A DNA stretch of 59,707 nt, filler included, from Sphacelaria rigidula (taxonomy: Eukaryota): assembly GCA_964200075.2 (NCBI GenBank). It is 8 parts of 8 records of this genome, joined end to end, with 100 filler letters (N's around TTAATTAATTAA, not from the genome) between each part and the next. Parts side by side here need not be neighbours in the genome. Positions count along the whole stretch, not along the records: positions 44,859 to 52,233 come from CAXNAA020015197.1; 7 more parts are not named here. The stretch is one strand, 5' to 3'. How positions within the stretch are numbered: the stretch's first letter is position 1; each line of letters opens with the position of its first letter. A program made the translations under genes and the position numbers. Shown one piece after another: positions 1 to 59,707 of the stretch. The notes beneath the pieces were generated by a model that was not told the origin of the DNA, did no database searches, and saw only the letters and a list, made by a program, of their open reading frames with translations.

Positions 1-59
1 GGGTGGTGTGGGTCCAGGATTTTTTTTTTGTGCGCCCTTGCCCCATCATAAAAAATTCA

Positions 60-1302
60 TCTGCAGAAGTTAACGCCGTTTTCAGGAGTTAAACCCTGAT
101 TGTTTCCACGAATCTGCCTTGGATCATCACAACACTTTGGACGGAAGATATTTTTATTCGTGATTCTCTCAGCGGTTTGCGGGGGTTCCAGGGTTCTTCG
201 GGACCTTGGACTCCATGGGACCCCAAAAAACCGGTGGAAAACAAAAAGGATGACACGTCGCCCATCGAAACTTTTATAATAATGGCTCATAGTATGCCTG
301 TGCAAAGTTCAATGATCTTCTGTAACTCCTAGAAACGGCGTGGAGTTTTGCAATGAAGTGGGCTTGAAACATACAAATTCCTGTCTGCTTGGTTTGAGTA
401 TGAAGGTGTCTATCCCGGGCATGTTGAGAAACCTGTAGGAGGTTTTCGAGTTTCACAACCAAATTTTGTACATATATGTGTTCGTTGGACCACCGGGGAC
501 GGATAATTGTAGGCTTTTTTTCTTTGAGGCATTCTGTACCGCCTACCGGGGGTCTTCACGCGCTGGGAACGCCGAGAGTCGGTATAGAGCAGAGAAGCCC
601 TGACATATTGTCAGCAACAAATTTTCCCGATTCGAGCAGCAATACCCACGAAACTACAAACTTGAGGGTGATCTGAGCTTTTCCATGACAGATGAAGGAA
701 ATATTCCTCGGTCAGTCGTGTTTAGATCGGTGGAGATACGACGACGCCAAAGCCCCACATCAGCCAAACACCACGATTCCGGGTATAACTAGATCCCACG
801 GTACAGTACCCCTTTCCAACTGTTTTTCCTGTTATTCCGGAGCTGAAGTCGATCAATACGATTTGAGGTATTTGGAGATGGGATAGAAAGTGGGGTGAGA
901 ATTCGTGTTTTCCAATTTCAGAACGATTCGAGGGCGCTGATTGATCGAGTTACCTTCTCGTCCTTGGCGCCACCCCCATGGCCTTCAACGAAAGTCTGGC
1001 TATGTCACCCTCTTCGTCTGTTCATTGCGGTCAGTATGATACCGTGTGTGCGACTTTTGGGTAGGTATCGCGGAAGGCATTTCCTGATGACACAATTTCT
1101 GGTTACGAGCGTGCACCAGCCTGTACGCCTTTTGGCCGAAACAAATGTTTCTTCATCGCTTGTTCCATGCATCACACCATTTGCTCTTCACGTCCACCTA
1201 CGCCTGCAAAAATCATCTTCCAAAACACCCGCAGAACTTTCAGCAGATACGTGGACGAGAGTCCCGAGGCGTGCGAAGGGATGGCGTGCATTTTTGGCTA
1301 CG
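60..1302 (+). repeat. Diverged dispersed element of unknown class, homologous to ~20400-21700 (-)
   Basis: Collinear matching blocks with the reverse complement of contig 3, e.g. GCGCCACCCCCATGGCCTT (~967-985) vs GCGCCACCACTATGGCCTT, and translated DFWVGIAEG vs DNWVGIADG. Boundaries are approximate. Confidence 0.55.
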
Positions 1303-1745
1303 AACACGGGGTCTTACAAATTGGGGATGGATCTTTTATTGGGGATGAGAACCCGGAAGATTAAAATCTTCGTATCCACACTAAATCTTCGAATGTGGTT
1401 CCATTTCTTCATCTACTGATAGCTTTTGACAACTGCTACACGCCACAAAAGTTTGAAATTCGATCACCGAAATGTTGGGATCCTGGGTGAAAAACCAAAT
1501 TTGGGGAATTCCGGGTGTCCGAACCGATGCCAAAATGGTTCCGAGATTGTTTTTTATACCTAGGACCCCAACATTTCGGTGATCGAAATCCGAATTTCTG
1601 TGGCGTATGGCAGTTGTCAAAAGCTATCAGTAGGTGAAGAAATGGAAGCATATTTCGAAGATTTGGTGTGGGTACGAAGATTTTAATTCTCCGGGTTCCT
1701 CATCCCCAATAAAAGATCCATCCCCCATTTGTAAGATCCCGTGTT
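1303..1745. mobile_element. Foldback MITE (~440 bp) with ~200-bp inverted arms
   Basis: AACACGGGGTCTTACAAA...TTTGTAAGATCCCGTGTT, with arms complementary over ~200 bp. TACG flanks both sides (1299-1302, 1746-1749). Confidence 0.85.
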
Positions 1746-3020
1746 TACGGGGCCGGCCTCACGATGCACGTGGGTACAAGTGGTGAAAAAGCCGAGTGCG
1801 AAACCCGAACGAACGTGACCGCGCGACAACAAATTCGCTGAACCCGCAAAAGTTGGTAATGATGATGACCGGGAAAAAGAGGTGAGCGTCCGTCTGCTGT
1901 CGCTCAAAAAGTCAAGTAACAGTTGACTAACAGTTAGCAAATTTCATTATTAATATTAGACCGATGTGCTATAAGAAGAAAAAACATCAAAGCACGTACG
2001 TACGCATTACCATGTCCCACCGGTAGACTACTTTGAAGTCTCACCCGCTTCATTTGTTTATCATCATCTGTCCGCATGTGAACTATTCTTCGTCCCGGTC
2101 TCGAAAAAGAGTAGTAAACTTGTTTGAAATCCTCACACATACAACTGTTGTCCGCTGCAGGACTTTGGACACACAACACGATAAAAACCCTCCCTCACAA
2201 CAGCACTCACTTACCGAAAATGGGCCAGACAAAACTGATCGAGAGAAAACAAAGCCAAGGGTGAAAGCGAAATGAGATACACAAGGAACCAGCATGAGAA
2301 TAACGACTAGGAGCCCAAACCACGTGCTCTTCCACGCAACAGACCAAGTAACTTCCACGCAACAGATCAAGAAACACCGCAAAAGATACACAATAACGTC
2401 CACACGTACATACGACACACACCAACCACTCCACGAGAAACAGATGCTGCAGGGGGAAGGGTTCATCTCCCCGCAGCAACCACGTGGCCAAACAGCCGAT
2501 ACATGTGCACATTACACTACACACACCGTACATGAAATGATCCAGCTGACTAGTCGGCTGGAAATACAAAACATGACATGCAGCAATCACTATAGAGAGC
2601 AGCCCCCGTTTTCTTTACTCTCCATCTTTCTCCTCTAGCGTATCACCGCGTTCTCAGGCACCAACATCCCAACCGTATAATAAATAGAAAGTATCATACG
2701 CCTCAAGCAAGTTTAATATATAGATCTAGACCCACTCATGTGTTGAAAAGGGGTCTCAACAGCAATCCCCCCCCTTCACACCGGAGCGGTCCAACGCCCG
2801 CCCTTTCAGTCCGCCAAACCAATACACCGCTAGACCGTTGACCCATCGAACAGTTTTACAGTTGAAGCGCGGCACGGCCCTGGAGCAGTACATCACCAGG
2901 CCATCACGCGGCCGTGGTGTTACACCGGTAGGCCGTTACATCGCCATAGAATTATGCCACAAGACCGCTACACCGCCGCGGTGTTACACCGATACAGCTT
3001 ATAGCCGATACGCCATCGCA

Positions 3021-3158
3021 TCACCCGGTAAGAGCGTTGCGAACGTTTCTAGGGGTAGTGTCGGAGTTGTAGTGCATCGTCGAGTAACGCAAGCAAGCCC
3101 TCAGCTGTTCCCCCGTAGCGCCGCCGTGCTTGTTGAGGGCCTTGATACACTTGACAAC
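3021..3158 (-). CDS. CYRI/FAM49-family protein, terminal coding exon
   Basis: CAG acceptor, phase 0. VVKCIKALNKHGGATGEQLRACLRYSTMHYNSDTTPRNVRNALTG* resembles the FAM49 C-terminus (CIKVL...LRYTTKHLNDETT). Confidence 0.85.
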   Translation of the reverse strand, partial: VVKCIKALNKHGGATGEQLRACLRYSTMHYNSDTTPRNVRNALTG

Positions 3159-3824
3159 CTGTGATCACATCCCGAAACGGGAGACGAGTTCTAAGTTTCG
3201 TCGACGTTCATGGCCGTGAGCGCGATAATTGATTGCGAAAAGCAAGATGGTGCGAAAAGCATGTACAGTACCGCATGCATGATTTCCACCACCACTTCTA
3301 CTACTAGTCCGTAGCATTCTTTTCATCGCGCATGCTGCGCTCTCAAAACAGGATGCTCACACCATAGAAGCTGACAGCGCTGCGTACAACGTGTAGGTTA
3401 GAGTGCATATACACAATTGACATCGAATCATTCAACGACTCGCGAGCACGAAGCACTCGCTTTCAGTAGGTCACCTCGACAACATCTTCGTGAAAGCACG
3501 CGCAGTTATTGGCGTGAAGACGCAGAAACGGCCTTTCCTTGAAGACAATCTTCGAATGGGGAACTGCGGACACTCTCCGAACGCGATAGAAACTGATGAC
3601 TGCGTCAGGCTACAAACACCGGCGGCCGGAATTGCGCTCACCAAAGGTATCACCACACGCCCATTCCAGTAAAATGACACTTCTTTACCGCCTGTATGTA
3701 GCACCGTGTTTCACCGAGCAAATTTTGCGTTTGAGAATCATGCTGACGCCACCCGCCCACACACTGTCAAAATGGGCCGGTTCTGCTGCACTTTTTTTTA
3801 TGCTACTGGTCGAAATCATCTCAC

Positions 3825-3930
3825 CCCGACGCCTGATCTTTTAACGAACACCCCCGAGTCAGTGATGCGATCATAGAGGACGGCCGCGCTGGTCATGGCC
3901 ATGAGCAGCTGACGATTCGTCTCGTCGTTC
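3825..3930 (-). CDS. CYRI/FAM49-family protein, internal exon
   Basis: CAG/GTGAG sites, phase 2 in and 0 out. (Q)NDETNRQLLMAMTSAAVLYDRITDSGVFVKRSGVG resembles FAM49 NEET..[22 protein letters not shown].K.S. Confidence 0.85.
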
Positions 3931-5167
3931 CTGTATGCATAATGACAAGAAGCAGGAGGAAACGACAGACTGGGATCACAAGAAGAAAAAACAAGAAACG
4001 AGAAAATTCGAGAAAAGCAAACAATCTCGAGACTACAGTGAGGACGAACCAGTAGTTTTTATAAAGATCTATACTTCCACGAACACCTCGAACCACTCAC
4101 GTACGGTGTGCTTGGAAGGTGAAAGCTGTACGCAAGCCGAACTCGAACTCGGGGGCTCATCCAAGCGCACCCAAACCCCGTTTTCTTGACTGCGTGTTTC
4201 TAAAAACTCTTACAGTACCAACAATTTAGAATCTTCACTGCAGGATCATTCCTACGTTGAAGCCACCTCAGAAACGCCAACAGTGACATACAAAGGCGAG
4301 AACATGGCCAAATAGACTTCCCATCCAAGCGGTTCATTTTAACTCCATCACGCCTCAGACAACAGAATACAATAGTCGAAACAGTGTACTGCGTACAGTA
4401 TAAAACCTCTGGTCAATTACAAGAGACGAAATAGCCGTTAGAGTACGCAGTACACTTTTTGACAATGTAATTTATTTGTTGTTATCCAGGGTATGCACTC
4501 GGTCAGATTGAGTGAGAAACAGATCATTCCCCGCCGCGCCCCGACGACCTAATGGTACAACCGAAGCCATCACGTCGGAAGGATACGGGTTCACTTCCCG
4601 GCAGGGAGGCATCTGGGTTTCTTCCGAAAAATATCTGATTCCCGTTGCCGAACACGTGAGAATGTGATGAGCCAATAGAGTTTGTTCGCCGAATGCCCAC
4701 GAGATGGAAGAGTATACAACAGATCCAATCCCCGTCAGCAAAATTCAAGGCGTGTACAGGGGGAGGAATGAGATGGTCCCTTGACACCAGGGACTCTTTT
4801 CCCGAGAAATGGGAAAGGTTGAAAAAGTGCTTAGAAAAACAAAACGGTAGAATATACACAAGGAATCATCTGATGCGCAGACAAAACGTTACTATCGGAG
4901 CCGGCTTCATGGTGGGGGAGCGCGCGCAGCACTCCTTATGCCTGCCTACGCAAACTTCTATGAACTGCGACACTCGTCTGCTTGACAACTGAACGCGGAA
5001 ACGCGATCCTCGTTGGCCACACTATCGCGTCTCTCTCTTTATGTAAACAAATGATATGCTGATCAACGGGCTTCAGCGTTCATGTCACATTCGAACTATT
5101 TCTCGGAAATATGTAGCGTTACATCTGGGGATCCCGAGGGACGGGTAGATGGAGCGGCAGCACTCAC

Positions 5168-5295
5168 TGATAAATCCGCCTCTGTACCATGCCGCAGCAC
5201 ATATTGGCCACCGTCGCGATGACGTTCGCCACCCTCGGCTTCCGTCTAGCAGTGTCCGCGGTTACCCTGGACAACATCACCATGAATGGCATGTT
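5168..5295 (-). CDS. CYRI/FAM49-family protein, internal exon (upstream exons not found in this contig)
   Basis: TTTTGTTGCAG acceptor and GTGAG donor. NMPFMVMLSRVTADTARRKPRVANVIATVANMCCGMVQRRIY ends in phase 2 and splices in frame to 3930. Confidence 0.8.
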
Positions 5296-6098
5296 CTGCA
5301 ACAAAACGAGAATAAATAGGAGCAAGATGAAGAGGAGGAGGAGGAGGAGGAGCACACGGAGGAGGCAAAAAAAAACCCCGATCAATCCTCGACATTCGAC
5401 AAACGCCATTCTCCATACTCATGGAGGTGCGAATGAGGAACGTTTCTGACATTCGTGAACAGGCCAAGCCGGGACAGCAGCGAGCTAGTGCAGTAGACGT
5501 GTACACCAAGGGAGGAAAACGATGCCATAAGTGATGCAGCACATCAACGAGCGACGAACCATTGTCCCCGGATTTTTTCAGTTGGGGGGGTGTTATGTAA
5601 CGAGGGAGAGCGAAGGGGGGACAGGGGGCGTACTCATTTGTTGCTTGCCTCAGTCGGGTGATCATTGACCACGCATCCTTTTCGAGACGGAGCACCGTTC
5701 CTATTTCTAATTGGCACCTTCAACATTTCGGTTTTCATCACGCTCTTTCATACATTACATAGAAACCTTTTTTAAACATCTTATCCCCGTCCTGTTTCGC
5801 TGTCTCTGGCCACCATCCATCTCCCAGTATAGCCATTGCTTTTTCGCTACTGTCTGGTGAATCAAACAGTTTCATGCCACCCTCGTTCACGTCCCGCATT
5901 TCCCCTTTAGCACGTCCCGTTCCTCCTTGTTTAGTTCACATTTTGCCACTTTATGAGCTCTACTCTCTGTTGCTTCCTCCTGCACTCGACCACTGGTATA
6001 TTTCTTCTCTGTGGCAAGTCCAGGTCCCCCACCCGAAATCGCAGTTTCAATTTTATCGCCGCGTCCATTGGGCCCTGCAGATTTGTCTTCGTTCTCAT

Positions 6099-6187
6099 GT
6101 TCAGGAAGTGAACAGTTTACCCATTGAACCAATGAGCGCTTACTGGTCAAAATGGGTCATACTTCGAAGTATGTTCGCTTCCTGAAC
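6099..6187. repeat. Small hairpin element, copy 1
   Basis: GTTCAGGAAGTGAACA...TGTTCGCTTCCTGAAC inverted termini; similar copy at 6851-6933. Confidence 0.7.
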
Positions 6188-6244
6188 AGGATATAAACTA
6201 TTTATCCTTCGCCACGGGCCACGGAATAGACTAATAATAGTGTT

Positions 6245-6495
6245 ACAGTTCGCACGACGAAAATGTCGGCGACCCTGAACAGTCACTGGGATATCAGGAG
6301 ACTAGATATGAAAAGGACATTGTGGCAGCCCAAGTGAGGGTAAGACACGTGCTTGATGCTCTCTCTTGCCTTCGAGACTAGCAACAAGCATCTGTCCCGC
6401 CCTGACTTGGACTGCCACAAAGTCTCTTCCGTATCTAGTCTCCGGATATCCCAGTGATTGGTCAGGGTCGCCGACATTTTCGTCGTGCAAACTGT
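6245..6495. mobile_element. Palindromic MITE-like element (~250 bp)
   Basis: ACAGTTCGCACGACGAAAATGTCGGCGACCCTGA...TCAGGGTCGCCGACATTTTCGTCGTGCAAACTGT, arms ~95 bp. Confidence 0.8.
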
Positions 6496-6675
6496 CGCCG
6501 GCCATGGTGAACCCCCAGTCAATTTTTTTTCGCCCCTCGCGAAGTTGATCTCAAAATGGGTAAACTGTTCGCTTCTTGAATAAAAGACAAAACTATCTAT
6601 CCTTCGCCATGGGCCACAGACTACACTAGTGTCACAACCGGTTTTGGGCAAATTGGCAGATCAAGTGAGCGCTCA

Positions 6676-6740
6676 CTGGTGTCTCAGTGGTCAAATGTTC
6701 GCTTGTGGAACAAGAGGTCGGGAGTTCGAGTCTCCAGACG
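6676..6740 (+). other. Degenerate tRNA-like sequence (possible SINE head or tRNA pseudogene)
   Basis: A-box-like TGTCTCAGTGG and B-box-like AGTTCGAGTCT at tRNA spacing, TTGTGGA at the anticodon-loop position. Stems pair poorly. Confidence 0.4.
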
Positions 6741-6850
6741 ATCGATTGTTGGTGGAATTTAAAATGTCAACAGTGAGGCTTGCGAGGGGCAACGGGCCCC
6801 GAAGATCACTGAAGTGTCATGCCGGGACAGACCACACAGCATATATTTTC

Positions 6851-6933
6851 GTTCAGGAAGCGAACAGTTTACCAATTGAACCAGTAAGCGCTCTGCTAAC
6901 TGGTTCAATGGGTGAACAGTTCGCTTCCTGAAC
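6851..6933. repeat. Small hairpin element, copy 2
   Basis: GTTCAGGAAGCGAACAGTTTACCAATTGAACCAGT...ACTGGTTCAATGGGTGAACAGTTCGCTTCCTGAAC, near-perfect ~35-bp stem. Confidence 0.75.
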
Positions 6934-7377
6934 ACTCTATCCCTTCTCTCAACACTCGGTATATCTTCAGGTGTTCTTCCTCGTCTACTTTTGCGTTTGG
7001 GCGTTTCTTATTCCCTTATTTCCACCATGTTCCTTACTTTGTTTTGAACCCGGCACCTTCACCTATGGACATCGTCTCATCTTGGTTTCCTCCCATCTCC
7101 TTCCATACTTTCTCGACTTCTCTATCCCACCTTATTCCAGCCCTTTCGTCATTTTCTTCTATACAGCCCTCCCAACTATGGCTGGCGATATTTCCCTGTA
7201 TCTTCTTCATGCTTCATTGTCATCCCAGATTTCGCATGTCTCTATTTTAAGTGGGTACATTCCCAACTCTACTCTCAATGCTGTATTACTCGTCGTTCTT
7301 GAGGCAGGGGAGAGTGGGGGGGGGGGGGGGGGGGGGGTGTGAGTGTTGGACGTGTGTGTTTGGTTTAGGTGCAGCAG

Positions 7378-7477
7378 NNNNNNNNNNNNNNNNNNNNNNN
7401 NNNNNNNNNNNNNNNNNNNNNTTAATTAATTAANNNNNNNNNNNNNNNNNNNNNNNNNNNNNNNNNNNNNNNNNNNN
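7378..7477. other. Artificial contig linker
   Basis: N44-TTAATTAATTAA-N44 (stops in all six frames). Confidence 0.99.
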
Positions 7478-7869
7478 CTGTGGAGCAATAGGTTGTCGAA
7501 CTTGATGTCGATATGTATCTGGTCGAATAATAGGTACATGGAGAACCAATCCATACCTATGCCCGGTAACAGCAGCTGCGAAATCTCGATATCGATAACT
7601 GTTAGAGGTACTAATAGGGACCCCTATTGGAATAGGATCCTACCGATACTCTATTACCCTATTGCCTATTATCCAGGGTGTGTTAGAGACTAGACCAAAC
7701 TTTGCTTCGCCATCCCGGCGCACGCGAGATGTCGTCAGGGGTTGATTAGCTGTTGGCATCAACCGTGCTCTCGAAATTGCAGCACAGACGGCAAGTGCCC
7801 AGCGCAGAGATTACAGGACACTGTCCATGCTGTCTCATGCAGTGAATTGTAGGTGTCAGTTTGCACACA

Positions 7870-8615
7870 ACAGTTAGACACGCTACTCGGGGCAAAGGGA
7901 GTGTGAACAAGCTGTTTGAGGAAATCACATCGACCGACGACAATAATTCCCCTTTTCCTTCCTTGTCCTGGGATGCTCCGCCCAAATATACATGCTTTTA
8001 CAATCCAATCTCTTGACGGGTTGATTACAGGCGCAGGCAGCACCCTCCCTGGTCACACCCTACATCCTAATGCTGACCATCCACATTCACCCTTTAGCAG
8101 CGGCCTTGTCCTAGTACTTTGAAGGCGTACACTCTCAACCTGAAATATATATATATATAACTTCCGGCTCACTGATCTGACAGAGGGACGCACCCTGAAA
8201 TGGCCACTGCAGTATCATGCATTGGGGTTTGGAGCACCCAACGCAACAATCGGCGCTCGAATCGCGCACGTAACCGTAGAGAGCCACCCGGGCGAGATCT
8301 ATTCCTAGGTGGAGTGTTCCCAGCAACGCGCCGTTCCCAATGGATGCAAGTGAAAATTAATCACGGCCAATCCGCAAATAACATTTGATCCTGTACTATT
8401 GAATGCGGCAGTATAAGCCTTGTACTGCCTGCACTGCACGTTGTCGAGATCATTTTCGGCAGCCGTTGGGTACAGCATGGCATGTGGGTCCTACTGTTCA
8501 ATGCGGGAGTGCAGACAGTACAGGACTGCCTGGTGTTGTCTGTATTGCACGTAATCCACATCTCTCACGCGGTACGCATCATCTTTCATTACAGCCGGGC
8601 GTACTACTGTTAGAC
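7870..8615 (-). repeat. Two repeat blocks (B ~7870-8142, A ~8380-8615) with inverted copies at 12052-12557
   Basis: e.g. CCTTGTCCTAGTACTTTGAAGGCGTACACTCTCAACCTG vs CAGGTTGAGAGTGTATGCCTTCAAAGTACTAGGACAAGG. Confidence 0.85.
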
Positions 8616-9780
8616 CTATAAATCGAGGCCAAAACATAAAATATATTTTTTCAAAAACTGTTAAGGATCTTCCTGTTGGAAAGCCGCACAAGCCAATGAG
8701 ATGGGAATGATCAGCCCAGTCGGTCGGCAAAGAGGCAAAAGGGCCTCCCGGTCGGTCGGGAAAAGAAGCGCAGAAGGCCATCTGCACGCATAACAATCAC
8801 CTCTCCCTGCTACACTGCATCGCCCGTACGGTCTGTTTATCATTCGTTCTCACACCAAAACTGTAACAGTGCGACACAGGTAACCCACCCTAGGGTACCC
8901 GTCTGTATAGGTCGAGACAAAGCCGATCGAAAACGCACGGTGCAGTACCGCAGCGCAGTGCAATGCTTTATATTACAGTAGGGTGTTGTCTTCTCTATCC
9001 CCCCGTTGCGTTCGTTCCGTTTGTCTATGGGTATCACCGAGGATCAGACTATATCAAACCCTTCGACACCGTCCCCCCTTCCTGCCTCCGGTTGCAAAAT
9101 AAAGCCCTTGGACTGCCACGGTGACCCTTCATTTTTGAATTGTATACTTCCTCCATGACGCACAACTTACCCATCCTGAGGTGGCTGTCTTCTGTGTAAG
9201 TTGACAAAGCCAAAGTGCACCGTATAGCACGGTACAATGCAGCACAGTATAACGCAGTACAGTACAGCGTTATCTTCTCAATGCCCCCCGCCGCATTCGT
9301 TCCTTTTCCGTGGGTGTCGTCGAGTATCGGATTACTGCTTTGGAGAGCGTCACCTCTTTCCGCCCGCTCTCAAAGTGACGCGTGATCATCAGGATGGTGT
9401 CTTGCGTTCACTTTTCAGGTCAAAATCTCTGGAGATGGTCACCTCTTCCTACAATAGCCGGCTCTAAACTTGAACTATTTGACCTCCCATTGGGCCATAT
9501 GGGTTTTTGATTCATTTTTCAAGTGAAAACTATGCCGATACAACATTTGACCGACCCTGAGATGAGAGACACTTGTCCGTGTATTCCCGACGTACAAGCT
9601 CAAGTCGCAGCAGACGGAGGCTGTAGAGGCGGCGCAACGAATATGGCTGTACCATGATGCACAATTTAGTCATCATAATGATTTCTGTTCCAGTACATGC
9701 TATGTTCTTTACCTTGATTCCCTCGTGCGACTGTGTATGTACGCAAGCAGCAGCGCTTTTCTGAACAGAAGATGTCACAG

Positions 9781-11737
9781 TTATGGGTAGGAATGGAGGC
9801 CGATTTTGGGTACTATATTCATGGAAAGTGCAAGCTGAACGCTACATGCGTCAGAAGTGGTCCGTAATCCAACGAATCATATCAATGGAAAATACACGCG
9901 TCACCTACAAGTGACAATTTGGCTCATAAAAAGTGAACTATAGTTCTAGTACATTTATTCAAGCCAGGAAGTGGTCGGTGTTGAGGTCATTTTGTTCCTC
10001 CGGAAAGCTCGCCCCGCATCAGCAGATGAACAATCTTGTTGCACTAGCTAATAGTGTCCTGCTTCTGTCTGTACCAGTCGGAAAGCACACGCCCGCAAGC
10101 TGCGACCCGACATTTACCGTCACTGCGAGATAACAAACAAAAGAGCACGAACAGCAGCTGTCGGGGCTGCTACACACCAACGTAACTGCAGTTAAAGGCG
10201 TACCTGACATTGTGCTAAAACGCGGAAGTACGGAAATTTGGAGATCATGAGCAGCAGCGTTGTGCATCCCAAAACTACCGAGAACGATGCTGATGATGTT
10301 GGCGATCAAGAGGTTCATGCTGTGCGGATTGGCTACGCGCTGCATGTCCTACACACACCTATGACTACGGGATTGGAGAGTGAATTTGTCATGGGCCCCA
10401 TGGGGTCAGGGCCATAGCATGAGTGGAAGGAATCCTATCTTGTCAGCCGCTTGGGCACGGTCTGGTTCTTTCTGTCCAGATCAACATCTTCAACGCCATT
10501 TTTTCGCTATTTTCAGCATGTATGAATATGTGTACAGGCAGTCACTTGAAACATCATGGCTCTGCCGACCTAGGCATACATGGTGCGCAGTCTGAAATCA
10601 AAATCACTCTTCGCGCCTTGGCTTCTCCGCTGAAACCCTCAGACACAACAGCCGAAGTTCATGTGTGGCCTCGCTCTCTGCAACTCAATACATGAAGGGT
10701 ACTCGCTGTGGAAAGGCGAAGTTGCCCTTCGTGCACACCCGTACAGAACGAAGCAGCAGCACCTGGTGGCATGCCACAAAGTGAAATGCCATCCATCACA
10801 CACTGCTCGCCGCAAGAAAAGAAACACGCAGCCCCAAACGAAGCTTGTCAAACATTGGATAGTTTGCATCTCATTCTGATACTATTATATTAATAGAACA
10901 TACAGACAGGCACTACATACATGACCGCAGTCACCAGCAGATGTAACACACATACTCGTACTAAAATCGCTCTCAACGCCTTGGCTTCTGCAATGGAGCC
11001 CTGACATGAAGCAGCCGCCTGCTTTGTCCTTCTTCTGTCAACTCTCTCTCTGTAATTCGACACTTCAAAGGATACTCGCCGTTGAAAGGCGAATTTGCCC
11101 TTTGTGCACAGCCGCACAGAACAAAGCAGCGCCTGGGGGCACGCAACCCAAGTGCATGTTGTCACAACTTGCGTGAAGGAGGAAAAGTAGTATGCGCACC
11201 ATTTTTCTTTGAATTTGCCGTTTTCGAACTCGAAAGACGCTACTGATCCTCAACCCGAAAGTGCCGATCGCGCACCGCTTACAAGTCGGCAACGAAGCGA
11301 GGGATTTGACTGCGGTTTCTTGCGTGCGCTTCCCACACACCCAAGCTATGTCGCAACGTTTAGTTGTAGCGTTTACGCGTGATACTGACTCGCCAATGAC
11401 CTAAATATACGAAAATAAGGTGTTTTCTGCTCTGGGAGGGTTTTTTCGCGACGCCAGCAAAATACTAAATGTTAGCCCCTAGATCTTGTGTGTATGCGGG
11501 GGCCTGTCAAGTGCCGTGGGGCGGCTTGCTTCCTGTATCGAGAACCGCGCGATCTCCAGTGCTACAGCTTTCCCATACTAAATCAACGGAATAAGTGATG
11601 AAGGTCTGTGTTCTGTTCGTGAGGGCCTCGGGACACGTCCGACCACCTACTGACGTGTTTAATATTCCTCCGCGTTATTTCTTATTTCAAACCTTGTGCT
11701 GATTTTTGGTCGTTGGGGCCTCCATTCCTACCCATAA
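9781..11737 (+). mobile_element. Non-autonomous TIR DNA transposon (~1.96 kb), CAG target duplication
   Basis: TIR TTATGGGTAGGAATGGAGGCC / GGCCTCCATTCCTACCCATAA. CAG directly flanks both ends. Interior is homologous to 56703-59407 (-) and holds two ~370-bp internal tandem units. Confidence 0.85.
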
Positions 11738-12051
11738 CAGTGCATCATCCTTTCACGTGCGCGCGCACCGAACCAAAGTCACTTCGCGACCGATTCAGAT
11801 CTGCCCTCCGACGTGTTCCCCGAGGCCCTTTTGGCTGTGATTACTTTTCACTTGCATCCGTTGTGGACGGCGCGTTGCTGGGACAACTTCACCTAGGAAT
11901 AGCTTTGCTCAAGTGGCTCTCTACAGTTACGTGCGCGATTCGACCGCCGATTGTTGCGTTGGGTGCCCCAAACCCTAATGCATCATACCGCAGTGGCCAT
12001 TTCAAGGCACGTCCCGCGATCAGATCAGTGAGCCGGATGTTTTTTTTCTTT

Positions 12052-12557
12052 GCAGGTTGAGAGTGTATGCCTTCAAAGTACTAGGACAAGGCCACTGCTG
12101 TAGGATGGGTGTGGATGGTTAGCAACAGGATGCAGGGTGTGACCGGGGAGGGTGTTGCCTGCGCCTGTAATCAACCGTCAAGAGATTGAATTGTATAAGC
12201 AAGTGCATTGGGCGGAGCATCCCAGGACAAAAAGGAAAGGGGGAATTATTGTCGTTGGTCGTTGTGGTTTCCTCAAACAACCCATCCAATTTTTTTGCCC
12301 CGAGTAGCATGTCTAACAGTACAGTAGTGCTGTACGCCCGGCTGTAGTAAACAATGATGCGTACAGCGTGAGATATGTGGACAACGTGTAATACACACAC
12401 AACTAGGCAGTACTGTACTGTCTGCACTGCCGCATTGAACAGTAGGACCCACATACCATGCTGCACCCAACGGCTGCCGAAAATGATCTGGACAACGCGC
12501 AGTGCAGAGAGTACAAGGCTTGTACTGCCGCATTCACCAGTACAGGATCAAATGTTA
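12052..12557 (+). repeat. Repeat blocks B then A (inverted partners of 7870-8615)
   Basis: Direct sequence comparison; block order is permuted relative to the first copy. Confidence 0.85.
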
Positions 12558-13129
12558 GTTTGCCAGTAGTGTACAACGGCTTCAATAAATATGATGTGGA
12601 CAACGTGCAGTACAGACAGAACGAAGCAGTACGGTACTGTCTGCACTGCCGCATTCGGCAGTACACATGCGCACATGTCAGGTTGCAGACGGGAATAAAC
12701 AACGGCTACACTTGAATTGGCGTGGAGGAGTTCTACTGTCTGTACTGCCGCATACGGTCTACGGCAGTGTAGGATGAAGATGTCAGTTTGCACACAGTAC
12801 GAGCTGGGCCAGCAGCGATCGGGGGAGGTCTGTGTTTCACGCTTTCTTACACCAACAAAAAAAACTTGGCGTTGCGAAGTCTTGAGGTCTCTATACCTCG
12901 CCTTGGCGTGCACACCCCTTTGAAATGCGCTGACCGTACTTTTACTTTTGGTACCTCCCCACTCTTTTTTTCCCCACCCGCCTGAGGAATGTATCTCAGG
13001 AACCGCAAGGCAGGGTCAACATCTCTCGTTGTATTTTCCTTGCGGTATTTTTTCCTCATAATTTGTTGCAAAATACGACGGGAAATACGAACCGGAAGAA
13101 ACGGCCAAAGCGGAAAGGCGCCAGTATGT

Positions 13130-14600
13130 CTTTGTCGAGTAATATATTGGCTGCCGCAAGAGGTCAATTTACATCGACGATCCAATATACTCAGCACGCG
13201 AAGCGGCTACATGTATTGCCGCCCCCAAATGTCGTGCGCCAATGCGTCCAATATATTTGGGCAAACATTCCCGAAAGAATCGATCGTCGCAAAATATGTG
13301 GTGGAGCATATATATATTACTGGCTCAATCTGTTTATGGGAAAGTATATAGGAATCAGTATAAACACTTTTTTGTTCGCGGGCGCCATAAAAAAAATGAT
13401 TGCCAGATGCCGAAAATGCTCAATATATTTCTTCGCGAGTGTGTCCAGGATATGTTGGCTAGACTAGACGATAGCTATGCGATTAGCGTACGCAACATAT
13501 TTGTGGAAAAACAATACTTGTCCTCGTACATCGTTTGTGTTCAACATTTATTATCGCAACACTACGTTATGCATCGCCCCGACTCAATGCATTTGACATC
13601 ACGATACATCCACGGCCGGCAATAACAATACACTACATTTTGAACGTTTGGTTCCCGAAAGAAGTAAGTGCATGTTCAATACATGTTATTCATACTGGCA
13701 TGGATTACTCTATGATCATGACACAAGAATTATGTATCGCCGCTTCAACATCTCCGAAGAGATCTGTGCACAATATATTCTGTGAGGACAATACTCGCGC
13801 CGTTCCAAATGTAAAGTATTGGAATCGTGTTCGAACATAATGTATTTGTCCATGGCATGTCCAGGGCATGAGCAACACCACGCCGGTGGCCAATGGGGTA
13901 CCAAACGGCCAATATCGACCCGTTTTTCCTACCGTCTTTCACTGCGAAACAAGGTAGTAAACAGCAATATTTCCAAGGGACAACTCAACGACTCTCACTC
14001 TTGTTTTTTTCCTGGAATGATTCGAGATGATGCTCGTGTAACATCCTGCACGCTAAAAAACAACACTCCTTGAACTACGCTGAATGATGAATTCTTTTGA
14101 CGGATGACTTGCAGGATGTGGTGGGAGTACAGTACATGGATAATGTAGTGTAGTGGGGAAAAAATACTCGGCATCGATCCATCAACCAAATGCATCTGGG
14201 GTGGGTGACATGTTGTCGCACGCGCGACCCCGATACATAAACTAATCGGGCAATATTTTGTCACCCCTAGCCCCAATATATATTGAGCGGGCAGTATGCT
14301 GTCATTCACACGGCCCCAATATATATTGACCGAGCAATATGTTTGCACCTATGCGTCCTCAATGTATACTGGTGGTGCAAGGTGTCGTCACCCACGCGAC
14401 CCTAGCATATACTGATGCGACAATGTGTGCGATCCCATGGTACCACTATATATCGGACGAATATGTATGCAGTCTCACGCACTAATACATGTCGAGCGGG
14501 ATATACGTGTGCAGTCCCAGGGCACCAATATATATTACGCTGGCAGTAGATCGCTATAGTCCTATATGAAAGACTAGTATATATTGGAAACATTGTGTGC
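13130..14600. repeat. Degenerate minisatellite-like region with recurring CAATATAT(A)TTG palindromes
   Basis: Motif variants near 13141, 13250, 13421, 13771, 14251, 14275, 14318, 14526, 14577. Confidence 0.5.
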
Positions 14601-14854
14601 TATCCAAGGTGTGAATGACTTACGGGCTGACCAGTCGTCGGGGTTCCTGCGACTACCCACCAGCAGATCCTGATCCATGGGTAGTTTCCTCGATGAAAGC
14701 AATCCCGGTCGTTGTCGTGAACAAATGTAAGTATTTTTTTTTTACCTGTTCATTTTACTAGAGCTGGAAAGCTGTGACCCCCCCCCCCCCCCCCCCCTCC
14801 TCCCCCACATCCAACCCACCCCCCCCCACCTCCCCCCCACGCCCCCCACCCTCG

Positions 14855-14954
14855 NNNNNNNNNNNNNNNNNNNNNNNNNNNNNNNNNNNNNNNNNNNNTT
14901 AATTAATTAANNNNNNNNNNNNNNNNNNNNNNNNNNNNNNNNNNNNNNNNNNNN
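14855..14954. other. Artificial contig linker
   Basis: N44-TTAATTAATTAA-N44. Confidence 0.99.
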
Positions 14955-14957
14955 AAT

Positions 14958-15010
14958 GGGCAAACGACTAAGGAAAGCAACAAATGAGTACGCCCCCCCC
15001 CCCCCGTTCC
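14958..15010 (+). repeat. Dispersed repeat end CGACTAAGG(C/A)AAGCAACAAATGAGTACG-polyC
   Basis: Other copies at ~5615-5657 (-), ~43540-43590 (+) and a diverged one at ~59625-59680 (-). Confidence 0.75.
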
Positions 15011-15250
15011 CTAACGGTCACGCTTACTCCCTTCTTTCGTAGTGGCTATGTAAGTGCAGAGTCAGTATGTGTGCTGTGTGTCTTTGCTGGATATATTGGC
15101 AAGATACATTCAGCGTGCCATCGCTCTCACTGAGCACAGCCAACTGCATGCTGCTGTGCCTCTGCTTATTTGAAGAAAACTCCGGATGTCCGTGGACTGT
15201 CAGCCTGTGGAATGTTTTCGAGGCGATGCTCAATGTCTAAGGGGCTTTGT

Positions 15251-16072
15251 ACGCCCCTTGGTATTCGGACGCTATGTATACACCTCCACAAAGCTGACAC
15301 ATCCCGGGGTTGAACGTTTTTCTTCAAGTTTTTTTCAAGCTTTCCTCAAAACCTGCAGTACTGCTGAGAGATTTTCCGGGGGGGGGAGATTGCTGGAGGT
15401 ATATCAAACTCGGGGTTCCCGGCATGTTTGACGGCAAATTACTGTGAAACATACCGCGAACCTCGGGTTTTAGATACCCCCCTGCTGATTATGTACATGA
15501 AAGTCATACGTCATTAGTTTAGGCCGGGCAAGCATTGTTCTGAGGTTGACGCTAATTTTAATGTTCAACCCCATTTCTCAGGATCCTCCGTCAAGAGTGG
15601 TCTCTGGGCGGTGACGTGTGGTCGAACAGCCCACACACTTTCCGGGGGATAACACCCCCCCCCCCCTTTAGCATCCCTAACGGTCACGCTTACTTTCTTC
15701 TTTCGTAGTGCTTACATGATGCTTAGATCTCCCCTTCGACGTTTTCTCCCCAGTTCCCTCCGTCTGTGCTCATTTTCCATTTGCTTTGATTCAGCTATAT
15801 TGGGGGAGAGATGGGTTGATCCCTCGAGACCACGGACTCATCCCGAGAAAGGGGGAGAATTCAAAGTGCGACGAAAAAAACAATGAGGGCGACGAAGTGT
15901 AACCTTTCTCAGGGCACGTCCCGCGGTCAGCAAAACAAATCGGAAACGTACTTTTTAAAAACTTTTTTGCGGGGTTCTAAGGGTAAGCCTGAAACACATT
16001 CGAAAAAAAGGTGAAATCCCGGGACGTGTCAGCTGCGTGAAGGTGTATGTCGCGTCTGAATAGGGAGGGCGT
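15251..16072. mobile_element. Foldback-like element with ~100-bp diverged inverted arms
   Basis: TACACCTCCACAAAGCTGACACATCCCGGG (~15278-15308) vs CCCGGGACGTGTCAGCTGCGTGAAGGTGTA (~16018-16047). Confidence 0.6.
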
Positions 16073-16442
16073 GACTTCAACGCACGATTTCTCCGTGTCA
16101 AGGATGTAGTTTCAACCGAGCGTATCTAGAGAAAGGAAGAAACATGGTCTATGGCCGATAAAATGTCCTCGGACAGCCCGGACGCTTTTCGGAGTTTACC
16201 ACCCCTCCGACTAGCACCTCATCTTGCGGTTGAAAGTCCTTTTCTGCTAATACTAATGAATTGGTTAAGGTCAGGGTCGCTTTTTGCTCTTGGCCATTTT
16301 AGTTCAAAGCCTTCACGTGTATGAGACCCGTCGTGTTGATACCTGCGGCACTGCTGCCACGCGCGTTAGCCGTGGTTTACCACTAGTTATTATTACTATT
16401 ATTATGATCATCATTATTAATATTATTTTCATTATTATTATT

Positions 16443-16467
16443 GGGTTAGGGTTAGGGTTAGGGTTAG
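16443..16467 (+). repeat. Interstitial telomeric repeat (GGGTTA)4
   Basis: GGGTTAGGGTTAGGGTTAGGGTTAG directly after an (ATT)n tract. Confidence 0.85.
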
Positions 16468-16613
16468 TCACAAAATATATATGTTGCACTTCGAACATCT
16501 TCCCCTCCTCGGGACGAGTCCGTGGTCTCAAGAGATCAACCCATCTCTCCCCGGTATCATTCGACAAATATTCCGCTGACGTCAGAATATATGAAGCATA
16601 CATGTATGTACAT

Positions 16614-16757
16614 CACACCCTGGATGATGACGATAGATTACATTGTCAAGAAGTGTACTGCATACAGTATAGACTATTGGGTCTATTGCAACAGACGATA
16701 GATCCCATACTGTACGCCGTACATTTTTTGGCAATGGAATTCATTGTCCAGGGTGTA
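16614..16757. mobile_element. Small MITE, CACACCCTGGA-terminus family
   Basis: CACACCCTGGAT...GTCCAGGGTGTA. Related elements at 44192-44292 and 52580-52748; right ends at ~7682 and ~38990. Confidence 0.65.
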
Positions 16758-16987
16758 CTGATATGCCGCGTCCCGGTGTCGTGAATACAAATGATCCGAC
16801 TGTCACTATTAGGGTGGAGAGAACGTGGGCTCGATTCCCGATGCCTCGGGTGTTTTCCACGGTCGAAAGCGTTAGTACGTGTGTAGCCGAGAAGTAGTTG
16901 GCTAATGTGACATGACTAGTTAATCAATCAAACCAATTTGACTGAGTTTGTTTGACGAGAGTAGGTAACGCGGTGCGGGAGGGCTGG

Positions 16988-17090
16988 TGGTCATGATTCA
17001 ATCCGCGAGACCAAAATGAAAGGCACGTACCGGGGAGAGATGGTTTGATTCCTTGAGACCCCGGACTCGTCTAGAGGAAGGGGAGGGGTG
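16988..17090 (+). repeat. Abundant ~100-bp dispersed repeat (GTACCGGGGAGAGATGGGTTGATCCC-GAGACCACGGACTCGTCCCGAGGA)
   Basis: Copies at ~4749-4830 (+), 15802-15870 (+), 16486-16556 (-), 22050-22155 (+), 33750-33860 (+), 34420-34520 (+), 42610-42660 (-), 54738-54857 (-). Confidence 0.8.
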
Positions 17091-17820
17091 CAAAAAAGCG
17101 TTCCTGAAAAACCTCAGGACATGGGTCGCGTGTACTGACTGTACTACATGCGGTGCACAGAAAACTCCGTTTGATGAGCCTTTGTGGGGGCAGATCTGTT
17201 TCGTGCTCGCGGCTGATTTGGTGACGAATCAGCTCATGTGCGACAATCACTGACCCGAGCACGCAAACACGAGGGATCGGCTGAGATTCGGCGTTGCCTG
17301 GAGGCCTCCCCTACCCTTCCCCGTATAACGAGATCGGAGCGTTCGGCATCAACTAACGATCATCATTTTGTGCTCTGGGTCATGGTAGTGGCCTGCACAG
17401 TATTGCAAGCGTTTTCTTCGCCATTATTAAATATATCATTTCTTGGCCCCAAACATTAGGGCGGGGGGAGGGAGCGTTGCTATGTGGTACCGGACCGTTG
17501 AGATATGTAACCTTTTAATGTGTGAAGTGGTGCCAGTAGTAGTTTTACCGCTGCTCTCATGTTTGGAACTGCTACCGGCTTGTAATCAGTACTACTAGTG
17601 ACGGCGATACATTAGTACCTATCGTGAATCTAGGTACAAATAACAACGTTTTCTCATAAAGTGATGCTAATGGTATTTGTGGTGACATATGATGACAGTA
17701 GTAACGACGACGGTAACTACATCAGCGCCAACGCCAACATATTCATCACAATAACAATCATCATCATCATGATCATCATGATCATCATCATCACCATCAT
17801 TACCATCATCGTCATCATTA

Positions 17821-18319
17821 GGCCGCTCCTTATAGCAGACAAAAATATAAAACTGAAAAAGTGCTTTTTTGGAGCTTCTAAGTCGTTTTACGCCCTAACA
17901 GGGAGCTAGGCGGATTTCGACACCTTGAAATGACTTGCGGTACTCGTGAAGATGGTTCCAGCACACCTGTGCGTTTTTCCGGTGGCCGCAGTTCCTTTGT
18001 TGCCGAGACTAGCATTTTTCTCGGAGATCGCTCATTTCTCGAAGACCGGTCAAGTGCAGAAAAACTCCGCATATTTATGTGAACTTGACCGGTCTTTGAA
18101 AAAGTAAGCGATCTTCGAGAAAAATGCTAGTCTAGGCAAGAAAGAAGCTACGGCCGCCGGAGAAACGCACAGGCATGCTGGAACCGTCTCAACGAGCACC
18201 ACAAGTCATTCCAAGATGTCAAAATCCGCGTAGCTCTTTTTCAGGGCGTAAAACGACTTGGAAGCTCCAAAAAGGCACTTTTCCAGACTAATGTATTTTT
18301 TTTGGCTTAAGGCGTGGCC
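17821..18319. mobile_element. Tourist-like (PIF/Harbinger) foldback MITE inserted in an (ATC)n microsatellite
   Basis: GGCC termini, TTA duplicated at 17818-17820 and 18320-18322, ~240-bp inverted arms. Truncated left arm at ~56790-57050. Confidence 0.85.
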
Positions 18320-20154
18320 TTACCATCATCGTCATCGTCATCGTCATCGTCATCATCATCATCATCAACAACAACAACAAGGACGAGCTCATTGGTGGCG
18401 AAGGAACAAAACTACTAAACCTACAACGTTGGTACAACAAATGGAATACCCTGCCCTATTTGAGGATGTGGAGCCGAACGTGTACAAAGACCCTCCGCGC
18501 GCAAGCTCCAAAACTCCCCACGGCAGCGGCCAGCCCCCTTCCCAACGAGTGATGACGTTTGTCTTTTTCGACTGAACATTTCAAATCGCCTTGACGTTCA
18601 CTTTTTTATTGTCTCCGCTGCTTCCGCTACTTTTCGCGTAATGCTAATATTTATATAAATCGTGTCACAATGTCAGCTCTTGATTCCCAAGATCGAAGAG
18701 GGCAAAGCTGTTCAACGGCCGCTCGGAACTCTTGGCTGGCCCAGCTCGTGGTCTCCACTCCCTCCATCCTTCATGCTGTCGGCGTTTTCTAATGGCCCAA
18801 ACTCGTTTTCCCTTTTGCCCATCCCCTCTCGTGCATACCGTTCGTCGGCGTTCCCTCCGTCACCAAAATGTGTGTCCCCCCCTCCCACAGTGCAGCAATA
18901 CGCCACCCAGAGCGCTAATCCCACTCTGTTACACAGCAGAGGACGGGAGGGGATCACTGCGCCGATCGAGACAACATTTTGAAGATCGAAGAGAGAGACG
19001 TGTGAAAACTCCGTCATTCACTGGAGCGCATGGCGGAGTGGGCAACCTTGGAGGTACACGAAGAAGAGATCAAAGAATACAGACGTGAAGCTGAACTTAC
19101 TCGTGTGAAAAAGAAGTAATTCTCGCAGCAATATCCCCTGGTTGAAGGCAGGGGGGGGAGAAGTGACCGCGGATCAGAGCAGTCCACCGGACGCGTCGCG
19201 ATTCACCCACACTCATTCGCTGAGCGGAGGAGTCATCATTATTCCTACTCGTTTATTGGTGACAAAGCAAAGAAAAAATATGACCCCGGGTCAGAGAAAT
19301 CCAGGGATGCTGGAAAGAACCCAAAATCAAGGTTTGTCCTACCTCCCTGAAAACTCAAGAGGGGAATATTTCACAAAATAGTGCTGCTTGTCACCTCGAA
19401 AATAAGTAAAAAACAGTGAACACCGGTCACCAAAGTCGAAGCGTGCCCGGCGTGCAGTGCTGTAGATAGCTGAGCTGGAAGCGGGGCCCAACTAGTGATT
19501 CGTGCGTCATCGTGTATGGATCATGTTTTCTTACAGCAACCGTCTGAAATGACACGATTTGGGGATATACTTCGTACGTAGTATTCCTGTCGGAGGGCTA
19601 GTACATGGGAATCAAGTCACATTCACATTTTCATTTGACCACGGCCAGATTCATAAGGAATTAGTTAGTGTGCGACAACCAATCAATCAATTCATCGATC
19701 GACGCATCACTCAACCCATCAATCCATCAATAAACTGGTCAAATCAATGGATCTCGGAAATGGTTTGTCTAACCATTAACCAGTTGAATTGTTACGCGTA
19801 GCGCACTCTTTAACCAGTGGGGGGGGGGGGCGCTGGAGGCGCCGTGCCGGAGGCACGTTTTCACGCGAATTGGCTTCACTGGAGCTAAAACATACATCAG
19901 TATGGGCCAATTCCAAGCGCTGTATGTAGGATGTGTAGCCGGTAATGGCTTATAAAGCCGGTAACGGTAAATAATGGTTTGAAATCATAATCCAAATTTT
20001 TCATGTAACCATTGCCATTATTACCATCATAATGATAATGGCTAGGTATAACTGGTACCATTTCCGAGCTCTACAAATCAATCAATCCGTCAATCAAGTC
20101 AAATTACCACACGCACAAGGCTGGAAAAATGCGACAATGCGTGGCGACGGCGAA

Positions 20155-21700
20155 TTACATTTCGTCTCCTGTGCGGTGAAAGTTCTCAAACGCACGGTGG
20201 TACAATCGAGGAAGTTCTGCCTGTTCCAGAAATTTGATTTCAGAATACCATATTATTCTGTACGCGAAGATGTCCCGCCAATGTTTGAAATATGTTTCTG
20301 TACGCCAAGAACTTCTGACAAGGTTTTGGAAGGCCTTTCTAGACTGACGGACATCTAAGAGTGTTCCCAACTACCTATCCGCTCCGATTCTGCTCTGTTT
20401 TACCGCAACGGCCTCTGGGAAAAGAATGACGGCACTCTGTATTCATGACAATGTCTCGCGCACGAGTTCAAAGAAAGTCGTGCATGAAGTCGTGTCTGGA
20501 AAATTGCTTTCAGGGTGCACATGCACACGAGGAAGAAAATTGCTTTCCAAATCTCAAGTGTTTCACTCTGGACAATCGCTGCTGCTATATTTGTGTATGC
20601 TTCTGTATTCATCTGTTGGGTTTCATTTACCATCGGCCGTTGTCGCTCGATATCCATTTTTTCAACCTGAAATTCGGATAAAGTCTTGGAGAGCACAGTA
20701 ACTAAACTTGTATTCGGTATGGTACAGATACATTTTCTGTTGCGCTTTGTCGTACAGGGTGACTCGCGCTTCCGAACCCAAATTCACGAATGTGCAAACG
20801 CCATCTGCGATGCCTACCCAATTGTCGCGTGCAGCATAATCGCCATGGGCACCTGGAGAGGGGGAGATGGACGTTCTCTTGTATAAGGCCATAGTGGTGG
20901 CGCTATAGCCCGAAAAAGGACGAAAATATACTACGACCAATCAGCGGCCTTGGAATTAATTGGTCTCATTTTTTAAATTCTCAACCAAATTTCTACTTAG
21001 TCTCCACATGCTTCATATTTTAGTAACGTCCATCAGCTTCCAACCTGACGCAAAGAACAGAACAAAACAGGTTTGCAACCGGTTCCCATGATATCGAACG
21101 AATTGTACCCGAAATCGTGCTATTTCGGTTCTGTGTTTTTTTGGGTCGTCGGAATTCCGCTGATGGTACGCACCAAATACCCAGAAAGGCTCCCGACGGC
21201 TCTTGTTATTATTTCTGCCCTCAGGACGCTCCGACCGCCCTCGATCTCGGCAGTTCGTTAAGCGTTGATGCTCCAAAGGGAAAATGTCGAGTGCTGAAAA
21301 TATTTCAAAGTCTCTCCGCCATTCACCGGCTTCCGCGGGTCCCCACGTGAAGAATTCCGGAAGGCGGCAAATGACGTCGGAACTGGGACAATTATGCTTC
21401 CTGACGTAGTCCCAGCAATTTTGTACGAGTTGTCGTTGCGTAACTATAAAAGCCGATGAGCTGGGATCGGTTTAACAAGGGACGTACCCGAAAAAGTCGT
21501 TTCGATATTGCTGTATCGGGGGGGTCCCGAAAGGGCATGTGAAAGGCATGTGAAATGCATGTGACTTCCTGGGACCCTGGAATCCCCCCGTAACCTTCGG
21601 AAAAAAATGACTATCCCATCTATCGGAAGCTTTGTGGTGTCACATAAGATCAGTATGCAATTCTTCAGAGTCCAACCCCTCAAAATGGCGTAAGGGTTTT
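20155..21700 (-). repeat. Second copy of the unclassified element, containing a stop-riddled relic ORF (~20155-20892)
   Basis: Homology to 60-1302. Track ORFs 20662-20940 and 20155-20370 lie in the same frame, separated by in-frame stops. Confidence 0.5.
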
Positions 21701-22331
21701 GCTAATGCCAGAGTTTCGGCCGATTAGCGTCAGCACGCCTGTTCAAAGTTACCCGCGGCGTCGCCAGTGCGAAGATGTGATTTCTTCGACAGACTTTTTC
21801 ACCCTCTACGCGGTGGTATCTACACACACACACACACACATATATAGCCGTGCCCCAGTGGTTTGATGGCACAACTTACTACTTACACCATTAGGTCGGG
21901 AAAATGCGGGTTCGCTTCGCGACCGTTGTATTTTGTTTTCCCCCCAAATCTATATATTTCCGTCGTTGAAAACATGAGAACGACAGCAGAAAAAATACTG
22001 CCGTTTTTTTTTTTTTCATGACGAGAGCCCACGTGATGCAGGAGTGTTGATCCAACCCGCGATACTGCACCAATTTGCAACGGGTGCACCCGGGGGTAAG
22101 GTGGATCTATCCCCTGAGACCACGGAATCAAAGAAGAGGGCAGGTTCAAATTGAGGCGAAAATAGATACAAAGATACACTTTAGTCTGTTTATTGGTACG
22201 GTTGTGTTCGTCTCCCTCTGCATCTCGTCCCGTTTCAACCCTTCGACCTCCAGCCCATGGTTAGACACCCATGAGGCAGTGTAAAAGCTGTGGCTGTCTC
22301 TGGAAGTGGCAATACCACAGAATAAAGCAAC

Positions 22332-22431
22332 NNNNNNNNNNNNNNNNNNNNNNNNNNNNNNNNNNNNNNNNNNNNTTAATTAATTAANNNNNNNNNNNNN
22401 NNNNNNNNNNNNNNNNNNNNNNNNNNNNNNN
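22332..22431. other. Artificial contig linker
   Basis: N44-TTAATTAATTAA-N44. Confidence 0.99.
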
Positions 22432-23142
22432 CCATCACTACACAGTCAACGGTCATCATCCTGCTGATCACTACATAGCACATCATGTAGGCGATATTTC
22501 GTCACAAACCGTAAGAAAAGGTGTTGAACGCTTCAACACTCTTCACTCTTGCGATCGGAAGCCGTTTCTTCAGTGTTTCCTCGGTTACCATTACTCCTCA
22601 TCACGGTTTCTGTTTGCTCCCAAACTCCGGGGATCGAGATACATTGGTACCCGAGACAAATTCCGGTAAAGGAAAATGCGACCAACTTCAAACGAGTTAT
22701 CGCGGCTCGCTCCTCGATACTTTTGCTCGACCGAACCGATCCAGATCGTTTTACGAATGAAAGTGAAGTGTCCAATTCTATGGTGGTTCAGTTTTTTTCT
22801 ACGTAGTAGTACATCTTGATTGCGCTATATCCATCCGAATGACCGTGTTGTTGGGTGATATGGGTGTGTTGTTGTGTTGTTGTGTTGTTGTGTTGTCATC
22901 CCATCTGTTGTGAACGGCAGGCACTCCACACCGTTTGGTATACTTCATGTGGGCGCACTACAGGCTGGGCCAGCCTAGAGGCTGCATAAAAGTTTGCAGG
23001 CGGATGCGCCGGCCACTACTTTTTGTTAATTATGCGCTGGCGAGAGCCCAAAAAAAAATCAATACACAAAAACCAAACGTGCGCAGGTGAGTGGCCTGCG
23101 AAATACTGTTCCAAATCTCTACCGCCCCGGTAACGCCCTTAA

Positions 23143-23603
23143 CCCCTACACCGCGAGGGCAGTCCATCTGGATTATTGATGCATTTTTCGACTGAAATCA
23201 ATGCCGATTCAACAGACGACCTCCGCTCGCCGTCAAAGGGTCAACACACGAAAAAAAAAGACTTATATAATATGGTGCTTCTTCCCAATTTTTTTTTATG
23301 GCCCATGCATTGTCCATACTAAGTTTGATGCTCCAACTCTAAATATTGGCCGGCGCATTCGCCCGCAAACTTCAAATCCGCCTCAAGGCTGGCCCAGCTG
23401 ATAGTCCGCGAAGGTGACAAATTGTGGAAAATCCTCTTTTGGGACCGGATTCCCTGAAACATGTGGTTTACACGTAGAGGCTTTTTTTGTAAATCGGCAT
23501 CATTTTCAAGCGTTTCGATTGTTTCCAAGTAAAAATGATGCCGATACACGGAAACGCTCCTGCGTGCAAGCCAAACGTTCCTGGGAGTCCAGTCCCAAAA
23601 GGG
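23143..23603. mobile_element. Possible piggyBac-like non-autonomous element
   Basis: TTAA-CCC...GGG-TTAA. The left end CCGCGAGGGCAGTCCATCTGGAT matches the terminus at 28381-28411 in reverse; the right TIR is weak. Confidence 0.45.
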
Positions 23604-24587
23604 TTAATTTCTCGTGAGGGAATCATTTTCAGACGATAACCTTGCATCGGCTAACTGTCTGTGGAATTGTATTTGTCGACGACGGTAACCGCTTTCTCAC
23701 AGCAGCCATAACTCACAGTAAAAAACATCGTGCCAGTCAATATCTGGTTATGGAACAAGCAAGTAAAGCTACGACGTGATTGTTGTGCGTACACGGCGTA
23801 CACCACCCGACTACGCTAAGTAAATGCGATGACGTCATGGCATTGGAATTGACGCTTGCACTTGAACTCGTATCGTTACTGGTTGCTATTACTTCATTTT
23901 AGCAACGTACTCCGTACATCCGAGTGCCCAAGTGTTTCGCCTGCGTCCATTGCCCTCTACGAACTTCCTACACGGCTGTTGCGTCAATGGTATTCTCCAT
24001 CCCGAACTTTTCGCTGTATGCCTTCAACTGCACACTGTCGATGGGCGTGGCATTCAGCGCGATATCTTCGAGTTTCTTTTCTACGTGATTGCACGCGGAT
24101 CAAAGCATTTATATTTTTTCGACAAATATTTTCAAAATCTAATATATGGAACCTTCCTGCAAAGCTAACGCCCCAAGCTCACAGCCCTCCCCCACCCACA
24201 ACGAGAGACGCGTACGGTAGCAGGCAGCATTAAGTACAGTGCAATCAGACGGTGTTACAGCACTGTGCGAGCACCCTTGGTACTGCGGTACAGTACAGTG
24301 CAGTACAGGACAAAAGCAAGAGGAGAAAACTTCGCACGTACGTGACGTGTTGCTTTGAACCTTTTGTCACTTACCCCTGTCACGACTCAGTTGACTGAGA
24401 AGTCCCTGCTGATGGGACCGGCACTAGTGCATAGTTACGGTGGACGTGTGCTGTTACTGAATTGTGACGCGTCGACTATATAAGCGTGGCAACCGCGTCG
24501 TCAAGACGAGGGGTCAACCACCGAACCGAACAAACTGCGCCATCTCATCATTTGTAACAAGTGTGAGAAGACATTCGCCTGCGTAAA

Positions 24588-25090
24588 ATGCTCTTAGCAC
24601 ATAAGAGTGGCGGCGGCGCAAGAGTCGCGATGCGTGGAAGCAGCGGCGGTGGCTTCGCAGGCGCTCGTCTCATGGGCGAAAAGGCTCCACGTCTTCCGGG
24701 TAGCAAATGCAGCCTTTTGAAAAGCTCCCGGATTATTCCGAACTATCCCCGAGCCAAAAGCAATCTATTCACCATGGCCAGAGCACCGCGGCTGCCAGAT
24801 CAGCCTCTACGAAGAAAGAATGGGGCATCGTTTAGTGCGGTCATGATGGGACGGTCAGCGGCGCCGTCGACCTGTGAAGTTGCTGGGAGGAACGTCGGCG
24901 GATGGGTGTTTGCGGAGGGTTCGTTCAACCGGGTCATGTCTGCGTTGCGAGAGGCCATGCTGCGGGAAAGGCGTCCTCTCAAGGTCCTGGGCTTCAAACA
25001 CGCCAAGACGAATTTGAGCAATATGTGCGGACACGCCAGCTTCGTGATTCTGGCGCTGGCGTATTTGGAAACGGATGTGCTCATGCTGCG
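24588..25090 (+). CDS. Probable first coding exon of a Popeye-like (membrane + cNMP-binding) protein
   Basis: ATG-initiated open frame with a basic, low-acid N-terminus, ending NMCGHASFVILALAYLETDVLMLR at a GTACGT donor. The H..F....LAY...D.L.LR pattern resembles the first TM segments of Popeye-like proteins. No downstream exon found. Confidence 0.5.
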
Positions 25091-27660
25091 GTACGTGAGA
25101 GGGAGTGTGGGGCTTGTGTTGTGGGCCAAGTGTGGACAGTTATTTTCTTGTTCACTTGTTTCCCTAATGTGTAGGGCTGTTCGCTGGGTCTGAATACTCA
25201 TCTGGTGAAGCGAGAAATGTGTTACTACTGTTTAATTTGCCATTAGCCCAAGATTAGCCTGAGGCTGCGGTTGAATCAGCAGTCCCCGTGCAGCCAGGGG
25301 TGTACGCAGCCGGTAGCATCCATCGTGGCCTAGGGTTGATGATAGTAATTACTAGATCTAGCAAGTGATGAAGCCGGCATGACTCGAGGCTATCGATGCA
25401 GCGGTGGCCGCTCTATCCCATGCAGGAGGTGCTCGAAATATATCCGAATGAAACGGCTACGAAATCAAGCCCCGCAAAACGCGGAATGCTTCGTTGTTGG
25501 TGAAGAACTTTCCTCGCACCTACATGGACACCTGCTCTGTGATTCCAGCTGTGGGTTTGCTCTTGTGTGTGGTGTGATTCTATTCGAGGAATATATTATA
25601 GGTGTTGCGCTGCTGACTGAAATGCCTCACCACCTATTAACATTCTGCTGGGAGTACGTTGTGAAGCATAAAATCACGGGACAAGCAGTGTTGCTGTTCT
25701 ATGGCGGATTGCATTCGCTGTACCGCACAACAGCAGTAGCAGACTCTATACGGCAGTGATATCCCCCAGATGAACCTAATGTAAATATTCTTATAATACT
25801 CGTGTACAGTTCGAACTGCAAAGCAGTGTCACACATACTGTTTGTACAATGTCAACACGTAAGCATCCATCGGTGACGTTCATTGGCCGGTCACGCAGTG
25901 TAGCGCGCCGGCACGCAGTGTAGCGCGCCTGCACGCTGTGTAGCGCGCCAGCATACCTTCGTCACCAGTGTAGTCAGTTGTCACCATCTCTTGAACGGCA
26001 ACGTTGCCGCAGTTGCTTGAACAACAGTGCGATAGCTGGTCGACAGTAGAGTTCCCCACAAGCAATTTCAACCTCAGTTAGTTGAAAGTCGAAATACCGC
26101 CAGTGCTGACTGCACCAAAGCACGTGACAGGTACTGTTGGGCACTCCTGTAATACCTAAGGCGGATGAACAAAACGGATAACACGTGCCGTGCCGAGGCA
26201 GCAGTGATACAGTACCCTGTTTCCTACTCTTCCGAGAACGATATATGAGGAAGAAGCAGGCAGGTAACGCAGTTTTTTTGTTCGTTCTCTTGAAGGCTGC
26301 ATTACGATCGACATTTTGTTTGCACTCGAGACACTTCAAGGTGGCTGTTCGTGTGTAAACAACAAAACAGCCGTTTGCGACGCAAGTCCCGCGGATCCTT
26401 GTCAGTTGGACACGGAGATTCAACCTTGATTTTATGCGCACCCTCTATTTTTTGATCGTGCACCATTTACAAAAGCGTACTTAACAACAAATTGCTTTTT
26501 CCTCGTGTGCTTCAGGACATGCTCCCGAAGCTACCGAGAGAACAACACTCCTCGCATAGAAGCATTCAAGATTACTGATATTCTTGACGGCCCAAATGGG
26601 GGTTGCCACAGTCTAAAATGCACGACAGTGCCTGCTAGCTATTCCAACGCGGTGGATGTATTATATATTAATAGCACAGTACAGCAAGTGTATATATTTT
26701 TTCATCCGTACAGTCACTACGATATCTGTCCTGTGAGAAGAGTCAAGATTCCTATCTCGGAATTGCGAATCCATACACAAACTGAGTTAATTTTATCGTA
26801 CTGGGTAGTTTCATCATTCGACCCAGCCCGAGGGCAGTTTCATAGTTCGACCTTACCTCTGCGGCTACGCTTGTAACTATACCACAGAAGTTGGTACAGT
26901 CGTAAAGTTGGTAACACAGTTCCTCCTAAACTGCAGCGCAACATCGAAAAAACGCAACACAACTCCTAGCTGCGCTACCCCAAACAGCTCAGATCCTGTC
27001 AGATTGCCCATTACGCTTGAGTGCTGTATTTAGTGCCGGTGTTCGAGGAGCCAGCATGAAGTAGGAAATCTGTATGTCATCACAACGGTATAATAGTGCG
27101 TGTTGTGCCTAACCAGATTATCAACTTGAAATGATGAAATTACTAGGAAAATTACCTTCATCTTCAAGTATTGTTTATAAACTGTTTCAGTTTTGTTCGG
27201 TCCCGGGTATATTTACCATGTGACCACGGCTGGATCTCCGAGGGGTCAGTCTAATGCGACACTCACTCTCTCACTCAATCAGCAATCAGGCAGCTACCGT
27301 CCTGAAGTACTACTCTGACGCTGCTAGAGTCGACCCGCTATGAATGATGAAAAATATGTGTGATGCATCGGAAAAGGCATACATACAGGGTTGACCGCTT
27401 GGTCGGTTCTGCGCGTGCCGATCTGCACGTATTATCGGTGTCAAGTCTTGAATCAAGTTATGATCCTGTCGATCATTTTTTCAACCAATGCGTGAGCTCT
27501 ACTGGTCGGGTAGGCCTTTACCAGCCTTGACCGGTGCTCGTACGGTCGCTTTAAATCCACGATATATATTCGCTTCTCTCTGTTGTCCTTTTCGAGGGGG
27601 AGGACAGGGGTGGCATTGGCATTTCGGAGAAAACTGCTGAGGCCGCTTCTCATTGTCGGG

Positions 27661-28040
27661 GAACAGGCTCTCTGACAACTGCTCTTTTGGAGCCTTTCAC
27701 TACAGATTTTTGGCGGAATACGAGCCTTGGCGGATTGGGCTTCCTATGACGGGTTTTCGATGCTTTCCAAGAGGATTCTAGCGCACTTTTCCAATCTTTC
27801 GCGCGCCCCTTTTCACTATTGGCCGGATTCCCGATTTTTCCAGTCGCCCCAAAGATCACAATTCAATTTGGGTATCCGGCCGAAGGTACAACTGGGCGCA
27901 CGAAAGATCGGAAAAAAGCGCGAGAATCCTCTCGGGAAGCATTGCTAATCTTCCAAAGGAGGCGCAATCCGCCAAGACTCATTCTGCCAAAATCCGCGAT
28001 GGAAGGCTCACAAAGGGTACTTCTCAGAGAGTCCGTTTTC
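27661..28040. mobile_element. Diverged foldback MITE
   Basis: GATTTTTGGCGGAATACGAGCCTTGGCGGATTG vs CAATCCGCCAAGACTCATTCTGCCAAAATC; arms extend to both ends. Confidence 0.7.
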
Positions 28041-28338
28041 TGAATGTAAGACGTGATGCGACCATTTTCGGCACCCGCGCGGCTGTCTGTTCCGAGAATC
28101 CAATGTCGATAATCCCACCGGTTCTGCGGGGGATGGGCACTAGGCGCAGACCGCCGTCAGTTGGCACGGTGGCCGCCAAAATGAAGCAGGCCGTGTGTTA
28201 TCGAGCGAAACGATTGGAGTAAAAACATGTATCTGAATATGGTTGAGACTGACTGATCAGCACCTCATCATCAGCGAGAATCATCCGCCATCCGTGAAAT
28301 TTGTCTCATGAGGGCGTGTCTTGGCGCATTACTTTTAA

Positions 28339-28521
28339 CCCTTGGACGGCGAGAGTGGGTCATCTGTTCAATTGACATCGATCCAGATGGACTACCCTCG
28401 CGGTCCAAGGGTTAACCCTTAGAACCCTTAGACCGCGAGGTTAGTCTTCTGTTGAATCGGCATCAATTTCAAGTGAAAAAAGTATGCATCATCTAGCAAG
28501 ACTAATCTCGCGGTCTAAGGG
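28339..28521. mobile_element. Two abutting piggyBac-like mini-MITEs (28339-28411; 28416-28521)
   Basis: TTAA-CCCTTGGAC...GTCCAAGGG-TTAA-CCCTTAG...CCCTTAGACCGCGAG...CTCGCGGTCTAAGGG-TCAA. Confidence 0.7.
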
Positions 28522-29499
28522 TCAAGTGCGATGGGAATGAAAGACTCCGATCTGATAGGTCGTCATTTCAACATCGATGACTTGAGCACAAACTAATCCC
28601 TATCGGATTGGATATTTTTTTTCCGCCGCACCTTTTCGATCGAAAAATAATTTTCCAATCCACCATTTCAACGTACACGGCACGCACCCTCACCGCGTTG
28701 TGCCACTTGAGACTGGCTTTGAAACCAGCCTGTGGTACCGACCAACATACCCTCCAAGTTTGGCATCATCACACACAAGGTGCGCCTCCCTTGATGCGCA
28801 ACTTTCCACAAAAACCGCCGTCATCTCACTGGAAAAAAAAATATTGGTACACAGAAGTTGCTAGGTCGGCTGCCTGCAAGCGCGCTACGCGCGCCATGTG
28901 TCGGTTCTCGTGTGCCCGTTAGTCGGCGCAGTCGAGTGGGCATGAGCTGCCACATGCATTGAGGTCGTATCACCACTTGGTCGATGAAGAATTCTATCGG
29001 AAATTCACCATATTGAGCTAATGCCAACTCTAACAGTAACCCTTATACGACGAGCGTCGTCTCGGAACAGTTTCAGAGGCTGGCAGTCCGGGGAATTCCC
29101 ATGGTTTTCAGGAGGCGGGGGGCGGATTTGACAGGGGGTGGGGGCCTGTTCGCAGAACAGCCGGAAGCTCACCAAGTCAACCATGTGTGTTTGGAAGTTT
29201 CCCACGGAAATTTTCAAGCCAGGAACGAGGCCCGAAAGGAACGGAGTGACCACTCTGACGAATCATGACTATCAAAATACTCGCTTTGTTCCCCTACAGG
29301 TGGACTACTTTGCTGTCAAACCGTATTTCATATTTTGGTCAGGACAGTTCAACCATATATGACATTGGCACAAATAGTGTGTTTAGTCGTCTGCTCGTGG
29401 TCTGTGCCGCTGCCTCATTCCTCATGTGTTGCCAGCATAGCTTCACATTCTCTGTAGTTTTGTTGTGGAACACTTGGCAGAGGCATCAGCAGCATACAG

Positions 29500-29735
29500 T
29501 GTGTTATCGTCCCATATATTCTGGACGCCGGGCTGCACATTTCGGTATATGTGAGCGCACCACCCGGGGTCACACAGGAGGAAGGTCAACACAGGATTTT
29601 TTGTTTTTTTGTTCACGTTGTGGTACACCACCTTCCTTCTGCGGTGCTTGCCTTTTCTTTTTATCGCAAGAGAGGTTTAGCAGCCCCTTTCCCTCGTCGA
29701 CCGCGAAGTCCAATTTTGTCTACCCACGACATACA
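29500..29735 (+). repeat. Dispersed ~230-bp repeat (SINE-like, unclassified)
   Basis: TTTCGGTATATGTG(A/G)GCGCA...GGAAGGTCAACACAGGATT...CCTTCCTTCTG. Copies at ~53372-53585 (+), 31135-31215 (-, partial), 22890-22960 (+, partial). Confidence 0.8.
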
Positions 29736-29807
29736 GGCTAGGCCGCCCAAGAAGCTCACTTTCCTTCAGCCCGTTCTAACTCGAGATGTATCGCGAGTTG
29801 TGTCCAC

Positions 29808-29907
29808 NNNNNNNNNNNNNNNNNNNNNNNNNNNNNNNNNNNNNNNNNNNNTTAATTAATTAANNNNNNNNNNNNNNNNNNNNNNNNNNNNNNNNNNNNN
29901 NNNNNNN
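29808..29907. other. Artificial contig linker
   Basis: N44-TTAATTAATTAA-N44. Confidence 0.99.
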
Positions 29908-32900
29908 GGCGTGTTGGGAAAGAGAGCAGATCTCGGGGGGCACCGTATCATTAAGAAAAACCCCAAAAATTAGGATCTGCTGTTTGTTGCATCACCCCTG
30001 ACACGAAACACGAGGTATTCTATAATTATTTATAGATTGCCCTGTGTCCAGGGCGCTTCCAATTTTAATTTATTTTGGTGTTTGGGACGTTGCCGTCCCG
30101 GATTTCGGCGGTGAACCCGGAGTGGTCTCGGCTGGGCCCTCTACTCTGAAATGAAGGTATGCCCATGACTTATTTTTGTATCAACAAGTGGTATTTATAT
30201 CTCCTTACGGTAGGTAGTGGAGGGACTGGTGGACTCGTTTCAGTACCAAAACACCCAGGTATCATCATGCAGATGCTTTGTTTTGTGTCTCGTTCGAATC
30301 ACGTGTTGCATGCTAGTAATAACAACTACCTGTACTGCAGTATGGTTGCGTCCTTGCAATACTTGACAAAAACTACGCTCTCCGCGCCTCGAACACAGTT
30401 CATGATAACCAGACCATGTCGGTAGCGTTTATTTCATGCATATCCGTTTTTGAACTGGTACGGTATACTAGTTGGTACAGCATGGAGCATGCGGTCGTAC
30501 TAGATCAAAAAACTGGTGCACCACAGCTCCGAGTGCAACATTGATAGACTCGCTGGCATATCTTCTGCGTGCTTTCGAATAAATCGTCGTGAAACATGAG
30601 GAGTAATACCGTGACGGGCTGCCACAGGGGAGTGAAACGATGTAGTGCAGAAGCGCGCTGGCACGGTGTCGGTAAGACGGAAGCGCTAGCGCGCGTGCTG
30701 CTCGAAAATAACGCGCTCCGCCAGTGTAATTTAATTCAGTGCGTTTCATCTAACTCAATGCAGAGGTTACCCTTCGGGTGTGGAGCCGATACTCTGTACC
30801 AACCACGGCGTGGCGCCTGCGGTGGTACTACCTGCTCACTGCACAGCGGCAGGGTACAGGGTGACAAAGCACACCACCGCAGAACGTCGCATCCTCAGCC
30901 TATCCCTGTCCTGCATTGATCTCGCGTTGTTCTATGCAGTTCGCCACATCATGAGTGCAGCGTTGCGATGTAAACCTCCTGGCCACGCGCTATATTGCGA
31001 CATTGCTACGTCACATTTTGTCAAGCTGTCCGTGTTGCAGGTACAGCGTGCGTTTGCCCCAGGAGGCGCATGCAGGAGTGAAACGCCGCCTCCGCCGCTG
31101 TAATGGCTGCCTGTATCTTGGGCGAAGCCGTATGGTGACACAGTCGCGGCTGGTGCGCCCACATATACCGAAAGGTGGAGACCCGCGTCCAGAATATATG
31201 GGACGACAACACACACAGCACACTCGACGTTGCGTAGAGCACTTTCAACATCGTGTTCGTTCTGTCTAGATTTTTTTTGTCCAGGGTTGGGTACATTTCC
31301 ATATATAATGCAGGGTCTAGTACATCCCGACTTATAATGAAGCGGAGGGTCTGATACGTTTCCACCTGCACATGTATGTGATGCTACTCGGTGATATCGA
31401 GAAAAACCCGCTGAGCGAGTTGCAGGTGAGGCAAACGCCGAAATATTCAGCTGCAAGCTCTGCTCCAGTGCACTGTAAGCTGATATCGCTAGAATGACAC
31501 CACCATAACCACCTTGCCGGCTGCCAGACTGTCACAGACCGTCAGGATGCGTGGGATCCGCTAGCATTGCCACCGTCTGTACGGGGGTGTTGCCCCCTTG
31601 TCAGGTACGTTTTGGAGCATGATACTGGATGTAAATCATCCGTGTGCATGGGCGCCAAACGCCGAGGGTTATTACTCAAGGCTTCGATTGATGATAACAC
31701 TAGTTGGGCAGCGGCAACTGCTGTTTGTCCAGGTCCCCCTTGCAGCAGGATGCGTTTGGTGTCGGTTTGACGAAGTGATCCCCAAAAACACAAAATCGAT
31801 AGGGGCTTTAGAATGATAAAATCTAGCAAAAAAACTATAGCAAGAATCCTGGCGCAAAAATGGGGTCGCAAAAAGACACTTGGTCGAATTTTACCCGCAG
31901 CAGAAACCAACTTCGCTTTGTAAAAATCGGAATGTCACCCTCTACTGCGCGGTGGCCATCTCATTTGGTCTCTCGTTCCAGGTTTTGTCCATCTGACTCG
32001 TGATATGCTTGACGGGTAGCGCATTTACCGCTGTCTTGAGATCGGGACATACGCGGTACCACGAACAGCCACTAATTTACACACAGCCCCTGCATGCATC
32101 AACTTCGCGTAGGGACAGAGACACGGGGCCTTACCCCTCTCAGTACAAGTCTTCGGTGGGGCCCCATATCAGGAGCAGGCGTCACACCCCACGAGTAGGA
32201 GAAGCGAGAGTCGCTTTCATGTTCATTAAGAACCCAGCCAGAAGGGGTGAAAAAGACCGTAAGTTACACAGGTAGCCAGGATTGACCGCCGCACTCGTGA
32301 CAGCGAGGCACAACACTATCCGTGCCTGACCCGGGTTGCACACTTCGAAATCCCACAGCGTGTCGGCGAGTCCATACGATGATATTATCCAAAACAGTTA
32401 CACTTACAGCAGCAGATAAGGGGAGCTGACCTAAACTACCCATAACCCATTTCTCCCCGATATGCCCTTGTGATGCGCTAGCGCTTTCGTGACGACACCG
32501 CGTTCCCTCCCCCCGGCGATGGAAGCAAAACAAGTATTACTCAGGCCTTCTAGGTAGCGATGTTTACTGGGCTTCGAAATCGGCCTGCCATGGTCTCAAA
32601 TATCGTGACATATTGATGTATCACGAAACACTGAATACCATCCCCCTAATTCCTATCCAATAAGTACCTCAACTGGCCCGGAAGGACGTGCGATTGTGTG
32701 ATTTATTAATATGAGAGGTGACAACTAATGCGCATCCTTACCTCTGAGAGGAAAAAAAACAAGCATCCTGTCCAACTTCGCTTCACGCACGACGTTCATT
32801 GTGAGACCAACTAACGAATGCACGAGGTTTTTCGCTCATCAGTGACACGTAGCCTCTCGTCAAAAGTAACAAAAACATTCCCGACACAAAGTCGGCCTCT

Positions 32901-33085
32901 CCTGCTTTCGCCATCCCCTGCACCGATCAGCCCCACCGCCGTACCAAGAGTGGAATGCACATACGTTTCGTCAACACTACAGTAGCATTGCACACCCTGT
33001 CCTTCGTGCGGGGGCGACGTCCACAGCCACCTCCTAGCTTTACTCGCCAACGAAGCAGTTTTTTCTCGTGTTGGTGAGCGACATG

Positions 33086-33208
33086 TTACTCGTCAGTGAC
33101 ACATCCTTCTGAGGCGGACGCCACGTTCTTGATGTACTTGAACAATGTCCCCTTCGTGGCAGCAGGAGGCGGCGGTACCCAATCTTGTCGCCGTTTTTCG
33201 AGCTCCAT
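33086..33208 (-). CDS. ilvD: Dihydroxy-acid dehydratase, terminal coding exon
   Basis: CAG acceptor, phase 0. [40 protein letters not shown] is a typical IlvD/Ilv3 C-terminus. Confidence 0.92.
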
Positions 33209-34747
33209 CTGCCATTACCCCCATCAGGCGGGAATACCCGTTGTAAGCACCAACAACGCAACACATCAACCGAAGGCAACGCGAGAGAATCAAAATGTTG
33301 GTGCGGTAAATAGAGTATCATATCCCGCTATTAGATCCCAATTCCGTGATGCGCATATGTGGAAATGTGCCAAGTGCGGAAGATACAAATGATACCGTCC
33401 GAGCTACATCGCACATCATTCGTCTTGTGGGAAAAAACGACATCAAAACATCAAAACGACATCAAAACGACATCAAAACGCTAGAAACACAGAGCATCAG
33501 AGCATCTTCCTCGTGCGACTCTTGAGAACACCTCGCTATGTGTGCGCCCGTTATGCAGTACATATCCAACGCGCACCGATGCTTTCATTGATACGCCTAA
33601 ACTCAACCAGGGAGGGAAATAAAAAATTCGATTTCCGCCAGAGAATTTTCGTATGTGGCAGTGTCTGATTTTCATCGTCGAAAAGATGAGGAGATGATAA
33701 GCCACGAAACTTCGTTTGCCGAGAGTCCACGCGTCGCAGTAGGGCTGATGGTCATGATCCAATCTTCAATTTCAAAACGAAAGGCGTGTACCGGGGGTGA
33801 GATGGCTTCACCCCGTGGGACTACAATACTACAGGCTGCCTGGTTCCGAGGAACGGGAAGGTAAGAGTTGAACGTAAACGTGAGGTACAAATATGCGGGC
33901 ATACTGTGTATATAGTACATACTCCGTACCAACGCAATCAATTCAATACTGGTGAAGTACATGCGTCTGCAGAACTCCAATAATAACAATATCAAATAGC
34001 AGCAGGAGAAGACCAAAAAAAGGCAAGGCAAAAATATTTTCTAGACTTCTCTACAGCCTCGCGCTAGACCCACCCAGTACCCAACAAGCTCTCTCCGGTA
34101 TACAGTGGCTCTGTCTCATCTCGGGTACCGCTCTCATGTGACCACGGGTGACTCCTTGGGAAATGAGTCAATCTGATTGATTTGATGATTGACTGGCTGT
34201 CACACTTTCACTGACCCCCCCCAGGGATGTCGCATCATAGATGTACCCGGGACAAAACAAATCTGCAAGAGTCAATCAATCAATCAAGTGAGCACCCGCT
34301 GCCCGGTGGTGTAACGGTACCGCTACATGCGTCCACAGTAGTTTGTTTGTCTTTGTTTCATCAAGCATCTAATTCCCATATTTGAAAACGATAGACAACG
34401 GACAACGAAATGCGGGGGTGCTGATCCAATCGGCAAAGTCAACGTGTAAGGTGTGTACCGGGGGCGATGGATTGATCCCCAATGTAGAGATGGCGGCTGA
34501 CGGACTCATTCCGAAGAATGAGACAAGTTGGACGTGGGACTACCAATGACAAGTGGGTACCAACAAGGTGCCCAAGTCACTCGTCGCAAGTCCTCCCGCG
34601 GTACAAATATCAAGTGATTGCATTACCCCAGTGTAGTGCGGTCCGTCATACCGCGCTGGCGACCGCTCGCACTTTTCTGGGACCCCCACTGTACTGTATA
34701 TTCTTGTCTCATGTATACTTGGAGTTTCAAACACGACGTGCTCTCAC

Positions 34748-34868
34748 CTCCTTGAGTAAAACGGAAATGGTGCGCTTTTCCGCGTCGATAACGATGGGAT
34801 CATTGTCCCTCAGCAGCGCGATCGTGCCGCCCTCCTGCGCCTCCGGAGTGATGTGGCCGATGATGAAC
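34748..34868 (-). CDS. ilvD: Dihydroxy-acid dehydratase, penultimate exon
   Basis: AG/GTGAG sites. [40 protein letters not shown] carries the GH..PEA..GG.IAL motif and is in frame with 33208. Confidence 0.92.
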
Positions 34869-35766
34869 CTTCAACCGTATCATCCCGGACAGAACAAAAC
34901 AAGCGCGTGGATTTGGAACACAATACCACGACATAGACGGGTGTTATCGCTGGGAATGCCCATCGAGGACTCACCTAGATCTCCAACGAAACAAATCTAC
35001 CTACATCCAGTGATTCAAGTATAGTAGACGGTACAAGAAGCGGGGTCGGATCTGGGTCCCATCACCCCTGAAATATGATCAAAACAAACTCTTGACGCCA
35101 ACCGTTCAACTGACCGCCCCGGGGTATGCTCCGGGTCCCATCACCCCTGAAAAATGTCAAAAAAAAAAATCCTCAACGTTGACCGTTTGACCAACCACCG
35201 AGGGGCGTTCATGTGTCGAATCGACAACATTTCCACTCGACAAAATGAATGCTAGAACTAGAACTTGGTGTCCAAGCAGCGAGGGCGCTCGACGAAGAGA
35301 GCGGACAACAAGGATCCGCAAAAGCGGTGGGGCATCATTAAGCAGACACCAACTGACGAAGAGATGTTTTGTCGGCTTGAGCACACACTATACTCATGTA
35401 TAGAAAATAATGCAAAAGTCTCATCACTGCTAACCCACCAAAAGCCACCCCTGCGAAACTCTCCTTGTCACGAGAAACGGACGAAGGGGGTCACGGTAGG
35501 GCGTGTGTGTGAGAGAGAGATGAGAACGCCAATGTTTCGTTTCGAAAATATCGAAGCATTTTACTGAGGATATTATTAGTTATCCACGGCGTCGATGGAA
35601 GGCGGTCATGCTTCGAGGTCTAAAATATCCTGAGGACAGAGGGGCAGACGTCTTTGGACGAGAGGTCTCGAAATCACCACGGATAGCTGGCGCTTCAGAC
35701 CACGACCCAAGAATATCTCAGCCAGATAGGAAAGTAGTTACGTCGCTGACGAGATGGGGAGCATTT

Positions 35767-35907
35767 CACGGTTAGGACAAATGATGATTCGTCAGGAAAT
35801 TACTTGGTTTTAGTATAATAAGTTGACTCGTGATGNNNNNNNNNNAATCAGGCGGAAAAAATCGTGAATTTGGTGATTTTGAGTCGTGATGATTTCTCCT
35901 AACCGTG
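35767..35907. mobile_element. MITE with perfect 8-bp TSD (hAT- or P-superfamily-like)
   Basis: TIR CACGGTTAGGA/TCCTAACCGTG; GAGCATTT at 35759-35766 and 35908-35915; internal N gap. Confidence 0.85.
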
Positions 35908-37283
35908 GAGCATTTACTTCACAATATATATAGGACCACGGTTAGGCGCGGCAAGTCAGTGATTGGATGACCTGTGGTTCACCTGTACATGGTTTGTGTG
36001 TGTGCTGTGCACTGTCTGTACAACCTAGGCCGTATGATGGAGACAAGTGACGAGTAAGCGCGTACACAGGGGGTGCAGCGTCTTCGCTGCGGTACGTTGT
36101 GCCATGCCACGGCACATGACACCATGCTACTGCCATGTGTACCCACAATGCACTAGTGATGCCCCGTGCGTAATTGCTGGGCGGTGAATACAGCCCAACG
36201 CTCACATGTCTCCCCGGTGTGGCGCACGACTGCACTCTGACATTACTGTAGGGGGTACACTACTACTTATTGGCTGTGTTGGTCGTGTATTGATCGTGTC
36301 GGGAATCACCAAGACAGAAGTCTGTGTCGGGATTCCACGTCACCCTGGAAATTGGACTGAACACATATACTGAGTACAGTATGGAAAATGTGGTCGCGAT
36401 ACAAACGGTATGCGATGCTGACTGTATGTAGTATACCCGTCACGAGAGCTGGCTCTCCACGTTGCGGAAATTGCATAACAGAAGCAATGGAAATGAGACC
36501 AGGTCGGCAAAACACCGATAACGCGCCCATCAGGGAAAGGTCAAAATCGTTGCGTGGGAGAATGCATGGGCAGGATATCCGGTTGATTCTGGTAGAAGAA
36601 AACTACAGCAACCGCCTTTATCATTCTTACGCCGCCGTCATGAAGGCCACGCCAAGTCTAGCAGTGTAAGGGAGAACACCTTGCCCGCTGCCCGAGCAGG
36701 TTCGCAGAGCGCCTTGCGTGAACACACTCTTCTCTTTGGCTACGCTGCGCGGCCGCGTGTTGCTTGGCACGGCGCTCAAAACCCGACGCCCTCAGCCTCC
36801 AACATACGGAGAATCTTGAATGTGGGGTTTTTCTCGTCTTGGTGCCAGCCTCGGGCGACACGAGAGCGACAGGGCGGCGATGTAGACAACAAGGTTTGCA
36901 AGACCTACCCCTGGCTCCGCACAGATTTGATATCGTTACCCTCCACAATCATCATTAGAAACTGCTATACTTTTCGGAATCACTTCAGTACCGCGCAAAA
37001 TCATCGTTTCAAGCCACGCTGCGCTTAAGACGCCTTGGATCGCCGAAGCTGCTACGTCAACACCAACCTGCGGCTTCAAGCCACACGCACATCAAGTTTC
37101 AGCATCATCGAACCCCAGGTGTTGACAAGTGAGTAGTTGGTTTGTGAGACGGCATGCTATGGAGTTGCCCACGTGGTTCTTGCGTGGTGGTCGATTCGAA
37201 AAGAGCTAGTAACAATGCCCCAGGCGCTTGGAATATCCAACCCTCATGGAGGGTATTATTATTATTTTTGTCATTATTATTAT

Positions 37284-37383
37284 NNNNNNNNNNNNNNNNN
37301 NNNNNNNNNNNNNNNNNNNNNNNNNNNTTAATTAATTAANNNNNNNNNNNNNNNNNNNNNNNNNNNNNNNNNNNNNNNNNNNN
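37284..37383. other. Artificial contig linker
   Basis: N44-TTAATTAATTAA-N44. Confidence 0.99.
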
Positions 37384-37386
37384 ATT

Positions 37387-37890
37387 TACTCTACTCGACG
37401 TTTGAGTAGGTCGAGTACGGCCTCAAATACTCTACTCAAATATTGAGTAAGCACTCCGAGCAACACTTGAGTATAGGGTATCACTTGAGTATGGCCTCAA
37501 TATCTGTACTCAAATTTTGAGTTGGTCGAGTACGGCCTCAAATACTCGACTCAAAATTTTGAGTAGGTCGAGTATGGTGCCAAATACTCTACTCCAATTT
37601 TGAGTAAGCACCCTCGGGAATACTTGAGTATAGAGTATCACTTGGGCATGACCTCAATACTCTCCTCAAAGTTTTGAGTAGGTCGAGTACGGCCTCAAAT
37701 ACTCTGCTCACATTTTGAGTACATCGAGTACGGTCTCGACTCCTCCACCCAATTTTTGAGTAGGTTGAGAATGGTCTCCAATGCTATACTCAGATTTTGA
37801 ATAGATCGATTACGACCTCAAATGCTCTGTTCAAATATTGAGTTAGCACTCTCAGTAATACCGGGGTATAGAGTGCCCCTTGGGTATGGT
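37387..37890 (+). repeat. ~41-bp minisatellite array, block 1
   Basis: Unit TACTCTACTCAAATTTTGAGTAGGTCGAGTACGGCCTCAAA with internal hairpin TACTCAA-TTGAGTA. Confidence 0.9.
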
Positions 37891-38391
37891 GAGTACCCCT
37901 GACGGTCGGCGACTTCGTGACGTCACTTCACAGACCATGTTGAACGCAAAACAGCCAACAAGGAATATGATCGATTATGGCTGTAAAAAAGGGAAAAGAA
38001 GCGTGCAGGTGAACGAACCTACCTGCCCCAGCACCCCATCTCACCAGCCCCCACCCACGGCAGTTCATATTCGATACCTCGCAACGCCTTCGGTATCACT
38101 TTCAGTACAGAGCGCTACTCATCATCATCGAGTAATCGAGTAGACGAGTAGTCGAGTGGGTATTATCGAAATGAGCGACTCTACTGGCCACATATGTGGC
38201 TCCTCCATGGGAGAGTCAGAGGTGGAAACAGCACAAGACGGTTTGACAAGACAGTTTGACCTTGAATCAACACACATCATGGGTGGGCAACTCTAGGAAT
38301 ACCTCGGTATTTCCTCTACCCGAGTTTGGGTATCTTGCGTACAAACTTGAATATTGAAGTTGAAGTTATAGGTTTGCGGTACATCGGATCC

Positions 38392-38830
38392 GGCCTCAGA
38401 TACTCCACTCAAATTTTGAGTAGGTCGAGTACGGCCTCCAATACTCTACTCAGATTTTGAGTAGGCCGAGTACGGCCTCAAATACTTCACTCAATTTTTG
38501 AGTACGTTGAGTACGGCCTCCAATACTCTACTCAAATTTGGAGTAGGTCGAGTACGACCTCAAATACTCTACTCAAATATCGAGTAAGCACTCTCAATAA
38601 AACTTGAGTATAGAGTATCACTTGAGTTTGGCCTCAATACTGTACTCAATTTTTGAGTAAATCGAGTACGACCTCAAATACTCCACTCAAATATTGAGTA
38701 AACACTCTCAGGAATACTTGTATATATAGAGTATCACTTGAGTATGATCTCAATACTCTACTCAAATTTCGAGTACCAAAAGTATAATTTTTCAAAAATA
38801 CTGAGTATTGAGTACACTCTACTCGACCTA
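38392..38830 (+). repeat. ~41-bp minisatellite array, block 2
   Basis: Same unit and orientation as block 1. Confidence 0.9.
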
Positions 38831-39304
38831 CCCTTGAAATGATCAATACAATAGCCCAAAAATGTACTGGATCAAGTACAGGGCTATTGCAACTATTGTC
38901 GTTCGAAACACTTATGGTCAATAGATGCAATACTTTATCCAGTACGTTGCTCTTTATTGCATCTATTGACCATATGTTGTCCAGGGTGTGAAATCTTTTC
39001 GAAACCGGTAGGGAAGCATTTGCATCATGTTTTATAATAGTAAAATATCTTGTGTGTACGGGGTAAGGTCGAATGCAGTGATCCTTGAGTGTGTGTACAA
39101 CTGGACGTGCCGGTAAGTCGGTTGCAGATCATGCGGATAATGATACAATATCGTAGATATATGTTGCTGCTGAGTATGTCACCACGTGTTCGAGTTAACG
39201 CGTATTTTGTTACCTTTTGTTTTCACCCTGGGGGCGTATTTATTGACTGCGTGCTTCACCCGTTTTTCTTTTACGAGGGAGAATTGTTATCTGTCCCGTG
39301 CTTG

Positions 39305-39530
39305 TGTGTACTGATCTATACTGTATCAATGAGTGCTGTACTGTGCTTATCTGTATACGGATTTGCACTGTTTTGATCCAAATAATGATTTATAATGTGA
39401 GGATCTATACTGATCTGCACTGTTTTGATATGTATACTGATGTGTCCTGTACTGATCTATATCGATCTGCACTGTTTTGATATGTATATTGATTTGTACT
39501 GTACTGATCTCTACTAATCTGTGCTGACCT
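39305..39530 (+). repeat. Degenerate minisatellite in the intron before the PhoD-like exon
   Basis: Recurring TGTACTGATCT and GATCTGCACTGTTTTGAT. Confidence 0.7.
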
Positions 39531-39542
39531 GCATTATGACAG

Positions 39543-39631
39543 GACTTGGAACTTGCCCGCTCTGGCGAAGGTTCTGGCAAGCACGGCGAATTACATGATC
39601 TGTGATGATCACGAGGTGGTGGATGACCTTG
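39543..39631 (+). CDS. PhoD-like alkaline phosphatase family protein, internal exon
   Basis: CAG/GTGAG sites. TWNLPALAKVLASTANYMICDDHEVVDDL(G) matches the PhoD MI(W)DDHE..D..G metal-binding motif. Confidence 0.8.
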
Positions 39632-40552
39632 GTGAGAATTGGCAATTCATTTATCTGCTGTGCTGTGATCGTAGTGCTGTGGTGCGTTTGGTTTATTTTC
39701 GTTGTTGTCCGTTTCTACAAGCTTTCATTTATTCCTCTTGTTTCTCCTTGGTATTATCGACTATCAACATGAATCAAGCAATTAGTCGTCTTCAATGTCT
39801 CCTCGATTGTTGGGCAAATTTTCATCGTTCGAAATGTGCTTTAAACACAGCACTACGGTGTTCGTGAAGATCAAATTCGGGTCAGGACTTGACTTTGTAA
39901 TTCCCCCGAAGTTCAAGTCAGTCCAAAGTCCGATGGTTGCGTTTCGCTCGGTGTGGACTTTTAAGAGGACGTTCTACTGGGCAACAGACGTGACGTGTAA
40001 CGTGTAACCTTCCTCCCGACAACACACACCACATCAGCCACCTTGCTGCTCGCGCGAGCACCAGAGCACACGCCCAAAACATGACGAATCAACGGGTGAT
40101 GATGTGGTTGTGGTGTTGTTTTGAGGTCAGCCCAGCAACATATGCACAAGAAATTGTATTTTGAGCACAACTTGACGCAGACAGCGATTGACGTGACGTG
40201 TATCCGGTTTGCACAGAAGTTGTTGCAGATCAGGAGAATCATTTTTATAACAAATTATGAATCGCGCGGGCACACACGACGTACTTTTTACTCGTAGACT
40301 GTCTTTGCCGCCTGCCTGACCCCTCTTGTGTTGCCAACATAGCTTCACACTGTGTTACTCGAAATGGAAGAAGCCGAGCACGATGAGAAGCTGGGAATTT
40401 TCACGCTTGGGTTCGTTGTAGCCGATGTCGTCAATATGAGGCGCTCCATGCAGCCTGAACCCGAACATCAAGCGCTGTATGACTATTTTTTTCGTGACAC
40501 TTTTAGCTGGTTTTGGGGGGGGGGCTATCGTGGAAAGTGTCGAACGACCAAA

Positions 40553-41530
40553 CCGTCTTCGAAGAGGTCTGGAGACACCACAGCGCAGCGACAGCTACAG
40601 CACAAGAGACAGCGCATGAGTGTGTTTGTGCTGCAGCACAGTGATGTAGGACATGTCCCATGCGCTAGTTCTTCCCCCGATTTCGGATGAGCACGATGTT
40701 GGCCGAATGGCGGTTTACAAGCGCTGGACCATAATTGCGCTTTTCACTCGAAGCGCGATCATGGCGAAGCGTTAAAAAATTGGCACTCGGAAAAAATGAG
40801 GACCCGTCTGAAATGAGGGGAAGAACTGTTGAATCGGACATCAAGGCAGACAGCTCCTGTCATCAAACGCTTGGGATAGAGCAGCTCCGTGCTGGCTCAG
40901 TTTGTTCGCCCCCACGTGCACGCGTCCGCCTTGCGTATCTTCTTCGATCCCAGCACCCAGCTATAGCTCAAGTACGGACGGGGACGCAACAGACAGTAGC
41001 TAGTGTACAACACTTTGATCTCACCCCACTTCTGTCCTTACCGGAACATCACATGCAGCACTACAACTCTTCAGGCACTCTCCAGGGCACATCACACCAT
41101 GTCCGTCGTAGAGTGTTCAAATGCAGAACAGCACAGCAACAACTACAGTATAGAAATGATGGGTGTGGGAAGCACCTTGTTCCTTTCATGAAAGACGAAA
41201 CAGCCAACACACAACAGACAGTGTGTAGATAGCACTGCGTACCAAAAAACATATTTTTACTCATTTTCTGTAAGAACCACGGCAGTGACAGTAAGGCAAC
41301 TGACGCAATCCCAGCGGACACCAACCGTCTTCGTGGAGGTCCGACCACACCACACCACACCACAGTGATAGGTACAGCACATGAGAGAGAACGTGAGTAT
41401 GTTTGTGCTGCAGCACGGTGAAATAGCAAATGTCCCATGTCATACTTCTTCCCCTCATTTTAGACGGATCCTCAATTCTTGCCGAGTGCCAATTTTTGAA
41501 CGCTCGGCCATGATCGCGCTTCTCGCAAAA
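40553..41530. repeat. Local duplication (40553-40690 vs 41325-41470) with an embedded small inverted element (~40667-40828)
   Basis: GTTTGTGCTGCAGCAC...ATGTCCCATG...TTCTTCCCC occurs twice; 40750-40828 is the reverse complement of ~41445-41525. Confidence 0.7.
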
Positions 41531-42988
41531 ATCTTGCAATTCACCTTGAGTTGCCCTCATCTGTGGGAGGGGAGTAAAAAAACGTCCCCTGCTGTATCAC
41601 ATGCTTGCCCCCTTCCCGTGCTCTGAACTTTCGTGCAAGCCGTATGCACGTCGCGTTTGTTTTATGTTGTTCGAGCTACTCACTGTCTGTGTCAAGTTGT
41701 GCTCAACACTCGTTCTTTGTGCATAATATATGCTGCTGTGCTGTCTCCAAGAGATCACCACTGTCACACCAACCGTTCTCGGCGTGTGGCCTGGTGTGCA
41801 CCCTACGCGCGATGATGGAGCTGGTGTGGTATGTGCCGGGGGAGCGGAAAACCCTTCGGGCCTTTCGGCCAATAGCATGTACATCTAAAAGACCAAACTG
41901 AAGGAAGACCAGAATGGTCTTCTGGCCGCGGACATTGAGGGCAAAAATGCCCCCCCAAACCAGAGTAATCCTAACCATAATGCGGACTTGGGATCGTTGA
42001 CCAATAGGAAAGCCCGAGCCCAAGACCCAAATTTGGTCCTCACATCACCAAAGTCGGTGGGATCTTTAAAACCTAGTTGTTGAACCGAAATCGGGTGACA
42101 TTCCGGTCTTGCTCTGGACTTCAAGACCGGACCCGATTTTGGTCTTTGCAAACACCCTACTCACTTTTTATTTTCGTGGGCCGTTGGATGGGCATCAAGG
42201 GTTGCCATCCCGTGAGCATGGTGCCTCTCCACCGTATTGAGCTCTTTTACATCGTGCTCTAACGGTTACCTAGGGTACAGGAGATCCGATCCGCCGGTGA
42301 AGTTTGTAACAACTGGACCGACGTGCGAACCCCGGGAGATTTGTGTTGTGTGTGTATAATCCAGAGGGGCGTTTCTCCTTGGTATCGTAAGTACGGAAGG
42401 TCATGTAGGGATTCTCAATACACACTTGCTGTAATTTGTCCCTCGTGTAGGATAGTGCTATCTAATTTTTACATTTTTATTTATTTTCATTGCACATCTA
42501 TTTTTTTTTCTTCTTGTCTTTTTTTTCCCTTTTCCTTTTTCTTCTATTTTGTTTCACATGTTTTTTGCTGTTCTATTTTTCCGTTCTTTTTTTTTCTTGT
42601 CAATTCTTTCAACCCGTTCCTTTCCTCGAGGGGTGTCCGTAGTCTCAACGCATCAACCGCCCCCCCCCCCTCCCGTACCCTCGAATAGCTCGTGAGCTAT
42701 CTGAAGATCACGTCTATTAGTGTACTTATCCAGATCATGAGCTAGCTCACTTGACCTCTTTCCCCCCCATATTTTGCCCTCTACAGTGCTGGACGCCGAG
42801 CGCGCGGAGTAGCGCAAACGCAACGCTTTGACTTTTCGGACTCTGCTGTCACGTTTTGGTGTTTTCGGACAAAGAATCTGAGAGTCTCTTCGATCAGATT
42901 TTTTTTCATGTAAGGTGGCTCATGAGGTCCGAGGCGTGCAATATTTTAGTAACGATGGAGTTTCGTGCTGTTCGGTGGTTTGCGGCAG

Positions 42989-43096
42989 GTGACGAGAAGG
43001 AGCACTTGGACCAATCTTCAGCGCAGTTCTTCGTCATAAAGGTGGCCTACCAGGTCTACTGCGAGTACCAGAGACAGCTTCTGTGCGACACCGACG
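42989..43096 (+). CDS. PhoD-like phosphatase family protein, next exon
   Basis: CAG/GTCAGT sites; phase 1 joins G+GT into Gly. GDEKEHLDQSSAQFFVIKVAYQVYCEYQRQLLCDTD resembles the A..VY.EYQ helix that follows DDHE. Confidence 0.75.
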
Positions 43097-44758
43097 GTCA
43101 GTCTGTCTTTTTTTGTTTGTTTGATTTGTAGCACTTTAGCCGATTCCCGAGGGATCGAGCTTCTCGTCATTGTCAACATGATAGACGTACCCCAAAACAA
43201 GAACATCGTGGGAACACTCGCTGGAGACAAGTGAAGGAAACGGAGAGGTATTAGAACAGACAGAGCAGACTCGAAGAAGGAGATGAAGAAGAAAGAAAAT
43301 GAGAGAACGACAAGACAACAACGGAGTCAAAAGAGAAAACTGGACATGACCGGCCTCTGCCACATGCAGTGTTGAGAATCGTGTATCGAAATATCGAGTA
43401 TAGATGGCGATTTTCGGCGATGCTCAGTATCGGAATCGCGAGCTGGCGAGCCGATACTTTCGATACGCAAACTGGCTCTCTCGGGGGCCCCGCCCGCTAA
43501 AAAGGGGAGGAGGTAGTGCATTCACATCATCTGTCCCCCCGCGACTAAGGCAAGCAACAAATGAGTACGCCCCCCTTTCCCCCCCCCTTCCTTTTCGTGC
43601 GAGAATGACGATTCAAAAACAACAAAAAAAGGTCCAGAAAACCACAAAACCGATTGTTTGGCCGTTTTCCGAGTGAAGAGTTGATTGTCGCACTTGAAGT
43701 AACCCCCCAGGGGTCCAGCCGTGGTCTCATGATAGACGTACGTACCCAAGAAAAACGAAAACGAAAATAGAAAAAAAGGAACAAGAAAAAAAAATATTCA
43801 ACGATCAAAATATCGATATCGACGTTTTTTCAATCATACCTCATGAAATCGTATCGAACTTTCTTTTTTTTTTCGTTTGATTCTCAACACTTGGCCACAT
43901 GGCTTCGTTGGAAAGGGTCTTACATTCCCAATCGTCAATAAACAAGAAGTCGTGGGAACAGATTGCGGCTCATCGATTTTGACCTCACCATCTTTTACAT
44001 AGACTTCACATCCGTGGACCCTACAGGAGAATGTGGAATACACGAACAGAATACAGCGCGTTTCTATCTGTGCGTGAGTCTTCTAACGTCAGGCTATCTC
44101 GTTTGTCAATGGTGGCTTTTTAAGCATCAAAGGTAAGCAATGCATGTGTGGCGCGGTGCTACGGTACGTGTATATAAATATATATATGTATCATACCCTC
44201 GACCATATATCATTGGATGCAAAAGACAAGAAAAGGTACTGCGTAAAGTATAGGCCCATTGCAACTTTTGACCATAGATTGTCCAGGGTGTGATATATGT
44301 ACAGTGTAAAGTATGATGTGTTCCAGTTTCGTAACCGTTTCATTCGTGTGTTGGCGGGCGAGTGTAGGGCGGACCCTCGATGGGGTTAGCGTCGGTTGGC
44401 GATGACGCTATGAAACACACCACTCACTGCGTAAGCCAGGTAACCAGGTTACGGAACTAGGTCACCGTTTTTTTTTGCGGTAACCATGATGGTAGTCGAG
44501 CTAGATCATGTCGTGCGGCATGGACGAACCTCAACTCTGCACAATGAGGATAATCGTACTACGTCGTGGGTCTATTGTGAGACACCCATGAGACAGTGTA
44601 TATGTAAGCCGTGACTTGTCTCTGGAAGTGGCGATGCCAGAGAATGAAGTAACTCATTGGAGGCTGTCATACCAATGCAAGGTAATTAGTAGGCTTCAGA
44701 CCGAACAATCTTGGCAGGATGCAGCTCACCCTTCATGCGACTCGCCGAACACACCACG

Positions 44759-44858
44759 NNNNNNNNNNNNNNNNNNNNNNNNNNNNNNNNNNNNNNNNNN
44801 NNTTAATTAATTAANNNNNNNNNNNNNNNNNNNNNNNNNNNNNNNNNNNNNNNNNNNN
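44759..44858. other. Artificial contig linker
   Basis: N44-TTAATTAATTAA-N44. Confidence 0.99.
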
Positions 44859-44865
44859 TATTGGT

Positions 44866-46200
44866 TGCAATCGACTAGCCTCTCCATGCTCGCTGCTACA
44901 TCGACGACAAGAAAAACTATAGCACAAGGGGATTTGCTGCACAACATTTACACTACAGTAGTCAGCGTCACAAGTATGCAGAAATCGTAATTTCTTAGTT
45001 TCTCAAAGATTGTCCAAATTTGTTTTGCTTGCCACCACTCATCACAGTGACCGCTGGATGGCAAAAATGGGCATCTGGAGATATTTTATACCTTTCGACA
45101 GATATTGAAAGAAAAAGTATCTGCGATCGATAATCACTGACTTACGGGCTTGTCTGATCTCCGGGGGTCCTGCGAAAATACGAACCTAGGCATTAGCTTT
45201 TCGATGCTTTCGGTGGACCGATTCGATCCGGATCATATATATTTGAACACTCAAAATAGTTTGATTTTTTTAATTCCACCTAGTCACTGCGCTACAGCAG
45301 GAAAACTATGTTTTTTGGACCATTTACGATCAATAACACCCTCCTGATAAACGAGGTCTTTCCCCGGTATCGCCATCACGACACCAACTTGGGCGATTGT
45401 GATTTGAGCACGGATTGCTTCTTTTGTCGAACCTTTCGACGGTAGCACTTTCGAGTGCTCATGGAAAATGTGATGCGGAAACCCCCCGAAATAGGCCATC
45501 CGCAGAAAATGAAAGACTGAGGTCTGTGCAGTATAGGAGGGAAACACGATCTTGATCGTTATTGTGAAGAATTTTATACGTATTACTTCATATGAATATT
45601 TACCGTTTCGTTGCCGAAGAGCGGGAAAACTGCTCATATTGGACCAAAAACGGTCAATAACACCCTTCTGATAAACGGGGTATCAAGTCCGTATCGCCCC
45701 AAAAACACCAACTTGAGCACTGCAGTTTAAGCGCGGCCTACGCTTTCTCCCTAAATCTACCGGCGCTAGCACTTTCAAGGAGTAGTGAAGAATAGTACTC
45801 CAGAAAAACTAACTAAAAAAGAACATCAACTACGAATTCTGGGAACTTCTGATGCTGACTACAAGACAGAAGTATGTACAGTTTTTCAGCTGCCTTGCGG
45901 GGTCGGATAATCAGCGGTACGGTAGCTCATTGCGGGGTTGGATGATCAGTGGTAGCGTACGGCGAGGGCACTGCTGGTAGAAAGTGTGGACACCAGTACT
46001 TCCAATCTCATGATGTACCGTAGTTTAAAATCTGACATATCGTCGCGGTTTTCGCTAATTTCCGCCTCTCACGACATCTTCACACATTGCTTACAATTGA
46101 GTAGCCTCTCCCTGCTTGCTGCTACATCGACGACAAGCAAAACTATAGCACAGGGGGATTTGCTGCACAACAGTAGCACTACGGTAGTATGTACAAATTT
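44866..46200 (+). repeat. Direct repeat (~44866-44965 / 46090-46195) enclosing a diverged ~320-bp-period tandem duplication (~45300 / ~45623)
   Basis: GCTGCTACATCGACGACAAG.AAAACTATAGCACA.GGGGATTTGCTGCACAACA twice; TCAATAACACCCT.CTGATAAACG twice. Confidence 0.75.
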
Positions 46201-47708
46201 ACAGCTACCTTGCGGGATCGGATGATCAGCGGGACGGCAGGTCTCTTGCGGGATTGAATGAGACACCATTGTACTACAAGTACCGTTGTCTGTTGTGTGC
46301 TGTGCGGTATCTGTATGCACAGTAGATTCTTGAAAGTTCTAATAACACTGTAAGATTTCTGTGTTCAGTGTATTACTCTGCACTGCTATATATATGCTGT
46401 AGAACTTCTGTGTATTCTAGTAATAGGGGTGAAAGTATGTGGGAGGAATCACGTTTTCAGCAGGTTCTTTGAAATTTCTGATTGGTTTTGAAAATATGTT
46501 CTTAAGAAACGAAACACTCTTGTGTCACAGAAATCTAATGCCGAATCTGAAATGGCCTGGGACAACAATCAATTTGAACATTGGAATCGCGAACATTTCC
46601 CGCGGGCGCGAACGACACTTTGTACTGCTAGATTTTGAGTCCTTCACTTTTACATCTGGCGTACTATTTAGTATGCAGTGACATGACAGCAGCAAGGTGA
46701 TTGCTGCAAGCTGTAAGCAAGCAGAGAGCAGAGGACAGACACTAGATTCAGCAACTAATACCTTTTGTTGAATTGATAATGCTCATGGATTGTGGTAGCT
46801 GGTACAAGCCCAGTAATTTCGCGATACGAGTTGAGTACATATCCCCAAAATGTCGCTGTTCCCGCAAATACAGCCTAGAGTCTACCTACAGCACTGCTTC
46901 GGTATACCTCCACGGGGACGACGAAATGGGCGTGATGCTACGGTAGGGGTGCACAAGTATTTTGTGAAATTAGAATCGTCAGGAGCCCTTCATCTCGTCC
47001 AAGACACGACTCATGAAATATGTGAGAGTGGGTCACGATTAATATTCCAACGTGCTAGGGATATCCCGAATGAAATTGCAAACACGGATACTCTGACTCA
47101 TATTCTTGCGCATCCAGAATTGTTTAGAGCCAGCCCCTCAACCGGACAACATTTCGCGCAAAAAGTGCACCCCTACTGTAGAATTGACCATGGCTATTTT
47201 GTCCTTACACTATTGTGAGACACTACGTGCGCTGTGGCTTGGGATACACATGCAGCTGTGGGATAAACGAGGATGACAAGTCGAAGGCCTCTCTCCGTCT
47301 CCGTGCCTTCGTCGTGGTGCTCGAGAAATGCACCTCGAAGATCGCACTGCATCATCCAGAGAAAGCTGGACATGAGTTTTTTTCTCTGCATGAGTTGTAC
47401 GTCAACAGCAGTGTCACGATTCATTTGGTGGCCGACTTCCACACTGCATCTACCTTGGGGAAGCTCTTGGCACATGACTGCAAAGCGCATGGCGATCACA
47501 CCTGTCAAAACCAAGGGTCCACGACACCTTGGTGGAACATTGCATTGGGATATCAGGACCCCACGACCTTACGAGCTCTCTCGCACCGAGAGAGCAAACC
47601 AATTCGTGCCAGCCACTTTCCGTTTGAGGGGGCGGGTCGTGCAAGCTGGCGTCCAGCATACTCCCCGCGAAATCTAAACAAGATCAGTGCAAGGAACAGC
47701 ATCATTCA

Positions 47709-49163
47709 TCATCTGCCGGACGCCCCTCCTAGCTCCAACTTCACGTTCGAACCCTCTAACGCCTCTACTGATTCCTCACCAACAAACCCACCAAGAGACC
47801 CACATGCAAATGCCGGCGAACCGTAGCGCCGTCCCACACTCACACCACAACTGCTGCTGCTGGAGTTACGTTCACCACCTGCACTGCTCCAACCCATCAA
47901 AGGGGCAGTGGGCTTGCTACACTCTCCCCTCTCAGCGCCACCGTGGGTAGGAGGAGGAGCTGCCACCTCTACCTTCATTCCTGCTCCTACCCTTGGCACG
48001 GAAGACTCCTCACGATCAGCCCCTGAGGATAGCTGGCCCGAACGAAACAGAGGTGTTATACTACTACGCCTGGCAACAGGGTACACACGACGTCGAGCAT
48101 CAAGAACGTCGCTTCTGCCAGAACTCAAGCATGGTGCGCGCTTGCGTTTTGTTCCTCGCACGCCAGAAACGCTTCCTCCATCACCCTCGTTTGTGCTACG
48201 GGTGGAGATGGCCTCCCCAGTGCTAAGTTCTTCCATGTCGCACACTGTATCTGCTTCATGCGCAGCGGGATGCTGTCGGCACGACATTGCCTCATCAAGG
48301 TTGTCGTTCTTGAGAATATCCAATTTCAAGCGTTCCTCTTTGCTAGAGTTGTAGCTCATCACATTCACCATTCCCGCCCTGGCATGCTTTGAGCAGAACT
48401 CTCTCGTCTTGCTTCCCGCTACACCATACGACGGCCTTTTGGAGCAGCCCTCATCGCCGCACGTCCTGTTCACCACGTTCACCATCCCCGCCCTGGCATG
48501 CTTCAAGCAAAACTCCGCCTTCTTGCTTCCTGCCACACCATACGACGGCGCCTTGGAGCAGCCCTCATCACCGCATCTCTTCGTTACCACATTCACCATT
48601 CCAGCCCTGGCATGCTTCGAGCAGAACTCCGCCTTCTTGCTTCCTGCTACTCCGTACCACGGCCATGTGGAGCAGCCCTCGTCGCTGCATTTCTTGTTCA
48701 CCACATTCACCATTCCCGCCCTGGCATGCTGAGAGCAGAACTCCGCCTTCTTGCTTCCCTTTACACCGTACGACGGGTGCTTGGAGCAGCTCTCGTCGCC
48801 GCAAGTCCTGTTCACCACGTCCACCATTCCCGCCTTGGCATGCTGGGAGCAGAACTCCGCCTTCTTGCTTCCTGCTACACCATACGACGGTCTCTTGGAG
48901 CAGCCCTCGTCGCCGCATTTCTTGTTCACCACGTTCACCATCCCCGCCGTGGCATGCTGGGAGCAGAACTCCGCCTTCTTGCTGCCCGCTACACCATACC
49001 ACGGCTTTTTGAAGCAGCCCTCGTCACCACATTTCTTCGTCACCACATCAACAAGTCCCACCCTGGCATGCTTCGAGCAAAACGCCTTGTAGCCCGGTAC
49101 ACCATACGATGCCCACCTCGAGCAGCCCTCATTGATGCACTCTCTTTTTGCCACGCTGGTCAT
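47709..49163 (-). CDS. EsV-1-7 cysteine-rich repeat domain protein (484 aa)
   Basis: Seven repeats C-x4-C-x3-(P/A)-x-YGV...FC-x2-HA-x2-G(M/L)V(N/D)V (36 + 6x38 aa; nt ~48354-49145), the EsV-1-7 motif expanded in brown algae. The ORF is uninterrupted. A CAG 5 nt upstream of the ATG may be a splice acceptor. Confidence 0.92.
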   Translation of the reverse strand: MTSVAKRECINEGCSRWASYGVPGYKAFCSKHARVGLVDVVTKKCGDEGCFKKPWYGVAGSKKAEFCSQHATAGMVNVVNKKCGDEGCSKRPSYGVAGSKKAEFCSQHAKAGMVDVVNRTCGDESCSKHPSYGVKGSKKAEFCSQHARAGMVNVVNKKCSDEGCSTWPWYGVAGSKKAEFCSKHARAGMVNVVTKRCGDEGCSKAPSYGVAGSKKAEFCLKHARAGMVNVVNRTCGDEGCSKRPSYGVAGSKTREFCSKHARAGMVNVMSYNSSKEERLKLDILKNDNLDEAMSCRQHPAAHEADTVCDMEELSTGEAISTRSTNEGDGGSVSGVRGTKRKRAPCLSSGRSDVLDARRRVYPVARRSSITPLFRSGQLSSGADREESSVPRVGAGMKVEVAAPPPTHGGAERGECSKPTAPLMGWSSAGGERNSSSSSCGVSVGRRYGSPAFACGSLGGFVGEESVEALEGSNVKLELGGASGR

Positions 49164-52100
49164 CAGCTCTGTCGCGTGGTCTTATGAATGAGAAGTAACC
49201 TTTCGCGGTAGCACAAGTGGTAATACATCCGAGGGTTTTGCTGTCAGTTGCAGAAAAAAGCGACGTGGAAAAACAAGATATGGTCGCACATCAACGAGAA
49301 GAACAGAACCTACCGGCACCTACTGAAATTACGCTCCACATAAGCTGGTCGCCACGACTACAACTCCAGTGTCCAAGGTAATTCAAGCGAGTGGGACTCC
49401 CTCACCAATACGGCAGTATGGATCCGAAGTACATATCGCATTGAAAGTACATGAGAGATGAATTAAACAAGACAAGCTTGGATGCATAATACCAAGTCGT
49501 GATTTACCGGACATGATTCATGCAGTATGACGCAATTCAGGCATCACAGAACACCCGCCGATGTTTTGGGAAGTTGCTCTACACTGGCAGGATACCTGAC
49601 AACGTTGGAGGATATCATATACACCCACAAGGTTAGGGGAAATTGTCCTGAACTCGAAGATGCCTGACCATGTTGCGAACTACTTGCCTAATTATATCCT
49701 GTTGTATTTCACCGCCACATAATAAAAATATAAAGGGAATGTCTTTTATTCTCAATAGCTGTACAAGCGACCGTCGAAAGCAAGTTAGATCAACTTTGAT
49801 ACCGAACTTGGCATGTGCACACACGAAAAATACAAAGTGGGTCAAGTTGATTTTTTTCAATTTGTTTCACTGGTTTAGGGCGTTCTATCATAGTAAAGAC
49901 CATATTTCACGAGAACGCCTTAACATATATGAAAAAAAAAATAGAAGGCCTATATTTTATTATTCGGCTCTCTTTTGTGGTTCTCTACACCAAAACTCGT
50001 CGCCATCCGCTAAATGCATCAATCGGGAGTTTCATAGAGATTTTAGTATTGGCGCTATCACTCTCAGGTATAGGAATTACTAGACATGGGGTTTAATCAT
50101 CGAGAAAATATGGGCCCAAACTTCTGAGCAGATGGACACCTTCCCCCTGATTAGACGATGAATACGATATGCGGATCACGGTCCAGCTCGTCTGTGTCGA
50201 TGAGATATTGCTTTTAGAGCTTAAATCCGTTTTTAGGCTGGCCCCGCTCGCATGTTTCTGCCGAGTCACATTACACGCGCACATATGCTCCTATGCATGG
50301 GTATCTTCATCTCTCTTGTTATATCGAGTACCGTGGAAACCAACAGAAATGTATGGTTCTAGTTTCCACTTCAACCACAGGTGAGTTCATATGTCAGGTT
50401 ACCTGATGTTTACCTTAGTCGCTTCTACGTCATACATTTCGGCTCGTAAAGTCTACATGGTGTGCATGGTAGTACATGCTTGTGGTCGCCAGGGTCAGAG
50501 TGTCATGCCAGGAAAGCGCCAGAAGTTGAGCGGAGCGAGAGACGGCTGGGAGACACAACGAGGCTTTTACTGCAGTGCAGCGCATTGCACATATGTTGGA
50601 TGAGTATATCACGACTCTACGCGATTAGTGCAAACATTCTGAATGACGCCGACATGACCATGGTCGTCACCGTGAACATCCTTTCCTTTATAGGCCTTCT
50701 GGAAACCGGCAGCGCCTGACAAGAAGACGGGATTCTACGAATGATGGATGGAGTTTTGGGGGGGGAATGGACAAGGTCAAAAATTGGAACGGAAAGTGCA
50801 GAAACGATTCTTTGGGAATACTGTTTCTTCGCTTGTCGGATAGTCGCTCGAGGTTTCGGCAGGCGTTCAGCGGCGGCGGCCGCGGGGGCAGGGGCGCGAG
50901 CCTATGCCAGGCCGCGAAAGCAACCACCATGGTAGGTGTTAACTGTAAGATATGGGGAGCCTGAGACCACGTCGAGGTAGTCCTTCAAAACTGTCTCTGG
51001 GAGGACATCGTTTGTATTTGCGATCCGATCGGATCGCACAAATGCAAAACGTCCGTTGCATCCGTGTAACAACTGTTTTCAATGGTGAACGCAGATTCTG
51101 CTTCACATTCATTTCTTTTCCATTGTAACTCGCCCATTGGATCTGTGCGGGACGTTGTGGGGCCCACGTAAACTAGTGGAGGTTCTGCAATCACGCATGT
51201 ACATAAAAAGCAACATAAAATACTATTATGTTCGATGTTCGGATGGATTGAGATCCAACGTGCAACTACCAATCCGCTTGCAAAACATGGCGGTCCGTGC
51301 GGATACGTCGAAAAAGTTCTTGCATTTCGGGGTAAAACGTTTGACCTTGTCCATCTCCCAAAGAAAATCCATCCGCCATTTGTAAAACCCCGTGTTCGAG
51401 GGTAAAATATTCGAAACGCACTGATATCTGACCACACGTTGGGGAAACGTGCTCTAGACTATCAGAATATCACCATTGCTGGACGTATCATAAGGCCTAT
51501 TGAGGTGTCATCCAGCCTGTGTCGAACACACATCCTACGGTAAAGATGTACTCCCTTTGATCGCGAATATCAGGAAGGTAAGGACAACACGCAGTCTAAC
51601 TCGGGCCCAGGATAGTATTTTTGCGAACCGTTATTTTTTTGCGGTTTCTGCGTGTTCATTTTGAACAACTAGAACCGGTGCTTTCAAGTTTTCCTCCAAA
51701 AAGGGTTCTCCTACCCCAGCAGAAGTAGCTCGAAATCACCACCCCGTCCCATCGTGTGATGAGGCATGCTTGCTGCTGTGAGTGCAGTCCAAGGGCTAAA
51801 GCGCAACAATTTCAACAATTCTGGGCAAGACGACGTGATTCTTGCTGGCAGCTGAGTATTGGGGTTAGGGTTAGGGCTAGGCAACCAGGGGGTGATAACG
51901 AATCATCCCTACCCCTTCGGATTTTGTTTTCCCTTCCATCATCTGGTCGTATGTATCAAGCTCATCCGACGTCCAACGATGCCTACATGACTTCTTTTGA
52001 ATTACTCCCTCTGATCCCAAATGTAGGGTAGGTTGGGAAACTCAGAATATAAGGTCGGTTTCTACAATATCGGCCAAAGGAGGTCATATGGCCTTTGTCG

Positions 52101-52233
52101 TAGGCCGGACACGGTTGATACATGATCAGATATCAACTTTGACAACAACAACAAAACTGTAGGGGGAGGGGGTGTACTCATGATCATGCGTGCCATAGTC
52201 ATCAGACCATTGACCTCGCATCCCTACAATGCC

Positions 52234-52333
52234 NNNNNNNNNNNNNNNNNNNNNNNNNNNNNNNNNNNNNNNNNNNNTTAATTAATTAANNNNNNNNNNN
52301 NNNNNNNNNNNNNNNNNNNNNNNNNNNNNNNNN
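52234..52333. other. Artificial contig linker
   Basis: N44-TTAATTAATTAA-N44. Confidence 0.99.
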
Positions 52334-52393
52334 GGCGATAGGGGGGGTGTGGTGTTTTGTTTTTTGTTTGCTTATGGGGCGCGCGGCGCGCCG

Positions 52394-52439
<46 letters not shown>

Positions 52440-52579
52440 CGTACTGATACAGCGGGAGCAGCCAAGGCACAACTAAGGACAGCGCGTGTGTCGCGATTGG
52501 GAGCAAGTAGTGCACAAGTTAATACAGACACACACCACACACACATATGTACATACACACACACAAGAGCACAGCGTAC

Positions 52580-52748
52580 CACACGCTGGACAATGACAAT
52601 ATATTACATTCTCAAAAAAGTATACTGTGTAGAGTTTCGACTATTGCGTATATTGCAATAGAAAAAAAATATATATATATATATATATTCCATGTCGTAC
52701 ACAGTACATTTTTTTACAATGTAATATATTGCCATTATCCAGGGTGTG
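52580..52748. mobile_element. Hairpin MITE, CACACCCTGGA-terminus family
   Basis: CACACGCTGGACAATGACAATATATTACATT...AATGTAATATATTGCCATTATCCAGGGTGTG. Confidence 0.8.
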
Positions 52749-53142
52749 CATGTGCACAATAAAATAACTTCTAGATCAATACTGGCACGAATAGTAGTAG
52801 TGATGCGGGCGTGTGCAGGTCACAGTAAACGTGTCGTCGGTTCAGACCTGACAGCACCTTCGAAAGGGCAACCACCGACGTTGAATCAACGGAGTGATGC
52901 CACAACTTTGCAGTGGAGTGTGACCGTTTAGAAGTCCCGCACCCCTTTCAAATACAACGCACAATTACTTCGTTGTACACCAGTGCTTGAAGCATGAAGA
53001 TACGTCTCACCTTTCGTTCGGAACACGCACAAGCAAAGCAGCCTGAACAAACTCTACGACGGGATCGCAGGTTACTGTGTCATCATCTGGTCAGTGGGTG
53101 ATTTTTGGGCGTTCTCGCTCAGGGTGCGAGGAGGATACGTAC

Positions 53143-53256
53143 CTCAGCGATGGCATACGGGTGAGGAGACTCGGGGTCCAGAGGCTTGTCCATGAACATG
53201 CTAACGTCCGGATTATCGCCGATTCGCAAAGGATTCACCGAGATCAGCACGTTCCC
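53143..53256 (-). CDS. Myosin motor domain, internal exon
   Basis: CAG/GTACGT, phase 0-0. GNVLISVNPLRIGDNPDVSMFMDKPLDPESPHPYAIAE carries the myosin G.IL.AVNP and PH.(F/Y)AIA motifs. Confidence 0.9.
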
Positions 53257-54081
53257 CTGCATCGAGAACAAAACATGACAACAGTACCGTAGGCACATCT
53301 TTTTTAGATGAGGATTAAGGATTGCACCTTCACATTTTATCAAGACTGTGTTGTGAGTGTGTGTGTGTGTGTGTTGTCATCCCATCTATTCTGAACAACA
53401 GTCTACACCTTTCGGTATATGTGGGCGCATCTGCCGGGATCACAGAGGTGGAAGGTCAACACAGGATTCTTTATTTTTTAATTGTTTTACCGTCCCTCCC
53501 CCCTCCTTCCTTCTGTGGTGCATGCCTCTCTTTTTTTCTTTTATCGCGAGAAGGGTTCGTCGGTCCCTTTCCTCTTCGACCGTGAGACCAAAGTCAGTGA
53601 AGGCCAACGGTTCTTTCTGCGTTAGTGCCCTTTCAATTTTCGATTATATATTGCAAGAAGGATAACGAGGGATAGAAGTGCTGCGGTCGAAGGTATGATA
53701 GAAGAAATGCACACACACGAGCTGGTATAATGAACCAGGGAGGCAACCTTCACCATTAGCGGCGCGTAGTACCTTACAACGCCATGACTGGCACGTGCAT
53801 GTTGACCGACGATATTTCCGCTTTTCAAGTATTCGGGGTGGGATTCCGTCGAACAAAAATGCACCGAACGTCCGCCCTTTCAGACTTTATTCCGAGCAGT
53901 AAGCAATCTTCACCCGTCTGCGTGTTACCCAACCCTGGGGTATATAATTAAAACGCGACGTTGGGAATGCTCGAGGCACATCAACCTGCGCATGTACCCT
54001 TCACGACTTTTGCTTATTCAGCCATCCCGCAGTACACAATGTTGCTCAGCCGGCTACCCGTGACAACATAATAATCCTCAC

Positions 54082-54219
54082 CATAAACGTGTACGGCCGC
54101 TGGTTCTCGACCTTGGCCCGCTCCCTCAGGTTGTGAAGTATCCCCGGCTCGTGGATATGGTGAAGGGCTGTCATGTCTGGCGCAATCTTCGCGTTGTGCG
54201 GATGCGTGTCGCTAAAACC
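54082..54219 (-). CDS. Myosin motor domain, internal exon (start of head)
   Basis: CAG/GTGAG, phase 0 out. GFSDTHPHNAKIAPDMTALHHIHEPGILHNLRERAKVENQRPYTFM carries the DM..L..LHEP..LHNL..R...YT motif. Confidence 0.9.
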
Positions 54220-55008
54220 CTGACAAACAAGACAAATATATATATATAGATATAGATATATGTATGTACGCCTTTTCTTCAGCGAGTGTTTCAGTTTTGT
54301 TTTTCTTGGGTACGTACGTCTACCATGAGACCATGGCTGGATCATGACTACCTGGGGGGTCCGTTAAAGTGCGACAACCAATGACTGAATCAATCAAAAA
54401 TACATGTGCATACATAGACATCGACTGACTGATCACTTGTACAGGATATATATATATATATATATACATGGTAACAAAATCATCGACTTTACAGTGTAGG
54501 GTAGTCCGTCCACACGCATACCTCAACAACGGAACAACTGTCGACGTATCTCCCCACTGCATGCGACTCACGCTCTGGGCGTCTGGCAGTATCAATGCGA
54601 GGGTGACTCCCGCTTCTTCTTTTTTTGGGGGGGGGGGATTTTTGTGCCTGTCGGTGCTATTAGAGGGAACCAAATCGAGGAAATCAATGCTACGCTGTCG
54701 TAGGAATAATTTTTATTTCTTCGTTTTTCATTATTAGTCGCACTTTGAACCCCTCCCGTTCCTCGGGACGAGTCCGCGGTCTACTAGTCTCAAGGGATCA
54801 ACCCGCCTCTCTCCGGTACACGCCTTGCATTTTGGTCTCGCGGATTGGGTCATGACTATCAGCACTCCCGTACCTCGTCATACAATGAGCAACTACTTCG
54901 TACGTAGTCTAAGGAGTTCTGCCCCTTCGAAGATATCCACTTATTATCATTTATGTACATGCAACGGTGGACGTTAGGTAACTTCTTTTTCTATCGAATT
55001 AGTCAATG

Positions 55009-55184
55009 TCCAGTACATCGGACGAACAAGATGGTTGTGCATCGCCTCCTTTATCACCTAGAAAGTTATCACACCAGCCAAATTTTCGTACTTGTTCCAG
55101 TACATCGAACGAACAAGATGGTCGTGCATCGCCTCCTTTATCATCTAGAAAGTTGTCACACCAGCCAAATTTTCGTACTTGTTC
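55009..55184 (+). repeat. 87-bp tandem duplication
   Basis: TCCAGTACATCG...AATTTTCGTACTTGT twice, few mismatches. Confidence 0.9.
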
Positions 55185-55884
55185 ATCTTCTTAAAGTGGA
55201 TAAAGATCCGGTAAGAAAATCATGAATGATACCGCAATCATCGCAAGGAGGTCAAGGACTGCCATTAAGTGCTTGCGGCTATTCATCTACGGTACGTTGT
55301 GGCAGCAGAGCAAACAATCTCGAGATGACACAAATCCATCCCGGCCCAGGCAACGCCTCTCTATGTAAGAGACAATGACAAAGCTGGCACGGGCAGGGGC
55401 AGGTTGATGGTGAGGTATCGTGAAGCATCGGCAACCCAGGTACCCACCGACACTTGGTGTTTCAGGGAATCAACACCCCGAGTACTCTGGGATGCTCGAT
55501 AATTTCTGCGGTCGATACCTCCCGGTGGCTGGAATACCCAGTAATGCAAATACCCTGAAGCCCAGGGTGCCTGGATACGATGCCCTGCCCTTACCATCTT
55601 TTGACCGGAAATGGGTGGGGATGCAAGGTATATTGTACTGAAATAGTAATGTATCATGGGCCATATTGAAACAACGATAATCCTAGCTCGATATTTCACT
55701 TCATGTTAGAGTGTGCTGCAGATCGATCTTTCTCACCACCGCGGGAATCGAGCAAATGCTTGTGACGTACGTCCAATACCACGTTTGCCCATTGCACAGG
55801 TGTAGCCTCTGGCTAGTGCCTAGGGGCATGGCTTCGTGCGCATATTTGCGAGTGGATAGCCAAGAGAAGCAGAGACGGCAACAG

Positions 55885-56638
55885 TTATGGGTCGGAATGG
55901 GAATCCTAACGACCAAAAATACCCGCTACAAAGAAAAGAATAAAAAAACGCGGAGGAATAATGAACACGCCATCGGGTGGTCACCTCTGCCGAGCACAAC
56001 ACGAACAGAACATTCCTCATTAACTTGGTTTAGTGTGCGACAGCTGTATCACTTTTGATCGCGCGGTTCTCGATACAGGAAGCAAGTCGGCCAACGGCAC
56101 TTCACAGCCCCCCGCATACACACAACAGCTACGTCAAGACATGACCCTCTTCGCTGAATTCACCACAGCGGACCCCAAAGCCCCGAAAGCTGAAAAACAC
56201 CATATTTTCGAATATCTGGGTTTGCTTGCGGCTTCGTATAACGCGCGTACGCAATAGAGTCACGTCTCGACCTGGATTCGGTGTGTGGGAAGTGCACGCA
56301 AGAAACCGCAGTTCAATCCTCCGAGACAGCCGCGTTGAAAGATCGGCACAACAACATACTGCAACAAAAGGGGCACAACAACATGGCAGCAGCTTTTATC
56401 CTCCGGTTGTTGTGTCCCTGTGTACAGGTGTACAACAACTTGAGTGACAGGGTGTTGTTGAACGTACTATAATGATGGTATACATTTTGAATGAGCGTAG
56501 TCGTTATTTCGAGGTGACGCGTGTACTTGTGGTTGTTACTGGTTGGCTCATGTAGGCCTCATATCTTCCGCGAGTAGTGGTCGGTGCTAACTTTCCCGAA
56601 ATATAGTACCCCAAATCGGCCTTCATTCCGACCCCAAA
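55885..56638 (-). mobile_element. Short (754 bp) derivative of the CAG-TSD TIR element
   Basis: CAG|TTATGGGTCGGAATGG ... GGCCTTCATTCCGACCCCAAA|CAG; subterminal homology to both ends of 9781-11737. Confidence 0.75.
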
Positions 56639-56702
56639 CAGTGCCGTGAAGTGCAGCACAAACAGCGCACTGTGGTGTGGAGTGGGTGAGTCACTGGTAC
56701 AG

Positions 56703-59407
56703 TGATGGGTAGGAATGGGGGCCCCTACGACCTAAAATCTACACCAACTCTAAAATAAAAAATAACGCGGAGAAATAATAAACATGTCAGGCCGCTTCTT
56801 ATAACAGACAAAAATAAACCCCTGAAAAAGTGATATTTTGGAATTTTTACATCGTTTTAAGCCAAAAGAGAGAGCTAGGCGGACTTTGACACCTTGGAAT
56901 GCTTTGCTCTACTCGTTGAGGGGGTTCCAGAACATTTCCTCGTTCTCCGGTGGCCGTAGTTTTTATTTTCGCCGACCAAGAATTTAGTCCAAGAACGGTC
57001 GAAAACGCTCGAATGCTTCGCCGACCAAGAATTTTAGTCCAAGAAATGCTTCATCACTTATTAAGTTGGTTTACTCTGGGAAACCTGTAGCTCTGAAGAT
57101 CGTGCGGTTCTTGACACAGGAAGCAAGCCAGCCCACGGCACTTGACAGCCCCCCGCATACACACAAGATCCAGGAAAACTGGCTTAACATCTTGCTGGCG
57201 TCGCGTCAGCGGCCCGGAAATCCCCCCCCCTGAGCGCAAAACACCTCATCATAGTATATTTGTTTTTTTGCGATTTAGTATCACGCGCAAACGCAAAATG
57301 TAACTAGGTGACCTAGCTTGGGTGTGAGAGAAGCGCACGCAAGAAACCGCAGTCCAATCTTCTGCTTCGTTGCCGAGTTCTAAGCGTTGCGCGATCGGCA
57401 CTTTTGGGTCGAGGATCAGTAGCATCTTTCGAGGGCGAAGATGGCAAATTAAAGAAAATCGGTGCGTATATTTTTTCTCTTGCCGCAAGCAAGCTGTGAC
57501 GACATGCAGTTTGGTTGCATGCCACCAGGCGCTGCTTTGTTCTGTACGGCTGTGCACAAAGGGCAATTTCGCCTTTCAACAGTGAGTATCCTTTCAAGTG
57601 TCGAATTACAGAGGGAGAGTTCACAGAAGAGAGACAAAGCTCGCGGCTGCTTTGTGTCAGGGCTCCAGTACAGAAGCCAGGGCGTCGAGAGCGATTGTAG
57701 CATGTGCCCTGCCTTGCATCTGCTGGCGACTGTGGTCATGTATGTAGTAACTGCCTGTATATACTATAAACAATATAAGAGACGTAAACTACGCGACGTT
57801 CGACAAGCTTCGTTCTGGGCTGCGTGTTTTTTTTTCTTGCGGTGAGCAGTGTGTGACGGCATTTCACTTTGTGGCGTGCCACCAGGTGCTGCTTCGTTCT
57901 GTATGGCTGTGCACAAGGGACAAATTCGCCTTTCAACCGCGAGTATCCTCCCTGTATTGAGTCGCAGAGGGCAAGGTCACACATGAACTTCAGCTGTTGT
58001 GTCTGAGGGTTCCAGCGGAGAAGCTAAGGCGCGAAGAGCGATCTTTCTTTTAGACTACGCACTATGTATGCACAGGTCGGCAGAGCCACGATGTTTCAAG
58101 TGGCTGCCTGTACGAGTACATACTGCAAAAAAATGTAAACCATGCGATTTGCGCCAACTTGCATCTTCAACCAAATATGATTTTTTGGCACCACTCAATG
58201 TCATAATATTCGCGGTCCGCCATGTGCTGCTCTGTTCTGTGGGGATGTGCACCAAGGACAAACTCGCGTATCATGAGCGAATTCCCTTTTATCCCTTGAC
58301 TTGTAGAGGACGAGTTTACAGAGGAAATACGGCTGTCTTGTGGCAGACGGTTTNNNNNNNNNNAGACGGTTTCGAGGCAGAACCCAAGGCGTCTAGAACG
58401 ATTTTTATTTTCGATGACGCACTGGCCATGTATGACCGGGTCGGCAGAGCAATGATGTTTCACGTGACTGCCTGTACATATTGCAAAGAATATGTAAGCC
58501 ATGCGACTTGAGCCAACTTGCTGTTCAAACGGGACACTACACGGGCGGGAAGGAGCACAGTCGGTGAATAAACAATTCATCTCGCTTGAGCAGCGTCGCC
58601 CCCTCCCATATCACCGTCCATCCCGTCTCTGCCGGCCTCACAATTGTTTTTTGACACGTTTGTCCAACTTTGTCCCTTACGAGATTTCGAAATTAGGGGA
58701 AAATTGACGTTGAATATCTTGATCTGGACAGAGCGTACCAGACCATGCCCGAGCGACGAACAAGATGGGATCCCTTCCACTCATGTCATGACCCTGACCC
58801 CATGGGGCCTATGAAAAATCCACTCTCCAATCCCGCAATCACAGCTATGTGTAGGACATGCGGCGCGCAGCTAATCCGCGCAGCGTGACCCTCTTGATCG
58901 TCGACATCATCAACATCGTCCTCAGTAGTTTTCACATGCGCGACGCTGCTGCTCATGGTCTCCAAATGTCCATACTTTCTCTTTCTAGCACTACAGTATG
59001 TCAGGCACGCCTTTCGCTGCAGTTACGTTGGTGTGTGGCGGTTGCCGCTGTTCGTGTTCTTGTCTCCTCATCTTCGCAATGACGGTAAATCTGGGGTGGC
59101 AGCTCGGGGGCGTGTGCTTCCCGAGTGGTACAGATAGAAGCAGGACCCAGTGTAACAAGAGTTTCCACCTACTGATGTGGAGCGAGCTATCCGGAGGAAC
59201 AATATCACCTCAACACCGACCACTCCCAGGCTTGAATACTATAAATATATTTCATTTCATATGAGCCAGATCGTTGTTTGTAGGTGACGCGTATGTTTTC
59301 CATTGATATGATTCGTTGGATTACGGACCACTTCTGACGCATATAGCGTTCAGCTTGCACTTTCCAGGAATATAGTACCTGAAATCGGCCCTCATTCCCA
59401 CCCATGA
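56703..59407 (-). mobile_element. Long (2.7 kb) copy of the CAG-TSD TIR element with a nested Tourist-like fragment (~56790-57050)
   Basis: CAG|TGATGGGTAGGAATGGGGGCC ... GGCCCTCATTCCCACCCATGA|CAG; collinear with 9781-11737 reversed; three internal ~370-bp units. Confidence 0.85.
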
Positions 59408-59707
59408 CAGTAGAGTACAGTGTAGTACTTATACTGTATGCTGTGACCGACTGACTCGCACAAATGCTTTATGTGAAAAGAGCAACGATAACAATAACAC
59501 CCAACTGCCTGCGGCGTGACAGCACGGCACTGGGAGAGCCATGCACAACAGGGCGACATGTTTTCCCCACAAGGCAGTCATGACCAGCAAGTGCGGAACA
59601 ACTCAACAGAAGCAGGAAAAATGAGAGGGGGGGGGGGGGGGGGGACATCTTCCGTTGCTCCCTTTAGTCGTTTGCCCGTGGCCCGGCCCCCCCTTTCGGT
59701 CCGGACC

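What the first reader, a model, noticed from the sequence alone, without database searches (positions are those of the whole stretch)
48354..49145. EsV-1-7 repeat array with variation focused in one loop: a candidate modular recognition code
Seen: six 38-aa repeats (114 nt) plus a 36-aa first repeat are almost invariant outside a few positions. The five residues after the second Cys read SRWAS, FKKPW, SKRPS, SKHPS, STWPW, SKAPS, SKRPS. The third position takes W/K/R/H/W/A/R and the fifth toggles S/W. Minor variation elsewhere includes KK/RT/KR, Q/K and N/D. Established: the EsV-1-7 motif is named from Ectocarpus siliculosus virus 1, is expanded in brown algae (e.g. IMMEDIATE UPRIGHT), and has a C-C-C-H spacing suggestive of zinc binding. 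Inference: a fixed scaffold with chemically diverse residues at one or two positions resembles TALE RVDs, PPR codes or zinc-finger recognition positions. The array may therefore be a repeat-programmable binder of nucleic acid or protein.
Basis: partly seen in the sequence, partly recalled or inferred. Interest (0 to 1): 0.75.

Follow-up and report, generated by a model that had tools for sequence, protein, structure and literature searches.

The report
Zinc-repeat protein with selected variable loop
A brown-alga gene encodes seven copies of a small zinc-binding repeat of unknown function, and the residues that differ between copies fall at positions that evolve under diversifying selection in related repeat arrays, which marks them as likely target-recognition positions.

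Summary
A minus-strand ORF with no stop codon (47709-49163, 484 aa) encodes seven EsV-1-7 repeats (Pfam PF19114, E 1.5e-111). The closest relatives are unnamed Sphacelaria rigidula proteins, so the gene is an ordinary member of a known, functionally uncharacterised brown-alga and giant-virus family.

Column 9 (third residue after Cys2) is the most variable column across 1,071 other repeats. It almost never holds Asp or Glu and is rich in Arg, Gln and His. It diverges 2.9x the mean between young repeats but 1.3x between orthologue-like proteins. In 33 giant-virus arrays with DNA, columns 11, 9 and 36 alone show pN/pS of 2.3-2.8. Three metagenome arrays show the same for columns 9 and 11.

Several points weigh against it. 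In brown algae the linker (columns 35-36) is as variable as column 9, and column 11 is not a hot spot. Tests on this array alone are not significant. No ligand, no "one face" geometry and no code are shown. The scan had already noted EsV-1-7 arrays fused to nuclease-like domains in giant viruses; here that domain identity stayed a lead. Most likely this is a nuclear, basic zinc-finger array with repeat-specific contact residues, probably for nucleic acid.

The parts
47709..49163 (-). Whole ORF with no internal stop: 484 aa plus stop at 47709-47711 (protein P0001)
   Evidence: It is the longest ORF of the window: 490 aa stop to stop, against 264 aa or less for the other 22 ORFs of 150 aa or more, the longer of which overlap this repeat.
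49140..49163 (-). 8-residue N-terminus before the first repeat; there is no N-terminal domain
49032..49139 (-). Repeat R1 (36 aa, two residues shorter in the 15-21 loop); loop SRWAS
48918..49031 (-). Repeat R2 (38 aa); loop FKKPW
48804..48917 (-). Repeat R3 (38 aa); loop SKRPS
48690..48803 (-). Repeat R4 (38 aa); loop SKHPS
48576..48689 (-). Repeat R5 (38 aa); loop STWPW
48462..48575 (-). Repeat R6 (38 aa); loop SKAPS
48348..48461 (-). Repeat R7 (38 aa); loop SKRPS; its linker has diverged (MSYN)
47712..48347 (-). C-terminal tail, aa 273-484, net charge 0, no Pfam family; alignable among the 13 Sphacelaria-labelled paralogues aligned
48138..48149 (-). KRKR (aa 339-342), a basic motif resembling a nuclear localisation signal; mostly kept in the paralogues' tails. 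Reading it as an NLS rests on recalled knowledge.
47967..47978 (-). MKVE (aa 396-399), a conserved hydrophobic-K-x-E motif. Reading it as a SUMO-type consensus rests on recalled knowledge and was not tested.
47733..47744 (-). VKLE (aa 474-477), a second conserved hydrophobic-K-x-E motif near the C-terminus

Best explanation
This is an ORF with no internal stop that encodes an ordinary member of the brown-algal EsV-1-7 family. The organism is Sphacelaria rigidula or a close relative, judged by the labels of the best hits.

Shown by sequence or model:
- Each 36-38-aa repeat carries the Cys3His set C1, C6, C23, H26.
- In a confident model each repeat forms a small module: a knuckle, a strand at columns 12-14, a helical turn at C23-x2-H26 and a strand at columns 31-33.
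- The seven modules form a strongly basic array (net charge +22).
- A conserved tail carries a KRKR motif.

Inferred mechanism:
- The protein acts in the nucleus as a multi-finger binder of a polyanionic target, most likely DNA and less likely RNA.
- The constant scaffold gives fold and general affinity.
- The residue at column 9 gives each repeat its own contact. Here it reads W, K, R, H, W, A, R. Column 11 (S or W here) and linker columns 35-36 contribute too.
- The order of repeats would then set the target preference.

Not shown: zinc binding, nuclear location, any ligand, or any repeat-to-target rule.
For: Family membership:
- Pfam PF19114 matches at E 1.5e-111 in 7 stretches.
- The best hits are unnamed Sphacelaria rigidula proteins, up to 69% identical, with the same tail.

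Fold and charge:
- AlphaFold2 on 119 rows gives mean pLDDT 89.0 and pTM 0.60.
- The array has pI 9.3 and net charge +22, with every repeat at +2 to +4.

Selection in this array:
- The scaffold is under purifying selection: pN 0.137 against pS 0.373.

Column 9 across the family:
- Entropy is 3.48 bits over 726 other repeats and 1.85 bits within arrays, rank 1 of 38 both times.
- Over 1,056 residues from other proteins, R is 25%, Q 21% and H 9%. D+E is 1.2% against 15.5% in 12 other variable columns.
- D+E is 0 of 142 in Sphacelaria-labelled repeats and 1 of 171 in other brown-alga-labelled repeats.
- Young within-array repeat pairs (80% identity or more; 81 pairs in 31 proteins) mismatch at column 9 in 57%, against a mean of 14%.
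- At matched divergence (0.224 against 0.213), the relative rate of column 9 is 2.88 between repeats and 1.32 between 17 independent orthologue-like pairs. The bootstrap difference is 1.04-2.13. Column 11 gives 1.97 against 1.03, and column 36 gives 2.57 against 1.65.
- Between orthologue-like pairs, column 9 is identical in 69 of 96 repeat pairs and is not the fastest column; column 29 is identical in only 53%.

Codon level, other lineages:
- 33 of 67 non-redundant giant-virus loci have young repeat pairs (381 pairs, pS 0.171).
- There pN/pS is 2.80 for column 11, 2.48 for column 9 and 2.28 for column 36, with bootstrap intervals all above 1.8. The next column reaches 1.41.
- pN at columns 9+11 exceeds the locus's own pS in 30 of 33 loci.
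- Columns 9 and 11 also exceed each locus's own pS in metagenome loci L181, L182 and L183.

Hints at DNA as the ligand:
- In giant viruses the arrays precede a conserved 190-aa domain. Its motifs line up with DUF559 (hhalign P 0.0022, Prob 13%). Its nearest named ESM-Atlas clusters are PvuRts1I-like and DUF559 endonucleases at 0.84-0.88, which count as leads only.
- Arrays are exchanged on a near-constant copy of this domain: the tail is 98% identical and the array 45%.
- A paper passage reports an Ectocarpus Tc1/Mariner transposase with an N-terminal EsV-1-7 domain (PMC12477816, passage read).
- Another passage says these proteins have been hypothesised to be zinc-finger transcription factors (PMC12629598, passage read).
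Against: - Nothing here shows binding to anything.
- On this array alone the signal is weak. Codon 9 gives pN/pS 1.74 from a single codon. It has 7 minimal changes in 3 sites against 5 in 7 four-fold sites, Poisson P 0.0065, or 0.25 after correction for 38 codons.
- Between orthologue-like pairs, column 9 is no more conserved than other variable columns (0.72 against 0.71, bootstrap P 0.41). Its excess between repeats could partly reflect a large tolerated alphabet and old repeats, not selection for difference.
- In brown-alga-labelled proteins the linker is as variable or more so. In Sphacelaria the mismatch is 0.68 at column 36 and 0.56 at column 9. In other brown algae columns 36, 35, 7 and 33 all exceed column 9. 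Column 11 is Ser in 113 of 141.
- The pN/pS evidence comes from giant-virus and metagenome arrays, not from brown algae. It uses uncorrected p-distances and pairs that are not independent within a locus.
- Family-wide, 11 columns exceed 3 bits of entropy, so this is not a TALE-like invariant scaffold.
- Fold searches gave only weak matches to protein-binding zinc modules (LIM, RING, B-box, ZZ) at Z 2.7 or less.
- The nuclease identity of the viral domain is unproven. Pfam, NCBIfam, PHROGs and PDB sequence searches found nothing, and hhalign against Vsr gave Prob 2.9%.
Confidence: 0.45

Rival explanations
1. The array is a protein-binding scaffold. The EsV-1-7 modules would act like LIM, RING, B-box or ZZ zinc modules, and the variable loop and linker residues would tune which protein partners dock. 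No nucleic acid would be read.
For: The only structural neighbours, all weak, are protein-binding zinc modules:
- Foldseek's best match is a LIM domain at E 1.5.
- VIA-align's best matches are the MDM2 and MEX-3C RING domains at Z 2.7, then B-box and ZZ at Z 2.1-2.3.

Trp and other hydrophobic residues occur at columns 9 and 11 in this array. Diversifying selection at a few surface positions also fits protein recognition.
Against: - The matches are at noise level: 0 of 53 Foldseek rows at E 0.001 or better, and 0 of 48,161 chains at Z 5 or more.
- Column 9 almost excludes acidic residues and favours Arg, Gln and His.
- The array carries net charge +22.
- EsV-1-7 units are reported on a transposase. 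They also precede a probable endonuclease domain in 85 of 92 giant-virus loci examined. That is the position a DNA-binding module takes in I-Bth0305I (PMC3239194, passages read).
Confidence: 0.22
2. The variation is a tolerant surface loop without a recognition role. Column 9 and the linker simply accept many residues. The array acts as a generic basic zinc scaffold, and the differences between repeats are near-neutral.
For: - In this array codon 9 evolves at about the neutral rate or above, without significance.
- Many other columns vary family-wide.
- Column 9 is not more conserved between orthologue-like pairs than other variable columns.
- The closest in-species paralogues differ at column 9 in 10 of 11 aligned repeats.
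Against: - A neutral site should be the fastest column between orthologues. Column 9 is not: mismatch is 0.28 against 0.47, 0.42 and 0.39 for columns 29, 14 and 7.
- Its composition is far from neutral, with D+E at 1.2% against 15.5%.
- In young viral and metagenome arrays, pN at columns 9 and 11 is 2.5-5 times pS. The pooled bootstrap intervals for the viral loci exclude 1.
Confidence: 0.15
3. The target is RNA or single-stranded nucleic acid and not duplex DNA. The array would bind transcripts, as several Cys3His finger families do, with aromatic loop residues stacking on bases.
For: - The ligand set is Cys3His.
- Trp is 12.5-fold enriched at column 9 relative to other variable columns, and Tyr 2.7-fold.
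- This array has Trp at column 9 in R1 and R5 and at column 11 in R2 and R5.
- Aromatic residues are conserved at columns 12 and 22.
Against: - The spacing C-x4-C-x16-C-x2-H differs from the Tis11-type CCCH finger (spacing recalled, not tested).
- No RNA-binding family matched in Pfam.
- The fusions seen or reported are with DNA-acting enzymes.
Confidence: 0.13
4. The ORF is a decaying or transposon-borne copy without a function of its own.
For: - The family is very large and partly associated with transposons and viral inserts.
- The gene sits alone: 18 neighbouring ORFs of 150 aa or more gave 0 Pfam families.
Against: - The 484-aa frame is intact.
- All 28 zinc ligands are kept.
- The scaffold has pN/pS 0.37.
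- The tail is alignable among the 13 paralogues aligned.
- The protein has no transposase or viral domain.
Confidence: 0.04

Closest known systems
EsV-1-7 cysteine-rich repeat family (Pfam PF19114 / IPR043822), including Ectocarpus IMMEDIATE UPRIGHT (IMM)
   Same: - Same repeat, same Cys3His spacing and the same tandem array of 5-8 units.
- Same host group, the brown algae.
- The family is described as a possible novel zinc finger of unknown biochemical function (passages read: 10.1101/2024.02.19.579948; PMC7457493).
   Different: - It is not an IMM orthologue. IMM is defined by a unique N-terminal domain, and this protein has only 8 residues before the array.
- It belongs to a Sphacelaria-labelled subfamily with its own conserved tail.
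- The hot spots at columns 9, 11 and 35-36 were not found described in the papers searched. The founding paper, Macaisne et al. 2017, is not held, so what it says about variable positions could not be checked.
Giant-virus proteins with an EsV-1-7 array followed by a conserved 190-aa DUF559/Vsr-like domain (IMG/VR loci L001-L092)
   Same: - Same repeat family.
- Arrays behave as exchangeable modules.
   Different: - The viral proteins carry a C-terminal enzyme-like domain that the alga protein lacks.
- Their repeats have N at column 13 and K at column 27, where the alga has G and A.
- The endonuclease identity of the domain is a lead only. It had been noted earlier by this scan.
C2H2 zinc-finger arrays of animals (for example KRAB zinc-finger proteins)
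   Same: - Tandem small zinc modules with a constant scaffold.
- A few positions per module differ between fingers and evolve under positive selection after duplication (recalled knowledge).
- Large lineage-specific gene families.
   Different: - The ligand set and spacing differ (Cys3His, C-x4-C-x16-C-x2-H), and there is no Pfam C2H2 match.
- The module is mostly loops and short strands with only a helical turn.
- The linker is variable here; in C2H2 arrays it is conserved.
- DNA binding has not been shown.
TALE repeats (two repeat-variable residues in a 34-aa repeat) and PPR repeats
   Same: - Near-identical repeats in which two or three positions carry most of the difference.
- The idea of one contact per repeat.
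   Different: - Those repeats are helical, bind no metal and have an experimentally proven code.
- EsV-1-7 scaffolds vary much more family-wide: 11 columns exceed 3 bits of entropy.
- No ligand is known.
LIM, RING, B-box and ZZ zinc modules
   Same: - Small zinc modules of about 35-60 residues.
- They are the only structural neighbours found.
   Different: - The matches are at noise level (Z 2.7 or less, E 1.5 or more).
- Those domains bind two zinc ions in a cross-brace or in paired fingers. Each EsV-1-7 unit has four ligands, enough for one ion.

Membership tests
EsV-1-7 cysteine-rich repeat family (PF19114) | Match to the Pfam model above its gathering score | tested here: met
   364.3 bits against a cut-off of 25, E 1.5e-111, 7 stretches
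EsV-1-7 cysteine-rich repeat family (PF19114) | Cys-x4-Cys-x16-Cys-x2-His ligand pattern in every repeat | tested here: met
   All 7 repeats have it (x14 in R1). Family-wide, C1 is 635 of 635, C6 703, C23 710 and H26 711 of about 720 residues per column.
EsV-1-7 cysteine-rich repeat family (PF19114) | Relatives in brown algae and giant viruses | tested here: met
   240 proteins at E 0.001 or better among 8,000 candidates. The best are labelled Sphacelaria, Ectocarpus, Pylaiella and Scytosiphon.
EsV-1-7 cysteine-rich repeat family (PF19114) | Zinc binding by the Cys3His set | not testable with these tools
   Inferred only. The family has no solved structure by sequence search (0 PDB matches at E 10 or better).
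IMMEDIATE UPRIGHT (IMM) orthologues | IMM-specific N-terminal domain before the repeats (criterion used in 10.1101/2024.02.19.579948, passage read) | tested here: not met
   Only 8 residues precede the first repeat. No IMM sequence was compared directly.
Repeat-programmable binders (TALE-, PPR- or C2H2-like logic) | Constant scaffold with a few positions that carry the differences between repeats and are under selection | tested here: met
   Column 9 ranks first. pN/pS is 2.3-2.8 at columns 9, 11 and 36 in viral arrays. In brown algae the linker is equally variable and column 11 is not.
Repeat-programmable binders (TALE-, PPR- or C2H2-like logic) | Variable residues lie on one face of the array | not testable with these tools
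   The model is confident, but no coordinates are given out. Covariation between linker and loop was inconclusive.
Repeat-programmable binders (TALE-, PPR- or C2H2-like logic) | Demonstrated sequence-specific ligand, with one repeat reading one unit | not testable with these tools
   No binding data exist in the papers searched.
C2H2 zinc finger | Cys2His2 ligand set and a match to the family model | tested here: not met
   The ligand set is Cys3His with other spacing. There is no C2H2 hit in Pfam at E 1 or better.
Treble-clef zinc fingers (fold class) | N-terminal zinc knuckle, a beta-hairpin, and the last two ligands at the start of a helix | tested here: inconclusive
   The model's secondary structure fits: knuckle at C1-C6, strand at columns 12-14, bridge at column 22, helical turn at columns 24-26. 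Structural matches are only Z 2.0-2.7. The definition of the fold class is recalled.
Vsr / DUF559 (PD-(D/E)xK-type) endonuclease, for the C-terminal domain of the giant-virus relatives only | Homology to the family and its catalytic Asp, Glu-x-Asp and His motifs | tested here: inconclusive
   - hhalign against 2 DUF559 sequences gives Prob 13% and P 0.0022, with the motifs aligned.
- hhalign against 80 Vsr sequences gives Prob 2.9%.
- Atlas feature scores are 0.84-0.88, below the 0.9 bar.
- Pfam, NCBIfam, PHROGs and PDB sequence searches were empty.

The most novel reading that the evidence does not exclude
EsV-1-7 arrays are a so far unrecognised class of modular, repeat-programmable nucleic-acid-binding domain. 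Each zinc module would read its part of the target mainly through the third and fifth residues after the second Cys (columns 9 and 11) and a linker residue (column 36). These positions are diversified after each repeat duplication and then kept. Brown algae would have expanded such arrays as nuclear regulators, and this gene would be one with the read-out W-K-R-H-W-A-R. Giant viruses would use the same arrays to aim a DUF559/Vsr-like endonuclease.
Probability: 0.3. Interest if true: 0.85.

Novelty: new member of a known kind. Interest (0 to 1): 0.6.

Why it matters
EsV-1-7 proteins form one of the largest gene-family expansions in brown algae. One preprint counts 2,018 members and another reports the largest orthogroup. 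The family includes the developmental regulator IMM, yet its biochemical function is unknown.

If columns 9, 11 and 35-36 are the contact positions, the question "what do these repeats bind?" becomes directly testable. One could compare native and loop-swapped arrays in DNA and RNA binding assays. The residues at these columns could also be used to sort the hundreds of paralogues into predicted specificity classes.

If a repeat-to-target rule exists, it would add a new designable binding scaffold beside C2H2 fingers, TALEs and PPRs. It would also explain why giant viruses attach these arrays to a nuclease-like domain.

As a locus, the gene itself is an ordinary family member.

Tried and rejected
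I used 177 database homologues instead.

Spurious Pfam hits: Phe_ZIP (PF08916) and E3_UbLigase_RBR had no stretch that passed on its own and are by-products of the repeat. The precomputed co-hits Zf_WRKY19, TnpV, YyzF and DUF402 lie on the repeats themselves and are not extra domains.

Fused forms: the "longer" search gave only 5 proteins. Extra families appeared only in two eukprot-sourced gene models, EF-hand families in one and a reverse transcriptase in the other.

Structure neighbours:
- PDB by sequence gave 0 hits.
- Foldseek gave 0 of 53 rows at E 0.001 or better.
- VIA-align wide gave 12 of 48,161 chains at Z 2 or more, best 2.7.

Expression: no RNA holder is listed. Contigs of four coded runs were laid. 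In the three small runs of guessed RNA type, contig pieces lie between 47654 and 49202. The large run's contig continues to 49786. Two of the small runs look like one data set, loose ends occur inside the ORF, and the run type is a guess. I draw no conclusion on transcription.

Viral C-terminal domain: nothing was found in Pfam, NCBIfam, PHROGs, PDB sequences (single sequence and profile) or tblastn against phages. hhalign against an enterobacterial Vsr profile gave Prob 2.9% over 17 columns. Structure prediction of this domain was not possible.

Covariation: mutual information between linker columns of repeat i and loop columns of repeat i+1 was compared with the same repeat. Both were weak (z 1-5), so there is no conclusion on spatial contact.

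Other steps that gave nothing:
- The search for related loci with the 119-row alignment failed for lack of a conserved stretch.
- The first 9-pair orthologue test counted one trio three times. It was replaced by the 17-pair test.
- Macaisne et al. 2017 is not held.
- The supplementary tables of the two bioRxiv preprints (for example Table S17 with all EsV-1-7 genes) are closed. They may list this gene.
- Earlier scan notes by place and by sequence returned nothing for this genome.
Full report
**1. What is there**

The finding lies on the minus strand. ORF 47709..49163 encodes 484 aa. It is the longest ORF of the window, at 490 aa stop to stop. The other 22 ORFs of 150 aa or more reach at most 264 aa, and the longer ones overlap this repeat.

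Tandem Repeats Finder reports a 114-nt period, 6.4 copies, 84% matches and score 950 at 48356-49083. Pfam finds seven EsV_1_7_cys units at E 1.5e-111. The repeats start at aa 9, 45, 83, 121, 159, 197 and 235. R1 has 36 residues and the others have 38.

A six-frame pattern scan finds no other unit in the window.

**2. How the repeats differ**

I number the repeat from the first Cys. The ligands are C1, C6, C23 and H26.

- Sixteen of 38 columns are invariant in all seven repeats.
- Column 9 has the highest entropy: 2.24 bits, with six different codons in seven repeats.
- Linker columns 38, 36 and 37 come next at 1.84, 1.38 and 1.38 bits. Column 11 has 0.86 bits.

The variation therefore sits in two places, the loop and the linker, and not in one.

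The repeats are not fresh copies. Nucleotide identity between R2-R7 is 81-88%. Pooled pS is 0.373 and pN outside codon 9 is 0.137, a ratio of 0.37. The constant scaffold is kept by purifying selection.

Codon 9 has pN 0.648, or 1.74 times pS. It needs at least 7 nucleotide changes in 3 sites, against 5 in 7 four-fold sites. That gives Poisson P 0.0065, but 0.25 after allowing for the choice among 38 codons. On this array alone, one cannot tell neutral evolution from positive selection at codon 9.

**3. Which organism and family**

No genome is held for the window. The best relatives of P0001 are unnamed proteins labelled Sphacelaria rigidula, up to 69% identical. Proteins labelled Ectocarpus, Pylaiella and Scytosiphon follow (240 proteins at E 0.001 or better among 8,000 candidates, 120 listed).

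Thirteen Sphacelaria-labelled proteins were aligned over the tail. They share a basic KRKR-type motif, mostly kept, and two hydrophobic-K-x-E motifs. The array has pI 9.3 and net charge +22, and the tail is neutral. Only eight residues precede the array, so the protein lacks the N-terminal domain by which IMM orthologues are defined (passage).

The 18 other long ORFs of the window gave no Pfam family. Nothing suggests a viral insert around the gene.

**4. What is in print**

I read passages only, not whole papers.

[quoted passage not shown] - It forms the largest orthogroup and is regarded as virus-derived. Ectocarpus members carry no other Pfam domain (10.64898/2026.04.27.720984).
[quoted passage not shown] Searches for EsV-1-7, PF19114, IPR043822 and combinations with zinc finger or DNA-binding found no study of structure, ligand or variable positions. 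The founding paper, Macaisne et al. 2017, is not held. The preprints' supplements are closed.

**5. Fold**

AlphaFold2 was run on an alignment of the array with 118 of the 119 other listed hits. P0021 was left out because its N-terminal part reads like another frame. The model has mean pLDDT 89.0 and pTM 0.60.

Each repeat shows a strand at columns 12-14, a bridge at column 22, a helical turn at columns 24-26 and a strand at columns 31-33. This pattern fits a treble-clef-like one-zinc module (definition recalled).

No solved relative was found:
- 0 PDB sequence matches.
- 0 of 53 Foldseek rows at E 0.001 or better.
- Best VIA-align Z of 2.7 to RING domains, then B-box and ZZ.

**6. Family-wide test at the protein level**

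Two searches gave 178 proteins with 1,078 repeats. All statistics below exclude P0001.

- Column 9 has the highest entropy over 726 repeats (3.48 bits) and within arrays (1.85 bits, next 1.50). Ten other columns also exceed 3 bits.
- At column 9, R is 25%, Q 21% and H 9%. D+E is 1.2% against 15.5% in twelve other variable columns. W is 12.5-fold enriched.
- Among within-array repeat pairs of 80% identity or more (81 pairs, 31 proteins), mismatch is 0.57 at column 9, 0.55 at column 36, 0.39 at column 35, 0.31 at column 11 and 0.28 at column 7. The mean is 0.14.
- Seventeen independent orthologue-like pairs were used (65-91% identity, one pair per cluster, one isoform pair dropped). Column 9 is identical in 69 of 96 repeat pairs (0.72). 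That equals the mean of the other variable columns (0.71), and column 9 is not the fastest column. Within arrays its identity is 0.13, the lowest.
- At matched mean divergence (0.224 against 0.213), the relative rate of column 9 is 2.88 between repeats and 1.32 between orthologue-like proteins. This ratio of 2.18 is the largest of all columns, and the bootstrap difference is 1.04-2.13. Column 11 follows with 1.97 against 1.03, and column 36 with 2.57 against 1.65.

A caveat applies. A site with a large tolerated alphabet in old repeats can produce part of this contrast without selection for difference.

Subsets labelled as brown algae give a less tidy picture.
- Sphacelaria (28 proteins, 72 young pairs): mismatch 0.68 at column 36, 0.56 at column 9, 0.44 at column 35.
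- Other brown algae (32 proteins, 24 young pairs in 7 proteins): columns 36, 35, 7 and 33 exceed column 9 (0.50).
- Column 11 is Ser in 113 of 141 Sphacelaria repeats, and W occurs 3 times. The S/W toggle of this array is therefore unusual.
- Against its four closest paralogues, this protein differs at column 9 in 10 of 11 aligned repeats.

**7. Codon-level test in other lineages**

Earlier notes of this scan pointed to giant-virus proteins that join EsV-1-7 arrays to a nuclease-like domain. I fetched such loci from IMG/VR: 12 with P0108 and 80 with the L008 ORF.

In L008, six near-identical repeats have pS 0.137 and pN 0.065 outside columns 9 and 11, and pN 0.521 at those two columns.

- Of the 92 loci, 85 had an ORF with two or more units.
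- Of those, 67 remained after removing near-duplicates.
- Of those, 33 had repeat pairs with pS of 0.30 or less (381 pairs, pS 0.171, pN 0.124).

Per column, pN/pS was 2.80 at column 11 (bootstrap by locus 2.16-3.47), 2.48 at column 9 (2.12-2.87) and 2.28 at column 36 (1.87-2.75). The next column reached 1.41, and column 7 gave 0.32.

With pS of 0.15 or less the three values rise to 3.6-4.7. In 30 of 33 loci, pN at columns 9+11 exceeds the locus's own pS. The synonymous distance at column 11 is not raised.

Eleven metagenome loci were found with this window's array. Seven had an ORF with two or more repeat units, and four of those had young repeat pairs. In L181, L182 and L183, columns 9 and 11 exceed the locus's own pS; L181, for example, has pS 0.127, column 9 at 0.68 and column 11 at 0.63. 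The fourth, L177, has a single young pair.

These are p-distance ratios, pairs within a locus are not independent, and the loci are viral or unassigned, not brown-algal.

**8. What the arrays may bind**

The viral C-terminal domain of about 190 aa is highly conserved, with invariant D76, E89, D91, E92, H95, D97 and others. Arrays are exchanged on it. L007 and L006 are 98% identical in the tail but 45% in the array, with different repeat numbers. L010 has 3 repeats where L009 has 7.

Sequence libraries do not name the domain.
- hhalign against Vsr gives no support (Prob 2.9%).
- hhalign against two DUF559 proteins gives Prob 13% and P 0.0022. The Asp, the I-I-E-x-D-x-x-Q-H stretch and the R-F motif are aligned.
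- ESM-Atlas features give PvuRts1I-like and DUF559 clusters at 0.84-0.88, below the 0.9 bar.

I take "endonuclease of the Vsr/DUF559 kind" as likely but unproven.

In the related homing enzyme I-Bth0305I, the N-terminal region is the DNA-binding part (PMC3239194, passages). Several facts point the same way: this placement, the reported transposase fusion, the charge of the array and the make-up of column 9. Together they make nucleic acid, probably DNA, the most likely ligand. That is inference, not demonstration.

**9. Verdict**

The gene is a new member of a known kind, an EsV-1-7 protein of a Sphacelaria-type subfamily.

There is a real, selected, repeat-specific position at column 9. Column 11 joins it in viral arrays, and the linker joins it in both. 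A recognition code, a single variable face and the ligand remain open.

The scan has seen EsV-1-7 arrays before on giant-virus DNA, but not this locus.

Noticed in passing
window 48389-49187 (+ strand): Several long plus-strand ORFs (207, 229, 107 and 113 aa) overlap the array antisense. They repeat with the same 114-nt period and are by-products of the repeat, not evidence of genes.
   Followed up: partly
window 48316-49047: Summed contig depth on the repeat part is 7,000-34,600 in four coded runs, against about 20-90 for the single contigs that fit uniquely. The same organism's data therefore hold very many near-identical EsV-1-7 repeats.
   Followed up: no
window 16387-16467: An interstitial telomere-like (GGGTTA)x4.2 sits directly after a TTA microsatellite.
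   Followed up: no
window 37387-38775: Two blocks of a 41-bp tandem repeat (8.9 and 4.8 copies) have higher-order periods of 157 and 114 bp. This may be a satellite or the internal repeat of a transposon.
   Followed up: no
window 7378-7477, 14855-14954, 22332-22431, 29808-29907, 37284-37383, 44759-44858, 52234-52333: Pairs of 44-N runs 12 bases apart recur about every 7.45 kb. Two 10-N runs lie at 35836 and 58354. The window holds 636 N in all. This looks like masking or scaffolding and not biology.
   Followed up: no
window 52395-52436 and 14778-14851: A 42-nt run of G and a 74-nt C-rich tract.
   Followed up: no
L006 and L007; L009 and L010 (IMG/VR giant-virus loci): Proteins with a 98% identical C-terminal domain carry quite different arrays (45% identity, different repeat number and knuckle length). 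A 92% identical pair has 7 against 3 repeats. Arrays are swapped or trimmed as modules.
   Followed up: partly
L181:1501-2430 (metagenome locus): A young array of six near-identical repeats differs almost only at columns 9, 11 and 36. It is followed by a C-terminal region that I did not compare with the L001-type domain.
   Followed up: partly
window 47712-48347 (tail of P0001) and the Sphacelaria-labelled paralogues: The non-repeat tail is alignable in all 13 paralogues aligned and matches no Pfam family. It holds a basic KRKR-type motif that is mostly kept and two hydrophobic-K-x-E motifs.
   Followed up: partly
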